Shown: one piece after another, positions 1-53,656 of the stretch | How the letters are laid out: each line of letters starts with the position of its first letter | Position numbering within the stretch: position 1 is the first letter of the stretch | Assembly: GCA_046570105.1 (NCBI GenBank) | Contig: JBKHVI010000013.1 | Location: 1-53,656 of the forward strand | DNA: 53,656 bases | Source of the DNA: Bacteriovoracia bacterium | GTDB taxonomy: Bacteria > Bdellovibrionota > Bacteriovoracia > Bacteriovoracales > Bacteriovoracaceae | Direction of reading: 5' to 3' | Notes under the pieces: model-generated | The model's input: only the letters and a program-made list of their open reading frames with translations | What the model was told of the DNA's origin: nothing | Database searches by the model: none | Made by a program: the position numbers and the translations under genes

Positions 1-1
1 A

Positions 2-508
2 CAAGAAGAGAAAGATGATAAGTGGCGCTGGTTTGGTTTTGAAACCGAGCCAAAAGTGAATCGTGAAATTGCTTGTAATCTTGCCAAGGCCAATGCCCGT
101 GCCGATGTCGCTGCAGAAATTACCACATTCATTCAGAAGACTCTTGCTGCTAGCACGGAAGGTTCAGCTGCCATTGATCCATCTAACCCACGCACACAAC
201 CGATGCGCGACTTCGTCAGCAATACGCTTGCTGAGCGCGTGCAATCATTGGTTCATGGTGCCGCTGTCACCAAAACTTACTGGGAAAAACGTCAGTTCAT
301 CCAAAAGCTAGGCGCCAAGAAAGATTATTTGGGTTTTACCTGTGCCGTGCTCGTTCGTATGGATAGCAAGATCTTGAAAGCAGCGGTAGCGAAAGCCGCC
401 GAAGAAGTTGTTAAGAAAGCCGATGATCCAGAAGTGAAAGAGAACGTGAAGAAAGCGCTCGAAAAAGTGGACGAAGATTTCTTGAAGGCCCGTCAGGGCG
501 AAGTGTAA
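2..508 (+). CDS. LPP20-like lipoprotein, 5'-truncated by the window edge
   Basis: Frame is open from position 2 (QEEKDDKWRWFGFE...). The A..NARADVA..I motif and the position before lpoB and a TPR lipoprotein gene fit this conserved operon. Confidence 0.55.
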   Translation, partial: QEEKDDKWRWFGFETEPKVNREIACNLAKANARADVAAEITTFIQKTLAASTEGSAAIDPSNPRTQPMRDFVSNTLAERVQSLVHGAAVTKTYWEKRQFIQKLGAKKDYLGFTCAVLVRMDSKILKAAVAKAAEEVVKKADDPEVKENVKKALEKVDEDFLKARQGEV

Positions 509-518
509 GGAGTAACAC

Positions 519-1130
519 ATGAAAACATTATTAATTAGTTCTTTGATGCTCGTAAGTCTTGTTGGTTGCGGAAGTTTTGAAGCAAAGCGTGTGGATGCGC
601 AAACTTCAGACGAGAAAGGTTTGAAGATCACGGATAATTGGATGAGTGCCGATACCTCGCAGGCGATTGCTGATGTATTGAAGCAAATCAAAGCTCACAA
701 AGGTTTCCAGCGCTATCTTGCTCAAAACGGTGGCAATCCTCCCAAGCTCTTTATTGCTGACGTACAAAACCAAACTTCAGAAGCCTATTTTCCAATCGGC
801 GATTTGAACGATGAACTCTTGAATGAGTTGTCAGCTTCAGGTGAATTCGTTTTGGTAGATGCGGCTGCTCGTGAAAAAATCTTGGGCGAAGTAAAATACC
901 AAAATGATGGCATGGTGGATCCTAAGACTGCTAAGCAAGTGGGCCGTCAAACCGGCGCCGACATCATGATTTTCGGTAACGTTTATATGAAGCCAGAGAA
1001 ACGTGATGGTAAAACCATCAAGGAATACTCGGTCAATCTTCGTATGACGGATGTTGAAAAAGCCGTCGAAGTTATGCGTGCTCGCACAAAAGTCTTTAAA
1101 TACTCTGAAAAGAGTACGATGGGACTTTAA
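519..1130 (+). CDS. lpoB: Penicillin-binding protein activator LpoB / CsgG-like lipoprotein
   Basis: Lipobox LVGC; VQNQTSE and AKQVGRQTGAD motifs; RBS aaggag. Confidence 0.75.
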   Translation: MKTLLISSLMLVSLVGCGSFEAKRVDAQTSDEKGLKITDNWMSADTSQAIADVLKQIKAHKGFQRYLAQNGGNPPKLFIADVQNQTSEAYFPIGDLNDELLNELSASGEFVLVDAAAREKILGEVKYQNDGMVDPKTAKQVGRQTGADIMIFGNVYMKPEKRDGKTIKEYSVNLRMTDVEKAVEVMRARTKVFKYSEKSTMGL

Positions 1131-2797
1131 TGCGTTTTTGCCTTCTTATTCTCCTGGTGCTGGGAGGTTGTGGAACCTCTCAGCGCGAGGCCCTTCGCGC
1201 TTATCGTGAAGCTTTTGTAGTAGGCGACTATGCAAAAGCTCAGGAACTTCTCAAAAAAGCAGAACTCGAAAAAGATCCAAAAGTGAAACTTCTTCTCCTG
1301 ATGGAGAAAGGGAAGCTCAATTACGCTCAAGGTAATTTTAAAGAGGCCGCTCAGCATTTCACTGCAGCGATTGAATTATCAGACCAACAGTATACGAAGT
1401 CAGTCACTCGCGAAGGCTCGAAATGGGTTGTTAACGAAGCTTCCGGTGAATTCTTTGGAAGCCCGTATGAGCGCTCTTGGCTGTTTTATTATCAAGCGAT
1501 GGCGAACTGGCGTATCTACCAAGAAGGAAATCTTCCCGAAGAACAAGCACGCATTCATTTATTTGCTGCTCGTGCCGCCCTCTTAGGTTGGGATAGCTTT
1601 TTTCAAGATTGGCAGCGCTCAACCGGCGGTAAAACACTTTATCGCCATGATCTCGTCGCCAAACTGGTTGCCGCTGAAGTTCATGAAGCGACACAAATCA
1701 GAGCTGACAAACAAATTGCTCTCCAGCTCTATAAAGATGGTTGGAAAATTTTCACCACACTGACTCCGGCATACGGAGCGTTTAATAAAGACGCCAATGA
1801 ATATTCAGCACTTTTAGAAAAAAGTTTGCAAGCATCAGGAGATTTCAAAGCTCCTAACAAACATAAAGAATTAAATCCTCTGGCAGGGCCGACTCGCCAG
1901 TATATTTTAGAAAAGATTATTCAACTCACTCAAGACCTGCGTCCTAGTGAATTGTCACAATTACCCATGCAGTTAGGTATCACCACACAAGATATCGCTG
2001 AGGCGAAAAAAGGTGCGCTGGGGAATGTGAGTTTTGTTTTAGAAGAAGGGGTGATGGCGCCTAAATCTAGTGAAGAAATCAATCTGGGTATTCAAGGACT
2101 CGCCAAACTTTCCAAAGACCCCAAGACACAAGCACAGATTGCCCGCGTGGGTAGTGAAGTTATGGCAGCGTTTGCCGTGAATATGCTGGGGATGGTTCCA
2201 AGCCGAACGTCGGCGACAGGAAATTATCATGCCGCTCAAGGACTTATGACTCTAGCGGCCCATGAAGCTGCGATTGCTTTTGAAGTGCCGATGATTCCTA
2301 AGGGTGAGTTGCCGCAAGAGATGTGGCTCATTATTCGCGACAAAAATCAAAAAGAAGTCGCCAAAAAACCTTGGGGAGTAGTCACTCATTTGGAAGATGT
2401 CGCTCGCCAATCACTTGAAGAAGAATCTAGTCAGCGGATTGTTCGCACGGGTGTGCGAGTGGCGATCAAACATATCACTGCGATCATTGCCGCGATGGCG
2501 ATTTATAAAAATCTTTCTAAAGGTGAGAAGGATAATATCCTCGCCAAGTACGCCGCTGTTGGATCTTATCTTGCGGCCACTAAAGGGATTGCTTACAGTG
2601 AGCGCGCTGATACACGTGCTTGGCAAACTCTTCCACGCACACTTCGTATGACGGATTTTAAACTTGCACCAGGTGACTACCTGGTAGAAATCTCAAAAAA
2701 GACCGAGCAAAACACCTGGGAATTAAAAAAATCGCTTGGGCCCATCAAAATTGGGGCAAAAAGGGCGATTTTTACCTATCTCCTGCCACAACTCTAA
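1130..2797 (+). CDS. COG3014-like TPR lipoprotein
   Basis: Lipobox LGGC, TPR-like N-terminus, C-terminal ERADTRAWQTLP signature; TAATG coupling to lpoB. Confidence 0.7.
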   Translation: MRFCLLILLVLGGCGTSQREALRAYREAFVVGDYAKAQELLKKAELEKDPKVKLLLLMEKGKLNYAQGNFKEAAQHFTAAIELSDQQYTKSVTREGSKWVVNEASGEFFGSPYERSWLFYYQAMANWRIYQEGNLPEEQARIHLFAARAALLGWDSFFQDWQRSTGGKTLYRHDLVAKLVAAEVHEATQIRADKQIALQLYKDGWKIFTTLTPAYGAFNKDANEYSALLEKSLQASGDFKAPNKHKELNPLAGPTRQYILEKIIQLTQDLRPSELSQLPMQLGITTQDIAEAKKGALGNVSFVLEEGVMAPKSSEEINLGIQGLAKLSKDPKTQAQIARVGSEVMAAFAVNMLGMVPSRTSATGNYHAAQGLMTLAAHEAAIAFEVPMIPKGELPQEMWLIIRDKNQKEVAKKPWGVVTHLEDVARQSLEEESSQRIVRTGVRVAIKHITAIIAAMAIYKNLSKGEKDNILAKYAAVGSYLAATKGIAYSERADTRAWQTLPRTLRMTDFKLAPGDYLVEISKKTEQNTWELKKSLGPIKIGAKRAIFTYLLPQL

Positions 2798-2803
2798 GAC
2801 CTC

Positions 2804-2831
2804 TCAATTCACTCTCATAAAACGTCGAAAC
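2804..2831 (+). promoter_or_regulatory. Putative sigma28/FliA-type promoter
   Basis: TCAA-N16-GTCGAAAC upstream of the 2839 ATG. Confidence 0.4.
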
Positions 2832-2838
2832 GGAGGTC

Positions 2839-3750
2839 ATGAAGTGGCTTTTTACTCTTATCTTCGTTTCAACAACTACTCTGGCCCACCAGCCGATCAT
2901 TCGTGAACACGATGTGATTGTCTCCGGTGCTTCAGGTAATTATTGGGGCAAGTGGAGTGAGTCAGAAGAATTGAACGTGAAGCGACTTTTAGAACTTTTG
3001 ATTCAATCACCCACGGGTAAATCTTTGGTCGAAGCAGCCGCCAAAAAAGCCAGCCAGCAAGGCCTGACACTTTCGGATGTTATCAAAGCAGGTGAGGGCT
3101 CACTGACTGATACAACCCTCATTCGTAAGTTTCACCCCGAGTCTCCGGAAAATGTTCACTTTGAATCGCGCTCACAGGTGTATGTGAATCGCCACCTGGC
3201 CTGGCGCGAAGGGCTCTTAGACCTGGCCCATGAACTGACTCATTTTGTTCATCGCCAAACTTTTAACCCGTACACTTTGAATTTTTCTTTGAGTGATTTT
3301 GTACTTTCCACCATCGAAGGCCAGGGTGGCGAGGTGCATGCTTTTGTGACCGAGTGTCGCGTCATGAAGGAGCTTTTTACTCGTGATGCTAACCGCGATT
3401 CAAATTGTTTAGAGATTCAGCGTCCCGACGGAAGCTTTGATGAGAAGCAAGCGCGCGAGCTTTTTTACCACGTCGGTGGCTTCTATCCCCAGTTGCAAAA
3501 GCTTATGACGGATCGCGGAATTGTGAGTCATTTCCCGTATCTAAAAGAAACTAAAATAAAGTTTGTTTCCTCGGCTTATGGCCTTCCTTATCCCTTGGCA
3601 GCGATCCAAGAGTATCAATCGGTGCTTGCAAAAGTCTGTGAGAACGACCGTCGTCGTCTTGGATTTATGCAATCAGGACGTGCTCCAGCTTCTGTGGAAA
3701 AGTTCCGCCAGGACGTCGAAATGCGCTGTCCGCGTCTATCACAAAACTAA
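2839..3750 (+). CDS. Secreted putative zinc metallopeptidase (HEXXH)
   Basis: Signal peptide, LAHELTH motif with downstream E (GEVHAF), RAPAS motif. Confidence 0.55.
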   Translation: MKWLFTLIFVSTTTLAHQPIIREHDVIVSGASGNYWGKWSESEELNVKRLLELLIQSPTGKSLVEAAAKKASQQGLTLSDVIKAGEGSLTDTTLIRKFHPESPENVHFESRSQVYVNRHLAWREGLLDLAHELTHFVHRQTFNPYTLNFSLSDFVLSTIEGQGGEVHAFVTECRVMKELFTRDANRDSNCLEIQRPDGSFDEKQARELFYHVGGFYPQLQKLMTDRGIVSHFPYLKETKIKFVSSAYGLPYPLAAIQEYQSVLAKVCENDRRRLGFMQSGRAPASVEKFRQDVEMRCPRLSQN

Positions 3751-3771
3751 CTCAGAAAACCTTAAGGTTCA

Positions 3772-3800
3772 TTGACGAAAGAAAGGGTCAGGCTTACTCT
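3772..3800 (+). promoter_or_regulatory. sigma70 promoter of nuoBCDI
   Basis: TTGACG-17-TACTCT. Confidence 0.55.
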
Positions 3801-3838
3801 TAAGCTATCCTTTTCATTGAACTTTGGGAGTCTCTGCC

Positions 3839-4321
3839 ATGCAAGACGGCATCGTCCTAACCACCTTAGACGACTTTTTTAATTGGGGTCGTAAAAACTC
3901 ACTTTGGCCTATGACTTTCGGTCTCGCTTGTTGCGCGATTGAAATGATGGCGACAGGTGCAGCCAAGTACGATCTCGAACGCTTCGGCTGTGGTGCCTTC
4001 ATGGCCACTCCACGTCGCGCAGATCTTATGATTGTTGCCGGCACAGTGACGCTGAAAATGGCGACACGAGTGAAAGTTCTTTATGAACAAATGGCTGAAC
4101 CAAAATATGTTATTTCGATGGGCTCATGTGCCAATAAAGGCGGCCCTTACTGGCAGCACGGCTATCACGTTTTGAAAGGCGTTGATGAAGTGGTTCCTGT
4201 TGATGTCTATGTTCCAGGTTGTCCTCCACGCCCAGAAGCTTTGATTGAAGGCGTGATGACTCTTCAGAAGAAGATCGCTAACGAGCGTCTGCTTCGCGAC
4301 AAGTGGGTGAAACATGCTTAA
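3839..4321 (+). CDS. nuoB: NADH-quinone oxidoreductase subunit B
   Basis: [16 protein letters not shown] and [11 protein letters not shown] motifs; ATG 3839 after RBS gggag. Confidence 0.95.
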
Positions 4322-4886
4322 TGATATTGCACAAAAATTAAATAGCGCAGTCTCGGGTGCCAACGCTCAAGTGTTGAATGCTGAAGACGCGAAATGTGAT
4401 AGCGCCATCTTGGTTGATGCTTCAAAGATTCATGCTGTTGCAGCATGGCTCAAGTCATCGGGCACCATGAATGCTTTGCAAGTTATCAGCGGCGTGGATT
4501 ACGTTGAATACTTGGAAGTGGTTTATGTTTTTGCCAAGTACGACCAAGGTGCGGGCGCGCAGTTGCTTTTAAAAGCACGCCTCACTGATCGTGTGAATCC
4601 AAACCTCGATTCAATTACAGATTTATTTCCAGCGGCTAATTTCCAAGAGCGCGAGTGCTACGACATGTTGGGTGTGACATTCAATAATCACCCCGATCAT
4701 CGCCGCATTTTATGCCCGGATGACTGGCAAGGTTTCCCACTTCGCAGAGACTACGTCGCTCAGAAGACTTACAACGGCATGGAAGTGTTCCCTGAAAGTA
4801 AAATGAATATGGCCGACCGTGAATTCATTGTGCGCCAAGAGATGATCAAAAAGGCACAAGAGTCAGCTGCGGGAAAGGTGCACTAA
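4314..4886 (+). CDS. nuoC: NADH-quinone oxidoreductase subunit C
   Basis: [13 protein letters not shown]...HPDHRRIL...GFPLRRDY. Confidence 0.93.
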
Positions 4887-4887
4887 T

Positions 4888-6069
4888 ATGATGAATAAAT
4901 GGGATATCCCTGGTGTTGAAGAAAAAGTAACTCGCACACCAGAAACAGAAAGACTTAAAACTGATCTCTTAACCTTGAACATGGGACCGCAGCACCCTGC
5001 GACTCACGGAGTTCTTCGTATCGAGATCAAAACCGATTCTGAAATCGTCGCTCACGCCATTCCACACTTGGGCTACTTGCACCGTTGTATGGAAAAGCAT
5101 GCGGAAGCCATTGATTACCGCGGTGTGATTCCTTTCGTTGATCGTTTGGATTACCTCGCTTCTATGAGCATGGAATGGACATACGTAGCTGCAGTTGAAA
5201 AAATGCTCGGCACTGAAGTTCCTCGCCGTGCTGAGCTTCTACGAATTCTTACTTGTGAACTTCAGCGTATTGCTAGCCACTTGATGGCCTTTGGTACCTA
5301 CGCTTTGGATCTTGGTGCTTTCTCTCCATTTCTTTACGCTTTCGATGAGCGCGAAAAGATTCTTCGTTTGTTCGAAGAAGTTTCTGGCGCACGTCTGTTG
5401 TATAACTACATCTGGATTGGTGGCGTTTGGAATGACTGGACTGATGAGCAACTCACTCGAGTATCTGAATTCCTTGATAACTTTGAGCCAGAGACTGATA
5501 AGTATCATGACCTTGTTTCGATGAATAAAATCTTTGTTCAGCGTACCGCTAACGTTGGAGTACTTTCGGTTCAAGATTGTTTCGACTACGGAGCAACTGG
5601 CCCAGTTCTTCGTGGCTCAGGCTACAAGTGGGATCTGCGCAAAAACCAACCTTACAGCTTGTACTCGGAATTTGATTTCGATGTTCCAGTCGGTATCGGC
5701 GAAGTCGGTGTGGTGGGTGACTGTTGGAACCGCTACATCGTGCGTATGAAAGAAGTGAAGGAATCGATCAAGATCATTCGTCAGGTGCTCGAGAAGCTAG
5801 AGCCAGGCAGTGTGATGGGTAAAGTTCCTAAAGTCTTAAAGCTTCCTAAAGGTGAAGTGTACATGCGCCACGAGTGTCCTCGTGGAGAGTTGGGCGTGCA
5901 CCTTGTTTCTGAAGGCAATGATTCTAAGACTCCTTATCGTTTGAAAATTAAATCTCCGTGCTTTACGCACGTATCAATGTTGCCACTCATGGCGCCAGGT
6001 CAGATGATTGCTGACTTTGTTGCGACGGTTGGTTCTATTGATATTGTTCTAGGTGAGGTTGACCGATGA
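4888..6069 (+). CDS. nuoD: NADH-quinone oxidoreductase subunit D
   Basis: NMGPQHPATHGVLR and C-terminal IDIVLGEVDR. Confidence 0.95.
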   Translation: MMNKWDIPGVEEKVTRTPETERLKTDLLTLNMGPQHPATHGVLRIEIKTDSEIVAHAIPHLGYLHRCMEKHAEAIDYRGVIPFVDRLDYLASMSMEWTYVAAVEKMLGTEVPRRAELLRILTCELQRIASHLMAFGTYALDLGAFSPFLYAFDEREKILRLFEEVSGARLLYNYIWIGGVWNDWTDEQLTRVSEFLDNFEPETDKYHDLVSMNKIFVQRTANVGVLSVQDCFDYGATGPVLRGSGYKWDLRKNQPYSLYSEFDFDVPVGIGEVGVVGDCWNRYIVRMKEVKESIKIIRQVLEKLEPGSVMGKVPKVLKLPKGEVYMRHECPRGELGVHLVSEGNDSKTPYRLKIKSPCFTHVSMLPLMAPGQMIADFVATVGSIDIVLGEVDR

Positions 6070-6569
6070 GCACTCAACAAAGTTCAGTCAAAGAATACTT
6101 TGGCGCCCTTTTTAACGGCATCTCTACCACCATCACGGGTATGTGGATTACCTTCCGTTATGTATGGGGAGTTAAACCTGTTTCGATCGAATATCCAGAA
6201 GTTCGTGAAGTTCTTCCTGAGCGCGCGCGTATGCGTTTGTTCAACGATTCACAGAACTGTATCTCATGCACTCAATGTGCCATGGCCTGTCCGGTTGATT
6301 GTATCTACATTTCTTCAGAGAAACTTCCTGAAGGCTCTGAGATCAAGAAAACCTCAAACGGCCAGTCGATTCGCTTGCACCTTACGCAGTTCACGATTGA
6401 TACGGCCCTTTGTTGCTACTGCGGTCTTTGTACGACTGTATGTCCAACAGAGTGTTTGACTCACTCCCATGACTACGAGTTTGCACAGTACACCGTCGAT
6501 GCCATGAAGTACGACTACCTTGCACCTGATGTTAGGGCCTGGCGTGATCGCATCGTTAAAAATCCATAA
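6066..6569 (+). CDS. nuoI: NADH-quinone oxidoreductase subunit I
   Basis: Two CxxCxxCxxxCP 4Fe-4S motifs; IEYPE. Confidence 0.92.
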   Translation: MSTQQSSVKEYFGALFNGISTTITGMWITFRYVWGVKPVSIEYPEVREVLPERARMRLFNDSQNCISCTQCAMACPVDCIYISSEKLPEGSEIKKTSNGQSIRLHLTQFTIDTALCCYCGLCTTVCPTECLTHSHDYEFAQYTVDAMKYDYLAPDVRAWRDRIVKNP

Positions 6570-6572
6570 AAG

Positions 6573-6602
6573 AAGAGGCCTCCATTGCGGGGCCTTTTTT
6601 TT
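6573..6602 (+). terminator. Intrinsic terminator after nuoI
   Basis: aggcctcc...ggggcct hairpin followed by T8. Confidence 0.7.
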
Positions 6603-6633
6603 CTCACTTCTTTTTTCTCTCCCTATTAAAGCG

Positions 6634-7332
6634 ATGACCTGGCGTGAGCGCTACCGCGAATTCTCGGCCGAGTTTGCGCTGTTAAAACCACTGGAAGGCT
6701 GTATGGCAAAAAGTGGGGAAGGTCTTTTGCAGTTTGATAAACCGGGTAAGCCCGATGGAAAGCGCATCTTAGTGCTCTCCCTTATTCATGGAAATGAAAT
6801 TCCTGCCGGTGAGGTGGGCTTTCGTTGGATCCGTCGCTTGAATCGTTTGAGTCCTCATAACTCATGGCTGGTTGTTCCTGTACTTAATCCTGACGGTGTG
6901 AAGAGTGTGACACGCACGAGTAGCGCCAAGATTGATCTTAATCGCCATTTTCCCACCAAAGACTGGAATGAAGGCGCTCATACTTATTGGAAAAAACTCG
7001 GCTCAGCTCCTCAGAAATTTCCTGGAGACACCGCCGGAACAGAGCCTGAAGTAAAATGTGTCATGCGCTTAATTGATAACTATCAACCCGATCTGATTGT
7101 CTCTCTGCATACACCCTTCGCTGTGCTTGATTATGATGGACCGGCCAAGCGTCCTAAGTATCTGCCGCTTAAATGGAAGAGTCTTGGCCACTATCCAGGA
7201 AGCCTTGGTCGTTACGCTTGGGCTGAACGTGGCATTCCGGTTTTGACTGTTGAGATGCCTGAGCGCATGCCGGCGGGATTAGCGGTGAAGATGGATCGCT
7301 TTCAAGATGAATTAAGTTATTTGGCGAAGTGA
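6634..7332 (+). CDS. M14 zinc carboxypeptidase, MpaA-like murein peptide amidase (start uncertain)
   Basis: IHGNE, PVLNPDG, DLNRHFP, EPE, SLH and GSLG..A motifs. Confidence 0.8.
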   Translation: MTWRERYREFSAEFALLKPLEGCMAKSGEGLLQFDKPGKPDGKRILVLSLIHGNEIPAGEVGFRWIRRLNRLSPHNSWLVVPVLNPDGVKSVTRTSSAKIDLNRHFPTKDWNEGAHTYWKKLGSAPQKFPGDTAGTEPEVKCVMRLIDNYQPDLIVSLHTPFAVLDYDGPAKRPKYLPLKWKSLGHYPGSLGRYAWAERGIPVLTVEMPERMPAGLAVKMDRFQDELSYLAK

Positions 7333-7335
7333 AAA

Positions 7336-7746
7336 TCACCGCGATGTTTTTACTTTATCGTTTAGAACTTTAAAGAGTAATCCCGTATCGATATCTCCCT
7401 CTTTCAGTCGACATCGATCTAAGCTTACCCAACGTTTTTGATGCTCAAACTCAATAATTTGCGGCACTCCTTTTAATGAGCGACAGATCGCAAATCCAGG
7501 TGAGCCTATTTCTTGATCAATCGCTTTATCTAGAGCGAGCTGAGTGATGTTGAACTTTTTCCAGCATTGCGTGAGATAGCAGTCTTTTGAAACAAAGACT
7601 GTTCCGTCATCATTCGTGCAGTAATTAATTATTTCCTGAGATTGTTTTTTCTCGTGATACCAACGAATCTGCCCAGTGGTGCACTTTAGCTCCATTGCAA
7701 AGACTGAAGTGCTAAAAAAAAATAGTAATGCAAGACTACTTGGCAT
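7336..7746 (-). CDS. Secreted Cys-rich hypothetical protein
   Basis: Signal peptide (VFA), 6 Cys, overlaps the end of the upstream peptidase. Confidence 0.7.
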   Translation of the reverse strand: MPSSLALLFFFSTSVFAMELKCTTGQIRWYHEKKQSQEIINYCTNDDGTVFVSKDCYLTQCWKKFNITQLALDKAIDQEIGSPGFAICRSLKGVPQIIEFEHQKRWVSLDRCRLKEGDIDTGLLFKVLNDKVKTSR

Positions 7747-8680
7747 AAACCACCTCGTTCAACTTTTTGCCAAGAATATTTTCAGGGAGCCAAATATGGC
7801 CCTCTTCGCACTTGAGCCTACTATCATAATAAGAACAACTGCGGCCCCATGAGTTACGGACGAGGTATTCGCATGTCTGAGATGCAGGGTTAAATTTTCT
7901 GCCTACTATAAGGCTGCTATGTGAGATATTGGTTTTTGTTGTTTCAATATCAACCAAAACTTTTCCAACATATCCGATAATAGGAGGATTTTTTCGCGAG
8001 AGTTCTCGATTGATTGTTGAAAAAAGATCCGTAGGAAATAATTTATCGAGTAGGAATATTTTCTTTTCGCTAACAATTTTCAAGGAAGGAGCTTTAATCT
8101 TCCAGTAGCAAGATTTTTCTGCCAAACGATCAAAAAGAGAATTCAAGTCCGAATTGATAAGGATAGCAATGGCATCATTTGGTTCAATCGCTGGGAATAG
8201 AGTGAGAAGTTGAATGCATGCATCGTAATGGGTGACTTCTTTCTTTTCAACAGATGATTTGAGCTTGTAAAGCGCTTCAATTCGATCACGATATTCCACA
8301 TTCAAATTATCTTCTGAGGGGAGATCTTTTTCTAGGCATAGGCCAGCCTTGAGAGCTTGATCGAGTAGAGGTTTCTCGTTGCCACCACTCATAAGTTGTC
8401 CATGACGAGACTGAAGCGAGAGTTTATCAAGGATAGAGAGATACCAAGTTTTTGCCTTCGAGCGCATGAGGCTCATCGCTGAAATTTTATGGCCCATTTT
8501 GTATGATAATAGATCAGCTGAAGAAAATGCATAGCAAGCTCCCATCGAGTCTTGATTTCGAACGGGTCCTAGCTTTTCGCCTCGTAGATCAACAGGTGAG
8601 CAGGTCTTTGCATCAGTGGCCGCATAGGAGCTGCTGGAGATGAAGGCCACCAATATAACAAGTAGTCTTGATTTAAGCAT
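7736..8680 (-). CDS. Secreted papain-like C1 cysteine peptidase
   Basis: NQDSMGACYAFS (Q, C), SHSSLIVG (H), VRNSWG (N); signal peptide. Confidence 0.85.
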   Translation of the reverse strand: MLKSRLLVILVAFISSSSYAATDAKTCSPVDLRGEKLGPVRNQDSMGACYAFSSADLLSYKMGHKISAMSLMRSKAKTWYLSILDKLSLQSRHGQLMSGGNEKPLLDQALKAGLCLEKDLPSEDNLNVEYRDRIEALYKLKSSVEKKEVTHYDACIQLLTLFPAIEPNDAIAILINSDLNSLFDRLAEKSCYWKIKAPSLKIVSEKKIFLLDKLFPTDLFSTINRELSRKNPPIIGYVGKVLVDIETTKTNISHSSLIVGRKFNPASQTCEYLVRNSWGRSCSYYDSRLKCEEGHIWLPENILGKKLNEVVYAK

Positions 8681-8692
8681 AATTGAAGAGAT

Positions 8693-9064
8693 TTACTTCT
8701 TCGCAATCCCTTCCAGGTCAATCACATCAAAGTCGACGCTCGGATTTGAAGTAGAAACTCCAGCACGTTTGGCGAATTTACCTTTGAAATAAACTTCCAA
8801 CTGCGTTCCGCGTGGAAGCGCATTATAAGTCTGTCGTACTTCATCGGTCATATTGCCGATACGATACTGAGTATTCCCGAAATTGATATAATCATAGCCA
8901 TTGGGGTTTTGCGTGGGGTCGTTGCGATACAGGGCCCCGAGCTTCACATCCACCATAGTGAGACTGTTATTGGTCGTGAGACCGATAAAGCTCTCTTGTA
9001 CTTGCTCTATCTTTCCACAAGCTGAAATGATTAAGAGTAAAAAGAATAAATTAATCTTCGTCAT
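8693..9064 (-). CDS. Hypothetical lipoprotein
   Basis: Lipobox ISAC; overlaps the upstream gene. Confidence 0.7.
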   Translation of the reverse strand: MTKINLFFLLLIISACGKIEQVQESFIGLTTNNSLTMVDVKLGALYRNDPTQNPNGYDYINFGNTQYRIGNMTDEVRQTYNALPRGTQLEVYFKGKFAKRAGVSTSNPSVDFDVIDLEGIAKK

Positions 9065-9428
9065 TGATAGTCCCTTGGATCTGCCATTGGCCTTTAATCT
9101 TTTTAATTACAAACTCAGAATCAACTTGCTCTCCGTCTTCAATTCGTCTGACAAACGCGAGATCCTTGTTTCTTTTGCTCATTCTGATTTTGTGTTCAAT
9201 TTTAAGTTTCTCTTTCTTCTTTTTAAATTCTTCGTCGGGCTCAATTATTCTCGGCGCTGCTACGTCAGGGCTCTCTTTGGCGAAATCAGCAGTAAAAATA
9301 TCGTAGCCTTTAGTCTTTACTCCACTCATATGAGTTTCATAGCGCTCCATGAGATCTCGTATTTCATCCTCAGATGAAAATGCACTCAAACTAAAAATTA
9401 AAAGGAGAAGCACTACTGAAATTTGCAT
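9051..9428 (-). CDS. Small secreted hypothetical protein, possibly NTF2-like
   Basis: Start moved to MQISVVLLLL after RBS ggag; signal peptide; KKIKGQWQI C-terminus. Confidence 0.6.
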   Translation of the reverse strand: MQISVVLLLLIFSLSAFSSEDEIRDLMERYETHMSGVKTKGYDIFTADFAKESPDVAAPRIIEPDEEFKKKKEKLKIEHKIRMSKRNKDLAFVRRIEDGEQVDSEFVIKKIKGQWQIQGTINDED

Positions 9429-10177
9429 CCGTATTTCTCCGTTTGAGTGATGATGGCCTTGATTCGTTCGCGAACTTTTGCTGGGCATGATGTCGCTCGG
9501 TAAAAGCTGTGCCATTTGATGTATTGAATTCGAGGATTATCTCGCTGCAGTTGGCAGGCGAGTCGAGCCGCTGCATCGATAGCACGGCCCGTTGGGAAGC
9601 GCTCATTACCTAGCGGGTAGCCGCCAGGATTAGATTGGTTACGAACAAAATAATTACCAATGAATACAATCGCAACCGTGGTGTAATTCGCCTTGGCATC
9701 ACCATCAGGATTAAACTTATCATCGGCTTCACTCACAACACCCGTCTCAGTGCCACAACGTACTGAATCTTTGGCCTTCAATAATTCTTTGGTTTCAGGA
9801 GTGACTTTCGCATATGCATCCGAGCCAGCATGTGAACCTGCGATATGAAAGGGACGGCCACGTGAGACATAGGTCTTGTAGTGAGGCGAATCAACATAAG
9901 GTGAATTAATGGTGAAATGGTAGCCAATCATCAACCAAGGATCACTAGCATCACCGCGCTCCAAATGCATTTCATTAATTTCTTCCGGAGACGTCGTGCT
10001 GGTGGTTTGCGAATGATGAAAAACAATTGTATCGACGATGTCCGTCTTGCGACGACAGTAGCTCGCGTCCGCATTGCGTGGATAATAAGGCCCAAGCACC
10101 TCAATCAGAGGTTCCTTGGGCGAAGCTTCAATGGTGGTAAGGAGAAGTCCTAAGACCCCCCAAAGCGCATATTTCAT
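9413..10177 (-). CDS. Secreted N-acetylmuramoyl-L-alanine amidase (Amidase_2 / PGRP / T7-lysozyme fold)
   Basis: IVFHHS, IGYHF, GSHAG and WH...TSCP Zn-ligand motifs; signal peptide from MKYALWG. Confidence 0.85.
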   Translation of the reverse strand: MKYALWGVLGLLLTTIEASPKEPLIEVLGPYYPRNADASYCRRKTDIVDTIVFHHSQTTSTTSPEEINEMHLERGDASDPWLMIGYHFTINSPYVDSPHYKTYVSRGRPFHIAGSHAGSDAYAKVTPETKELLKAKDSVRCGTETGVVSEADDKFNPDGDAKANYTTVAIVFIGNYFVRNQSNPGGYPLGNERFPTGRAIDAAARLACQLQRDNPRIQYIKWHSFYRATSCPAKVRERIKAIITQTEKYGCKFQ

Positions 10178-10185
10178 CCTTAGGC

Positions 10186-10212
10186 TTATCGGTAGTGGAG
10201 TAGAAAGGTTGA
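10186..10212 (-). promoter_or_regulatory. Putative sigma28/FliA-type promoter of the amidase operon
   Basis: Minus strand TCAA-N15-ACCGATAA, 8 nt before the ATG. Confidence 0.55.
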
Positions 10213-10299
10213 GTTTCCAGGGTTGAAAAGGCTTTGCTTTCAGCAATTATACTTGTTTATGCGCTTGCTCAGGGTGTCTAGGCCGTGCACAATAGTTGT

Positions 10300-10617
10300 A
10301 TGGAGGATAAGTTATTGAAGTTTAAATCCTTTGCGGACTTCTATCCCTACTATTTGCGGGAGCACAATAATTTGATGTGTCGCCGTCTGCATTTTATTGG
10401 GACTAGTTTTGTGCTTGCTGCCGCTGCCGGTTTTTTTGTGACCGGTGAACTACCTCTTCTTATTGTACTACCTGTCGCCGGCTACGGCTTCGCTTGGTAC
10501 GGCCATTTCGTTTACGAAAAAAACAAACCCGCAAGTTTCAAGTTTCCTCTCTACTCTCTGATGGGTGATTTCAAAATGTTCTGGGATATTCTTTCTGGAA
10601 AGCTCAAAGCGTTCTAG
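10300..10617 (+). CDS. DUF962 / Mpo1-like membrane protein
   Basis: FADFYPYYLREH..CRRLHFIG, GYGFAWYGHFVYEKNKPASF. Confidence 0.9.
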   Translation: MEDKLLKFKSFADFYPYYLREHNNLMCRRLHFIGTSFVLAAAAGFFVTGELPLLIVLPVAGYGFAWYGHFVYEKNKPASFKFPLYSLMGDFKMFWDILSGKLKAF

Positions 10618-10705
10618 CTGCTTCAAAACAGAATTACATCGCTATTTCATGGTTTAAAAATTTCTAACGTAAAACGTAGATGATATTTCTTGCTTATCTA
10701 GTTTA

Positions 10706-10723
10706 GTTGCCATTTTTGGCAAC
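10706..10723. promoter_or_regulatory. Palindromic operator upstream of the TA pair
   Basis: GTTGCCA-TTTT-TGGCAAC, a perfect 7-bp inverted repeat next to RBS gagg. Confidence 0.65.
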
Positions 10724-10736
10724 AAGAGGTAAGTTT

Positions 10737-11021
10737 ATGAGGCGAGTCTATCCAGTCCGCATGATTATAAACGAGTGGTTTATTGAAAAAGTTGTAATCG
10801 ATGACCACTATGAGCTCAAGCATAGCGAGAGTATAAATGATAAGCTTATTCTAGATTTAGTCGAGCTCTTGAGTAATAGTACGGAGCTTCGAGTTAGTGA
10901 AAGAGATCACTACTCCTATTTTGTGTCAGAGCTTCAGCTCAGAGCTAAATGGTATCGACTAATTTGGCTTTACGAGGATAATCAGGATTATATTGGCATC
11001 ATTAATGCGCATAGGATTTGA
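10737..11021 (+). CDS. Putative type II toxin (RelE/BrnT-like fold)
   Basis: 94 aa, C-terminal YRLIW...IGIINAHR strand pattern; directly upstream of an HTH gene; AT-rich. Confidence 0.55.
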   Translation: MRRVYPVRMIINEWFIEKVVIDDHYELKHSESINDKLILDLVELLSNSTELRVSERDHYSYFVSELQLRAKWYRLIWLYEDNQDYIGIINAHRI

Positions 11022-11022
11022 T

Positions 11023-11325
11023 ATGGGATTTCCTTCAGAAAAAGAATTAGCGCGTATAAGAAAAAAACTAGCAACAGTGGAAGGGACTCTATTCTTAAAA
11101 GAGAATCCAACTCCTCTTGAAAGGTTTCGCTGGGATATTTGTCAGCTATTTGTGAAATATTTAAAAAAAAATGATCTCACGCAAAAAGAACTAGCAGAGT
11201 TGTTAAGGATAGATGCTCCAAAAATGAGTAAAATTTTACATCACAGAATAGATGAGTTTTCTACAGATCGCCTGATTGAGCTGTATGCGAAAATAAATCC
11301 TGAATTGAAGCTTAAGGTTAGCTAG
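11023..11325 (+). CDS. XRE/HigA2-like HTH antitoxin
   Basis: LTQKELAELLRIDAPKMSKIL...DEFSTDRLI. Confidence 0.8.
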   Translation: MGFPSEKELARIRKKLATVEGTLFLKENPTPLERFRWDICQLFVKYLKKNDLTQKELAELLRIDAPKMSKILHHRIDEFSTDRLIELYAKINPELKLKVS

Positions 11326-12107
11326 CTGCTCGCACTCGAATAACTTCTTAAACCCTTTTTCCATAAGAACAGCATAAACGCCCACATGAGAAGTGTGACG
11401 CCTGCTAGATGCCAAAAGAGTCCAGGCGTGGTGGGCCCAAAGAAAAGCCGTGCAGGAAAACTCACGATGAGTGAAAAGGGAAGAATGGCGGTAAGGAGCC
11501 AGCGAAGCGCTCCACGATATATTAAATCTGGTCGCTCAATGGCAGTGCCCATACTAAAGAAGAAATCATTAAAGCCACGGCTACTTTGTGTCCAGAAAAC
11601 GGGGATGACAAAAATCATCTGTAAAACATAATGCAACAGCCAGCCATTTATGATCAGACCTAGGTAGAACAAAAGTTGCAGCAATGTATATGGCGATTCT
11701 AGATTTGCCAGTGCCATTCCAAAAATTGTGCCGGCAATCAGAAGATTCACAAAAGAGTTGGCAGCAAACTCTCTGAGCGAAATGAAAAAGAGCGTACTTA
11801 CCGGACGGGTAAGATAGGTATCAAAATCACCACGATTCACAAAATAGGGGAGCCACCACATATTGCTGGCGAAGACCGTCATATGAAGAGCATCGATTAA
11901 AAGATAACTTGAAACAAACACCATGACTTGGTCTTCACTCCAGCCGGCCAGTGTCGGCGTGTTAAGAAAGATGACTTTATAAAAAGCGATATTCACCGCA
12001 TAGAAAAAGCAGTCCATGATGATCTTGAAGGTGAAGTCCAAGCGAAATTCCATGGCACGGCTAAATGAGAAGCGCAAAAAATGCAGATAGAGGCGCAGAT
12101 ATCTCAC
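11322..12107 (-). CDS. ABC-2 family permease
   Basis: Multi-TM; RGDFDTYLTRPVS; YSSASS end. Confidence 0.85.
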   Translation of the reverse strand: MRYLRLYLHFLRFSFSRAMEFRLDFTFKIIMDCFFYAVNIAFYKVIFLNTPTLAGWSEDQVMVFVSSYLLIDALHMTVFASNMWWLPYFVNRGDFDTYLTRPVSTLFFISLREFAANSFVNLLIAGTIFGMALANLESPYTLLQLLFYLGLIINGWLLHYVLQMIFVIPVFWTQSSRGFNDFFFSMGTAIERPDLIYRGALRWLLTAILPFSLIVSFPARLFFGPTTPGLFWHLAGVTLLMWAFMLFLWKKGLRSYSSASS

Positions 12108-12907
12108 ATTCCCACCCCTGTGTATTTGAGATTACCTTTACGCCACATCAGTCGAACACAGGTGGCGAGAATTGGAATCCAAACCAGCATAACGATAAAT
12201 GACTGGAGTGATTCGGCCGGAGTCGCGCGGCCAAGAATTAATTTAACTGGACCTGACACCATCGCCGCAAAAGGGAGATAATTTAAAATGGTTTGGATGT
12301 GCTCTGGGAAGAAGGCCAAGGGAAGAAAAGCACCTCCCAAGAAACCGGCAATAAATCGCAGCATCACTCCCAGTGTCCAAGTATTATCGGCCCAGAATGC
12401 CACCATTTCACACATTGCCATAAAACAGAAATACCCAAGGGCCGCCACCATTAGATAGCCAATGCCGGCAACTAAACGAAGGAGCTCTGAGATCTCTACG
12501 GCAGCGGGATTGAGAATAAAGCGGCCAATGGAATAGAGAATCGCCATCTGTAGCAGATAAAAACCCGAGTAGGTCATGTAGGTGAGTACTTTGTAACCTA
12601 ATGCAGGTAGAGGCCAGACGAGATAACGATTAAGTCCTCCATCATATATTTCTCGCGAGAGAAAACCGATATTTTCACCCATCAGGATTTTTAGTGTGAG
12701 TGGAGCGAGTAGATAATAAAGAGTTAGCTCAGGCAAACTCATGCCTTGCATTTGAGTGAGATTATTAGTTTCAAAAATCGTCTGCCAAAGTGCGCGGGCA
12801 ATAAAAAGCTGCACCAGAGCTTGGCCCAGGAAATTCACCCAGAAATCGGAGCGGTAAGCGAGAATTTTACGGATCTCAGTTGAGATAACTCGCTTATGCC
12901 AACTCAT
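12104..12907 (-). CDS. ABC-2 family permease
   Basis: Multi-TM; EIYDGGLNRYLVWP, GAFLPLAFFP. Confidence 0.85.
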   Translation of the reverse strand: MSWHKRVISTEIRKILAYRSDFWVNFLGQALVQLFIARALWQTIFETNNLTQMQGMSLPELTLYYLLAPLTLKILMGENIGFLSREIYDGGLNRYLVWPLPALGYKVLTYMTYSGFYLLQMAILYSIGRFILNPAAVEISELLRLVAGIGYLMVAALGYFCFMAMCEMVAFWADNTWTLGVMLRFIAGFLGGAFLPLAFFPEHIQTILNYLPFAAMVSGPVKLILGRATPAESLQSFIVMLVWIPILATCVRLMWRKGNLKYTGVGM

Positions 12908-13881
12908 GAGCCACCCTTTCGAAGGAAGCTTTCAATCACTTCTTCGATCGGAGGATCTTGAATGGTGAGATCTGTCGGTTGAAAATTCTTTAAGAGATAG
13001 TCCATCGAACCTGATAAATGATTTCGAGTGGTCGAAAGAGTGATTTTGTTTTTATCAACGTCGAGCGTTCCTAGCTCTGCCCTTAGCTCTGGAATGGTTG
13101 TCGGCGCATCTTCTAGCGTCATCACCAGTTTCTTCTTCTCGCCAAATTGAGCTTGGATAGTGGTGAGTGCCCCATCATAGATCAGTTCGCCAGATTTAAT
13201 CAGAATCACTCGCTCGCAGAGCTCTTTGATGTCTTCCATGTAGTGTGAGGTGAGAAGAATAATAGGTTTAAATTCACGTTGATAATTTTTAAGAAAGCCT
13301 CGCACCGCTTTTTGTGCCATGAGATCTAGACCGATGGTGGGTTCATCGAGATACACCACATTCGGGCGATGGAGAAGTGCGCCCATCAATTCCACTTTCA
13401 TCCTCTCACCTAGCGAGAGTTTTCTGACCTGCACTTTGAGCTGATCCTTAATTTGCAAGACATCCGCGAGAAATTCGATCTGTTGCTTATAGAGTTGATC
13501 TGGAATCTGATAGATTTCTTTAAGGAGCATATAAGAATCGAGGGCAGGAAGATCATACCAAAGCTGGGCCTTCTGGCCCATGATGAGTGCCATTTGTCGG
13601 CGCAAATTATCATCACGGTCCCAAGGGTTGTGTCCCAGTACACTCACCACTCCTTCAGTGGGATGAATGATACCGGCCAGGATTTTTACGAGAGTCGTTT
13701 TTCCGGCACCATTAGCACCAATCAAACCGACCATCTCACCTTGTTTAATATTGAGGGAGACATTATTAAGCGCTGTCTTGGTGATGTACTTACGCGAAAC
13801 GAGTCCCTTAATTGAGCCCAAGAGCCCTGGCTCTTTGGTTGAGACTTTAAATGTCTTTTGCAGATTTTTGACAACAATCAT
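12904..13881 (-). CDS. ABC transporter ATP-binding protein
   Basis: GANGAGKTT, LSLGERM, LDEPTIGLD. Confidence 0.92.
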   Translation of the reverse strand: MIVVKNLQKTFKVSTKEPGLLGSIKGLVSRKYITKTALNNVSLNIKQGEMVGLIGANGAGKTTLVKILAGIIHPTEGVVSVLGHNPWDRDDNLRRQMALIMGQKAQLWYDLPALDSYMLLKEIYQIPDQLYKQQIEFLADVLQIKDQLKVQVRKLSLGERMKVELMGALLHRPNVVYLDEPTIGLDLMAQKAVRGFLKNYQREFKPIILLTSHYMEDIKELCERVILIKSGELIYDGALTTIQAQFGEKKKLVMTLEDAPTTIPELRAELGTLDVDKNKITLSTTRNHLSGSMDYLLKNFQPTDLTIQDPPIEEVIESFLRKGGS

Positions 13882-15059
13882 GACCAGAGTATCCCTTTTA
13901 AATAATTCCCTTCGTGAAAACCTTTGAAGGTGGGGCAGTCGTCTCTAAGTGTGTAGCGTGTTTTCATTTTAAGACGCTGGCCAGGCAAACCTTTTAAGTG
14001 CGCTTCGAACTTGGCACTAGTCACGGTATGAGTATTTAAAAAACTCAACAGTTGTCCTTCGGGGGCCAATAGCTCTTGTAGATCACTCCATTGTTTCTCA
14101 TAAGCTTGCAAAGCGGATGTTCTTTTTTGCCCGTCACTGGACGCACTCGGTGGATCAGAGATGATAAAATCAAACTTCTGTCCTTCACTTTTTAAAATCC
14201 GAAGTGCCTCTTCTGTCGCCATCTTCATGGAGCGATGAGTGCCGCTGAATTGATTAAGTGCTAAATTTTCATCTAGCCAGCCAAGGTATTTCGCAGAGAG
14301 ATCCACAGAAACCACTTCAGCACTTCCAAGCTGGAGTGCTTGCAGCGAAAAAGCACCGGTATAGCTGTAGAGATTGAGCACACGCTTTTTGTTGGTGAGT
14401 TCTGGCTTCAAAGCAAAGCGCACGGCCGCCATATCAGCATAGAGTCCATAATCATAGGCTTCGCCTAAACGAGCAATGATTTTAAAGCCGTCCTCATTGA
14501 CGGGAAAAGTGACGATTTTATTTTCGTTATTCCAAAGCGTCGGAGGTTTTTGACCTGAGCCATCTTCCGAGCGAGTTTGAATCCATAATTTGTCTTCAGA
14601 TATCTCGGGAAAGTATTTTAGTAACAGTGGTTTGAGTTCCGGAAAAAAGTCACGCCAACAAAGTGCATAGAACTGCACAATGAAATGCTCGCCAAGTTGC
14701 AAGAGCATCAGCCCTGGGAAATTATCCACTTCGCCAAAAATCCAGTAACGATCGTCGCGCACTTTAAAACTTGCCAGCTCCATGCGCTTAGCTCGAGCTT
14801 GTTTGAGTCGCTCTTCGACTTCGGGCCAGAACATTTTTTCATTCCAAGGACGAGTCAGACTCCAAAGCCTACCACGTACCACTTTGTGATTCGGATCATG
14901 CAGCAAGATCCCAATATCCATTTTGCGATCGTCTTGCCCCACCACAAATTTGGCTTCACGAGGAAAGCGACGAGAAAAAGCATCCAGCGTCACCCAAGGA
15001 TGGCCTTGGCGCATAAGTTTGATGGAGATGGGATGAAGGGCGCAGCGAGGAGGGTGCAT
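13878..15059 (-). CDS. Class I SAM-dependent rRNA methyltransferase (RlmI-like)
   Basis: GHPWV, VLNLYSYTGAFS, VDLS and FDFIISDPP motifs; start estimated. Confidence 0.85.
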   Translation of the reverse strand: MHPPRCALHPISIKLMRQGHPWVTLDAFSRRFPREAKFVVGQDDRKMDIGILLHDPNHKVVRGRLWSLTRPWNEKMFWPEVEERLKQARAKRMELASFKVRDDRYWIFGEVDNFPGLMLLQLGEHFIVQFYALCWRDFFPELKPLLLKYFPEISEDKLWIQTRSEDGSGQKPPTLWNNENKIVTFPVNEDGFKIIARLGEAYDYGLYADMAAVRFALKPELTNKKRVLNLYSYTGAFSLQALQLGSAEVVSVDLSAKYLGWLDENLALNQFSGTHRSMKMATEEALRILKSEGQKFDFIISDPPSASSDGQKRTSALQAYEKQWSDLQELLAPEGQLLSFLNTHTVTSAKFEAHLKGLPGQRLKMKTRYTLRDDCPTFKGFHEGNYLKGILWS

Positions 15060-15064
15060 GAAGA

Positions 15065-15355
15065 CTATCGCGAGAGGGATCTCGTCCTTTCTTCCAGTGC
15101 ATCCAGCATTTGCAATACAAGATTCGTAAATTGAAACGGATCTTGTATTTGAATGGAGTAGAAATTCAAAATCTGCTGGCATTCGTTATCGACTTGGCCG
15201 GCAAACGGATCAAAATTTTGCGCCAAAAATTGTAAACGCTTCTGATGAAGTTCAAGTGTTTTATTTGAACGGGTACGTTTCAAACTTGAAACAAAACTCT
15301 CTAAAGGAGTCTTTCCTAAAGATTTAGGTGTCGAACTTACGTCTTGTTGAAGCAT
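15065..15355 (-). CDS. Hypothetical protein
   Basis: 96-aa ORF heading the methyltransferase/ABC operon; TTGACT-17-TAGAAA promoter 6 nt before the ATG. Confidence 0.65.
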   Translation of the reverse strand: MLQQDVSSTPKSLGKTPLESFVSSLKRTRSNKTLELHQKRLQFLAQNFDPFAGQVDNECQQILNFYSIQIQDPFQFTNLVLQMLDALEERTRSLSR

Positions 15356-15410
15356 GTTAAGTTTCTAAATGACTTTATGCGCAAAGTCAATCAACGGGAC
15401 AGCACACTCT

Positions 15411-16283
15411 ATGAATCTTATTTTGCTTATGCTCTTTTTAGCTCTGCTCTCATGGCTTATGGCCGGATTTTGGCTAGAAGAAATTAAATTTTCGTGGCGC
15501 AGAGTTCCTGCCTCAGAACAACTCAATCGCTGGCTGCAATCGTGGCAACTATTAGGCTCACAGGGAGGCGCCTTGTCTCAGTTAGGTGTTATTCCCCAGT
15601 ACAAATTTTTTAGTCGTCTTGCTGAGGAAGGTTTGCGGCAAGCGCGCACCTTTGGATCTTTTCCTAAAGATCTTATTTGGGAGTGGCGCGATGGAGTGGC
15701 AAAGGAAAAAGCTTTTGATCAGCGCTGGCAAGGAATTCGTATCAGCGCTTGGTTGCAGTTTGCCATGTTTACCGCCATTACTTGGGTCTTGGTGTATATG
15801 ACGGGAGATCTGGTGGGTGCAATTCCTCGTGTCGTGTATGTGGTGATGCTCGTTATTCAAGGAATGGGTTTTGCGTTTTTTTCACCTTTAGTTAAATTTA
15901 TGATGGCCCGGCGCTTGAAGGGTTTTGCAGAATTGCTTGAGAGCCTTTATGTCATGCGCACACTAAGTGCTGCTGCTCTACCAACGAGTAAAGTCATCAG
16001 CGAAGCCAAGTTAGAGAGAATTGTGACGATAAAAACCCTTATCTTGCAGCCTCTTATCGAGCGCGTGCAAGAGCTGGCCGTGCTCTATCAAAAACAAGGG
16101 GGAGCATTGGGGCGCGAAGCACAAATTTTACTGCAAGAGTGCTGGTTTTTACGTGAGGAGGGGATGACGAAGCTCACTAAGACCGCTGAAGGTCTTAAGC
16201 TGGTCTTTTTGTTGTGCTTTTTTGCTGGGCCTTATTTTCTTTTCTTGAGTGTCTTGATCTTTCAGGTGCTCCAGACGAACTAG
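15411..16283 (+). CDS. Membrane protein, possibly a divergent TadB/T2SS-F platform protein
   Basis: TM-cytoplasmic helical domain-TM repeated twice; near the Tad cluster. Confidence 0.4.
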   Translation: MNLILLMLFLALLSWLMAGFWLEEIKFSWRRVPASEQLNRWLQSWQLLGSQGGALSQLGVIPQYKFFSRLAEEGLRQARTFGSFPKDLIWEWRDGVAKEKAFDQRWQGIRISAWLQFAMFTAITWVLVYMTGDLVGAIPRVVYVVMLVIQGMGFAFFSPLVKFMMARRLKGFAELLESLYVMRTLSAAALPTSKVISEAKLERIVTIKTLILQPLIERVQELAVLYQKQGGALGREAQILLQECWFLREEGMTKLTKTAEGLKLVFLLCFFAGPYFLFLSVLIFQVLQTN

Positions 16284-16333
16284 TCAAGCGAGCGAACTTC
16301 TGCTTAAATGGTGCCACTTTCAAAGGTGGTACC

Positions 16334-18016
16334 ATGTCAGATAAAGAAATTATCTTTTCACTCTATAAAGCTGGAAAAGTTTATCCTAATAAAAAACAAG
16401 TCCTGCGCGATATTTCCATTTCGTTTTTCTATGGCGCCAAAATTGGTGTTTTGGGTTTAAACGGCGCTGGTAAATCATCTCTTCTCAAAATTATTGCTGG
16501 CACCGACAAAGATTTTAACGGTGAACTTAATCGCTCGAAAGGCATCAGCTACGGCATGCTCGAGCAAGAGCCATTGCTTGATCCAGAGAAAACAGTTCGC
16601 GAAGTGGTGCAAGAAGGTTTGCAAGAAATTGTGAACATTGTGAATCGCTACGAAGAAGTGAATAACAAGCTCGGCGAAACGATGTCTGACGATGAGATGA
16701 ATAAACTCCTCGAAGAGCAATCATTGTTGCAGGACAAGATGGATGCATCGAACGCGTGGGATTTGGATTCTCGTCTCGAACTCGCCATGGAAGCACTTCG
16801 CTGTCCTCCTTCTGATCAAAAATGTGGCGTGCTCTCCGGTGGTGAAAAGCGCCGAGTGGCTTTGTGCAAACTTCTTTTGCAAGAGCCTGACGTACTTCTC
16901 TTGGATGAGCCGACCAACCATTTGGATGCAGAATCAGTCTTCTGGCTTGAGCGCCATTTGCAATCTTATAAAGGAACCATCATCGCGGTTACCCACGATC
17001 GTTACTTTCTCGATAATGTCGCCGGCTGGATTTTAGAACTCGACCGTGGCCACGGTATTCCATATCAAGGAAATTATTCTTCTTGGCTTGAGCAAAAAGG
17101 TGCTCGCTTGGCGAAAGAAGAAAAAACTGAATCAAAACGCCAAAAGGCGATGGCGGAAGAACTTGAGTGGATTCGCTCCAGTGCTAAAGCTCGTCACGCC
17201 AAGAGCAAAGCTCGTATTGCGAACTATGAAAAAATGCTGGCTGATTCTAAGACAGAAAAGCGTAACGAGACGAATGATCTCTTCATCCCACCAGGACCGC
17301 GTCTTGGGGATGTGGTCATTGAGGCCAATAACATTTCCAAAGCATTTGGTGACAAGGTTCTTTATGAGAACCTGACTTTCAAGCTTCCTCCCGGTGGAAT
17401 TGTCGGCATTATCGGTCCCAACGGTGCTGGTAAAACCACTCTCTTTAAAATGATCACCGGCCAAGAGAAGCCTGATGCCGGAACATTTAAAATGGGTGAG
17501 ACGGCCAAGATTGCTTACGTTGATCAGGGCCGCGTGATGGATGGTGATAAAACCGTTATGCAAGAAGTGGTCGATGGACTCGACGTACTTAAAATTGGCG
17601 GCCGTGAAATCAACTCTCGTGCTTACTTGGGTAAATTCAACTTCTCGGGTGACGATCACTCAAAGCGTATCCGTGAGCTTTCTGGTGGTGAGAAAAACCG
17701 TGTTCACTTGGCAAAAGTTCTAAAAGAAGAAGGCAACGTTCTTCTTTTGGATGAACCGACCAACGATCTTGATGTGAATACACTTCAAGCTCTGGAGCGC
17801 GCACTGATGGAGTTCCCAGGTTGTGCTGTCGTGATTTCCCATGATCGCTACTTCTTAGATCGTATTTGTACGCATATTTTAGCTTTTGAGGGTGACTCAC
17901 AAGTGGTGTGGTTTGACGGTAACTTCTCTGACTATCACGAAGACCTTCGTCGTCGTGTGGGTGCGAAGGCCGATGTACCAAGCCGCGTGACTTATAAGAA
18001 GCTCACTCGCGTCTAA
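16334..18016 (+). CDS. ettA: Energy-dependent translational throttle protein EttA (ABC-F)
   Basis: GAKIGVLGLNGAGKS, two ABC cassettes, IPPGPRLG linker, YKKLTR end. Confidence 0.93.
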   Translation: MSDKEIIFSLYKAGKVYPNKKQVLRDISISFFYGAKIGVLGLNGAGKSSLLKIIAGTDKDFNGELNRSKGISYGMLEQEPLLDPEKTVREVVQEGLQEIVNIVNRYEEVNNKLGETMSDDEMNKLLEEQSLLQDKMDASNAWDLDSRLELAMEALRCPPSDQKCGVLSGGEKRRVALCKLLLQEPDVLLLDEPTNHLDAESVFWLERHLQSYKGTIIAVTHDRYFLDNVAGWILELDRGHGIPYQGNYSSWLEQKGARLAKEEKTESKRQKAMAEELEWIRSSAKARHAKSKARIANYEKMLADSKTEKRNETNDLFIPPGPRLGDVVIEANNISKAFGDKVLYENLTFKLPPGGIVGIIGPNGAGKTTLFKMITGQEKPDAGTFKMGETAKIAYVDQGRVMDGDKTVMQEVVDGLDVLKIGGREINSRAYLGKFNFSGDDHSKRIRELSGGEKNRVHLAKVLKEEGNVLLLDEPTNDLDVNTLQALERALMEFPGCAVVISHDRYFLDRICTHILAFEGDSQVVWFDGNFSDYHEDLRRRVGAKADVPSRVTYKKLTRV

Positions 18017-18618
18017 TGTACGCTCCCAAAAAATACCAAATGGATCAGACGATAGCGGCGGATTTTATCCGTCGCTATCCCTTCGCGACGCTGGTGGGAG
18101 TGGTAGAAAATCTTCCCTCCATCAATCACATTCCACTCAATATTGAAGACAGCGCCCTTTGGGGCCATGTGGCCTATGCTAATCCGTTATGGAAAGAGCT
18201 CGCAGGCACTCAAGTCTCAGCAGTATTTCACGGTCCCCACGCTTTTATTGATCACCGCTGGTATGAGAATCCTTCCATGGAAGTGCCGACCTGGAATTAT
18301 GCCGTTGTTCATGTCAGTGGCACTCTTACAGCGATCCATGAACCCGGGGAACTTTTAAAGGCCCTTGATCGTCTGCAGAGCGCGATGAATGAGGTACCTA
18401 CCTGGGCTAAGAATTTGCCCCCTGATCTCGCCTCTCCGGGAGTGTTAGAGAAGAGCATCGTGGGGCTTAAGATTGATATTCAAGATATCCAGGTCAAATT
18501 TAAGCTCTCCCAGAATAAGAACAGCGAGAACCAAAAACGCGTTATTGAGGCCTTAACAGCTAGTCCCCGGCACGAAGATAACGAAGTCGCCAGGCTCATG
18601 CGCCAAGTGCTGACTTAG
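18016..18618 (+). CDS. paiB: PaiB-like FMN-binding negative transcriptional regulator
   Basis: GHVAYANP, FHGPHAFI, VPTWNYAVVH, KFKLSQNK. Confidence 0.88.
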   Translation: MYAPKKYQMDQTIAADFIRRYPFATLVGVVENLPSINHIPLNIEDSALWGHVAYANPLWKELAGTQVSAVFHGPHAFIDHRWYENPSMEVPTWNYAVVHVSGTLTAIHEPGELLKALDRLQSAMNEVPTWAKNLPPDLASPGVLEKSIVGLKIDIQDIQVKFKLSQNKNSENQKRVIEALTASPRHEDNEVARLMRQVLT

Positions 18619-18690
18619 AGTCGACTCTATCAACAAGTAAAAATTTCCAAAGCCCCAAAAAGAGGACAATTTCAGGCGAAACTCTTCGTT

Positions 18691-19062
18691 ATGAAATACT
18701 TAATTTTAACACTCCTCGTGTCGCTTCCTACTTTTGCTTCTCAAAGCTGTAATCTCGGCGTGCCTGAGACACTGCCGCTTGAGTCGATGCAGTCTTTGCA
18801 AATGAAGGGCTACCGCTTAATCCCGCTTAGCTCAGTTCAAGATGATGATTATTATTTAAGCTACCACCGTGATCAACGCGTCGGTTGGATCTCTGGTTTT
18901 TTCTGTACCACTCAGTATGCAGAAGTGACCTTGAAGCGCAAAGGTGTCTACAATGTGCCGGTTGAAACCGTCAGCTTTTCAAGCTGTAATGATCGCTCGG
19001 TGATCTACAATATGAATAAAAAAGAAGCTAAAGCGTTTAAGAAATTTCCGCGTTGTCGTTAA
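18691..19062 (+). CDS. Secreted hypothetical protein
   Basis: Signal peptide MKYLILTLLVSLPTFA; 4 Cys. Confidence 0.7.
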   Translation: MKYLILTLLVSLPTFASQSCNLGVPETLPLESMQSLQMKGYRLIPLSSVQDDDYYLSYHRDQRVGWISGFFCTTQYAEVTLKRKGVYNVPVETVSFSSCNDRSVIYNMNKKEAKAFKKFPRCR

Positions 19063-19277
19063 GCAGCTTTACGTTTTTTGCGGACACACTTTTGAGCAAA
19101 AAGCGCATGCTCTCTAATTTTCAATTCGATTTTCTTCGGAGTAATTTTTTTCTTTTCGTGCTCTAGGTCAGCAAGGATATTAAAAACTAAATCACTGACA
19201 TGTTCTCGTGGGTTAAGTTCGGGGCATAGCTCTTTACAAGCATTATAGATTTGAATGATGGCCTCTTCTGTTTTCAT
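19059..19277 (-). CDS. Small basic hypothetical protein
   Basis: 72-aa ORF from MKTEEA with a purine-rich leader; ends KKRKAA. Confidence 0.55.
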   Translation of the reverse strand: MKTEEAIIQIYNACKELCPELNPREHVSDLVFNILADLEHEKKKITPKKIELKIREHALFAQKCVRKKRKAA

Positions 19278-19382
19278 AAAAGAACCCTGCCTTTCCTCCT
19301 CTTGTCGGTAAATACACTTACGTTTTTTAGTCATAATTAATAGCTAGGAAGGAATGCCATTTAGTTACTAGTTCATGTGGGT

Positions 19383-20471
19383 TCATTGAGCACCCCAGAT
19401 CACATCAAACATTGGCTGATCACCATCACAGCCAAAGACGCGGATGATTTGTTTAATTTGGCGCTTCTCCACAAACACCACCACGCCGACGTTGCGACTT
19501 ACAAGCCGCAACACTTCTTGATAACTCATATCTTTCTGACCACTCGCTAAAACAAAGAGCTGGGCGACTCGCAAAAGTGCATCCATGGCACTTGAGGCGT
19601 GCAAGGTGGAAACAAGACCTTTGTGGCCGGTGTTCATGGCGAGCAGATAAGGGATAACTTCATGAGAGCGCATTTCACCCACCACGATGCGATCTGGTGA
19701 GAGGCGAAGGGCGTGAGCGAGATAATCACTCAATGATCTTCCTGGTAGTTTACTTGAGAGCATTCGTGTGAGCCGCGGCAGCGCTGCTGAAATTTCTTGG
19801 GTGTCTTCTAAGAGCACCACATGATCGTCCTGATCTATTTCTGCCAGAAGTGAACTCAAGAGTGATGTCTTACCTGAACCGGTCGCTCCGGCCACCAGAA
19901 TATTCTCTCGGTTCATCATGAGGGTTTTTAAAAGGTCTTCTCCTTCACTATCAAGTGAGAAGGAGTTCAGTGGATAAGCGTTGACTGTTAGTTGACGCAA
20001 AAAGACTTTAGATTTGCCCGTTGGCCCAATCGAGCCGTGCAGAAGAGTCGCGCGCCATTCGGTATTTTGAAATTTCAAATGAGCGGATCCGCACGGATTG
20101 GTGAAATTGAAATCAAGCTTTAGTCTACATGCCAATGTTTCCACCCACAAATCCCAATCTTCTGGTTGAAGAGGAGATGAAATCAACTGGCGAGAGCTTC
20201 CCACCGCTTCGATCAGTTGAGTGTGATGGCAAAAAATTTCGCGCACATCGTTTGTGACACCTTCGATAATCCATTCAAGACTCATACAATGAACCCAAGA
20301 TGAAATCATCTCCGGAGTCTGCTCAGGAAAGGCGATCTGCCAGTCAGCTTCGAGTTCCGCTTGAGTGTGAATGACTCCTTTGTCCAGTGAGCGACGCCAT
20401 TTTTCTCTGAGCCACCACAGTTCATCGACACGACCGGGAAGATTTTGGGTTTCTTTAAAAAGAGCGAGCAT
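19383..20471 (-). CDS. cpaF: TadA/CpaF-family pilus assembly ATPase
   Basis: GATGSGKTS, LEDTQEI, ALRLSPDRIVVGEMR, MNTGHKG..STLHA. Confidence 0.88.
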   Translation of the reverse strand: MLALFKETQNLPGRVDELWWLREKWRRSLDKGVIHTQAELEADWQIAFPEQTPEMISSWVHCMSLEWIIEGVTNDVREIFCHHTQLIEAVGSSRQLISSPLQPEDWDLWVETLACRLKLDFNFTNPCGSAHLKFQNTEWRATLLHGSIGPTGKSKVFLRQLTVNAYPLNSFSLDSEGEDLLKTLMMNRENILVAGATGSGKTSLLSSLLAEIDQDDHVVLLEDTQEISAALPRLTRMLSSKLPGRSLSDYLAHALRLSPDRIVVGEMRSHEVIPYLLAMNTGHKGLVSTLHASSAMDALLRVAQLFVLASGQKDMSYQEVLRLVSRNVGVVVFVEKRQIKQIIRVFGCDGDQPMFDVIWGAQ

Positions 20472-21745
20472 TATTCTTCCTCCACGATGAGATAGCCTTC
20501 AATGCGCTTATAGGTATTTTGTTTTCCACGTGAGCCAAAGATTGAACGTAGGATCGGTACATCACGAAGTCCTGGTAGATGCTGATTGTCTTCCGTTTTA
20601 CTTTGATAGCCGATTTGAAACAGGCGATAGACTTGGCCAGGTTTGATTACTACCGATGATTTCTCTTTTGAGCCGCTGATGCCACTTTCCTGAGGACGAG
20701 TGAATTCCGTTTCATAATCAATAATTAATTCACCATCGCGCTCACTCATTTGCGTTTGAATTTTAAGTCCCGCAAAGCGCCAATCAATAGGAGCTAAAAC
20801 TGTTCCTTGTTCAGGGCGAATATTTTGAAAGGGAATCTGAGCGCCGACTTCAATGAGATGTGGCTTGTTCAATCGAATCAGCGTTTCTGGCTCAGCGAGA
20901 GTCGACATCTCCAGTTGATTTTCAGCGAGGGCAAATTCATTGTCTTCAATAAGCTTTTTAAGACCATGACGAAAGAGATCAAGTGGCTTCGCGCGAAGAG
21001 AGGAGAGACCAAAGCTAATTTCTCTGCCATCCATGCTCTCGAGTTGGATGAGTTTAAACTTCATACGCAGATTGCCCTTCGCCCAGCGTGATTCGCGAGC
21101 AATAAACTTCACACCCCAGCGCTCTTTGAGAGATTGCATGATGTCTTTCGCGCGATCACCTGATTCATGAATGCACTCCATATCGAGGAAATGCGCCTCA
21201 CACGAGATGCGACGAATGCCGACGGCAAAGAGTTCGCGATAAATATCAGTGGCGATCAGGCGTTTGAGTTCATCAGAAATTGAAACATGAAACACCACAC
21301 GCTCTTTGTGCTGACCTTTTAAATGCTGGAGGTAGCGCCAGTTTTCGACGGTATGGATTTCTCCACTGGCCACCATCAAAGGGCCCTTGAGATCGAGCTC
21401 TAGTCCAAGATCCTTTAGGGTCTCAGAAAGCTGGATAGTTTTCAAAAAGGCGGTTTTAGAGAGGACATAAACTTGCACGCGCCGCTGGCCTTCTTTTTCC
21501 CAAATGACCAAGTCCGAGAAACCGACCTTCTTACCCTTAATTAGCAGTTTTCCGCCGTGAACGAAGGAAGTGACGACATCTTTGTTGCCGACAGAGTAGT
21601 TTTTGAGGTTTTTTAAGGGAATTTCCCGCTGTTCGCCCTTAGCGAGGATAAAATCCTCTGTTTGTGCAGCGCATGCCTCTTTGACAACCGTTAACGCGAG
21701 CACTATAACCAATGGACTTAATTTCAGAATCCAGGAGCATTCCAT
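20471..21745 (-). CDS. RcpA/CpaC-like pilus secretin (alternative start 21916)
   Basis: T2SS/T3SS pil_N-like GKKVGFSDLVIW; LAEPET..VGAQIPF and LPGLRDVPILRSIFG secretin motifs; signal peptide from MECSW. Confidence 0.8.
   Translation of the reverse strand: MECSWILKLSPLVIVLALTVVKEACAAQTEDFILAKGEQREIPLKNLKNYSVGNKDVVTSFVHGGKLLIKGKKVGFSDLVIWEKEGQRRVQVYVLSKTAFLKTIQLSETLKDLGLELDLKGPLMVASGEIHTVENWRYLQHLKGQHKERVVFHVSISDELKRLIATDIYRELFAVGIRRISCEAHFLDMECIHESGDRAKDIMQSLKERWGVKFIARESRWAKGNLRMKFKLIQLESMDGREISFGLSSLRAKPLDLFRHGLKKLIEDNEFALAENQLEMSTLAEPETLIRLNKPHLIEVGAQIPFQNIRPEQGTVLAPIDWRFAGLKIQTQMSERDGELIIDYETEFTRPQESGISGSKEKSSVVIKPGQVYRLFQIGYQSKTEDNQHLPGLRDVPILRSIFGSRGKQNTYKRIEGYLIVEEE
21681..21709 (+). 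promoter_or_regulatory. Near-consensus sigma70 promoter antisense inside the secretin gene
   Basis: TTGACA-17-TATAAC. Confidence 0.7.
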
Positions 21746-21902
21746 GGCATCACGTACCGCTATCACTGAAGCACGCCGTAAAGCAAAACACCGCGCTATG
21801 GGCGCAAAACGTAAAGCTGCTGACCGCAACAAGGGCACTACGCCTAAGTTCGCTGTCCATGAAGGTGCTGCTCCAAAGGCCGCCAAAGCTGCTTCTAAGT
21901 AA
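21744..21902 (+). CDS. 52-aa highly basic small protein
   Basis: RBS aggag (21733-37), own promoter, 15 K/R against 3 D/E, codons resembling the housekeeping genes. Confidence 0.75.
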   Translation: MASRTAITEARRKAKHRAMGAKRKAADRNKGTTPKFAVHEGAAPKAAKAASK

Positions 21903-21912
21903 TTCCCGCTTC

Positions 21913-22212
21913 TCATAAGAACACCCGCAAAGTTTCTTGAATGAATGATGGATCAACGGAGACCTGATAAAGGTCTCCGCTTGTGTCTATACATAAATGC
22001 CACGACATTGATTCGCGTTTAGTTGAACAGGGAGCAAGGCTGGCCTCCAGTTGAATGAATTCGCTGGGGATATGATAAGTCTCGGTCATTACCCGTTGAA
22101 TGTTTTGTGCTTCACTGCCACTTAACTCAATTCCAGCGGCATAAGAGACGACGATCACTCGAGCGTGCGTACTCACTGGTAAGAGCATTAATAAACTAAT
22201 AAGCAATTTCAT
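21913..22212 (-). CDS. Secreted Tad-locus hypothetical protein
   Basis: Signal peptide; operonic. Confidence 0.7.
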   Translation of the reverse strand: MKLLISLLMLLPVSTHARVIVVSYAAGIELSGSEAQNIQRVMTETYHIPSEFIQLEASLAPCSTKRESMSWHLCIDTSGDLYQVSVDPSFIQETLRVFL

Positions 22213-22597
22213 AACGAACTCCTTCTGATTTTCTGGTGGGCGTAATTTTTACCACAGGTATAAGCGCCCACTCGTCATGAATCAGAGCGCGAAAGTGTTG
22301 TTGATAAACTGAGCGAGGTAGCCAAAGAGTCACATGATCCTCAGTACGAGCAACCAGTTTAACTGGTCCCACTGTTTCGCCAGTTTGCTTTAAGAGCATG
22401 GCAATTTGATTTTTTTCAAAAGGCAGATGGAGTTGAGCTTTGATTTGTATCTCAAGTTCATCCGCTGCCATCGAGAAAGTTTTTTCTTCCACTGAGGCCG
22501 TTGGCCAAAAAAAGAGCAAGAGTAAACTGTTGATAATAACTGCGGCTGCAAATAAACGAAGTGCCAGGGCACGACGGGTGAGTTTAGGGGCGCTCAT
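22196..22597 (-). CDS. Tad-locus bitopic membrane protein (position of CpaB)
   Basis: Start MSAPKL after RBS ggag; N-terminal TM. Confidence 0.6.
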   Translation of the reverse strand: MSAPKLTRRALALRLFAAAVIINSLLLLFFWPTASVEEKTFSMAADELEIQIKAQLHLPFEKNQIAMLLKQTGETVGPVKLVARTEDHVTLWLPRSVYQQHFRALIHDEWALIPVVKITPTRKSEGVRYEIAY

Positions 22598-22745
22598 AAG
22601 TTTTCTCCCATTTTTTCCAAGCGGATTCAAACTTATGAACATCTTGGCGCATAAGTTTGTTGTAGTGACTGTGCGTGAGATGAATGCCCGTCAGCAAAAG
22701 CCCTGCCGCGAGCGTCCAAAGAGAAAAAAATAATCCAGGATTCAT
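22584..22745 (-). CDS. 53-aa pseudopilin-like small membrane protein (absent from the ORF track)
   Basis: MNPGLFFSLWTLAAGLLLTGIHL...YERP*; ATGA overlap with the upstream stop; RBS ggag. Confidence 0.65.
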   Translation of the reverse strand: MNPGLFFSLWTLAAGLLLTGIHLTHSHYNKLMRQDVHKFESAWKKWEKTYERP

Positions 22746-23296
22746 TGCACGCTCCATTGGATTTTTGGATTAAGCGTATTTTCTAGCTTCCAAGTCGCCA
22801 GATAAGTTACGTAGGGTGTTTTCATGCGATAACTCTCTTCAGTTTTACGAAGCATCACTAAATCAAATTCGCGCTTAAATTTGATCTTATGTTCATAAGG
22901 GGAGAGCTGCCATTTGAGAGGAAGCGCACAACCTTCTTGGCGCAGAGAGAGCCACTCTTTTTGCGCCCACCAGAAGGTGGCTTCTTGCAGTCCCATCAAA
23001 ATCTTTTTTACTTTCTCCCATTTGAGCGCTGCTACCCAACCCATCCCTGGGAAGAAGAGACCGATTCCTTGACCGACTTTTCCGGCGGCGAGCATACCGT
23101 TCAAGACATTAATTCTTCTTACCATCTGATTAGTGATGCCCATGGCGCGCTTGAGACAAAGTGTTTGGCGATGATGCTCGCGCGTTTTATGCAGGCGCCA
23201 CTGCCACACTACTATTTGAGAACTCAATAAGAGGCCTAAGAGCATGAGGAGAACAAAACCAGGAGCTTCCAGGAAGCCTTTTTGATTATTAATCAT
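22742..23296 (-). CDS. TadG/TadE-like pseudopilin
   Basis: NQKG|F prepilin-type cleavage site followed by a hydrophobic helix. Confidence 0.65.
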   Translation of the reverse strand: MINNQKGFLEAPGFVLLMLLGLLLSSQIVVWQWRLHKTREHHRQTLCLKRAMGITNQMVRRINVLNGMLAAGKVGQGIGLFFPGMGWVAALKWEKVKKILMGLQEATFWWAQKEWLSLRQEGCALPLKWQLSPYEHKIKFKREFDLVMLRKTEESYRMKTPYVTYLATWKLENTLNPKIQWSVQ

Positions 23297-23510
23297 GGAA
23301 GCGACCTTTAAATGTCCAAGATACTAAACCGCCACGACAGGTACTAAAAAACGGCAGCGCACGACTTTCGTCTTTGAGACTTTCACCGACTTTAGTCACC
23401 GTCAGTTTCCAGCGCTGACTTTGGCAGATTGAGCGATGCGAGAGCTCAAACAGCATCAGCGTGGTGATCAGCATGGCGGTGGTGGTGAGGGTGGCAGTCA
23501 GCGAGATCAT
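23289..23510 (-). CDS. TadE-like small pseudopilin
   Basis: Hydrophobic N-helix, 2 Cys, immediately after flp. Confidence 0.5.
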   Translation of the reverse strand: MISLTATLTTTAMLITTLMLFELSHRSICQSQRWKLTVTKVGESLKDESRALPFFSTCRGGLVSWTFKGRFHD

Positions 23511-23512
23511 GG

Positions 23513-23689
23513 CTAGTTCTTGTCGATTTGAATGTTTTCTGTGATCTGGCTTTTCATGTTTTTAATGCGGGTATTGATGGCCTCACCGAACTGCTTCACT
23601 GCGATTAGGCACATAATGCCAACTAGCCCCGACACAATGACGTACTCCATGAGGGCCTGGCCTTTTTGGTTCTGTTTCAAAATCTTCAT
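23513..23689 (-). CDS. flp: Flp family type IVb/c pilin (58 aa, absent from the ORF track)
   Basis: MKILKQNQKG|QALMEYVIVSGLVG..., the Flp G|xxxxEY motif; RBS aggag. Confidence 0.9.
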   Translation of the reverse strand: MKILKQNQKGQALMEYVIVSGLVGIMCLIAVKQFGEAINTRIKNMKSQITENIQIDKN

Positions 23690-23837
23690 ATAAACTCCTG
23701 GGTTTTTGGTTATTGCTACCAGGCCGTTTCACCACAGAAAGGGGGAAGAAGTCGTGGGGGCAGTGCTATTCTTGAGAGGATAATTCAAGTTTGAAACAGG
23801 GATTGTGCGGAATCAGGACGGGTATTAGAATAGTTAC

Positions 23838-24443
23838 ATGGAAGAAAATGCCAAAGTCTTTGTATTCGAGAAGAAAGAAATTTTTCTGATCTTCGTGTTC
23901 GTCGTCATCATGAGTGTGACTTGTTTCACTTTAGGGGTGAATCTTGGGAAAAAACTCGCCCTGGAGAAATCCGGCGTGACTGAAGTCGACACAAAAACAG
24001 TCGAAATGAAATCAACCGCTGAAGAAGACGTGGAAGAAACTCTCGCCCAACCTCAGTTGAGCGATGAAGAGAAATTGAAGCAGTTGATGGAAGAATCTAA
24101 AGAGAAGCTCAATACTGAACTCCAGCAATTCGGTGGTGAAGAAAAGAAAGTAGAAGCAGGCGTTCCTACTACTTCAGAAGTAACGACGGCCACGAAAGAG
24201 ACCGGTAAATATACTATTCAATTAGGTAGCTATAGCACCATGGAAGATGCCAAGCAGTTCGCTGAAGGCTTTACCGTGCGAGGTTATAACCCCACCATCA
24301 ATGAAGTCATCATTGCAGGTAAGGGGACTTGGTATCGCGTGAGTTTGGGCCTTTTTGCCAATGTGCAAGAGGCGAAGGACTACGTAAAAAAAGAGGCGAC
24401 TCTCTTTCAAGGCCAAGACTATGTCATCTCGGAAATCAAATAA
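23838..24443 (+). CDS. SPOR-domain membrane protein (FtsN/DedD-like)
   Basis: N-terminal TM; C-terminal YTIQLGSY...WYRVSLGLF. Confidence 0.88.
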   Translation: MEENAKVFVFEKKEIFLIFVFVVIMSVTCFTLGVNLGKKLALEKSGVTEVDTKTVEMKSTAEEDVEETLAQPQLSDEEKLKQLMEESKEKLNTELQQFGGEEKKVEAGVPTTSEVTTATKETGKYTIQLGSYSTMEDAKQFAEGFTVRGYNPTINEVIIAGKGTWYRVSLGLFANVQEAKDYVKKEATLFQGQDYVISEIK

Positions 24444-25196
24444 CTAAAATTCGATTTTGATTTTAAATGGAATCATACCGGCGCCTGCACCAGTTGCGTA
24501 GGCGTCGTGCTTATCGACCGTGTGGTTCTTAGGACGCTGTCTATCGTAGAGCACTTCTTTTAGGACGCCGATGATAAAGCCTGAAAGAGGGCCCGCGGCC
24601 GAGATTATTTGTTTTTTTGTGTCGTACTTCATCCCACTATCTTTCACCATAAGATAGGCGACAGTGCTCGCTCCAATCGAAATTGGCATACCGACATAGG
24701 CGTGCAGATTTTTATCTTTCACATTGCCGTAATGTTCACGGGAGATGATTGTACCGATAACGGGTCTAGAAAAGACTTCTTCAGTGAAGAGTTCTTGGGC
24801 CTTGAAATCAAATTTTGAATCCGCAATGTAGATATCCTTTGGCACTTGGCCTTGGTAGGCGAGTTGTAGGATTTCATCTTCACCCATGACTCTTTTTAGT
24901 AAAAGCTGGGCGTCAGGATTGTCACGATCAGTAAGTTTATTGAGGTTAAAACAGTGGGGTCTTTTAAAGGCCTGAGGCTCATCGTTTCTTAAGCGATTAA
25001 GCGCGAGGGTGGCCTGGAAATCGTCTTGGATACTTTTCTCATCGATACATACATGAGTATTGACGGTGAAACTTTTAAGCGTGAGGTCGAGTTTCTGAAG
25101 CCCCTCTTGTTGCTCAAAAACATCAACTGCTGGAAGGCAGGGAGAAGCAGTGGCCATGAAGCTATGAAGCGAAAGTATGGCGATGAGATATTTCAT
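24444..25196 (-). CDS. Secreted/membrane hypothetical protein with a YfiM-like C-terminus
   Basis: Signal peptide; DKNLH...KE..D...D..ATGAG pattern. Confidence 0.5.
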   Translation of the reverse strand: MKYLIAILSLHSFMATASPCLPAVDVFEQQEGLQKLDLTLKSFTVNTHVCIDEKSIQDDFQATLALNRLRNDEPQAFKRPHCFNLNKLTDRDNPDAQLLLKRVMGEDEILQLAYQGQVPKDIYIADSKFDFKAQELFTEEVFSRPVIGTIISREHYGNVKDKNLHAYVGMPISIGASTVAYLMVKDSGMKYDTKKQIISAAGPLSGFIIGVLKEVLYDRQRPKNHTVDKHDAYATGAGAGMIPFKIKIEF

Positions 25197-25213
25197 GCGT
25201 TCCTTAAGAAGGC

Positions 25214-25777
25214 TTACTGACGTTTTTTAACTCCGCTATCCAGCGCACGGATGAACGCCGGAACTTGCGCTTCAATCACTTCACGGATTGAGCCGCCCAA
25301 CATTCGACTATAATCATTACCTTTGATCAAACGTCCTGAAACACGGCCTTTAACAAACGATGGATTTACTTCTTTCAAGCAAACCTCGGCAATTAGGCCA
25401 TCGATACTATCGTAAACAATTCCATCTGAGCCGGCCAAGTCAAAAGTCGCTTTGAATCCAACTTCTCCATTTAGACAAATTTCGCTAGAAAATTCACTAT
25501 CAAGAGTGCCCTTCACAAAAACGGATTTACTGATGAAAGCAATTTTTTTTGTGGCAGTGAAGGTGATCTGATTGCCCGTCACTTTGCGATTGCTGATAGT
25601 GCCACCTTGAGGTTCGAAAATTTCTAAGACTTCGGCCGGGGATAACAAAAGTTGTTCGAGATGTTGAAGAGCTGCCTGGCCGCGTATTTCGAAGCTTTGT
25701 TCCTTGATCGGAAAATGAGTCACAGCAAAGCTTGAGAAAGAGACCATCAAGAGAGTGAAAATGGCTAAATATTTCAT
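25214..25777 (-). CDS. Secreted hypothetical protein
   Basis: Signal peptide MKYLAIF...SFA; RBS gagg. Confidence 0.7.
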   Translation of the reverse strand: MKYLAIFTLLMVSFSSFAVTHFPIKEQSFEIRGQAALQHLEQLLLSPAEVLEIFEPQGGTISNRKVTGNQITFTATKKIAFISKSVFVKGTLDSEFSSEICLNGEVGFKATFDLAGSDGIVYDSIDGLIAEVCLKEVNPSFVKGRVSGRLIKGNDYSRMLGGSIREVIEAQVPAFIRALDSGVKKRQ

Positions 25778-25840
25778 ATAAACCTCGTGGCGAGGTTCTA
25801 CCATTCTTGGCAGTTCGTCTTAAGGCCTAAGGTAATAATT

Positions 25841-27136
25841 TCAGAGAGTCGGAAGGGGATAGGCCTGATCGACTCGCTTGAAGGTTTCATCGACGGCTTT
25901 TAAGTATACGGAATCTAGCGAAACCCCTTGAGGGAGCTTGAGGCCGCTCTCTTTCTCTAGGCGGGCATGGAAGTCAGCGGCATCAGTTGCCTCGAAAGCG
26001 GCCTTCTGAATAACAGCATAAAGCGCCTCACGGTGTGAGCCCCAGTTGGGTAAAAGCGCATGGAGATAGAAGCTTGAGAGTGATTGAAAGGCCCCGTCTG
26101 CCTTACTGCGAACACGCACTTCCTCAACATGCAAGAGATCGAGCTGACGAGAGAGGCGGCGAAGTGAATAGAGCCATAGGCCACAGAGATCCGGCAGGTA
26201 GAGGCGCTCAGCACTTGAGTGGGAGATATCTCGCTCGTGCCATAAGAGGACGTTTTCATGAGCGACGGTCAGGTAGCCCCGAATCAAGCGGGCGATACCG
26301 GAGAGATTTTCTGCTGCAATAGGATTCTTTTTGTGAGGCATGGTCGATGAGCCTTTCTGACCTGGCAGAAAGCCTTCATAGACTTCACCCACATCCGAGC
26401 GGTGAAGGTGACGAATTTCGATTTCAAAGCGCTCTAGGGCAGAGGCAAAGAGCGAAGCAATTGAGACAAACTTCGCTAAACGATCGCGGGGAACAACTTG
26501 TGTTGAAACGGGTTCAACTCCAAGACCCAAACGGGTAAGGGTTTTTGTTTCAATCGTAGGAGAGAGGACGGTGTAGTTACCTACGGCACCTGACATTTTT
26601 CCGGTGATTTCTGTTTGAGCGAATTCTTCGAGCTCTTGCAGACGACGGGAAAATTCCGCATAAGCGGAAAGAAATTTTTGTCCAAAACTCATCGGTTCAG
26701 CATACATCCCATGCGAGCGGCCGATGGTAAGCAGCATCTTATACTTTTCAGCTTTCTCACGCAGCTGAATCACTACGCGACGGTAGTGAGGGAGAATGAG
26801 TTCGATGGAGTTTTTGAGCTGTAGAGAGAGTGCGGTATCGATGATGTCTGATGAAGTACATCCGAAGTGAAACCACTTGGCATGCTCGCTCGAAAGCTCT
26901 TCAGTGATGCTGGTACAAAAGGCAATGACATCATGATGAGTGGTGGCTTCAATCTCGGCAACGCGCTCGGGACGAATACGCGCTTTGGCGCGAATATTTT
27001 GTGCCACTCCCTTAGGGGCAATGCCCGCTTCTTCAAGACTCTCAAGAAGCGCTAACTCGACCTGGAGAAAACAGGTGAATTTGGCCTCTTCAGTCCAAAG
27101 TGCTGTCATATCTTTTTGTTCGTAGCGAGGTACCAT
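25841..27136 (-). CDS. purB: Adenylosuccinate lyase
   Basis: HFGCTSSD, GRSHG, GSSTMPHKKNP, LWHERDISHSSAER. Confidence 0.95.
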   Translation of the reverse strand: MVPRYEQKDMTALWTEEAKFTCFLQVELALLESLEEAGIAPKGVAQNIRAKARIRPERVAEIEATTHHDVIAFCTSITEELSSEHAKWFHFGCTSSDIIDTALSLQLKNSIELILPHYRRVVIQLREKAEKYKMLLTIGRSHGMYAEPMSFGQKFLSAYAEFSRRLQELEEFAQTEITGKMSGAVGNYTVLSPTIETKTLTRLGLGVEPVSTQVVPRDRLAKFVSIASLFASALERFEIEIRHLHRSDVGEVYEGFLPGQKGSSTMPHKKNPIAAENLSGIARLIRGYLTVAHENVLLWHERDISHSSAERLYLPDLCGLWLYSLRRLSRQLDLLHVEEVRVRSKADGAFQSLSSFYLHALLPNWGSHREALYAVIQKAAFEATDAADFHARLEKESGLKLPQGVSLDSVYLKAVDETFKRVDQAYPLPTL

Positions 27137-27882
27137 TAGAAGATAAATCCTGTTTCAAGTGCGAACGTGTACCAACCCAATGAGAAGTAGCGGTCTTTAT
27201 CTAGCTCTACCCAAGCGAGGTTGTAGGTGAACTTGGCGCCATAAAAGAAACTCTTACGTGTTCTTTTATGAAGTCCGTAGTCGGCCGTCAAACCGTACCC
27301 TGTATAATTCTCCCCAGTGAAGCCTTCAGCGAGAGTATTATAGGTGGCAAAGGCCTGGACGGACTCAAAAACGTCTTCAGTCTTGAAGAAATCCAAGAAC
27401 ATTTTGAAGCGATAGCCGAAGCCAAGCCCTACGGAATTGAGGGTTTGTTCAGCATCGTTAGGACGCTGAAAAGCCGCTTCTCCGCCGCCTTCGTCGCTTT
27501 TGGTACTGATTTGATCCCATTGAGTGGCAGTACGACGGATGGTTCCGCCGACCCATAATTTGCTCCAGTTATCCATTCGGCGCAAGCAGGTGACTTCGAA
27601 GCCTAGGAGTTTTTGGAGGTACTCATACTGACCGTTTAAGTGCAAAGACGCTGACAATTTATTCCGATCAAGACCTGTGAAACGGCGTTGGTCTTTAATT
27701 CCGAGTTCAGTGTTAGTGATGTAAACCAAGCTTTCATCAAAGTCGTATTTGGCCTTCTTCTTAAAGAGTAGGTCTTCTCCACTCGGTTCTTTTTCTTCCT
27801 GAGTCAGTTCAAAGGCTTCGTCGGGATTTTCGTACGCGGCAAAGCACGAAAAAGAGATAAGGATTGCTAGGAGAAATTTCAT
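27136..27882 (-). CDS. Putative outer-membrane beta-barrel protein
   Basis: Signal peptide, amphipathic strands, terminal GFIF. Confidence 0.55.
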   Translation of the reverse strand: MKFLLAILISFSCFAAYENPDEAFELTQEEKEPSGEDLLFKKKAKYDFDESLVYITNTELGIKDQRRFTGLDRNKLSASLHLNGQYEYLQKLLGFEVTCLRRMDNWSKLWVGGTIRRTATQWDQISTKSDEGGGEAAFQRPNDAEQTLNSVGLGFGYRFKMFLDFFKTEDVFESVQAFATYNTLAEGFTGENYTGYGLTADYGLHKRTRKSFFYGAKFTYNLAWVELDKDRYFSLGWYTFALETGFIF

Positions 27883-29363
27883 TAGCGCACCGCCAGTGTT
27901 TCAAAGTTGTCACCCGGAAGATCATCGAGGCCCATGACATCGGCCAGTTCAAGTTTTTTCAAGAGATGATCGTACTTCACATTTTCACTGTTCATTTCAG
28001 ACAAGACTCGGTTATCGAGTGCAAGTTTAATTTGCGGGAAAGTGGTGCGACCAGCGGTGTAGTTGTCTTGAGTAGAGTCGTAGTTCGAGCGCGCATTTTT
28101 ATTTTGGAAATCAGCAATGGTGACTTTTTGCTCTAGGAAGCGCACGGTACGCAGAAGAGTGCGAATACGAACTTCTAATTCTCGTTTCGTATTGAAGTAA
28201 TGGATTTCTGCAATTCTCTTATCTAAATAAGCACGCTTATTCACGCGTGAATTAAAAAGACCGCCTTCACCAATCAGCGTCCAGCTCATATTCACCGCTG
28301 CAACTAGTTCAACGTTGCGACCGGTATTGGTTTGGTGCAGCCAATTGTTGCCGTTCGGTGCAAATTGTTGCTGATAAGTTCCCATCCCCAAAGTGAACTT
28401 TGGCAGCGGGAGGTTATCTTTAAGCGTTTTTTCGTATTCGCGGTTGGCATTATCCAAAGCCAGTTTCGCGTCCCTATAGGCCGGTGAAGTTTCTACTGCC
28501 TGTTTGACTGCTTCTTCAGGAGTGGTTCCAAGTGTGGTGAATTTGAGCTGCTCAACGGTTTTGTAGCTAGGACGATACTCATCGCCTAAGAGGTTAGAGA
28601 GTTTTTCTTCCTCATGTCCCACATCAAAGAGGGCCTGCTGATATTCCGTTTGCGCACGTAAGAACTCACCGCGGGTTTGGTAGTATTCCATGGCAGGAAT
28701 TTTGCGCAATTGAAGTTTTTCATGGGCCAGGCGATGAATGAAAGAAGCGAGTCGCAACTGTTCGCGATAAATCATCACGAATTGTTTGGCGCGCACCAGA
28801 GCGAAAAATTGGGCAATGACAGAGAAGCGTAAACGACGGCGCTGCTCAGTCAGACGTTGCTCGTCTCGCTTAAGAATATTTTTATCGTTAAGGTAGGCGA
28901 GATAATCGCGGCCCCAATTAAAGATAGTATAATCTTTAATGGTAATTCCTAATGAGCCGTTAGGTGAAACTTGGCTAGAGAGTCCTGTCGGCTGATTTTG
29001 TGAAGAATAAATGCGGTCGTATCGTTGATTGGACGTATTGAGATCCAAAGAAAGATTTGGCATCCAGAAACTTTCAAACAAATCTGATTTCAGTAAATCA
29101 ATTTTAGCATTGGTGTTGGATCGAACTTGCTCAAATGGATTGCGCCTAAGCGCTTCTTCGATAGCAGTGCGAAGTTCAATCACTCGCGCCAGATCACGAT
29201 CCGGCTCAAGCGGTTGAACCGCATTTCTACGAGGGGAGGGAGCAGATTCAGGAATACTGAGATCGGCATCCCCAGCAACCGGCTCGGGTACAAGCTCATC
29301 TTGAGCGTGAACCTCTGCCAGCAACATCAAAGCCATTACGGCAAAGAAGCGTCTGGATAACAA
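27882..29363 (-). CDS. TolC family outer-membrane protein
   Basis: AIEEALRRNP, two OEP-like repeats, YTAGRTTF. Confidence 0.85.
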   Translation of the reverse strand: MLSRRFFAVMALMLLAEVHAQDELVPEPVAGDADLSIPESAPSPRRNAVQPLEPDRDLARVIELRTAIEEALRRNPFEQVRSNTNAKIDLLKSDLFESFWMPNLSLDLNTSNQRYDRIYSSQNQPTGLSSQVSPNGSLGITIKDYTIFNWGRDYLAYLNDKNILKRDEQRLTEQRRRLRFSVIAQFFALVRAKQFVMIYREQLRLASFIHRLAHEKLQLRKIPAMEYYQTRGEFLRAQTEYQQALFDVGHEEEKLSNLLGDEYRPSYKTVEQLKFTTLGTTPEEAVKQAVETSPAYRDAKLALDNANREYEKTLKDNLPLPKFTLGMGTYQQQFAPNGNNWLHQTNTGRNVELVAAVNMSWTLIGEGGLFNSRVNKRAYLDKRIAEIHYFNTKRELEVRIRTLLRTVRFLEQKVTIADFQNKNARSNYDSTQDNYTAGRTTFPQIKLALDNRVLSEMNSENVKYDHLLKKLELADVMGLDDLPGDNFETLAVR

Positions 29364-29437
29364 AATGTCTCTCCTATTGAGGAGTTGTGTGTGAAGGAGA
29401 GTCTAGCAAGGGTGATTTTAGAAAGTAAAACTTAAGT

Positions 29438-29788
29438 TTATAAGTTAATGCCGGGACAACCAGAACGAATGATGGATTCTTCTAAGCTTTGTACTTGCAA
29501 CGTGGCCAGATAGAGTTCATTCCGGAGTGTAATTTGATTCGACTCAAGCCGCTTTTTCATAGTGACTTTCATCTCTGGGGTTTTCTTCAATAAATTTTGA
29601 TTGCGCTCGAGAAGCCCTGTCAGTCTCTGGCGAACTTTGACCTTATCATTACGGTCTTGCATCAATTCCTTACAACGCGATGAAAGATTAGGATCAGTGA
29701 TAATATCGCGGTTTACCGAGGTTTCCTGGGCGCTAGCCACGAGAGTGCCTAAAAGAGTCAATAATCCGACGGTCATCCATCTTTTCAT
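29438..29788 (-). CDS. Secreted coiled-coil hypothetical protein
   Basis: Signal peptide, C...GCP; RBS aggag. Confidence 0.75.
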   Translation of the reverse strand: MKRWMTVGLLTLLGTLVASAQETSVNRDIITDPNLSSRCKELMQDRNDKVKVRQRLTGLLERNQNLLKKTPEMKVTMKKRLESNQITLRNELYLATLQVQSLEESIIRSGCPGINL

Positions 29789-29890
29789 TCTCCTATTATA
29801 ACGTGCAGTGTCCTCGAAAGTGCAACTGGGAAATGGTTGTCGGTGGCCCCTCTCAAAGACTATGATGAGCTGTCACACTCCTGAGGTTCT

Positions 29891-30619
29891 ATGCGTCCTG
29901 CCGTTGTCCTGATTCCGGCCCGTTTTCAATCCACTCGTTTCCCGGGTAAACCGCTTGCCCCCATAAATGGCCGCTCGATGATCGAATGGGTTTATTCCCG
30001 TGCAAAACTCTGTGGCTTTCCCACTTATGTGGTGACAGATGATGAGCGCATTGAAAAAGCGGTGAAAGCTTTTGGCGGTGAAGTTTTGCGAGTGGATGAC
30101 GATGTTCCTTCAGGTTCTGAGCGAATCGCTTTGGCCTATCAGCGATATCTTAAAAAAGATCCCGCTCAGTTTGTAGTGAATGTGCAAGGGGATGAGCCAC
30201 TCCTTCAGGGAGAAATCCTAAAATCACTGGTGGAGTTTCATAACAAATCGAGTTTTGACATCACTACTTTGGTGCGCGAACGCGCGCGCAGTGAGAGTGA
30301 TTGGCAAAATCCTAATGTCGTTAAAGCGGTGATGGGTTTGCATGGTCGCTGCAGTTATTTTTCACGCGCCAGTGTGCCTTTTGAACGTGACGGTCAGAGT
30401 AGTCCGTGGTTTCAGCATATCGGCGTTTATTGTTACCGAGCTGAAGCACTTGAGAAATTCGTGACCTTGGCGGCATCACCCCTAGAAAATTTAGAAAAAT
30501 TAGAACAGTTACGTGCGATGGAAAATGGCATGAGTTTTGGAGCATTAGTCACCACTCAACGTTTGATCGGTGTCGATACACCTGAAGATGTGAAAAGAGT
30601 CGAGGAGGCCTTAAAGTGA
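29891..30619 (+). CDS. kdsB: 3-deoxy-manno-octulosonate cytidylyltransferase
   Basis: IPARFQSTRFPGKPL, NVQGDEP, EKLEQLR, GVDTPED. Confidence 0.95.
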   Translation: MRPAVVLIPARFQSTRFPGKPLAPINGRSMIEWVYSRAKLCGFPTYVVTDDERIEKAVKAFGGEVLRVDDDVPSGSERIALAYQRYLKKDPAQFVVNVQGDEPLLQGEILKSLVEFHNKSSFDITTLVRERARSESDWQNPNVVKAVMGLHGRCSYFSRASVPFERDGQSSPWFQHIGVYCYRAEALEKFVTLAASPLENLEKLEQLRAMENGMSFGALVTTQRLIGVDTPEDVKRVEEALK

Positions 30620-32229
30620 GCAAGAACACCAAGAAATACATTTTTATTACCGGTGGTGTAACCAGCTCGCTGGGCAAGGGTCTTGCAGCTGCTTCGATTG
30701 CCTCTTTAATTGAGCGTCGTGGATTTCGCGTTAATATGCTCAAGATGGACCCCTACATTAACGTAGATCCAGGCACGATGAGTCCTACTCAGCACGGCGA
30801 AGTGTTTGTCACAGATGACGGGGCAGAAACGGATTTGGATTTAGGCCACTATGAGCGTTTCACCACGTTGACGCTTTCACGCACCAACAATTTCACCACC
30901 GGCCAAGTTTATTTAAAAGTGATTGAGAACGAACGAGAAGGAAAATATCTCGGTAAAACCGTCCAAGTCGTTCCTCACGTTACGGACGAAATTAAGCGCC
31001 GTATCCTTTTAGCGGCTGAAAAATGCGATATGTTGATTGGTGAAATCGGTGGAACGGTGGGGGATATTGAATCGCTACCGTTTATGGAATCAATTCGTCA
31101 GTTCGCACTGGATGTCGGCACCGAAAACGTACTCTTTATCCACTTGGTACTGGTGCCTTATTTGGCGGCAGCGGGTGAATTAAAATCAAAACCTGCTCAG
31201 CACTCAGTCAAAGAATTGCGCTCGATTGGTCTGTTCCCGCAAATGATTATTTGTCGGGCCGATCGCGAGATCGATCAAAATATCTTGGATAAAATTTCGC
31301 TCTTTTGTAATGTGCCTAAGCAAAACGTTTTTCAGTGTATCGATATGGATTTGATATACAAAGTGCCACTTGAATTCAACCGTCAGCGCCTCGATGAGCG
31401 CATTACTGAAATTTTGAATATCTGGTCACCCCAGCCGAATATTAAAGAACTCGAGCAAGTGGTCTACAATGCCACCCATCCTTTGCATGAAGTTGAAATT
31501 GGTATCGTTGGAAAATATACCGAGTTGATTGAGTCTTATAAGTCGCTCGACGAAGCTCTTCGCCATGCGGCCATGGCTACACAAACTAAACTTAAGCCGG
31601 TTTATATCGATGCTGAAGAGATGGAAAAAACCAAAGACCTCTCAAAACTCGACAATGTTCAAGCGATTCTTGTTCCGGGAGGATTTGGCTCTCGCGGAAC
31701 GGAAGGCAAGATCATGGCGATTCAATACGCCCGGGAAAAGAAAATTCCTTTCTTTGGAATTTGCCTTGGTTTACAGCTTGCGATGATTGAGTTCGCTCGC
31801 CATAAAGCGAATATTAAAAATGCCACCTCGATGGAATTTAGCGACTCAGGTGATTTTGTTATTCACTATATGTCTGGTCAGCGTGACGCTCAAAAAGGCG
31901 GCACCATGCGCTTAGGCGCTTATGATTGCAATATTGATGAAGGTAGCCTCGCTCACAAGATTTATGGCAAAAACCTCATCTCGGAGCGCCATCGCCATCG
32001 CTTAGAAGTAAACAACGCCTTCGTCGATCAACTCAAAAAAGCCGGCATGATAGTCTCCGGAGTAAATAAGCAACTGAACTTAGTTGAAATTATCGAACTG
32101 AAAGATCATCCGCATTTTATCGCCTGCCAATATCATCCGGAGTTTAAATCACGTCCCGTTGATCCACATCCGCTGTTTGCAAGCTTTATGAAAGCGGCGA
32201 TTGCTCAGAAAGAAGGAAAGAAAGTATGA
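30616..32229 (+). CDS. pyrG: CTP synthase
   Basis: ITGGVTSSLGKG, GICLGLQ, ERHRHR, QYHPEF. Confidence 0.97.
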   Translation: MSKNTKKYIFITGGVTSSLGKGLAAASIASLIERRGFRVNMLKMDPYINVDPGTMSPTQHGEVFVTDDGAETDLDLGHYERFTTLTLSRTNNFTTGQVYLKVIENEREGKYLGKTVQVVPHVTDEIKRRILLAAEKCDMLIGEIGGTVGDIESLPFMESIRQFALDVGTENVLFIHLVLVPYLAAAGELKSKPAQHSVKELRSIGLFPQMIICRADREIDQNILDKISLFCNVPKQNVFQCIDMDLIYKVPLEFNRQRLDERITEILNIWSPQPNIKELEQVVYNATHPLHEVEIGIVGKYTELIESYKSLDEALRHAAMATQTKLKPVYIDAEEMEKTKDLSKLDNVQAILVPGGFGSRGTEGKIMAIQYAREKKIPFFGICLGLQLAMIEFARHKANIKNATSMEFSDSGDFVIHYMSGQRDAQKGGTMRLGAYDCNIDEGSLAHKIYGKNLISERHRHRLEVNNAFVDQLKKAGMIVSGVNKQLNLVEIIELKDHPHFIACQYHPEFKSRPVDPHPLFASFMKAAIAQKEGKKV

Positions 32230-33023
32230 AAATGGATTTTTTTATCGGCCCGTGTGTAATCGAGAGCCGTGATCTTGCGATGACTATTGCTGAACGCTTA
32301 GTCAAAGACCTTGAGCCATTTAAATCGAAAATCAATCTGCACTTCAAGGGCAGCTTTGATAAGGCCAATCGCTCATCATTTACTTCTTATCGCGGCCCAG
32401 GTCTTGAGGAAGGTTTAAAGATTTTGCAAGAGGTGAATAAGACTTTCGGTCTTCCCACTATCACTGACTTCCATCTGCCTGATCAAGCTGAACCAGTGGC
32501 CAGTGTGGTGCATGTTTTGCAAGTGCCAGCATTCTTGTGTCGTCAGACGGATATGATTCATGCCGGCTCACTGGCGTGTGTGAAACATAATCGCACCTTG
32601 AAAGTGAAAAAAGGACAGTTCCTCTCACCGGAAGAAACCAAAAACATCGTTGATAAAGCGGTGTCCGCAGGACTCTCAAAAGATAAGATTCTTCTGACTG
32701 AACGGGGGAGCTCATTTGGTTATAACAACCTCGTGGTTGATATGGCGTCTTTTCAAATTATGAAATCTTTTGGAGTGCGCACCGTTCACGATGCCACTCA
32801 CTGCGTGCAGCGTCCGGGCGGACTCGGTACGGCAACAGGTGGAAAGCGCGAGCAAATTTTAACACTCGCTCGTGCCGCCGTAGCCGCTGGGGCCGATGGT
32901 ATCTTTATGGAAACGCATCCAGATCCGAGTAAGGCACTCTCAGACGCTGCGACTGCACTGCCTCTGGAGCAAGTCAAAGGCATCGTCGAGAAGCTTTTGG
33001 CGATCAAAGAGGTGGTAGGATGA
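32226..33023 (+). CDS. kdsA: KDO-8-phosphate synthase
   Basis: GPCVIES, SFDKANRS, PAFLCRQTD, KKGQF, DATHCVQ. Confidence 0.95.
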   Translation: MKMDFFIGPCVIESRDLAMTIAERLVKDLEPFKSKINLHFKGSFDKANRSSFTSYRGPGLEEGLKILQEVNKTFGLPTITDFHLPDQAEPVASVVHVLQVPAFLCRQTDMIHAGSLACVKHNRTLKVKKGQFLSPEETKNIVDKAVSAGLSKDKILLTERGSSFGYNNLVVDMASFQIMKSFGVRTVHDATHCVQRPGGLGTATGGKREQILTLARAAVAAGADGIFMETHPDPSKALSDAATALPLEQVKGIVEKLLAIKEVVG

Positions 33024-33565
33024 GAGATTTAAAGACAGAAGCCAAAAAGATTGTTTCAAAGCTCAAAAAAATTAAAGTCGCTTGTTTTGATGTCGATGGT
33101 ATTTTGACTGATGCCAAAGTTTATTATGATGGCGCGGAAATGGGTTTTAACCGCACATTCTGTGTTTACGACGGTTACGGTATGAAGCTCTTAATGAGCG
33201 CTGGAATCAAAGTTGGTATTATCACCGGCGGCAACTCACTGGGCGTACAAAAGCGTGTAGAGCAGTTAGGACTTGATTTCAGTTATGCCGGTAACGAAGA
33301 CAAGCGTGAAGCTTTCAAAGATTTAATCAAACGCTATAACGTGAAGCCGGATGAGATTCTTTATATGGGGGATGAACTCTTTGATATCCCACTTCTAAAA
33401 GCAGCCGGATTCTCGGCAACAGTTCCCAGTGCTGGTCTTGAGGTTCGCGAGATTGTCGATTATATCACTGAGAGAACCAGCGGTGATGGCTGTGCTCGTG
33501 AGGTCATCGATCTACTTCGATATGCTCAAGATATTCATCCCGTGATTGATGAGATGAAGCTGTGA
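33020..33565 (+). CDS. kdsC: KDO-8-phosphate phosphatase (HAD)
   Basis: DVDGILTD, DGYG, YMGDELFD, GCAREV. Confidence 0.93.
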   Translation: MRDLKTEAKKIVSKLKKIKVACFDVDGILTDAKVYYDGAEMGFNRTFCVYDGYGMKLLMSAGIKVGIITGGNSLGVQKRVEQLGLDFSYAGNEDKREAFKDLIKRYNVKPDEILYMGDELFDIPLLKAAGFSATVPSAGLEVREIVDYITERTSGDGCAREVIDLLRYAQDIHPVIDEMKL

Positions 33566-34143
33566 GAGGGAAGCGCATTTATCGAACCGCCATGATTGCA
33601 CCATTTCGTTTGGTGCTTTTGGCCTTGGTGCTTTTTTTCTATCATGATTTGTACTTGGGCACTTTTCAGATTGAGTTATTTCTTAAAGAAGGAAAACTTG
33701 GCTGGTGGGATGCTATTCAGTTTCATCTCAAATATCCCACCGAGCTCTTTTGGCTGACTGGTTTGGTGATTCCTCCAGTTATTTATTACGGATTTATTCG
33801 TGGTGTGCGCTTCTATGAGAAGGGTTATCTCTTTAATCGGGGAATCCCTTTTTTAAACTCCTGGTTTAATTACGAGCAGGCTTCGCATTACAAACTTTTG
33901 GCGCCTAAAAGTATCATCGCCATTTTCTCTAACTCAGGCGAAATCCACCTGGTCGCTGACGGTAACATCGAACGAGTTATCGCCATCCTCGATCAACACG
34001 GCGTGAAAGGAGATCTGGCGCAAGAGGCGCAGATTCGTCTTATTCAAAACGTGAAGAAGTTCATCTATGTGGTCTTGTTTTTCACTGTAGTGATTTACAC
34101 AGCGCTGAAGCTTGGATTGTTTAGGTTTGTGCCTACGCTCTAA
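33562..34143 (+). CDS. Hypothetical membrane protein
   Basis: Three hydrophobic segments; GTGA overlap with kdsC. Confidence 0.7.
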   Translation: MRGKRIYRTAMIAPFRLVLLALVLFFYHDLYLGTFQIELFLKEGKLGWWDAIQFHLKYPTELFWLTGLVIPPVIYYGFIRGVRFYEKGYLFNRGIPFLNSWFNYEQASHYKLLAPKSIIAIFSNSGEIHLVADGNIERVIAILDQHGVKGDLAQEAQIRLIQNVKKFIYVVLFFTVVIYTALKLGLFRFVPTL

Positions 34144-34152
34144 AGCGATTAA

Positions 34153-34202
34153 TCGAAATTTGACCGTAAATTATAAATTCATTACTTACGGTCGATTTTT
34201 GA
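34153..34202. terminator. Inverted repeat between convergent genes (bidirectional terminator candidate)
   Basis: tgaccgtaa...ttacggtcg with AT-rich flanks. Confidence 0.5.
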
Positions 34203-34208
34203 AGCGTC

Positions 34209-35150
34209 CTACGCTCTAAAACTCGCGGCCTTCATCAAGCGGTTCATCAGCGCACGCCAGGCCTCAGTGCGGCGATGCTCTTCACGCAACATAACGATAA
34301 TGGCGTCGTGACGTGGACTCAGGTCACGCAGTTGTTGATAGAGCAAGCGAGCGGCGAGGATAGGGTCATCGGCCAGCACGAGTTCAACCGGATTAACGAT
34401 AGAGATTTTTAGTTTCTTTTGCGCGGCCTCAATCAGTTCAAGCTTAGGAAGATTGTCAGTGATGAGTACAGGTATGGAAGGCATGTAGTGATGCTGCAAT
34501 TGCCCTGGAGCGACCGGACTTTCGGTATAACTCGTTTCAGTCGGAAGACCGGCGTCTTCAAGGATGTCATGTAGTTTAGCGGCAGTATAAAACCCTGGAC
34601 GATAGACTAAGAGCTTCCAGCGTCCACCGTTACGTACAACGGCCGCGACAGTTGATTCAATTCCTACTTCACAAGAACCCCCATCAAGCACCATGACGGA
34701 GTCACCAAATTCACTGTGAACATGCTCAGCTTGAGTAGGAGAGGTCTTACCGAACTTGTTAGCGCTAGGAGCAGCGAGACCCGCAAAGTCTTTTAAAAGT
34801 TCAAGAGTGAGCGGATGGCGAGGGCAGCGAAGTCCCACATCCATAAGTCCTGAGGTAATTAAGGGATTGAGGGTATGGATCTTGGGCGCAATCAAAGTCA
34901 AAGGACCAGGCCAGCAGTTTTTGGCCAAGGCCTCATGAATTTCAGTCCACTCTGTGGTGAGAGCGCGCGCTTTGTCGGTTGTGTCTACGTGGACAATCAA
35001 GGGATCAAAAAACGGACGCTCTTTGACTGAAAAGATTTTTCTCAGACCTGCATCTTGTTCGATATCTCCGGCCAGTCCATAAACTGTCTCAGTGGGGATT
35101 GCCACCACGTCACCGCTTTTGAGTTTCTCGCGCGCCTCTTTGAGTGCCAT
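34209..35150 (-). CDS. sua5: L-threonylcarbamoyladenylate synthase (Sua5/TsaC)
   Basis: IPTETVYGL, KERP..PLIVH, WPGPLT, AAPSAN, APGQ..HY. Confidence 0.93.
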   Translation of the reverse strand: MALKEAREKLKSGDVVAIPTETVYGLAGDIEQDAGLRKIFSVKERPFFDPLIVHVDTTDKARALTTEWTEIHEALAKNCWPGPLTLIAPKIHTLNPLITSGLMDVGLRCPRHPLTLELLKDFAGLAAPSANKFGKTSPTQAEHVHSEFGDSVMVLDGGSCEVGIESTVAAVVRNGGRWKLLVYRPGFYTAAKLHDILEDAGLPTETSYTESPVAPGQLQHHYMPSIPVLITDNLPKLELIEAAQKKLKISIVNPVELVLADDPILAARLLYQQLRDLSPRHDAIIVMLREEHRRTEAWRALMNRLMKAASFRA

Positions 35151-37222
35151 TACTCGCTCCAGATTGAGGCCGGCTGACGAGTTCCATTCAGGCGTTTAAA
35201 GGTATCGATGACTCCAAGACCTCTGAACTGTCCCACTGAAAAGGCAGTTGAGAAGGGAAGACCTTGGCGAGAAGTCGCATAAAGTGATCCACTGACGAAT
35301 GCGTTTTCGCCAAAGAGCACTTGAAATGTTGCTAGATCATCAATTTCTTTAAGGAGTGTCGTCATCATTTTCTTTAAAAGTGCCAGCTCGAGTCTGCTGG
35401 TATCGTTAAAGACTTTTTTATAGGCCAAATAAGGATCGCGCAAGCTTTTTACGCAACTCGATTTTTTAGCACAGACGAGGTTGAACTCATTTAAGACTTG
35501 TTGTTCCGGGAGTTGATGGAAGAACTGGAGTCCATCTCCCATGACGCGAACGTTAGTGGTCACCATCATCGGACCTTTAAGATCCTCATTGCTCACAGAA
35601 TTACGAAGTTCAGGTGAGAGAGTGGTGTAACGCTCCATATATTCAATAATATCTTTTTTATAGGAGCGATCAATCCAGCGATCAGTGCGCGCAGCTTGAT
35701 AAGAGAGGCTCACCATCATAGAGAACTGCTCCTGAGTTTCAATCAGCATTTTGTCAGGATCAGGTGATTGAGGGAGTGTCGCCTCATATTCAAGATTCAG
35801 TTTACGTGTAAAGGCTGCGTCGTTCTTGATGAGAGTATTGAATTGAAAAATACGGAAAATAAAACTAGAGAAGAGACGGCTCCAGAAATTTTGCACCAAT
35901 CGAATCGACTCATTGTAGTTTTTAAAGAAAGTTTTTACCACTTGGTCTTTAATCACTCGCACCTGCTCCATAGAGGATTTTTTAAGCGATCCCCATAGTA
36001 AAAGCATCGTACGTGAATTTGTGCTGGTCGTGTGTGATTGATCCAGGCGTGTCACATAAGGCTCAAGATAGCGAATGTCAGGAGAATTTTTTCTCAGCAT
36101 TTGAGCAAATTCTTTTGCAGTATCAGAACCATCGGTTAAGCGTGCCTTGTGCTCTTCGCGAAAACTTAACTGAAACTCGTTACTTTTTTCAGAAGAAAAT
36201 TCCAGGTCATAGCTCAGCAATGTGAATTTTATCAGTTTGAAGAAATCTAATTGGAGTGCAGCTGTCACTCCAGCACTTTTTGTGAGCGCAGATTTGTGAG
36301 AGACACGTAAGAATTCACCCGGGCGATTGGCCTCTTGAGCTGTCACACTTTGCAGAGTCAGTGTTGATTGGTTGGTAATCTCCGCCATCGCACCTGCTGA
36401 AAAGGAAAAGCCATAAAAAGGGGGGCTCTCAATCAATCCACCGAGTGCCGCACTCCAAGTATCTTCTCTTCGCATCACGCGACCATTATTAAGTGCCAGC
36501 GCACCATTGGGAGTGTGAGCAAGGAAAGGCAAGAAGAGGTAACGATAGTCGGCAATCAGGCCTTCCATGAAACTATTGGCGAAATGAAAAGTTGTATAAA
36601 CACGTTTGAAATTGATACCAGCGAAAGCCGCTATTTCGGAGGATGTCATATCAACGGCACCGGCCTCATTCATCTTTCCTAAAAAGCTGGTGGCTTCGAT
36701 GACGACAGTAAAGGTATCCATCACGATCCAACGATTGGCATCGAAGAGATCAGGGGAGAGCTGGCGATCAGTATAAATCCCAAAGCCACCAAAAGGTTTC
36801 TGCCAACTAAAGCCAGAAAAATTCTGGACGCCTAAATTAAACTGATTATTAAACATCGCCACACGCTCTGATTCCGCCTGGCCGATACCTTGATAGCGCA
36901 AATCTAGCCAATCACGGATTTGGCCGTAGAGAAGTGATTCTTGACCGTCAGTCGGCGTGCTTTTAGCAAAGTTTTTGGCACTCTTTTGAGCGTTTTGTTG
37001 AGCGACTTCAGCATCAAATAAAAAAGGAATCAACGCCTGTCGTGGGTCAACTTGTGGGGCCGCTCGTAAACTTTTGGCGTTGTCAGAACTGGCCCTCAGA
37101 GCGGATTTAAAACTTTCCGACAAACGAATATGTTTTAAATCTAAACTATTTTCGCTTGCTCCCACGACACCGGAATAGACCAGTGCTAAAATAAGGGAAA
37201 GCGCGTGCCATTTACTGCTCAT
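35150..37222 (-). CDS. Large secreted beta-rich hypothetical protein
   Basis: Signal peptide from MSSKWH; C-terminal RQPAS. Confidence 0.75.
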   Translation of the reverse strand: MSSKWHALSLILALVYSGVVGASENSLDLKHIRLSESFKSALRASSDNAKSLRAAPQVDPRQALIPFLFDAEVAQQNAQKSAKNFAKSTPTDGQESLLYGQIRDWLDLRYQGIGQAESERVAMFNNQFNLGVQNFSGFSWQKPFGGFGIYTDRQLSPDLFDANRWIVMDTFTVVIEATSFLGKMNEAGAVDMTSSEIAAFAGINFKRVYTTFHFANSFMEGLIADYRYLFLPFLAHTPNGALALNNGRVMRREDTWSAALGGLIESPPFYGFSFSAGAMAEITNQSTLTLQSVTAQEANRPGEFLRVSHKSALTKSAGVTAALQLDFFKLIKFTLLSYDLEFSSEKSNEFQLSFREEHKARLTDGSDTAKEFAQMLRKNSPDIRYLEPYVTRLDQSHTTSTNSRTMLLLWGSLKKSSMEQVRVIKDQVVKTFFKNYNESIRLVQNFWSRLFSSFIFRIFQFNTLIKNDAAFTRKLNLEYEATLPQSPDPDKMLIETQEQFSMMVSLSYQAARTDRWIDRSYKKDIIEYMERYTTLSPELRNSVSNEDLKGPMMVTTNVRVMGDGLQFFHQLPEQQVLNEFNLVCAKKSSCVKSLRDPYLAYKKVFNDTSRLELALLKKMMTTLLKEIDDLATFQVLFGENAFVSGSLYATSRQGLPFSTAFSVGQFRGLGVIDTFKRLNGTRQPASIWSE

Positions 37223-37255
37223 AGACTGTCCTTTGGGACTCGAAGGTTCCGAACT

Positions 37256-37283
37256 ATATCGGTAGAATGTGCGCTCCTTTTTA
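37256..37283 (-). promoter_or_regulatory. Putative sigma28/FliA-type promoter
   Basis: Minus strand TAAA-N16-ACCGATAT. Confidence 0.55.
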
Positions 37284-37314
37284 GGCCCAGACAGTAACAC
37301 TCAAGAGAGCCCCT

Positions 37315-37578
37315 ATGAGCGACCCTAAGCATGAGAAATTCCGGGAATTACTCGACCAAAACTATCAATGGCCCGACTTCTATACCTGGAAATTTATCGT
37401 TAAAGTCGAGAGTCAAAACCATGTACTGGCACTCTTGGACGGGCATGAAATCAGCGTAAAAATCTCGGAAAAAGGTAATTACGTGAGTATTACTTCGCGC
37501 AAATTAGTTAAGACGACGGAAGAGGTGCTCGAGGTCTATAGTTTAATATCTAAAATCCCTGGGGTCATGAGCCTCTAA
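37315..37578 (+). CDS. DUF493 / YbeD-like protein
   Basis: WPDFYTWKFI, SEKGNYVSIT, IPGVMSL. Confidence 0.85.
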   Translation: MSDPKHEKFRELLDQNYQWPDFYTWKFIVKVESQNHVLALLDGHEISVKISEKGNYVSITSRKLVKTTEEVLEVYSLISKIPGVMSL

Positions 37579-37588
37579 AGGAAGTGGT

Positions 37589-38614
37589 ATGCGGCAGACA
37601 GCAGTTGTTTTAGGTGCAGGGGCATTTGGTACATCCATCGCGTTTGTGCTTTCACAAAATTTTAAACGCGTTGTCATCAAGGTGCGCTCTCAAGATATCT
37701 ACGATGAAATTAAACGTGGCGAAAACCACACGTATCTTCCAGGACAGGCGATACCGACTCAAATTGTTCCGGCCTTAACTTGGAGTGAGTTGCACTCACT
37801 CACGGAAGGGGATGTTGAACTGGTCGTTTCAGGGCTTCCGACTTCGGCAATACGACCATTTTTCATTGAACATGCAGCAGAAGTTAAAAAGTTTCTTTCC
37901 AAGGGAATTCCCTTTGTCTCGCTCGCTAAAGGTATTGATACTGAAACTCTCGAGTTACCGGATGATATGTTCAGAGACTATCTTGGCGAATATGAAGACC
38001 AATTGACCTATCTCTCGGGTCCATCCTTTGCCAAAGAGATTCTGGATAAGCAGATCACGCTAGTAAGTTTAGCAGGGCGTTCTCGCACAACTCTTTTGTT
38101 AGCAGCAGAAATGCTACAGACAGATTTTTTTAAATGCTTCCCGACTTATGATGTGAAAGGTGTGCTCTTGGGTGGTGCTCTCAAAAACGTCCTGGCGATT
38201 TCGAGCGGGATTATTGAAGGCCTGGGCTTTAACCACAACACTCGCGCCGCCATGATCACTCGCGGGATTGTGGAGATGCTTCGTTATGGAGTGGTTTTTA
38301 ATGCTCGTCCAGAAACGTTTTATGGCTTCTCTGGTATGGGGGATTTGATTCTGACATCTACCGGTGAAATGTCGCGAAATAAGCAGTTTGGTATTGAAGT
38401 CGCCAAAGGCAGAAAGCCAGAAGATATTATCAAATCATCGCGCTCGGTGGTGGAAGGCTATAAAACCACTAAAGCCGCTTATGAGTTGGCGAAGAAGTAT
38501 GAAATTCGCGCGCGCCTTTTTCAAGGCATGTATATGGTGCTTTATAAAGGATACGCCCCTGAGGCGCTCATTAGTGAAATGATGAAACTTCCTTCTAAGT
38601 TCGATGGAGAGTAG
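37589..38614 (+). CDS. gpsA: NAD(P)H-dependent glycerol-3-phosphate dehydrogenase
   Basis: GAGAFGT, LSGPSFA, GGALKNVLAI, GMGDLILT..SRN. Confidence 0.95.
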   Translation: MRQTAVVLGAGAFGTSIAFVLSQNFKRVVIKVRSQDIYDEIKRGENHTYLPGQAIPTQIVPALTWSELHSLTEGDVELVVSGLPTSAIRPFFIEHAAEVKKFLSKGIPFVSLAKGIDTETLELPDDMFRDYLGEYEDQLTYLSGPSFAKEILDKQITLVSLAGRSRTTLLLAAEMLQTDFFKCFPTYDVKGVLLGGALKNVLAISSGIIEGLGFNHNTRAAMITRGIVEMLRYGVVFNARPETFYGFSGMGDLILTSTGEMSRNKQFGIEVAKGRKPEDIIKSSRSVVEGYKTTKAAYELAKKYEIRARLFQGMYMVLYKGYAPEALISEMMKLPSKFDGE

Positions 38615-38615
38615 T

Positions 38616-38885
38616 ATGAGATGGTTTGTCCTTTTGTTTCTCATCGCCTGTACTCAGCCTGCTCCTCAGAATGAAACGGATATTCCGTTTTGCTATGAAG
38701 ACAAAGATTGCACTATCTATCGCTCGCGCTGCGGGAAGATCAAAGCTTTAAACGCTAAGTTTCTTGATTATGTCGACAAAGAATTTAAAACTCGCGAAGG
38801 GAAAATGAATTGCGGCAATTATCCTGATAATCGCCGCTATGGAGTACGTTGCGAATACAACGCCTGTATTCTCGTGGGCCAATAA
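38616..38885 (+). CDS. Small Cys-rich lipoprotein
   Basis: Lipobox LIAC; CxxDxDC...C pattern. Confidence 0.7.
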   Translation: MRWFVLLFLIACTQPAPQNETDIPFCYEDKDCTIYRSRCGKIKALNAKFLDYVDKEFKTREGKMNCGNYPDNRRYGVRCEYNACILVGQ

Positions 38886-39749
38886 TTAGATCGTTGGCTC
38901 CAGTCTTCGGTTAAAGAGTGGTGAAATCTTTTGGAAATCCAGTACTGTAAAGATATCCACGCAATCCATCTCCGAATCATAGGCGAGTGAATCACTGATC
39001 TTTGCTCCAGCGGCCAGATACATCTCCAAAAGTGAGTTGCCTTTTTTCTTCTCAATCACTTCAGGAGCAGTAAAACATATATCTTTAATGTCTTGGTACT
39101 GACCGACACAGAAGTCTTCTGTTGGCACAACTTTCACTTGGTCTAAGAGCGAGCCTCTCTCCTTAGCGCCAAATGAGAGAGAACTCCAATCAGTCATATC
39201 TTTACGTGCCAGGCTTGAGCAACCAAACATATAGCGCGTTTCAGTGCGAGCAGCGTATTCACAGAGACCGCGCCACAAGAGACGAAGCACAATACCATTG
39301 CGGAATTTTTCATGAACACAAGCGCGTCCTAATTCTAGCTTATGGCCTTCCAAAGTCAGGAAATCATCTAATACGAATTCACCCTCGGTGTAATACTTTG
39401 ATGGGATTTCTTTGGTTGATGAGCGCAGGCGATAACAGGCAATAATTTTCTGTGTTTCTTTGTGTTTGATAATTAAATGATCACACCAAAAATCATGATG
39501 ATCGAGATCAAGTGTAGGAATGAGTGCGAGCGGTTTGATGGTTGAGAACTCTTGGAAGAAAACATGGTAACGAAGACGCAAGACTTCTAAGAGTTCACTT
39601 TTTTTCTCGGCAATTTTAATTTCGTAGGGGCCAGATTCATAACTGAATGAGGTCTGCGGTTTTAGGGTGTCAGAAGCAAATAGAAGGCGGAAATAATAGA
39701 AGAGTCGGGCCTTTACAAATTGAAGAGAAAAAATCAATCGCTTGAACAT
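38886..39749 (-). CDS. GNAT N-acyltransferase (OlsB / Acetyltransf_5-like)
   Basis: LRLRYHVF, D..D..CDHLI, YRL, LELGRACV, YMFGCSS. Confidence 0.85.
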   Translation of the reverse strand: MFKRLIFSLQFVKARLFYYFRLLFASDTLKPQTSFSYESGPYEIKIAEKKSELLEVLRLRYHVFFQEFSTIKPLALIPTLDLDHHDFWCDHLIIKHKETQKIIACYRLRSSTKEIPSKYYTEGEFVLDDFLTLEGHKLELGRACVHEKFRNGIVLRLLWRGLCEYAARTETRYMFGCSSLARKDMTDWSSLSFGAKERGSLLDQVKVVPTEDFCVGQYQDIKDICFTAPEVIEKKKGNSLLEMYLAAGAKISDSLAYDSEMDCVDIFTVLDFQKISPLFNRRLEPTI

Positions 39750-39897
39750 CCATGATCTCCTGAAAGAGTTGTCTTTAGGATTTCATAGGAGTGCTTACTT
39801 GAAAGGGGACAGAGCTGTTCTTTGCACAATCTTTGCAGTCGTTTCAAAGAAATGACATAACAAAACGCTCAATTGCCAAGGATGTGTTAGGGATATG

Positions 39898-41307
39898 TTA
39901 GTTAGTTGCCACGGTCACAGGCACGAGTTTTAACTCACCATCTTTATGGTCGCCTTGAGGATCAAGCCAGCGAGTCGCTTCAGAATAAGCGTAGAAGTTT
40001 GTGACTTGGCTGACAAAGACAATGGCATAGCCTACGAGCTTTAATTTTGGATTGCGATGCTTGACTGCCAATTGTGTGAACTTATGCAGGACATGCAAAT
40101 CAAACATAAATTGTGCGGAATCAATTCCCACACTCCAGGCCGTATCCATCGCGAGGCGTTCGTTGGTTTGATGGCCTGAGAGTGCTGTTCCCATGCCATA
40201 AGAGCTGCCAGCTCCCACCATCCCGAGCACGGCAAAGCGAGCAAATTTGCCTTGGATAGACCCATTGGTGGCGGCCATCAGAGTAGAGGCGGTGAGGGAG
40301 ACGGCGATATTTTCTTGAACGGCGGGATGCTCTAGAAGATTGCTCGCCATTTGGCGTGGATCATCGTGAGCCACTTCATCAAAGCTCACGAATGTTTCAA
40401 CGCCGATTTGGATACTCGTTGAAAAGGCCAGATATTGCCATTCAGCACGTATGTTTTTGAGCCCTTTAAAAATGGCGGACTTGGATTTTTGCAGAATAGA
40501 TTTCTGAGAGACAGATTTAATCGTCGAGTGAATTGTGGCTTGATATGATTTCACGCTAAGGCGGGTGGCAATAATTCCAGCACCTGTTCCAAGTTTTCTG
40601 ACTTGCGGAGTGAGTTTTTTCGATATTGCCTTAATCGCTTTGCCGGCCCATTTTAAAAGCACTGTACCACTTAACCAAAGTGCGGCATCAACTCCCCACA
40701 TGGCGGCCTGCTCACCACCTAATGCTTTCATCAAACGGTCATAGGCCATTTGATTGCCATCAATCATGAGTTGCAAACCGTAGCGATATTCATCACGACT
40801 CATAAAGCCTTTGTTGGCCTCTAAGGTCATGTAGAGTTCTTCCAGATCCATCCAATCGAGATAAAAAGTTTTTTGGGCTTCAAGAATGTGGTCAGCGCCA
40901 AAAAAGAAGAAGGAGAGAACATTGTCGCGGATACCAGCGAAATAGTCTTTTCCTGAGTATTTGGCGTGTTCGGCCAAGACATGACGAGCTCTCGTCCAAG
41001 AACTCTCTCTATAAACCTTGCGCTCATAGCGGCTCATGCCATTATCGCCAAAAATAAAAAACGTATCGATCTTGGTGTCGCCGTCCAAGTCACGGCCATA
41101 TCCTAAAACGACTCCGGCCATATTTTTAGTTTCAAAGCGCATCTCGCGCTGACCGCGATTATTAATATAATCGTAAGCGTTCACTTTAAATGTTTTGCCG
41201 CTGACTAGTTGAACATCAATTGCCATGCGCTCTTCAGCAGCAAAAGCAGTTGGAAGCGACAGGGCCGCAATAATTAGACCAATAGCTAGAATGATCGTAC
41301 GTAACAT
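39898..41307 (-). CDS. Secreted hypothetical protein with hydrophobic C-terminal helices
   Basis: Signal peptide; DLDGDTKID Ca-loop-like motif. Confidence 0.75.
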   Translation of the reverse strand: MLRTIILAIGLIIAALSLPTAFAAEERMAIDVQLVSGKTFKVNAYDYINNRGQREMRFETKNMAGVVLGYGRDLDGDTKIDTFFIFGDNGMSRYERKVYRESSWTRARHVLAEHAKYSGKDYFAGIRDNVLSFFFFGADHILEAQKTFYLDWMDLEELYMTLEANKGFMSRDEYRYGLQLMIDGNQMAYDRLMKALGGEQAAMWGVDAALWLSGTVLLKWAGKAIKAISKKLTPQVRKLGTGAGIIATRLSVKSYQATIHSTIKSVSQKSILQKSKSAIFKGLKNIRAEWQYLAFSTSIQIGVETFVSFDEVAHDDPRQMASNLLEHPAVQENIAVSLTASTLMAATNGSIQGKFARFAVLGMVGAGSSYGMGTALSGHQTNERLAMDTAWSVGIDSAQFMFDLHVLHKFTQLAVKHRNPKLKLVGYAIVFVSQVTNFYAYSEATRWLDPQGDHKDGELKLVPVTVATN

Positions 41308-41355
41308 ACGCCCCGCAATCGAAATGAGTTGTGCGGCGGCATAATAGTGAGTTTT

Positions 41356-41387
41356 GTAAAAAAAGGGGAATTAAGGTTATTCCCCTT
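41356..41387 (-). terminator. Intrinsic terminator after dsbD
   Basis: aaggggaat/attcccctt hairpin, T-run on the minus strand. Confidence 0.7.
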
Positions 41388-41403
41388 CCTATTTTACAGG
41401 GTT

Positions 41404-43566
41404 CTAGTCGTTGGTGTGCTCTTTGAGCTTCCCGAGGCTGATGGTCTCACCTAATGGAACGATGGTTCCGTCTGGTTTTTGAATAAAGTAGGCCGGGACT
41501 CCCACGATATTATAGGACTTTAGGAAGTTGGTGATGACATCGTCTCGCTGAGTCCAGTCTCCGCGCATGAGCACGATTCCTTTCTCAGCAGTATAGGCCT
41601 TGAATTCATCTGTATCCAGGACGAGCTTTTTATTCACTTTGCAGGTGAGGCACCAGGCCGCGGTGAAATCGATAAAAACCGTTTTACCTAAGTGAGATTG
41701 AAGAACTTCTGGAGAAAAGGGCTGCCAGAGAGTTTCTGAGAGCGCTTGATTCATACGATCAGCTGGCTTAGCTGGAAAAGTTTTAAAGGCACCAATAATT
41801 AAAGCAAAAGGGAGTAAGAAGAATAAGGCATTAAGGCCCGGATTCTTGGAAATCTTGGCGCGGAAAAAGAACGCAAAGAAAATGGTGATAAAGAAAATCG
41901 CCAAAGGCCAAAGCCAAATGGCCGGATCAACCAGATTGAGAAAGACGTCAGACAGCCATGCAACCGTGACGAGCATGGTGAGACCCAGGAAATACTTTAA
42001 CTTTTCCATCCAAGCACCTGGACGTGGAAGGAAGCTAATCAAACCAGGGAAAACGCCTGTTAACAAGAATGGAAAGGCGAGACCAAGTCCCACAAATGTA
42101 AAAATCAAAAAGATAAGAACGGTACTACCTGTGAAAGCGAAGGCGAGGGCCGTACCTAAAAACGGAGCCGAGCAGGGAGTAGAGAGAATGGTTGAAAGAA
42201 CTCCAGAGAAAAAATCTCCAGAGAATCCGTCTTTTGTTTGAGCGCTCCCTAAAGTCTTGCCACCGGGAGTGACAAATTCAAAAAGTCCAAACAAGTTCAA
42301 CGACATGATGAAAAGGATCGCCACCATAATCAAAACAAAGAGCGGAGATTGGAGCTGAAAGCCCCATCCAACGGCTTCACCCGATGACTTAACCAATACG
42401 ATCACCAAGGCCAGCGCTAAAAAAGTAGCAATCACACCAATGCTGTAGACGACGTTATGGAGGAGTACTCGTTTGCGCGGCAGAGTTTGATATTTGATCA
42501 AACCAAAAAGCTTAATAGAGATCACTGGCAGCACACAGGGCATGAGATTCAAAATCAGGCCGCCTAAGAAGGCCAGTAGAAGAATCCAAGGTAGTGAATG
42601 GGCTTCAGCACTCGGAAGTGGTGAAGCAGGGGTGATGCCTGAATTCGCGACTCCAGAAAGTGGTGAGAAGGCCTGAAAGCGGTCTTCTAAATTGATGGAG
42701 GTAGGTGAAAAACTTTCGAGAGTTTTTTCTAATACCAAGGTTTGACCATCAGGAGATTGATATAGAAATTTGACCTTCACCGGGGGATTAAATCGTCCAT
42801 CTTTGGAGAGAGGTTGTGGGGGCTCTTGGTATTCTCCATCCCACTCCAGTGAGAACTTACCCACCAGAGCATTTTCTACTTTATCAAAACGTACTTCTTC
42901 GCGTTTAAAACCAATCGGTGGAGCAAGAAAAGGCATGAGAAGATTGCGACTGCTATCAAGCTTGTCTAGATTAAATCCCTTTATCGAATAGTCTAAGCGA
43001 AGAGTTCTTTCGCCATCACGAGAGACATAAAACTCGAGATCACTGGGCCAGTCGGCTTTGACTGGAAGGGCCGCCAGTCGACGCTGTAATTCCTCGTCGC
43101 CATGGCCCGAGCGTGAAGTCTTGACGGTGATGTTGCCGGCATCTTCAATCAGCATTTCAGCTGTTCGTCCGCCAGGAATACAGATGTCTTTACAAATCAG
43201 CCATTGCGCGCGAACGCTAAGTTCTCCACGTACATGACTTGGAAGTTTGAAAAAGAATGTGGGATCACCTTCATAGCCGTAAGTAAGAATATCTCCCGCT
43301 TCAATGTAGCGGTGAGGGGTTGGCCACTCAAGAGCTTCTAGCTCAATTTCATTGCCATTATTTTCAAATTTAAAATTGGTAGCAATGCCGGCATCACCTG
43401 GGTTCTTCCAGTAGGTGTGCCACTTTTCTTCGTGTTTGATGGTCAGAGCGACATAACGCTCCGGCGTGATCAAGATATCGGCCAGCAGCTCTGCGTGATC
43501 CTCGGCCTTGGGGACGGCAAAAGATAGTGGGGCGACAAATAACAACAACAAGGCCAAAATCTTCAT
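41404..43566 (-). CDS. dsbD: Thiol:disulfide interchange protein DsbD family
   Basis: WHTYWKNPGDAG, ICKDICIP, LMPCVLP, TPCSAPF, AWCLTCK. Confidence 0.92.
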   Translation of the reverse strand: MKILALLLLFVAPLSFAVPKAEDHAELLADILITPERYVALTIKHEEKWHTYWKNPGDAGIATNFKFENNGNEIELEALEWPTPHRYIEAGDILTYGYEGDPTFFFKLPSHVRGELSVRAQWLICKDICIPGGRTAEMLIEDAGNITVKTSRSGHGDEELQRRLAALPVKADWPSDLEFYVSRDGERTLRLDYSIKGFNLDKLDSSRNLLMPFLAPPIGFKREEVRFDKVENALVGKFSLEWDGEYQEPPQPLSKDGRFNPPVKVKFLYQSPDGQTLVLEKTLESFSPTSINLEDRFQAFSPLSGVANSGITPASPLPSAEAHSLPWILLLAFLGGLILNLMPCVLPVISIKLFGLIKYQTLPRKRVLLHNVVYSIGVIATFLALALVIVLVKSSGEAVGWGFQLQSPLFVLIMVAILFIMSLNLFGLFEFVTPGGKTLGSAQTKDGFSGDFFSGVLSTILSTPCSAPFLGTALAFAFTGSTVLIFLIFTFVGLGLAFPFLLTGVFPGLISFLPRPGAWMEKLKYFLGLTMLVTVAWLSDVFLNLVDPAIWLWPLAIFFITIFFAFFFRAKISKNPGLNALFFLLPFALIIGAFKTFPAKPADRMNQALSETLWQPFSPEVLQSHLGKTVFIDFTAAWCLTCKVNKKLVLDTDEFKAYTAEKGIVLMRGDWTQRDDVITNFLKSYNIVGVPAYFIQKPDGTIVPLGETISLGKLKEHTND

Positions 43567-43592
43567 ATGAATTCCCTCTTAGGCGTTAACGC

Positions 43593-44390
43593 ATGACAGG
43601 CCAGAAACGTGACATTCCAAGCAAAATTATATGCCTGACTGAGGAGTCAGTCGAGACATTGGCGCTCTTAGGAAGACTAGATTTAGTCGCAGGCGTCTCC
43701 ATTTTTGTTAAACGGCCAGCCGAGGCGCAAAACCTCCCTAAAGTGTCGGCCTTCACCAACTCTAAAATAGATACCATTGTTGAAATGAAGCCCGATCTTG
43801 TACTGGGTTTCTCTGATATCCAAAAAGATATTGCACGCGATTTGATTGGAGCGGGATTAAATGTTTGGATATCGAATCATCGCAGCATTCAAGAAACACT
43901 TGATTATGTCCTGATGCTTGGTCGCTTAGTTGGAGAAGAGCAAAAGGCCCAAGAGCTGGTGACAACTTGGGAAAATGAAATACAACGCCTCAAAAAAATC
44001 ATTCATCAAAAGCGCCCGAAAATTTATTTTGAAGAATGGGATGAACCCCAGATCAGCGCTATCCGATGGGTGAGCGAGTTAATAGAAATTTGCGGTGGAG
44101 AGGATATTTTTAAAGAGCGCTCCATTGAGAAGATGGCGACGGGAAGGTTTACCACTCAAGAAGAAGTGATTGAGCGTGCTCCTGATATTATTTTCGGTTG
44201 TTGGTGTGGAAAAAAAGTCCGGATTGATAAAATAACTGAGAGAGCGGGGTGGAGTGATATTCCGGCAGTCAAAAACCAACAGGTGTTTGAACTTGAACCT
44301 GAGATTTTTTTGCAACCGGGCCCGGCCTTGTTTGTCGATGGACTCCGTATAATGGCGAAATATTTAGAAAATTGGCAGGCAAAGTCTTGA
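43593..44390 (+). CDS. BtuF-like helical-backbone metal/cobalamin-binding protein
   Basis: IICLTEE, PDLVLGFSDIQ, YFEEWDEP, LQPGPA. Confidence 0.85.
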   Translation: MTGQKRDIPSKIICLTEESVETLALLGRLDLVAGVSIFVKRPAEAQNLPKVSAFTNSKIDTIVEMKPDLVLGFSDIQKDIARDLIGAGLNVWISNHRSIQETLDYVLMLGRLVGEEQKAQELVTTWENEIQRLKKIIHQKRPKIYFEEWDEPQISAIRWVSELIEICGGEDIFKERSIEKMATGRFTTQEEVIERAPDIIFGCWCGKKVRIDKITERAGWSDIPAVKNQQVFELEPEIFLQPGPALFVDGLRIMAKYLENWQAKS

Positions 44391-44411
44391 CGTTTTTGGG
44401 ATCGATCCCAT
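44386..44411 (+). promoter_or_regulatory. Putative sigma32/RpoH-type promoter
   Basis: CTTGAcg-N13-tCCCAT upstream of the Hsp20-like gene; overlaps the palindrome gggatcgatccc. Confidence 0.45.
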
Positions 44412-44420
44412 GGTGAAAAT

Positions 44421-44975
44421 ATGAAAAACCTAATCTTTGTTTTCTTCCTCTGCATTACCCAAGTTGCTCTGGCGCAAAACTCGCAGGAAGAGAATTTGCG
44501 GCGCTACAATCAGCTTCATCAAAAGCTGCGTGAGCAGATGCTCAAAGGCTTCGACGATAGTTCAATTGAAGAAATGAATCGGATGGTAGATGAAATGATG
44601 GATCGGGCGATGCGCGATTTTCCCTCTATGGGACTTTCTCGTTTTTCGAGCGGGTTGAATTTGTCTTGGAATGAACGCAAAGATGGACGTGAGCTCATCA
44701 TCATCCCAAAATCGAAAGAAGATAAGCTCGATGTTCAGGTACAAAATCAACTCATTACGATTAAGACGACTAAAACGGAAGGGAACTCCCACAGTGAATC
44801 AAGTCACGCACAAAACGTTCCCGTTGATTGCGACGCTGATGGAGTCAAAATGGAAGCTCGCAAGGGAGGATTGGTGATGTTTTTTCCTTGGAAAAAAGGG
44901 CAAGCACCCAGAAGTACAAATCCTGAACCTGAGCGTAAACCCTTGAAGCCACAGAAGAAAGATATCGACGTCTGA
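44421..44975 (+). CDS. Secreted Hsp20/alpha-crystallin-like protein
   Basis: Signal peptide; Met-rich helix; KLDVQVQNQLITI...VPVDCDADGVKME..GGLVMFFP pattern. Confidence 0.6.
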   Translation: MKNLIFVFFLCITQVALAQNSQEENLRRYNQLHQKLREQMLKGFDDSSIEEMNRMVDEMMDRAMRDFPSMGLSRFSSGLNLSWNERKDGRELIIIPKSKEDKLDVQVQNQLITIKTTKTEGNSHSESSHAQNVPVDCDADGVKMEARKGGLVMFFPWKKGQAPRSTNPEPERKPLKPQKKDIDV

Positions 44976-44989
44976 GCGCAAAATTCAGT

Positions 44990-45017
44990 TAAAGTCTCCG
45001 GCAATTCCTGCCGATAA
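44990..45017 (+). promoter_or_regulatory. sigma28/FliA promoter
   Basis: TAAA-N16-GCCGATAA with a consensus -10 box. Confidence 0.75.
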
Positions 45018-45047
45018 AGTGGGCAACCCAAACCAGGGAGGCCTTGT

Positions 45048-45191
45048 ATGAAATGGGTATCGATGCTGCTTTTGACTTTTGTTTTCGCTTCATGCGCACA
45101 CCAAGATCGTTCGGTTTCTTCATTCGATGAGAAAGAAGAACAGAAGATTGAACGTCGCACGTTTGTCGAACCACACGGCGCCCGTTACTAA
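45048..45191 (+). CDS. 47-aa lipoprotein (absent from the ORF track)
   Basis: MKWVSMLLLTFVFASCAHQDRSVSS...; RBS ggagg; FliA promoter. Confidence 0.75.
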   Translation: MKWVSMLLLTFVFASCAHQDRSVSSFDEKEEQKIERRTFVEPHGARY

Positions 45192-46139
45192 TTATTTCTT
45201 TTCCCACTCTGGGATTTGGGTAATTTCGTCACGGATGCGAACAAATGAGTCTAGCCGACTAAAGATCACGCCACTGGCGTGATCTTCTTTTTTGAGAGTC
45301 TGAAACCAACACCCCTTACTATTTTCACCATGCTGACAGTTGCTGAATTTACACTTCGTCGCTCCCTCAGCAAGATCAGGAAAATAGCTCATTAAATCGT
45401 CTTCCGATAAATCCATCAATGACATTGAACGTACGCCGGGCGAATCGACGAGCATAAAATCGCCACACTCAACCAGTTCGGCCCAAGTCGTGGTGTGCAT
45501 ACCTTTGCCGACTTTACCAATATCACCACTAATCAGTTCGGCCTCTCCGCCGGAGAGTTCAGTGATAAGACGACTTTTGCCTACGCCTGATTGACCTAAG
45601 AGAATTGCCGTATTGTTTTTGAGAATACTTTTGAGATCATCAAAACCCAATGAGAGCACTTTGGGTTTATAGTCTGCATCTTCGGCACTGACTTCAAAGC
45701 ACTTCACACCTAAAGTCTTAAGACGTTCGGCTTCAAAGGCGAGATCAAAATCACCTTCAAAAAGATCCATCTTGTTAAAAACTAGCAGCGCGGGAAGGCC
45801 CCACTGAACGGCGCGCACTAAGTAGCGATCAACCAAACCTCGTTTATAGGTCGGCTGGCCGGCACTTACTACGATCAAGACTGCATCGACGTTAGCAGCG
45901 ATAATTTTTTTTATATTTTCTCGCGGGATATTTCTAAAAATGATGCTGCTTCGCTCTTCAACAGCTGTTATCGTCCATTGTGATTCACCATCTGGTTCAA
46001 GCGTCACGCGATCGCCTACCACCAGATGATCAGACTTCAAAAGTTTTGCGAGAGAAGTCGCCGAAACGATGTCGCCATCCGTCGTGAGACAGTCAAAAAT
46101 GCGTTTGTTGGAGCTAAAAATGCGTGCTTTTACGGACAT
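45192..46139 (-). CDS. rsgA: Ribosome small subunit-dependent GTPase A
   Basis: VVGD, IAANVD, NKMD, GQSGVGKS, KGMHTTT, DSPG, CKFSNCQH...C. Confidence 0.95.
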   Translation of the reverse strand: MSVKARIFSSNKRIFDCLTTDGDIVSATSLAKLLKSDHLVVGDRVTLEPDGESQWTITAVEERSSIIFRNIPRENIKKIIAANVDAVLIVVSAGQPTYKRGLVDRYLVRAVQWGLPALLVFNKMDLFEGDFDLAFEAERLKTLGVKCFEVSAEDADYKPKVLSLGFDDLKSILKNNTAILLGQSGVGKSRLITELSGGEAELISGDIGKVGKGMHTTTWAELVECGDFMLVDSPGVRSMSLMDLSEDDLMSYFPDLAEGATKCKFSNCQHGENSKGCWFQTLKKEDHASGVIFSRLDSFVRIRDEITQIPEWEKK

Positions 46140-46219
46140 AGAAATCTCTTGTAGCACGACTCATAGGAGTTTGACATTGACGAGAAGAGGGGAGCAACTT
46201 ATTGTAATTCCAAGGCGAT

Positions 46220-46296
<77 letters not shown>

Positions 46297-46520
46297 CTTC
46301 TTTTAAAAATATTTTTCTTAAATTCAAAAAATCGATCTAACTCTTTTTAATCATTTAACTCGAAGTTTTCATTTGGGATTTCAGAAAATCCGCCTTACAT
46401 CACTCGACATGACCGGAAATTTCAACTTTTGGCTTTATCGTGGCTTCGATTTGGCTTAGGTAAAAATCTTCAGACTGTCACTTCACCTAATCCATCTTCA
46501 AAGGGCCTTCAACCATTAAG

Positions 46521-46579
46521 GATCATTGAGCTACTCTATCCAGTCGGAGGTTCGATCTCCATTGGAAGTAGCTGTGATC
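46521..46579 (+). other. Long RNA-like hairpin in the leader of the XRE gene
   Basis: gatca/tgatc, agctact/agtagct, tccagt/attgga and ggagg/tctcc stems; TTCGA loop. Confidence 0.6.
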
Positions 46580-46593
46580 AGAAAGGATATGTT

Positions 46594-46932
46594 ATGGCAC
46601 CAAGATCAAGTTTTCGTATTGTGACAGATGACGTTCGCGCCATCAGGGTTTTAAGGGAAAAGAAAAGGCTCTCAGTGAACAGAGCTGCACCTCTGATTGG
46701 AACGAATAAGTCCACCCTTACGGCATTAGAGAATGGACGAATCAACCTCTCTCAGGTGTGGATTGAGAAAATTATCAAGGGTTATCGGATAAGCTGGGAG
46801 GAGTTTGAGCAATTGAAGCAGCAAAGACTATCTTCAAAGGAAACTGTTCTTGAAGAAATCCGGAATGAAGCTGCCAAGCTCAGTTATGAGAAGCTTCAGA
46901 CGATCCGACAGCTTCTTATTGGTTTTCAATAG
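46594..46932 (+). CDS. XRE-family HTH regulator
   Basis: LREKKRLSVNRAAPLIGTNKSTLTALENGR; RBS aaagga. Confidence 0.85.
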   Translation: MAPRSSFRIVTDDVRAIRVLREKKRLSVNRAAPLIGTNKSTLTALENGRINLSQVWIEKIIKGYRISWEEFEQLKQQRLSSKETVLEEIRNEAAKLSYEKLQTIRQLLIGFQ

Positions 46933-46973
46933 TTAGCCTCAGATTGGCCGTACAAACTTTTTACAGTTCGTCA

Positions 46974-47000
46974 TCCCCTGTGAAGAAATTTCATGGGGGA
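46974..47000 (+). terminator. Hairpin after the XRE gene
   Basis: tcccctgtgaa/ttcatggggga. Confidence 0.5.
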
Positions 47001-47090
47001 CTATTTAAAAATTCTAAGAGCCGTAAACTAAGGCGAAAGAATTATTAACAACATGATGGTTTTAACCATTAGAATTCAAACAGGAGATTT

Positions 47091-47432
47091 ATGAAAAAAC
47101 TATTAATTGGTTTATTGGTGCTTGGATCATTTTCAACTTTTGCCCAAACCTGTGATGAAAGTATTGACCTTCTTGTTAGTGTTTCAAACTCACAAGGCGG
47201 CTCTGAAGCACTCTTAGTCATAAACAACGCGAATGCTGAAAAATTTCAAGTCTTTAAACGTACACTCGAAACATACCCACAAGCACAAGAAATTGGTGGG
47301 TATTCTAGAGAATCTCTAGAAGTTGCAATTCAAGAGAACAACGAATCAATTGCTCGTTTGAAAAGTAATATTAAGAAAACTAAAGAGCTGGTTGTAACAT
47401 TGAAGCAAGGGATTAAAGATACATGTAATTAA
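47091..47432 (+). CDS. Secreted helical cargo protein
   Basis: Signal peptide MKKLLIGLLVLGSFSTFA, terminal Cys pair, RBS aggag. Confidence 0.8.
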   Translation: MKKLLIGLLVLGSFSTFAQTCDESIDLLVSVSNSQGGSEALLVINNANAEKFQVFKRTLETYPQAQEIGGYSRESLEVAIQENNESIARLKSNIKKTKELVVTLKQGIKDTCN

Positions 47433-47488
47433 TGTCTAGGTTGAAACGCTAACCACGAAAACAAATGTAAAAGAAATCAACTTAAATT

Positions 47489-47511
47489 AGGCTGGCCACA
47501 AAGGTCAGCCT
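47489..47511. terminator. Bidirectional terminator candidate
   Basis: aggctggcc-acaaa-ggtcagcct between convergent genes. Confidence 0.6.
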
Positions 47512-48725
47512 TTTAATTTAAGCTCGGATTCCTCTGCCTTTAAAAGCAAGTAATCTTGATGCTCCTTTTCGATGTATTCCTCCACGGCTTCTTGTTCGTC
47601 TTCATCTTCAAGATCTTCAAGATCGGTATAGGCCTGATAACGGAACATATAATTCATGGTGGACTCATAGATCCATTTTTTGATTTTATGCTTATCTTCT
47701 TTGGAGAGGGCTTTTTCCTGAAAGGTCGGGATTTCAATCTCGATTTTTTCGTCGTTGGATAATATTTGATAAAGTGGTGCCGGCTTGATGGTGTTTTGTG
47801 CTGGTAGAGGCATTCTTCGTCTACGAGTTGGAAACTCTGGATAAAGGGAGCCAAGTTTTTTATAGGCCCAATGTAAGCGTTCTTTGTAGGAGTCAACGCT
47901 GATTCCCAAAACTAAGGCATTTTCCTCTTGAGTAGGTTTTTCATCAGATTCATAAAACCATTCAAGCATCAGAGCATCACTCTGGGCCTCTGTTAATTTA
48001 TCCCATATCCGGTGAAACCGCTTTGCCCAGAAGGGCATTTTCTTGTGAACCTTTGCCCAGATGGCGTTTTTAGTAAGCTCAAACCGCTTTGGGGTGTATC
48101 GAGGCCAGATTTTTTTGATTTCTCTTGGAAGATCAATTCGGTGATAAAAACAGGTGGCGAGGTTTTGAATATCGTCTGACTCTTTATCAAAGTCACCTCT
48201 AGTGTACATGGTTTGAAAAAATGAGTCCTGCAAATTTTCAGGACCAGAAGAAAAGAAAGCTGCTACTGATGAGCTGGCATAACCTAGGGCATCCGGAAGA
48301 TACTCTCGAAAAGCCTCATCTTTTGATGAACCTTTTTTAAGTTTTCGGTCATTGTCACGCTTGTCGGTAAGAAGATCAGGAGTAAAATCTAAAAAACTCT
48401 CTATGCTTGTGGGTGTGCCATCATCCTCAAAAATTTCAGCATTAAGATTCTGCACGGACTCCACACCTTCGAATAAAACTTCAAGTCCCCCGACCTCGCG
48501 GGTTTCGTACCGGATAAGGTTTTCTTGGATGAGAATTTCTTCTAAGGGGAGGCAGCCTTGAAAGGCAGAGGTTTGTGATCGAAGAAAGTGAAGAGTGCCA
48601 GAAGATTTTGGCCTTAAATAGCCATTTTCAATTTTGCAAGTAGCCAGACATTCACAGCGAGAAAATCCAAAGGTAGAATCTCCTTTCTTTTCACATGGTT
48701 TAGCGATTTGTGCTCGTACCTTCAA
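47505..48725 (-). CDS. Hypothetical protein with a Cys-rich N-terminus and a sigma-70 region-4-like HTH
   Basis: WDKLTEAQSDALML...TQEENALVLGISVDSYKERLHWAYKKL; TTG start after gggag (ORF extends to 48740). Confidence 0.65.
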   Translation of the reverse strand: MKVRAQIAKPCEKKGDSTFGFSRCECLATCKIENGYLRPKSSGTLHFLRSQTSAFQGCLPLEEILIQENLIRYETREVGGLEVLFEGVESVQNLNAEIFEDDGTPTSIESFLDFTPDLLTDKRDNDRKLKKGSSKDEAFREYLPDALGYASSSVAAFFSSGPENLQDSFFQTMYTRGDFDKESDDIQNLATCFYHRIDLPREIKKIWPRYTPKRFELTKNAIWAKVHKKMPFWAKRFHRIWDKLTEAQSDALMLEWFYESDEKPTQEENALVLGISVDSYKERLHWAYKKLGSLYPEFPTRRRRMPLPAQNTIKPAPLYQILSNDEKIEIEIPTFQEKALSKEDKHKIKKWIYESTMNYMFRYQAYTDLEDLEDEDEQEAVEEYIEKEHQDYLLLKAEESELKLKG

Positions 48726-48853
48726 ACGATAAGCTCCCAAAAAATTTATTTCTTAGAATAAGTTTATCAGGTGTAAGAATTTTTTAAAAATTATTTTGGG
48801 TGAGAATTATCAAAGGCTTAAAGAGAAACTAACCCCATAAAGGTTCCTATATA

Positions 48854-49071
48854 TAGAGGCCGTGTTTTATTATTGGATGGGGAGTTTGTTTGGAATCTTT
48901 TCGACGAGATTTCCTTTTACTTTAGCAGAAAAAAAACTTTTTGCAAGTTATTTCTCTAAATCCCTATCACGTTTTCATTCTGGATATGAACTTTAGCCAA
49001 GGAGAATTTAATTTTCCCTGAATGAGAATGCCTGTCTTTTCCCCCCATCCAAAAATGTACACGACCCTCTA
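48854..49071 (+). ncRNA. Candidate structured RNA or 5' leader
   Basis: Long closing stem 48854-48882 / 49043-49071 enclosing several hairpins; G-U pairs favour the + strand. Confidence 0.5.
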
Positions 49072-49117
49072 AACACACATGGACAATTTCGCCCATGTTA
49101 TTTTTTTAGGAGGGCGC

Positions 49118-49561
49118 ATGCCTGATTATTTTCTCCCCTGTACTGATCGTATCCGTGAATTTTTTATTTCGAGTGAAGAGTTATCATCTCAAGATATCCC
49201 ATTTCTTGAAAGATTCTATGCTCGTCACTGGCCAGCTTTAAGAAAACTTAAGATTGGCGAATGTGAAGATGTCTATCTGAGTGCTTCAACTCGAGATCAC
49301 CGTTTTAACAGTAATATTAAGGCCTATCTTGGTGTTCTAGACGAAATGTCTTGGGGATTTGCCGGAAGAGGTGCTTACAACCTTTCCCTTAATCTTCTTT
49401 ATACCTACACAGTGGATAAAGAATTTGCAGAATCTCATGCCAATGAGTTCAGAAAGGATTTTTTGGAGAATATCGACAAAAAGAAGAGCTACGTCATTGA
49501 AAAATCTTTGATCCTTGATTGGATTAAAGAGAAACAAAAAGGAATTTCTTATGTCCAATAA
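49118..49561 (+). CDS. DUF6166-like protein
   Basis: EMSWGFAGRGAYNLSLNLL resembles the FEWGYxGSGPxQLAxxIL motif; RBS aggagg. Confidence 0.6.
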   Translation: MPDYFLPCTDRIREFFISSEELSSQDIPFLERFYARHWPALRKLKIGECEDVYLSASTRDHRFNSNIKAYLGVLDEMSWGFAGRGAYNLSLNLLYTYTVDKEFAESHANEFRKDFLENIDKKKSYVIEKSLILDWIKEKQKGISYVQ

Positions 49562-51089
49562 TCACAAAACCCATGAGGATAAATCTGGTCCTGACCCAAT
49601 GGCAATAGGTGGAATATTGATTGCTGTGGGTCTTGCTGGTTGGTGGACCCTAAATCAAAAGAAAATCACTGGTTGGTATGTTAATCACTATGAAGAAATT
49701 TATCTGACACTTTGGGGACTGGTTTTAGTTCTAGTGGGTTTAATCATTCATCGGTTGAATAAAAAAACTAAAGGCATTAAGGATCGTGGGGAGCTTCTCT
49801 CTCCCCACTGGAAGGAAACAAGGAAAAACATTCTAGTAGGATCAACTCATGATGGAGTTGATCTTCATCTCTCGGATGAACTTCGTTGTACTCATGTTCA
49901 GATTATTGGAACCACTGGACGAGGCAAAACTCAAAGTGTGGTCATTCCTTGGACTCTTCGGGATCTTTATCGAGGTAAATCAGTCATCCTTATTGACGGC
50001 AAAGGCAGCCGTGATGTTCCCATTAAGCTTAAGGCATCTATTGAAAGGGATAAGCTTAAAGTGTTGGTGCATGAATTTGATCTGGATAAACCGGAGGATT
50101 CAGTCAAGATTAACCCTTTGAGACTTGGAACTCCCCAGCAGATTGTAGATCGCATTTTTAGTGCCTTCGAGTTTGATGATCCTTTTTATCGAGCCGTTCA
50201 ATACGATATCTGTGGATATCTGGTGAGGCTCATTTTCGAAGTAAAGGAGGTTGTGACCTTCAGACTTCTTCATGAGCTTTTAACCGATGAAAAGATTTTG
50301 GCCGATAAGCTAAAACTCCTCCCTGATGGCCATGAACTCAGAAGACATCTTTTGGAGTTTCTTAAATCTCCAGTCAATGATCGGAAACAAAAACTCGCAG
50401 GACTTACTAGTCAGCTAGCTCCTTTTGCTACCGGTGAGATTGCAGCATTTGTTAATGGTGGAAGAAATGAAGTGGGTCTTGATGAAGTGATGGATTCAGA
50501 TAAATCAACCCAGCTTCTTATGATGTCAATCCCGACACTTAAGTATCAGAGGATTGGGCATCAGTTAGGAAAGCTTGTACTGCAAGATCTGGCCTACTGT
50601 GTGGGAGACCGAGAAGGAAAACGATATAATGAGTTCTGTTCGGTCTTTTTAGATGAGTTCTCAGAGTTTGCCTATGAAGGGTTTGTGAGTATTTTAAATA
50701 AGGCAAGATCAGCGAAAGTGGGTCTTCATCTTTCTCATCAATCCATGAGTGATTTATCAAAAGTTTCACCAGACTTTGCAAAATCGGTCATCACTAATAC
50801 CAATATCAAATGCATCCTGGGGTTAAATGATCCAGAGACTGCGGACTACTTTGCTCGGCACATGGGAACTTTTACAGAGGAGAAGTTTACTGAGCAGGTG
50901 GAAGAGGAAGGATTTTTTAAGCGTCACAAAGCTACAGGCCGAGGCTCCATGAGAGAAGTTGAGGCCTATAAGGTTCACCCAAATGACTTAAAGCGCTTTA
51001 CCCGTGGTCGTGGGGTGCTTCATGTTCCCACACCTAGAGGAAATGTTACTGAAGTCATTCAGTTTCAATCAACAGGAGGTAGGGATTGA
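49551..51089 (+). CDS. VirD4/TraG-like type IV coupling protein
   Basis: Two N-terminal TMs, HVQIIGTTGRGKT, IDGKG, VFLDEF, RSAKV..SHQS. Confidence 0.88.
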   Translation: MSNNHKTHEDKSGPDPMAIGGILIAVGLAGWWTLNQKKITGWYVNHYEEIYLTLWGLVLVLVGLIIHRLNKKTKGIKDRGELLSPHWKETRKNILVGSTHDGVDLHLSDELRCTHVQIIGTTGRGKTQSVVIPWTLRDLYRGKSVILIDGKGSRDVPIKLKASIERDKLKVLVHEFDLDKPEDSVKINPLRLGTPQQIVDRIFSAFEFDDPFYRAVQYDICGYLVRLIFEVKEVVTFRLLHELLTDEKILADKLKLLPDGHELRRHLLEFLKSPVNDRKQKLAGLTSQLAPFATGEIAAFVNGGRNEVGLDEVMDSDKSTQLLMMSIPTLKYQRIGHQLGKLVLQDLAYCVGDREGKRYNEFCSVFLDEFSEFAYEGFVSILNKARSAKVGLHLSHQSMSDLSKVSPDFAKSVITNTNIKCILGLNDPETADYFARHMGTFTEEKFTEQVEEEGFFKRHKATGRGSMREVEAYKVHPNDLKRFTRGRGVLHVPTPRGNVTEVIQFQSTGGRD

Positions 51090-51790
51090 TTAAAGCGAAC
51101 TTAAGGTTAACTATTCGTGACATAGAACTTATGAAAGATATTTATGACAATCACTTTTTAAGTTTTTATCAAATCTATGAGAAGCACTTTCCAGAGAATA
51201 AAAGACCCACTGTTTATAATCGTTTATCTAAACTCATCAGAGCTGAAATGATCAAGGCGATAAATATTAATTTAGTGGCATATCATAGAAATGGTGAACT
51301 CATAGGAGTTGTTTATGTGATGGCCAAGAATGGTTTAAGGAGTCTTCAGGATTTTAAAATGACGGAGGATATAAATCAAAATCCAGTAACCTTGAATTTT
51401 AGTTGCCTCTACCATGATTTGTTACTGACTGATGTACTGAGAGTTTTAAAAAGATCATGGAAAGTTACAAAGGTGCCTAAAGTTTCTCAAACTAGAATTC
51501 CTGACGCGATTTTAATTGATCCAGTTACAAATAAGAAAACGGCTTTAGAGTTGGAACTCACTGCCAAGTCGGAAATGCGTTATCGGGAGATCATTTTGAG
51601 TTACAGGACTAGCAGAGAATATGATTCTGTCCTCTATGTCGTAAAAGACGATTCTATCCACAAAAAGCTCGGAGGTCTTATCACAGGTTTTAATGGTCGC
51701 TTTGAATTTGGAGACAGTACCGACAAGTTTAAATTTATTACCTTGACCCAGATTTTAAATTCCTTAAAGGAGGAAAATATTGAACTTTAA
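51086..51790 (+). CDS. Replication-relaxation (PF13814-like) relaxase
   Basis: LTIRDIEL winged-helix N-terminus, HDLL, PDAIL...ALELELTAKS..RY; follows the coupling protein. Confidence 0.75.
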   Translation: MIKANLRLTIRDIELMKDIYDNHFLSFYQIYEKHFPENKRPTVYNRLSKLIRAEMIKAININLVAYHRNGELIGVVYVMAKNGLRSLQDFKMTEDINQNPVTLNFSCLYHDLLLTDVLRVLKRSWKVTKVPKVSQTRIPDAILIDPVTNKKTALELELTAKSEMRYREIILSYRTSREYDSVLYVVKDDSIHKKLGGLITGFNGRFEFGDSTDKFKFITLTQILNSLKEENIEL

Positions 51791-52034
51791 GCACAAATAT
51801 AAGTGTCGCTCGTATCTATTAAATGCTCTTGGACTTTTTTTCAGTCTAACAATGCTTCTCTATATTTATATCAAGATCAAAACTCAATTGTTACAAGGCT
51901 ATTCAGATTGGTTACCTAGAGGGTATGAACAAAATGAAATCCTCCCCCTGTATTATTGGTTCCTTCTCACGATCCCAGTGGATCTAGGAATTAGAAAATT
52001 GTTACAAGAGAACCCAAACACTGAATCAAACTAG
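51780..52034 (+). CDS. Small two-TM membrane protein
   Basis: TTG start with RBS aaggagg; two hydrophobic segments. Confidence 0.55.
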   Translation: MNFKHKYKCRSYLLNALGLFFSLTMLLYIYIKIKTQLLQGYSDWLPRGYEQNEILPLYYWFLLTIPVDLGIRKLLQENPNTESN

Positions 52035-52082
52035 AGCTTTGAGTTGATGTTTGAGTTTGTAAAAGTCTAAGTGATTAAATCT

Positions 52083-52200
52083 CTTCAATAAAATTGTATC
52101 CCCCGCCATTACCCCTTCGGCAATTTTTGCTGACCACTCCCACCCTACGTGCGGAAGTGGTCAGCAAAGCTACGGGGTAATGGCGGGGGTATTATTGAAG
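52083..52200. repeat. Nested perfect inverted repeats (cruciform, oriT candidate)
   Basis: Watson-Crick arms of 9 bp, 16 bp (52100-15/52174-89) and 13 bp (52126-38/52156-68). Confidence 0.85.
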
Positions 52201-52321
52201 AAAAAAACAAAAAAAGGAAAAAAATAAATGAATACATTAAGAGAAGAATTGAGGAAGGAAGAATTAGGAATGGATACGGGCTCTAAACAGCGAAAAACAA
52301 ACAAACAGCGATTGGGGGAAT

Positions 52322-52591
52322 ATGCCAGAAAACTTTATCAGCGGTAATTACAATCAGTCTGAAAAAGTATATAGTGAGAGCGAGCAAAAAAATGCTCAAG
52401 TGCTCTTTGAAAATTTGGAATGGGTGAACAGTGATGAAGCGGCCTTAATCTTAAGAAAGTCGGTCGGCGCGATCAGGACGGCGGTATGTCGTGGACAGAT
52501 CAAAGCGACGGTCTATAGGCGACGACTATATTTTAAGAGAAAGGATCTGATTTCCCTTTTGGAAACTTCTCCAACCAAAGGAGGTTTCTAA
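52322..52591 (+). CDS. Excisionase-like HTH_17 protein
   Basis: WVNSDEAALILRKSVGAIRTAVCRGQIKA...RRLYFKRKDL; TAATG-coupled to the integrase. Confidence 0.8.
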   Translation: MPENFISGNYNQSEKVYSESEQKNAQVLFENLEWVNSDEAALILRKSVGAIRTAVCRGQIKATVYRRRLYFKRKDLISLLETSPTKGGF

Positions 52592-53656
52592 TGGGTATTA
52601 AGTCGTATCATCAAGATGAGAAGGTGTACTGGAAAGTCTACGTTAATTTAAGAAGCAAGGTGAATCCCAAGATCAGAAAACAGAAAACTGTCTCGGGTCT
52701 TGAATCACTGGCCGCGGCACGACGAATGGAAAAGCAAGTCGTGGCGGAGCTTTCTTCAGAATTAACTTTGACGTTGGGCCGTGGTTTAACTTGGTCGAGT
52801 ATCATTGATCGTTGGGAGAAAGACGCAAAGTCAGGACTTCTTCGGCGATATGATCCGACAACTATCATGGACTTGGTGTCAGGTTTAAGAAGATGGACAA
52901 AAGAGTGGCTGGATATTCCTGGCGAGGAATTGAGTCGCTTCCACGGAAGAGAGCTTCAAAAGAAAATGGAATCGGCAGGGATGAGTTCTAAGGGACAGCA
53001 AAAAATTCGAAGCATGGTTAATACCGTTTTTAACTATGGCCTTGAAGAAAAGTTTATATCAAAACCTATTCCATCTCCAATGGCCGGATTAGTTTTTAAT
53101 ACCGATGCTGAAAAAGTTCCTGACATTCTAACTCTCGGAGAGATAAAACAATTTCTTGAAAGGGGCAAAGAACTTCAGAATGAGTGGTATCCCATTTGGG
53201 CCATGGCACTACTGACAGGGATGAGAAACGGTGAGCTTTATGCTTTAGAGTGGAGTGATGTAGATTTTGAAAACTCATTGATTAGAGTCTCAAAGTCATA
53301 TAACTCAAGGCTCAAGATCGTGAAGTCTACGAAGGCCGGTTACTGGCGGAACATTCCGATTTCAAGTCAACTTAGAGAGCTTCTGATAGGGCTTAAATCT
53401 AAAAGTCAGAGCCTACACGTGCTTCCACGTTTAGGCTGCTGGAATCAAGGTTTACAAGCGCAAGAGCTGAGAAAGTTTTTAAAAGGCATTGGGATTCGAC
53501 CGGTAAAGTTTCATGCATTGAGGGCTTGCTTTGCCACTCAGCTTTTAGCTAAAAATATCGCACCAGCAATTGTCATGAAAATCTGTGGGTGGAAGAATTT
53601 AAAAACCATGGAGTTTTATGTGAGGCTTGCGGGAGTGAGTGAGCAAGGGGCCACTG
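52591..53656 (+). CDS. Tyrosine recombinase/integrase, 3'-truncated by the window edge (absent from the ORF track)
   Basis: TGMRNGELYALEWSDVD, STKAG, FHALRACFAT, GWKN...FY catalytic motifs. Confidence 0.93.
   Translation, partial: MGIKSYHQDEKVYWKVYVNLRSKVNPKIRKQKTVSGLESLAAARRMEKQVVAELSSELTLTLGRGLTWSSIIDRWEKDAKSGLLRRYDPTTIMDLVSGLRRWTKEWLDIPGEELSRFHGRELQKKMESAGMSSKGQQKIRSMVNTVFNYGLEEKFISKPIPSPMAGLVFNTDAEKVPDILTLGEIKQFLERGKELQNEWYPIWAMALLTGMRNGELYALEWSDVDFENSLIRVSKSYNSRLKIVKSTKAGYWRNIPISSQLRELLIGLKSKSQSLHVLPRLGCWNQGLQAQELRKFLKGIGIRPVKFHALRACFATQLLAKNIAPAIVMKICGWKNLKTMEFYVRLAGVSEQGAT

Follow-up and report, generated by a model that had tools for sequence, protein, structure and literature searches.

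A conserved, covarying structured element at the head of a MOBC-type mobilisation operon in Bacteriovoracaceae is a candidate cis-acting 5′ leader RNA

The window, that is, the whole 53,656-nt stretch of DNA that was analyzed, corresponds to contig C13 in the assembly of a Bacteriovoracaceae-like genome (131 contigs, 3.0 Mb, completeness 88%). The part that runs from a tRNA-Arg gene (46220-46296) to the contig end is a small integrative mobilisable element. Its + strand encodes an HTH_31 regulator (46429-46932; Pfam), a 113-aa protein (47091-47432; open reading frame list), a DUF6166 protein (49118-49561; Pfam E 1.7e-11), a VirD4/TraD-type coupling protein (49515-51089; Pfam), a MobC-type (MOBC) relaxase (51086-51790; PF13814 E 1.5e-4, and NCBIfam MobC_subf E 2.5e-11, which is under the curated cut-off), a small membrane protein (51780-52034; open reading frame list), an HTH_17 excisionase-like protein (52322-52591; Pfam), and a tyrosine integrase truncated by the contig end (52591-53655; Pfam). 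A 411-aa protein is encoded divergently on the - strand (47505-48740), most likely from a TTG start at 48725 with a GGGAG ribosome site ahead of it. The first-pass annotation had called this protein sigma4-like, a label that corresponds to weak sigma-70 region-4 leads only (TIGR02937 E 0.0065; atlas leads), and it has no sequence relative in the PDB (best E 0.041).

To our knowledge, MOBC-type mobilisable elements are little studied, and those of Bdellovibrionota, among which are the predatory bacteria of soil and water that carry the present element, have not been studied at all. The DUF6166 protein is found in 10 of the 401 genomes of the phylum, the window's genome counted, and a literature search retrieved no publication on it. 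Its structure model (pLDDT 71.6) has no match in the PDB at E ≤0.001 by Foldseek; a likeness to coupling-protein adaptors was dropped, since the top Foldseek rows stand at E 2 and are meaningless. A tblastn search of plasmids with the MobC protein gave no match, and in genome G070 a comparison of the tRNA end with the integrase end revealed no att repeats of at least 14 nt. PF13814 is identified with the MOBC relaxase superfamily in part of one study (PMC5357655), and the relaxases it describes are assigned a restriction-endonuclease-like fold in passages of two others (PMC3424549; PMC6736028).

A gap of 378 nt separates the divergent 411-aa gene from the DUF6166 gene. The structured stretch sits in this gap and hence, as the first-pass annotation had placed it, at the head of the mobilisation operon formed by the genes for DUF6166, the coupling protein, and the MobC-type relaxase (49118-51790, + strand). 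In the RNA minimum-free-energy fold of the + strand, positions 48854-49071 form a long-range stem, P1 (48854-48882 with 49043-49071), that encloses the three hairpins P2 to P4. P1 was also recovered by RNAalifold and pair counts, as were P2 (48892-48914), with a TTCGAC hexaloop and two invariant G-U pairs, and P3 (48919-48948), ahead of which lies a junction motif, TTTAGCA (48922-48928), conserved in five of six lineages. The loop of P4 (48970-49030) carries the motif AACTTTA-N-CCAAGGAG, which is conserved in all lineages, and a Shine-Dalgarno-like AAGGAG (48999-49004); in the window copy, a small GGAGAAT/ATTTTCC hairpin is nested within this stem. Every pairing that the first-pass annotation had named is present where it was placed and recurs in this fold.

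Further conserved features flank this core on the + strand. A fifth hairpin, P5 (49078-49097; loop AATTTC), again recovered by RNAalifold and pair counts, is followed by a T-run (49098-49107) and by the Shine-Dalgarno sequence AGGAGG (49108-49113) of the DUF6166 gene, whose ATG lies at 49118. Directly 5′ of P1, the nearly invariant motif ACCC-nn-TAAAGGTTCCTAT (48832-48850) was found in 13 of 13 loci and in L049, a copy described below. It includes a mini-hairpin of 3-4 bp, P0 (48834-35 with 48842-43), predicted by RNAalifold from the nine-sequence alignment, and it may be either a part of the leader or a binding site for a protein or sigma factor, both being candidate roles. A pairing of GGTTCC (48843-48848) with the Shine-Dalgarno sequence, proposed by RNAalifold, was rejected; it shows no covariation, and it is weakened in L029 and L038 by a GGTTTC at this place.

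The fold is far more stable than expected from composition. At -62.4 kcal/mol for positions 48854-49071 on the + strand, it was equaled by none of 200 shuffles (mean -41.6, standard deviation 4.3; z -4.80), as would be expected of the structured RNA that the first-pass annotation had proposed. The reverse complement reaches -63.6 kcal/mol as RNA (z -4.84), and because the - strand folds equally well, the window sequence alone cannot name the strand. The stretch is single-copy in the window's genome. A scan of positions 48000-50000 with Rfam 15, at E values up to 10, returned nine weak matches, all far under their gathering scores and none within 48854-49071, in line with the earlier statement that the stretch resembles no recognized RNA family.

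Homologous elements were collected by pattern and tblastn scans, which recovered seven loci in species genomes (Bacteriovoracaceae, Bdellovibrio, and Oligoflexia metagenome-assembled genomes) and six in metagenome contigs; with duplicates removed, these gave 12 full upstream regions and one region cut at its 5′ side (L037). A later covariance model added one copy, L049 (G305:C53), which brought the set to 14 full copies, the window's included. A further match of that kind in genome G012 (26.8 bits) lies inside an open reading frame and was dropped as chance. All copies share one gene order: the divergent protein of ~400 aa, the gap, the DUF6166 gene where present, the coupling protein, MobC, the small membrane protein, a second gap, the excisionase, and the integrase. 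By the sequence of the P1 arms, six lineages can be distinguished: A (window, L028, L029, L030, L035, L036, L038, and L049), B (L031 and L032), C (L033), D (L034), E (L039), and F (L040). P1 and the inner hairpins lie at the same place in the 14 full copies and in L037. Single-sequence folds show a long closing stem around inner hairpins in L033, L034, L039, and L040, and a hairpin ahead of the ribosome site in L033, L034, and L039, which is absent in L040. The GGAGAAT/ATTTTCC hairpin inside P4 is not conserved among the relatives.

L049 has no DUF6166 gene, and its leader and P5 are followed directly by the gene for the coupling protein; the same genome has a second copy in which the DUF6166 gene is present. 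Because L049 lacks this gene, the leader does not depend on DUF6166 in cis, which weakens the suggestion of the first-pass annotation that the structure acts with the downstream DUF6166 protein. For the other partner it suggested, the divergent sigma4-like protein, a link would draw on the weak region-4 leads.

Sequence conservation across the gap is high. Among seven homologues, nucleotide identity to the window is 79-95% in the promoter blocks, 74-90% in the leader, 55-83% in the DUF6166 coding sequence, and 73-84% in the upstream gene, so that the non-coding leader is at least as conserved as the adjoining genes. Alignment gaps in the leader are not multiples of three, which rules out a coding frame, including a 44-aa open reading frame at 48862-48996. 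A mini-reading frame 3′ of the Shine-Dalgarno-like AAGGAG was likewise discarded, as L031 has no start codon for it and L032 has a stop codon within it. Contigs of relatives with at least 80% likeness, from four public DNA runs, cover 48750-48950 and in one run extend to 49105; none covers 49108-49200. At the DNA level, a search of 60 related genomes with 48741-49118 gave nothing beyond brief matches of the kind expected by chance (best 32 nt, E 1.6e-5), blastn against plasmids gave none, and the P2 pattern found no relative in viral contigs.

Most importantly, the structure covaries. The formal covariation counts rest on nine related sequences of lineages A and B, because the distant lineages are not reliably alignable: a MAFFT alignment of 12 sequences from all lineages was misaligned in its 3′ half and kept out of the counts, and the covariance model R1, with an effective sequence number of 1.56, was too shallow for the distant copies (L033, 21 bits; L039, 12.2; L040, 12.0). 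For the nine sequences, aligned with MAFFT and folded by RNAalifold (alignment A3), 60 pairs were counted, and 93.9% of the 540 cells pair. Both sides change in 28 cells belonging to 13 of the 60 pairs, and neither value was reached in any of 500 shuffles, which bears out the expectation of covariation among homologous elements; structures slid by one to three columns pair in only 32-51% of cells. Compensatory pairs are concentrated in P5 (6 of 9), with others in P4 (3 of 15) and in the two parts of P1 (4 of 17) and none in P2 or P3. Seven of the eight pairs of P2 never vary among the nine sequences, G-U being present in all nine at two positions, and L049 contributes one compensatory swap from A-U to U-A in this hairpin.

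Given the difficulty of aligning the distant lineages, P1 was also assessed without an alignment, by duplexing the 40 nt that follow the GGTTYCTA motif with the 40 nt that end at the right-arm end. Cognate arms form duplexes of -19.8 to -38.7 kcal/mol in 13 of 13 loci, as compared with a mean of -14.7 kcal/mol (standard deviation 6.4, n = 112, best -30.3) for non-cognate arms combined between lineages. Because cognate arms outpair non-cognate ones, the arms of P1 co-vary across all six lineages.

The comparative data also identify the strand on which the structure is maintained. The RNAalifold consensus reaches -46.02 kcal/mol on the + strand, with a covariation term of -2.49, versus -26.48 kcal/mol and a term of +0.6 on the - strand, where P1 is not recovered from the reverse-complement alignment. 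Duplexes of the P1 arms are better on the + strand in 11 of 13 loci (the exceptions being the window and L029), as is the P5 segment in 10 of 13 (all except the window, L035, and L036). Within the + strand pairs of RNAalifold, which counts G-U as a pair, the P1 helices contain 18 G-U versus 5 A-C cells; one P1 pair (columns 32/239) is G-C in the window, G-U in five sequences, and A-U in L029 and L049. The first-pass annotation had pointed out that the G-U wobbles of the inner stems work on the + strand. Those of P2, P3, and P4 do so, and the window copy has, in addition, two A-C mismatches that favor the - strand, on which they would read as G-U (C48860/A49064 in P1 and A49083/C49092 in P5). 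In single-sequence folds of the whole core, the minimum free energy favors the - strand in 4 of the 14 copies (window, L033, L034, and L040). Taken over the alignment, the + strand, which is the operon's sense strand, is the selected one in lineages A and B, and the same probably holds for the remaining lineages.

The 3′ end of the structure lies directly beside the ribosome site. P1 ends at 49071, and P5 and the T-run abut the Shine-Dalgarno sequence at 49108; because there is no room for a promoter between P1 and that sequence, any mRNA of the operon includes the 3′ portion of the structure at the least. All copies except L040 have P5 (13 of 14). A T-run of at least five follows it in 7 of those 13 (window, L028, L029, L030, L035, L036, and L039) and is missing in L031, L032, L033, L034, L038, and L049. 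A terminator scan classed P5 and its tail as terminator-like in L028 (10 pairs, tail TTTTTTAAGG) and L029; P5 was not called in the window, where an A-C mismatch weakens the stem, or in L034. Attenuation cannot be the whole story, since the T-run is missing in 6 of 13 copies and P5 itself in L040. Alternative pairings may also occur: the T-run could pair with the Shine-Dalgarno sequence in L029 and L035, and the 3′ arm of P5 could pair with a GGGCG just past that sequence in lineage A. Both are clade-specific candidates. A search for a conserved antiterminator pairing yielded candidates by eye in L028 and the window that are not kept in lineages B to F.

Upstream of the structure, the alignment of 13 loci defines two conserved, putative promoter/operator blocks, at 48761-48780 and at 48804-48821, the second with conserved -10-like hexamers on both strands that are the sole basis for a tentative promoter. 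A sigma-70 scan of both strands from 48600 to 49250 found a sole site, at 48651-48679 and outside the structure, with none in 48741-49117. A candidate antisense promoter inside the leader, noted in L028, was rejected, as its -35 region is not conserved across lineages. The first-pass annotation had let the structured region start right after a TATATA box. A TATATA does lie directly 5′ of it, at 48848-48853, with only TAT conserved across lineages, but it does not serve as the -10 element of a transcript that holds the whole of P1, because the covarying pairs start one base past the box, at 48855.

The gap thus contains a real, conserved, covarying, and sense-strand-biased structured element of ~290 nt. 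Because this structure is conserved, covaries, is biased to the + strand, heads the operon, and has no Rfam match, a new regulatory leader or non-coding RNA, as put forward by the first-pass annotation, is the best reading of the stretch. In its specific form, in which a MOBC-type mobilisation operon has a new 5′ leader RNA that acts in cis, we hold this reading with modest confidence, somewhat above even. We infer that the leader is transcribed and that it regulates the operon, and the mode of regulation proposed below is derived in the same manner.

In the proposed mechanism, the leader (~48832-49117) would be the structured 5′ end of the mobilisation-operon mRNA, with transcription starting somewhere in 48780-48850. 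The nascent + strand RNA would fold into a four-way junction, in which P1 closes over P2, P3, and P4 and presents conserved junction and loop nucleotides. P5 would form next, abutting the Shine-Dalgarno sequence, and the folded domain would most likely set the access of RNA polymerase or of the ribosome to the first gene. In about half of the family, P5 and the U-run may act as an intrinsic terminator and thereby allow attenuation, and in the rest P5 may act as a hairpin beside the ribosome site. The domain would probably be read by a protein, or possibly by a small ligand. A bolder extension, which we consider doubtful, is that the four-way junction represents a new class of sensor or effector RNA that times the commitment to transfer, either as an attenuator, riboswitch-like or protein-binding, responding to a signal from a helper conjugative element or from contact with prey or as an RNA cofactor of the MOBC relaxosome. 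If true, such an RNA would have no relative in current RNA catalogues.

The main rival holds that the stretch acts as a DNA structure on the transferred strand, either as a single-strand origin, which the first-pass annotation had named as its alternative, or as a hairpin-rich part of a MOBC oriT. The former would prime the second strand in the recipient cell, and the latter would be the place of relaxosome assembly; selection for folding of the + strand would in either case bear on the T-strand instead of an RNA. We judge it unlikely, at about one chance in a small handful, yet serious enough to weigh in full. According to passages of a survey of plasmid oriTs, most lie upstream of the relaxase operon, in the first large intergenic gap, and those of the MOBC type precede the coupling-protein/MOBC operon at a distance of ~2 kb from the relaxase (bioRxiv 10.1101/2024.01.30.577996); the leader fits this rule, as it occupies the first large gap ahead of that operon and lies 2.0 kb 5′ of mobC. 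Inverted repeats are common in oriTs according to parts of two other studies (PMC5587640; PMC6414798), and a portion of a further study places oriT2 of pAD1 between orf53 and orf57 (PMC3084688). The leader is like the MOBC oriTs of the CloDF13 and pAD1 groups in being intergenic, in lying upstream of a coupling-protein/MOBC operon, and in having large inverted repeats. For pAD1 oriT2, Francia and Clewell reportedly described, in 2002, a large inverted repeat of ~140 bp with short direct repeats alongside.

As DNA, the stretch is only partly stable. With DNA parameters, the + strand folds at -26.4 kcal/mol (z -3.21, 1 of 200 shuffles as good) and the - strand at -27.0 kcal/mol (z -2.95). P1 alone is stable as DNA, which favors the rival, but the DNA centroid (-6.1 kcal/mol) keeps little beyond P1, and the inner hairpins, AT-rich and leaning on conserved G-T pairs, are marginal as DNA. 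Single-strand origins of rolling-circle plasmids and of ICEBs1 are strand-specific, heavily folded, non-coding stretches of ~150-300 nt. The leader may resemble them as a strand-specific folded non-coding stretch on an element that moves as single-stranded DNA, and is unlike them in abutting a Shine-Dalgarno sequence, often with a T-run, features without a role in a DNA origin, and in having inner helices that need G-U pairs. The stretch nearest to the conserved ssoA-type hexamer, TAGCAG (48923-48928), is apparently not an exact match. The single-strand origin stays on as part of the main rival.

A second structured region of the element is a better candidate for the oriT. Positions 52082-52201 form a nested, GC-rich, near-perfect inverted repeat (arms matching at 16/16, 15/16, and 10/10 positions) that folds as DNA at -43.4 kcal/mol for 136 nt (z -11.3). 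The arms of the hairpin at its centre (52127-52167) are 12 nt long and invariant, and the loop motif between them is asymmetric; the outer arms co-vary, and the pattern is found in 10 of the 401 genomes of the phylum. In one of these, with an element of another family (G082), the core at 52127-52167 is still identical although MobC is only 31% identical, whereas the gap upstream of the coupling-protein gene bears no likeness to the leader; that gap folds better on the sense strand (z -2.50 versus -0.74). Another of the ten, G403, has a deletion of the mob genes and retains the hairpin along with the excisionase and the integrase. Checkable elements with MobC identity of at least 45% (L034/L052) have the leader, which is not recognizable in G082. 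Because it tracks MobC over the wider divergence, the hairpin at 52082-52201 behaves like a relaxase target and is, as a candidate, the likelier oriT of the two; the leader, by the same pattern of retention, appears to behave like a faster-evolving, lineage-specific regulatory part. Were 52127-52167 the site of nicking, with the mob genes entering last, transfer would involve the + strand, in agreement with the + strand bias, and this would speak for the rival. Compared with MOBC oriTs, the leader is weak as DNA, and the hairpin at 52082-52201 tracks MobC far better.

The same structural evidence would serve a small RNA of ~250-290 nt that stands alone, has its end at P5, acts in trans or as a cofactor of the relaxosome or of transfer, and leaves the operon to be fed by read-through alone, a reading that we consider improbable. 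In 7 of 13 copies, P5 with its U-run resembles the 3′ end of a small RNA, specific recognition is suggested by the conserved loop motifs, and SGI1 provides a precedent in its sgm-sRNA, as far as excerpts of that work go (PMC9299015). The T-run is, however, absent in 6 of 13 copies, no space is left after P5 for a separate operon promoter (10 nt, from the T-run to the Shine-Dalgarno sequence), and none of the 22 listed sequencing runs that contain the stretch is RNA, a result that counts against the leader reading as well.

Slightly less probable still is control at the level of double-stranded DNA, with the P1 arms as paired operators of one protein, for example the divergent sigma4-like 411-aa protein or the HTH_31 regulator (46429-46932), that would loop ~190 bp and switch the divergent promoters. 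The arms do co-vary as two sites of one protein would, and the region lies between divergent genes with conserved blocks nearby. Yet bulges and internal loops set the two arms apart, most of the mismatches between them are G-T in the + sense, as the excess of G-U over A-C cells in P1 indicates, the consensus fold is strongly strand-asymmetric, and the co-variation of P2, P4, and P5 would be left unexplained. That the stretch has no function, whether as a palindrome arisen by chance, as a miniature transposable element, or as a remnant in decay, is highly improbable: TA dinucleotides do adjoin both arm ends, and each element has a single copy, but there is one copy in the genome, all 14 homologous elements have it at the same site with covariation, and it is conserved as well as the flanking genes or better.

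A cis-acting leader at the head of the transfer operon would provide a concrete handle on how the element times its own transfer. The analysis also separates the two structured non-coding regions of the element and points to 52082-52201 as the probable oriT.

Several known classes of folded nucleic acid were considered for the leader and rejected. A miniature inverted-repeat transposable element does not agree with a single copy in the window's genome and presence at the same site in all 14 homologous elements. For a retron msr-msd RNA, a reverse transcriptase downstream is missing, the genes there being those for DUF6166, the coupling protein, and MobC. A single-stranded DNA promoter of the Frpo type lacks -35 and -10 elements inside the stem, the only sigma-70 site being the one at 48651-48679.

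That a mobilisation module can need its own RNA is seen in the sgm-sRNA of SGI1, according to excerpts of that study (PMC9299015). As described there, the sgm-sRNA is like the leader an RNA within the mobilisation module of an integrative mobilisable element, with terminator-like control of its amount (PMC9299015); in contrast to the leader, it derives from a 3′ end, and, again as far as the excerpts go, SGI1 is an unrelated element with another relaxase type, the tyrosine-recombinase-like MpsA. The leader is not a member of the SGI1 system, the likeness being one of description.

The traJ 5′ UTR of F-like plasmids (RF00243) and the prgQ leader of pCF10 are attenuating or antisense-controlled leaders of transfer operons. 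They are like the present leader in that a structured 5′ leader separates the transfer genes from a divergent regulator gene; a hairpin or terminator gates expression, as is proposed here. The sole traJ_5 match, at 49746-49851, lies outside the leader and scores 18.2 bits versus a gathering score of 50. Unlike in the antisense-controlled leaders, an antisense promoter is not conserved in the leader studied here.

The nearest analogue in architecture is conAn2 of pLS20. In the passages that describe it, conAn2 occupies a 383-bp gap, acts as an RNA antiterminator, and has a centre of 238 bp, flanking inverted repeats of 20 bp, and two stem-loops, and its partner protein ConAn1 is PF17362 (PMC8191782). 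A Pfam scan found PF17362 absent from the 10 open reading frames that cover the element. On the basis of the same passages, conAn2 differs from the leader in following the first gene of its operon, whereas the leader precedes the first gene, and in having a dispensable flanking repeat, whereas the P1 repeat covaries (PMC8191782). The hosts of conAn2 are Gram-positive and those of the leader belong to Bdellovibrionota, and the leader is not a member of the conAn2 family. The likeness is one of architecture only, sequence likeness not being part of the comparison: both are large non-coding elements that occupy a gap of ~380 bp where a conjugation or mobilisation operon begins, both have internal stem-loops within a flanking repeat (20 bp around 238 bp in conAn2 and 29 nt around 160 nt in the leader), and conAn2 acts as RNA in cis on the operon transcript, the same action that is proposed for the leader (PMC8191782, in the portions describing conAn2). 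The leader would thereby be added, as a candidate, to the short list of large conjugation-controlling RNAs that comprises conAn2, the traJ leader, and the sgm-sRNA.

The mobilisation genes belong to a compact integrative mobilisable element (46220-53656) that adjoins tRNA-Arg(tct) and encodes, in order, a regulator, the 411-aa protein, the leader (the folded non-coding stretch that heads the operon), DUF6166, the coupling protein, the MobC relaxase, an excisionase and an integrase. The gap that separates the small membrane gene from the excisionase gene holds a GC-rich, near-perfect nested inverted repeat (52082-52201), which folds as DNA with an energy of -43.4 kcal/mol and a z-score of -11.3. 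Within its core hairpin (52127-52167), the inner arms, 12 nt each, and a motif in the asymmetric loop are unchanged in 10 of the 401 genomes of the phylum searched, among them one whose element carries a MobC just 31% identical. The repeat is probably the element's oriT or nic hairpin. The sequence 3' of it (52202-52275) is A-rich, with short GAAG/AGGAA repeats.

The conserved hairpin core also occurs at loci L050 (G389:C14) and L051 (G188:C3), where no relatives of the element's proteins were detectable within 1.5 kb of it. The core at these loci may be an orphan transfer origin, or it may belong to another type of element.

Ahead of the operon, a nearly invariant motif (48832-48850), present in 14 of 14 copies, immediately precedes the folded structure. 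Read on the minus strand, it resembles an ECF-type -35 element (GGAACC), and about 19-20 nt separate GGAACC from a TATAAG-like hexamer in block 2, the conserved stretch at 48804-48821. The motif may serve as promoter for the 411-aa gene, which runs divergently (47505-48740, minus strand). Downstream of the leader, when the coupling-protein ORF is counted from the first TTG, its initial 47 nt (49515-49561) are shared with the end of the DUF6166 gene, and further overlaps of 4 nt (coupling protein and MobC) and 11 nt (MobC and the membrane protein) follow; together, the overlaps suggest translational coupling along the operon.

Locus L049 (G305:C53, 1440-1900, minus strand) is a natural variant of the element that lacks the DUF6166 gene, and the coupling-protein gene lies directly 3' of the leader and its last hairpin, P5. 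In a decayed copy (L062/L057, G403:C18), the homologue of the 411-aa gene directly adjoins what is left of the small membrane gene, its final 16 codons, which indicates that the leader, DUF6166, the coupling protein and MobC have been deleted; the downstream hairpin, the excisionase (96% identity) and the integrase (90% identity) are retained. In genome G070, the 411-aa homologue (L041, C1, 8607-9842) is broken up and reads as two ORFs (177 and 211 aa), which may reflect a frameshift or an assembly error. A search of G070 for att repeats of at least 14 nt found none. The related element in this genome adjoins another tRNA-Arg, acg rather than the tct of the window, and homology between the two begins about 50-70 nt past the tRNA.
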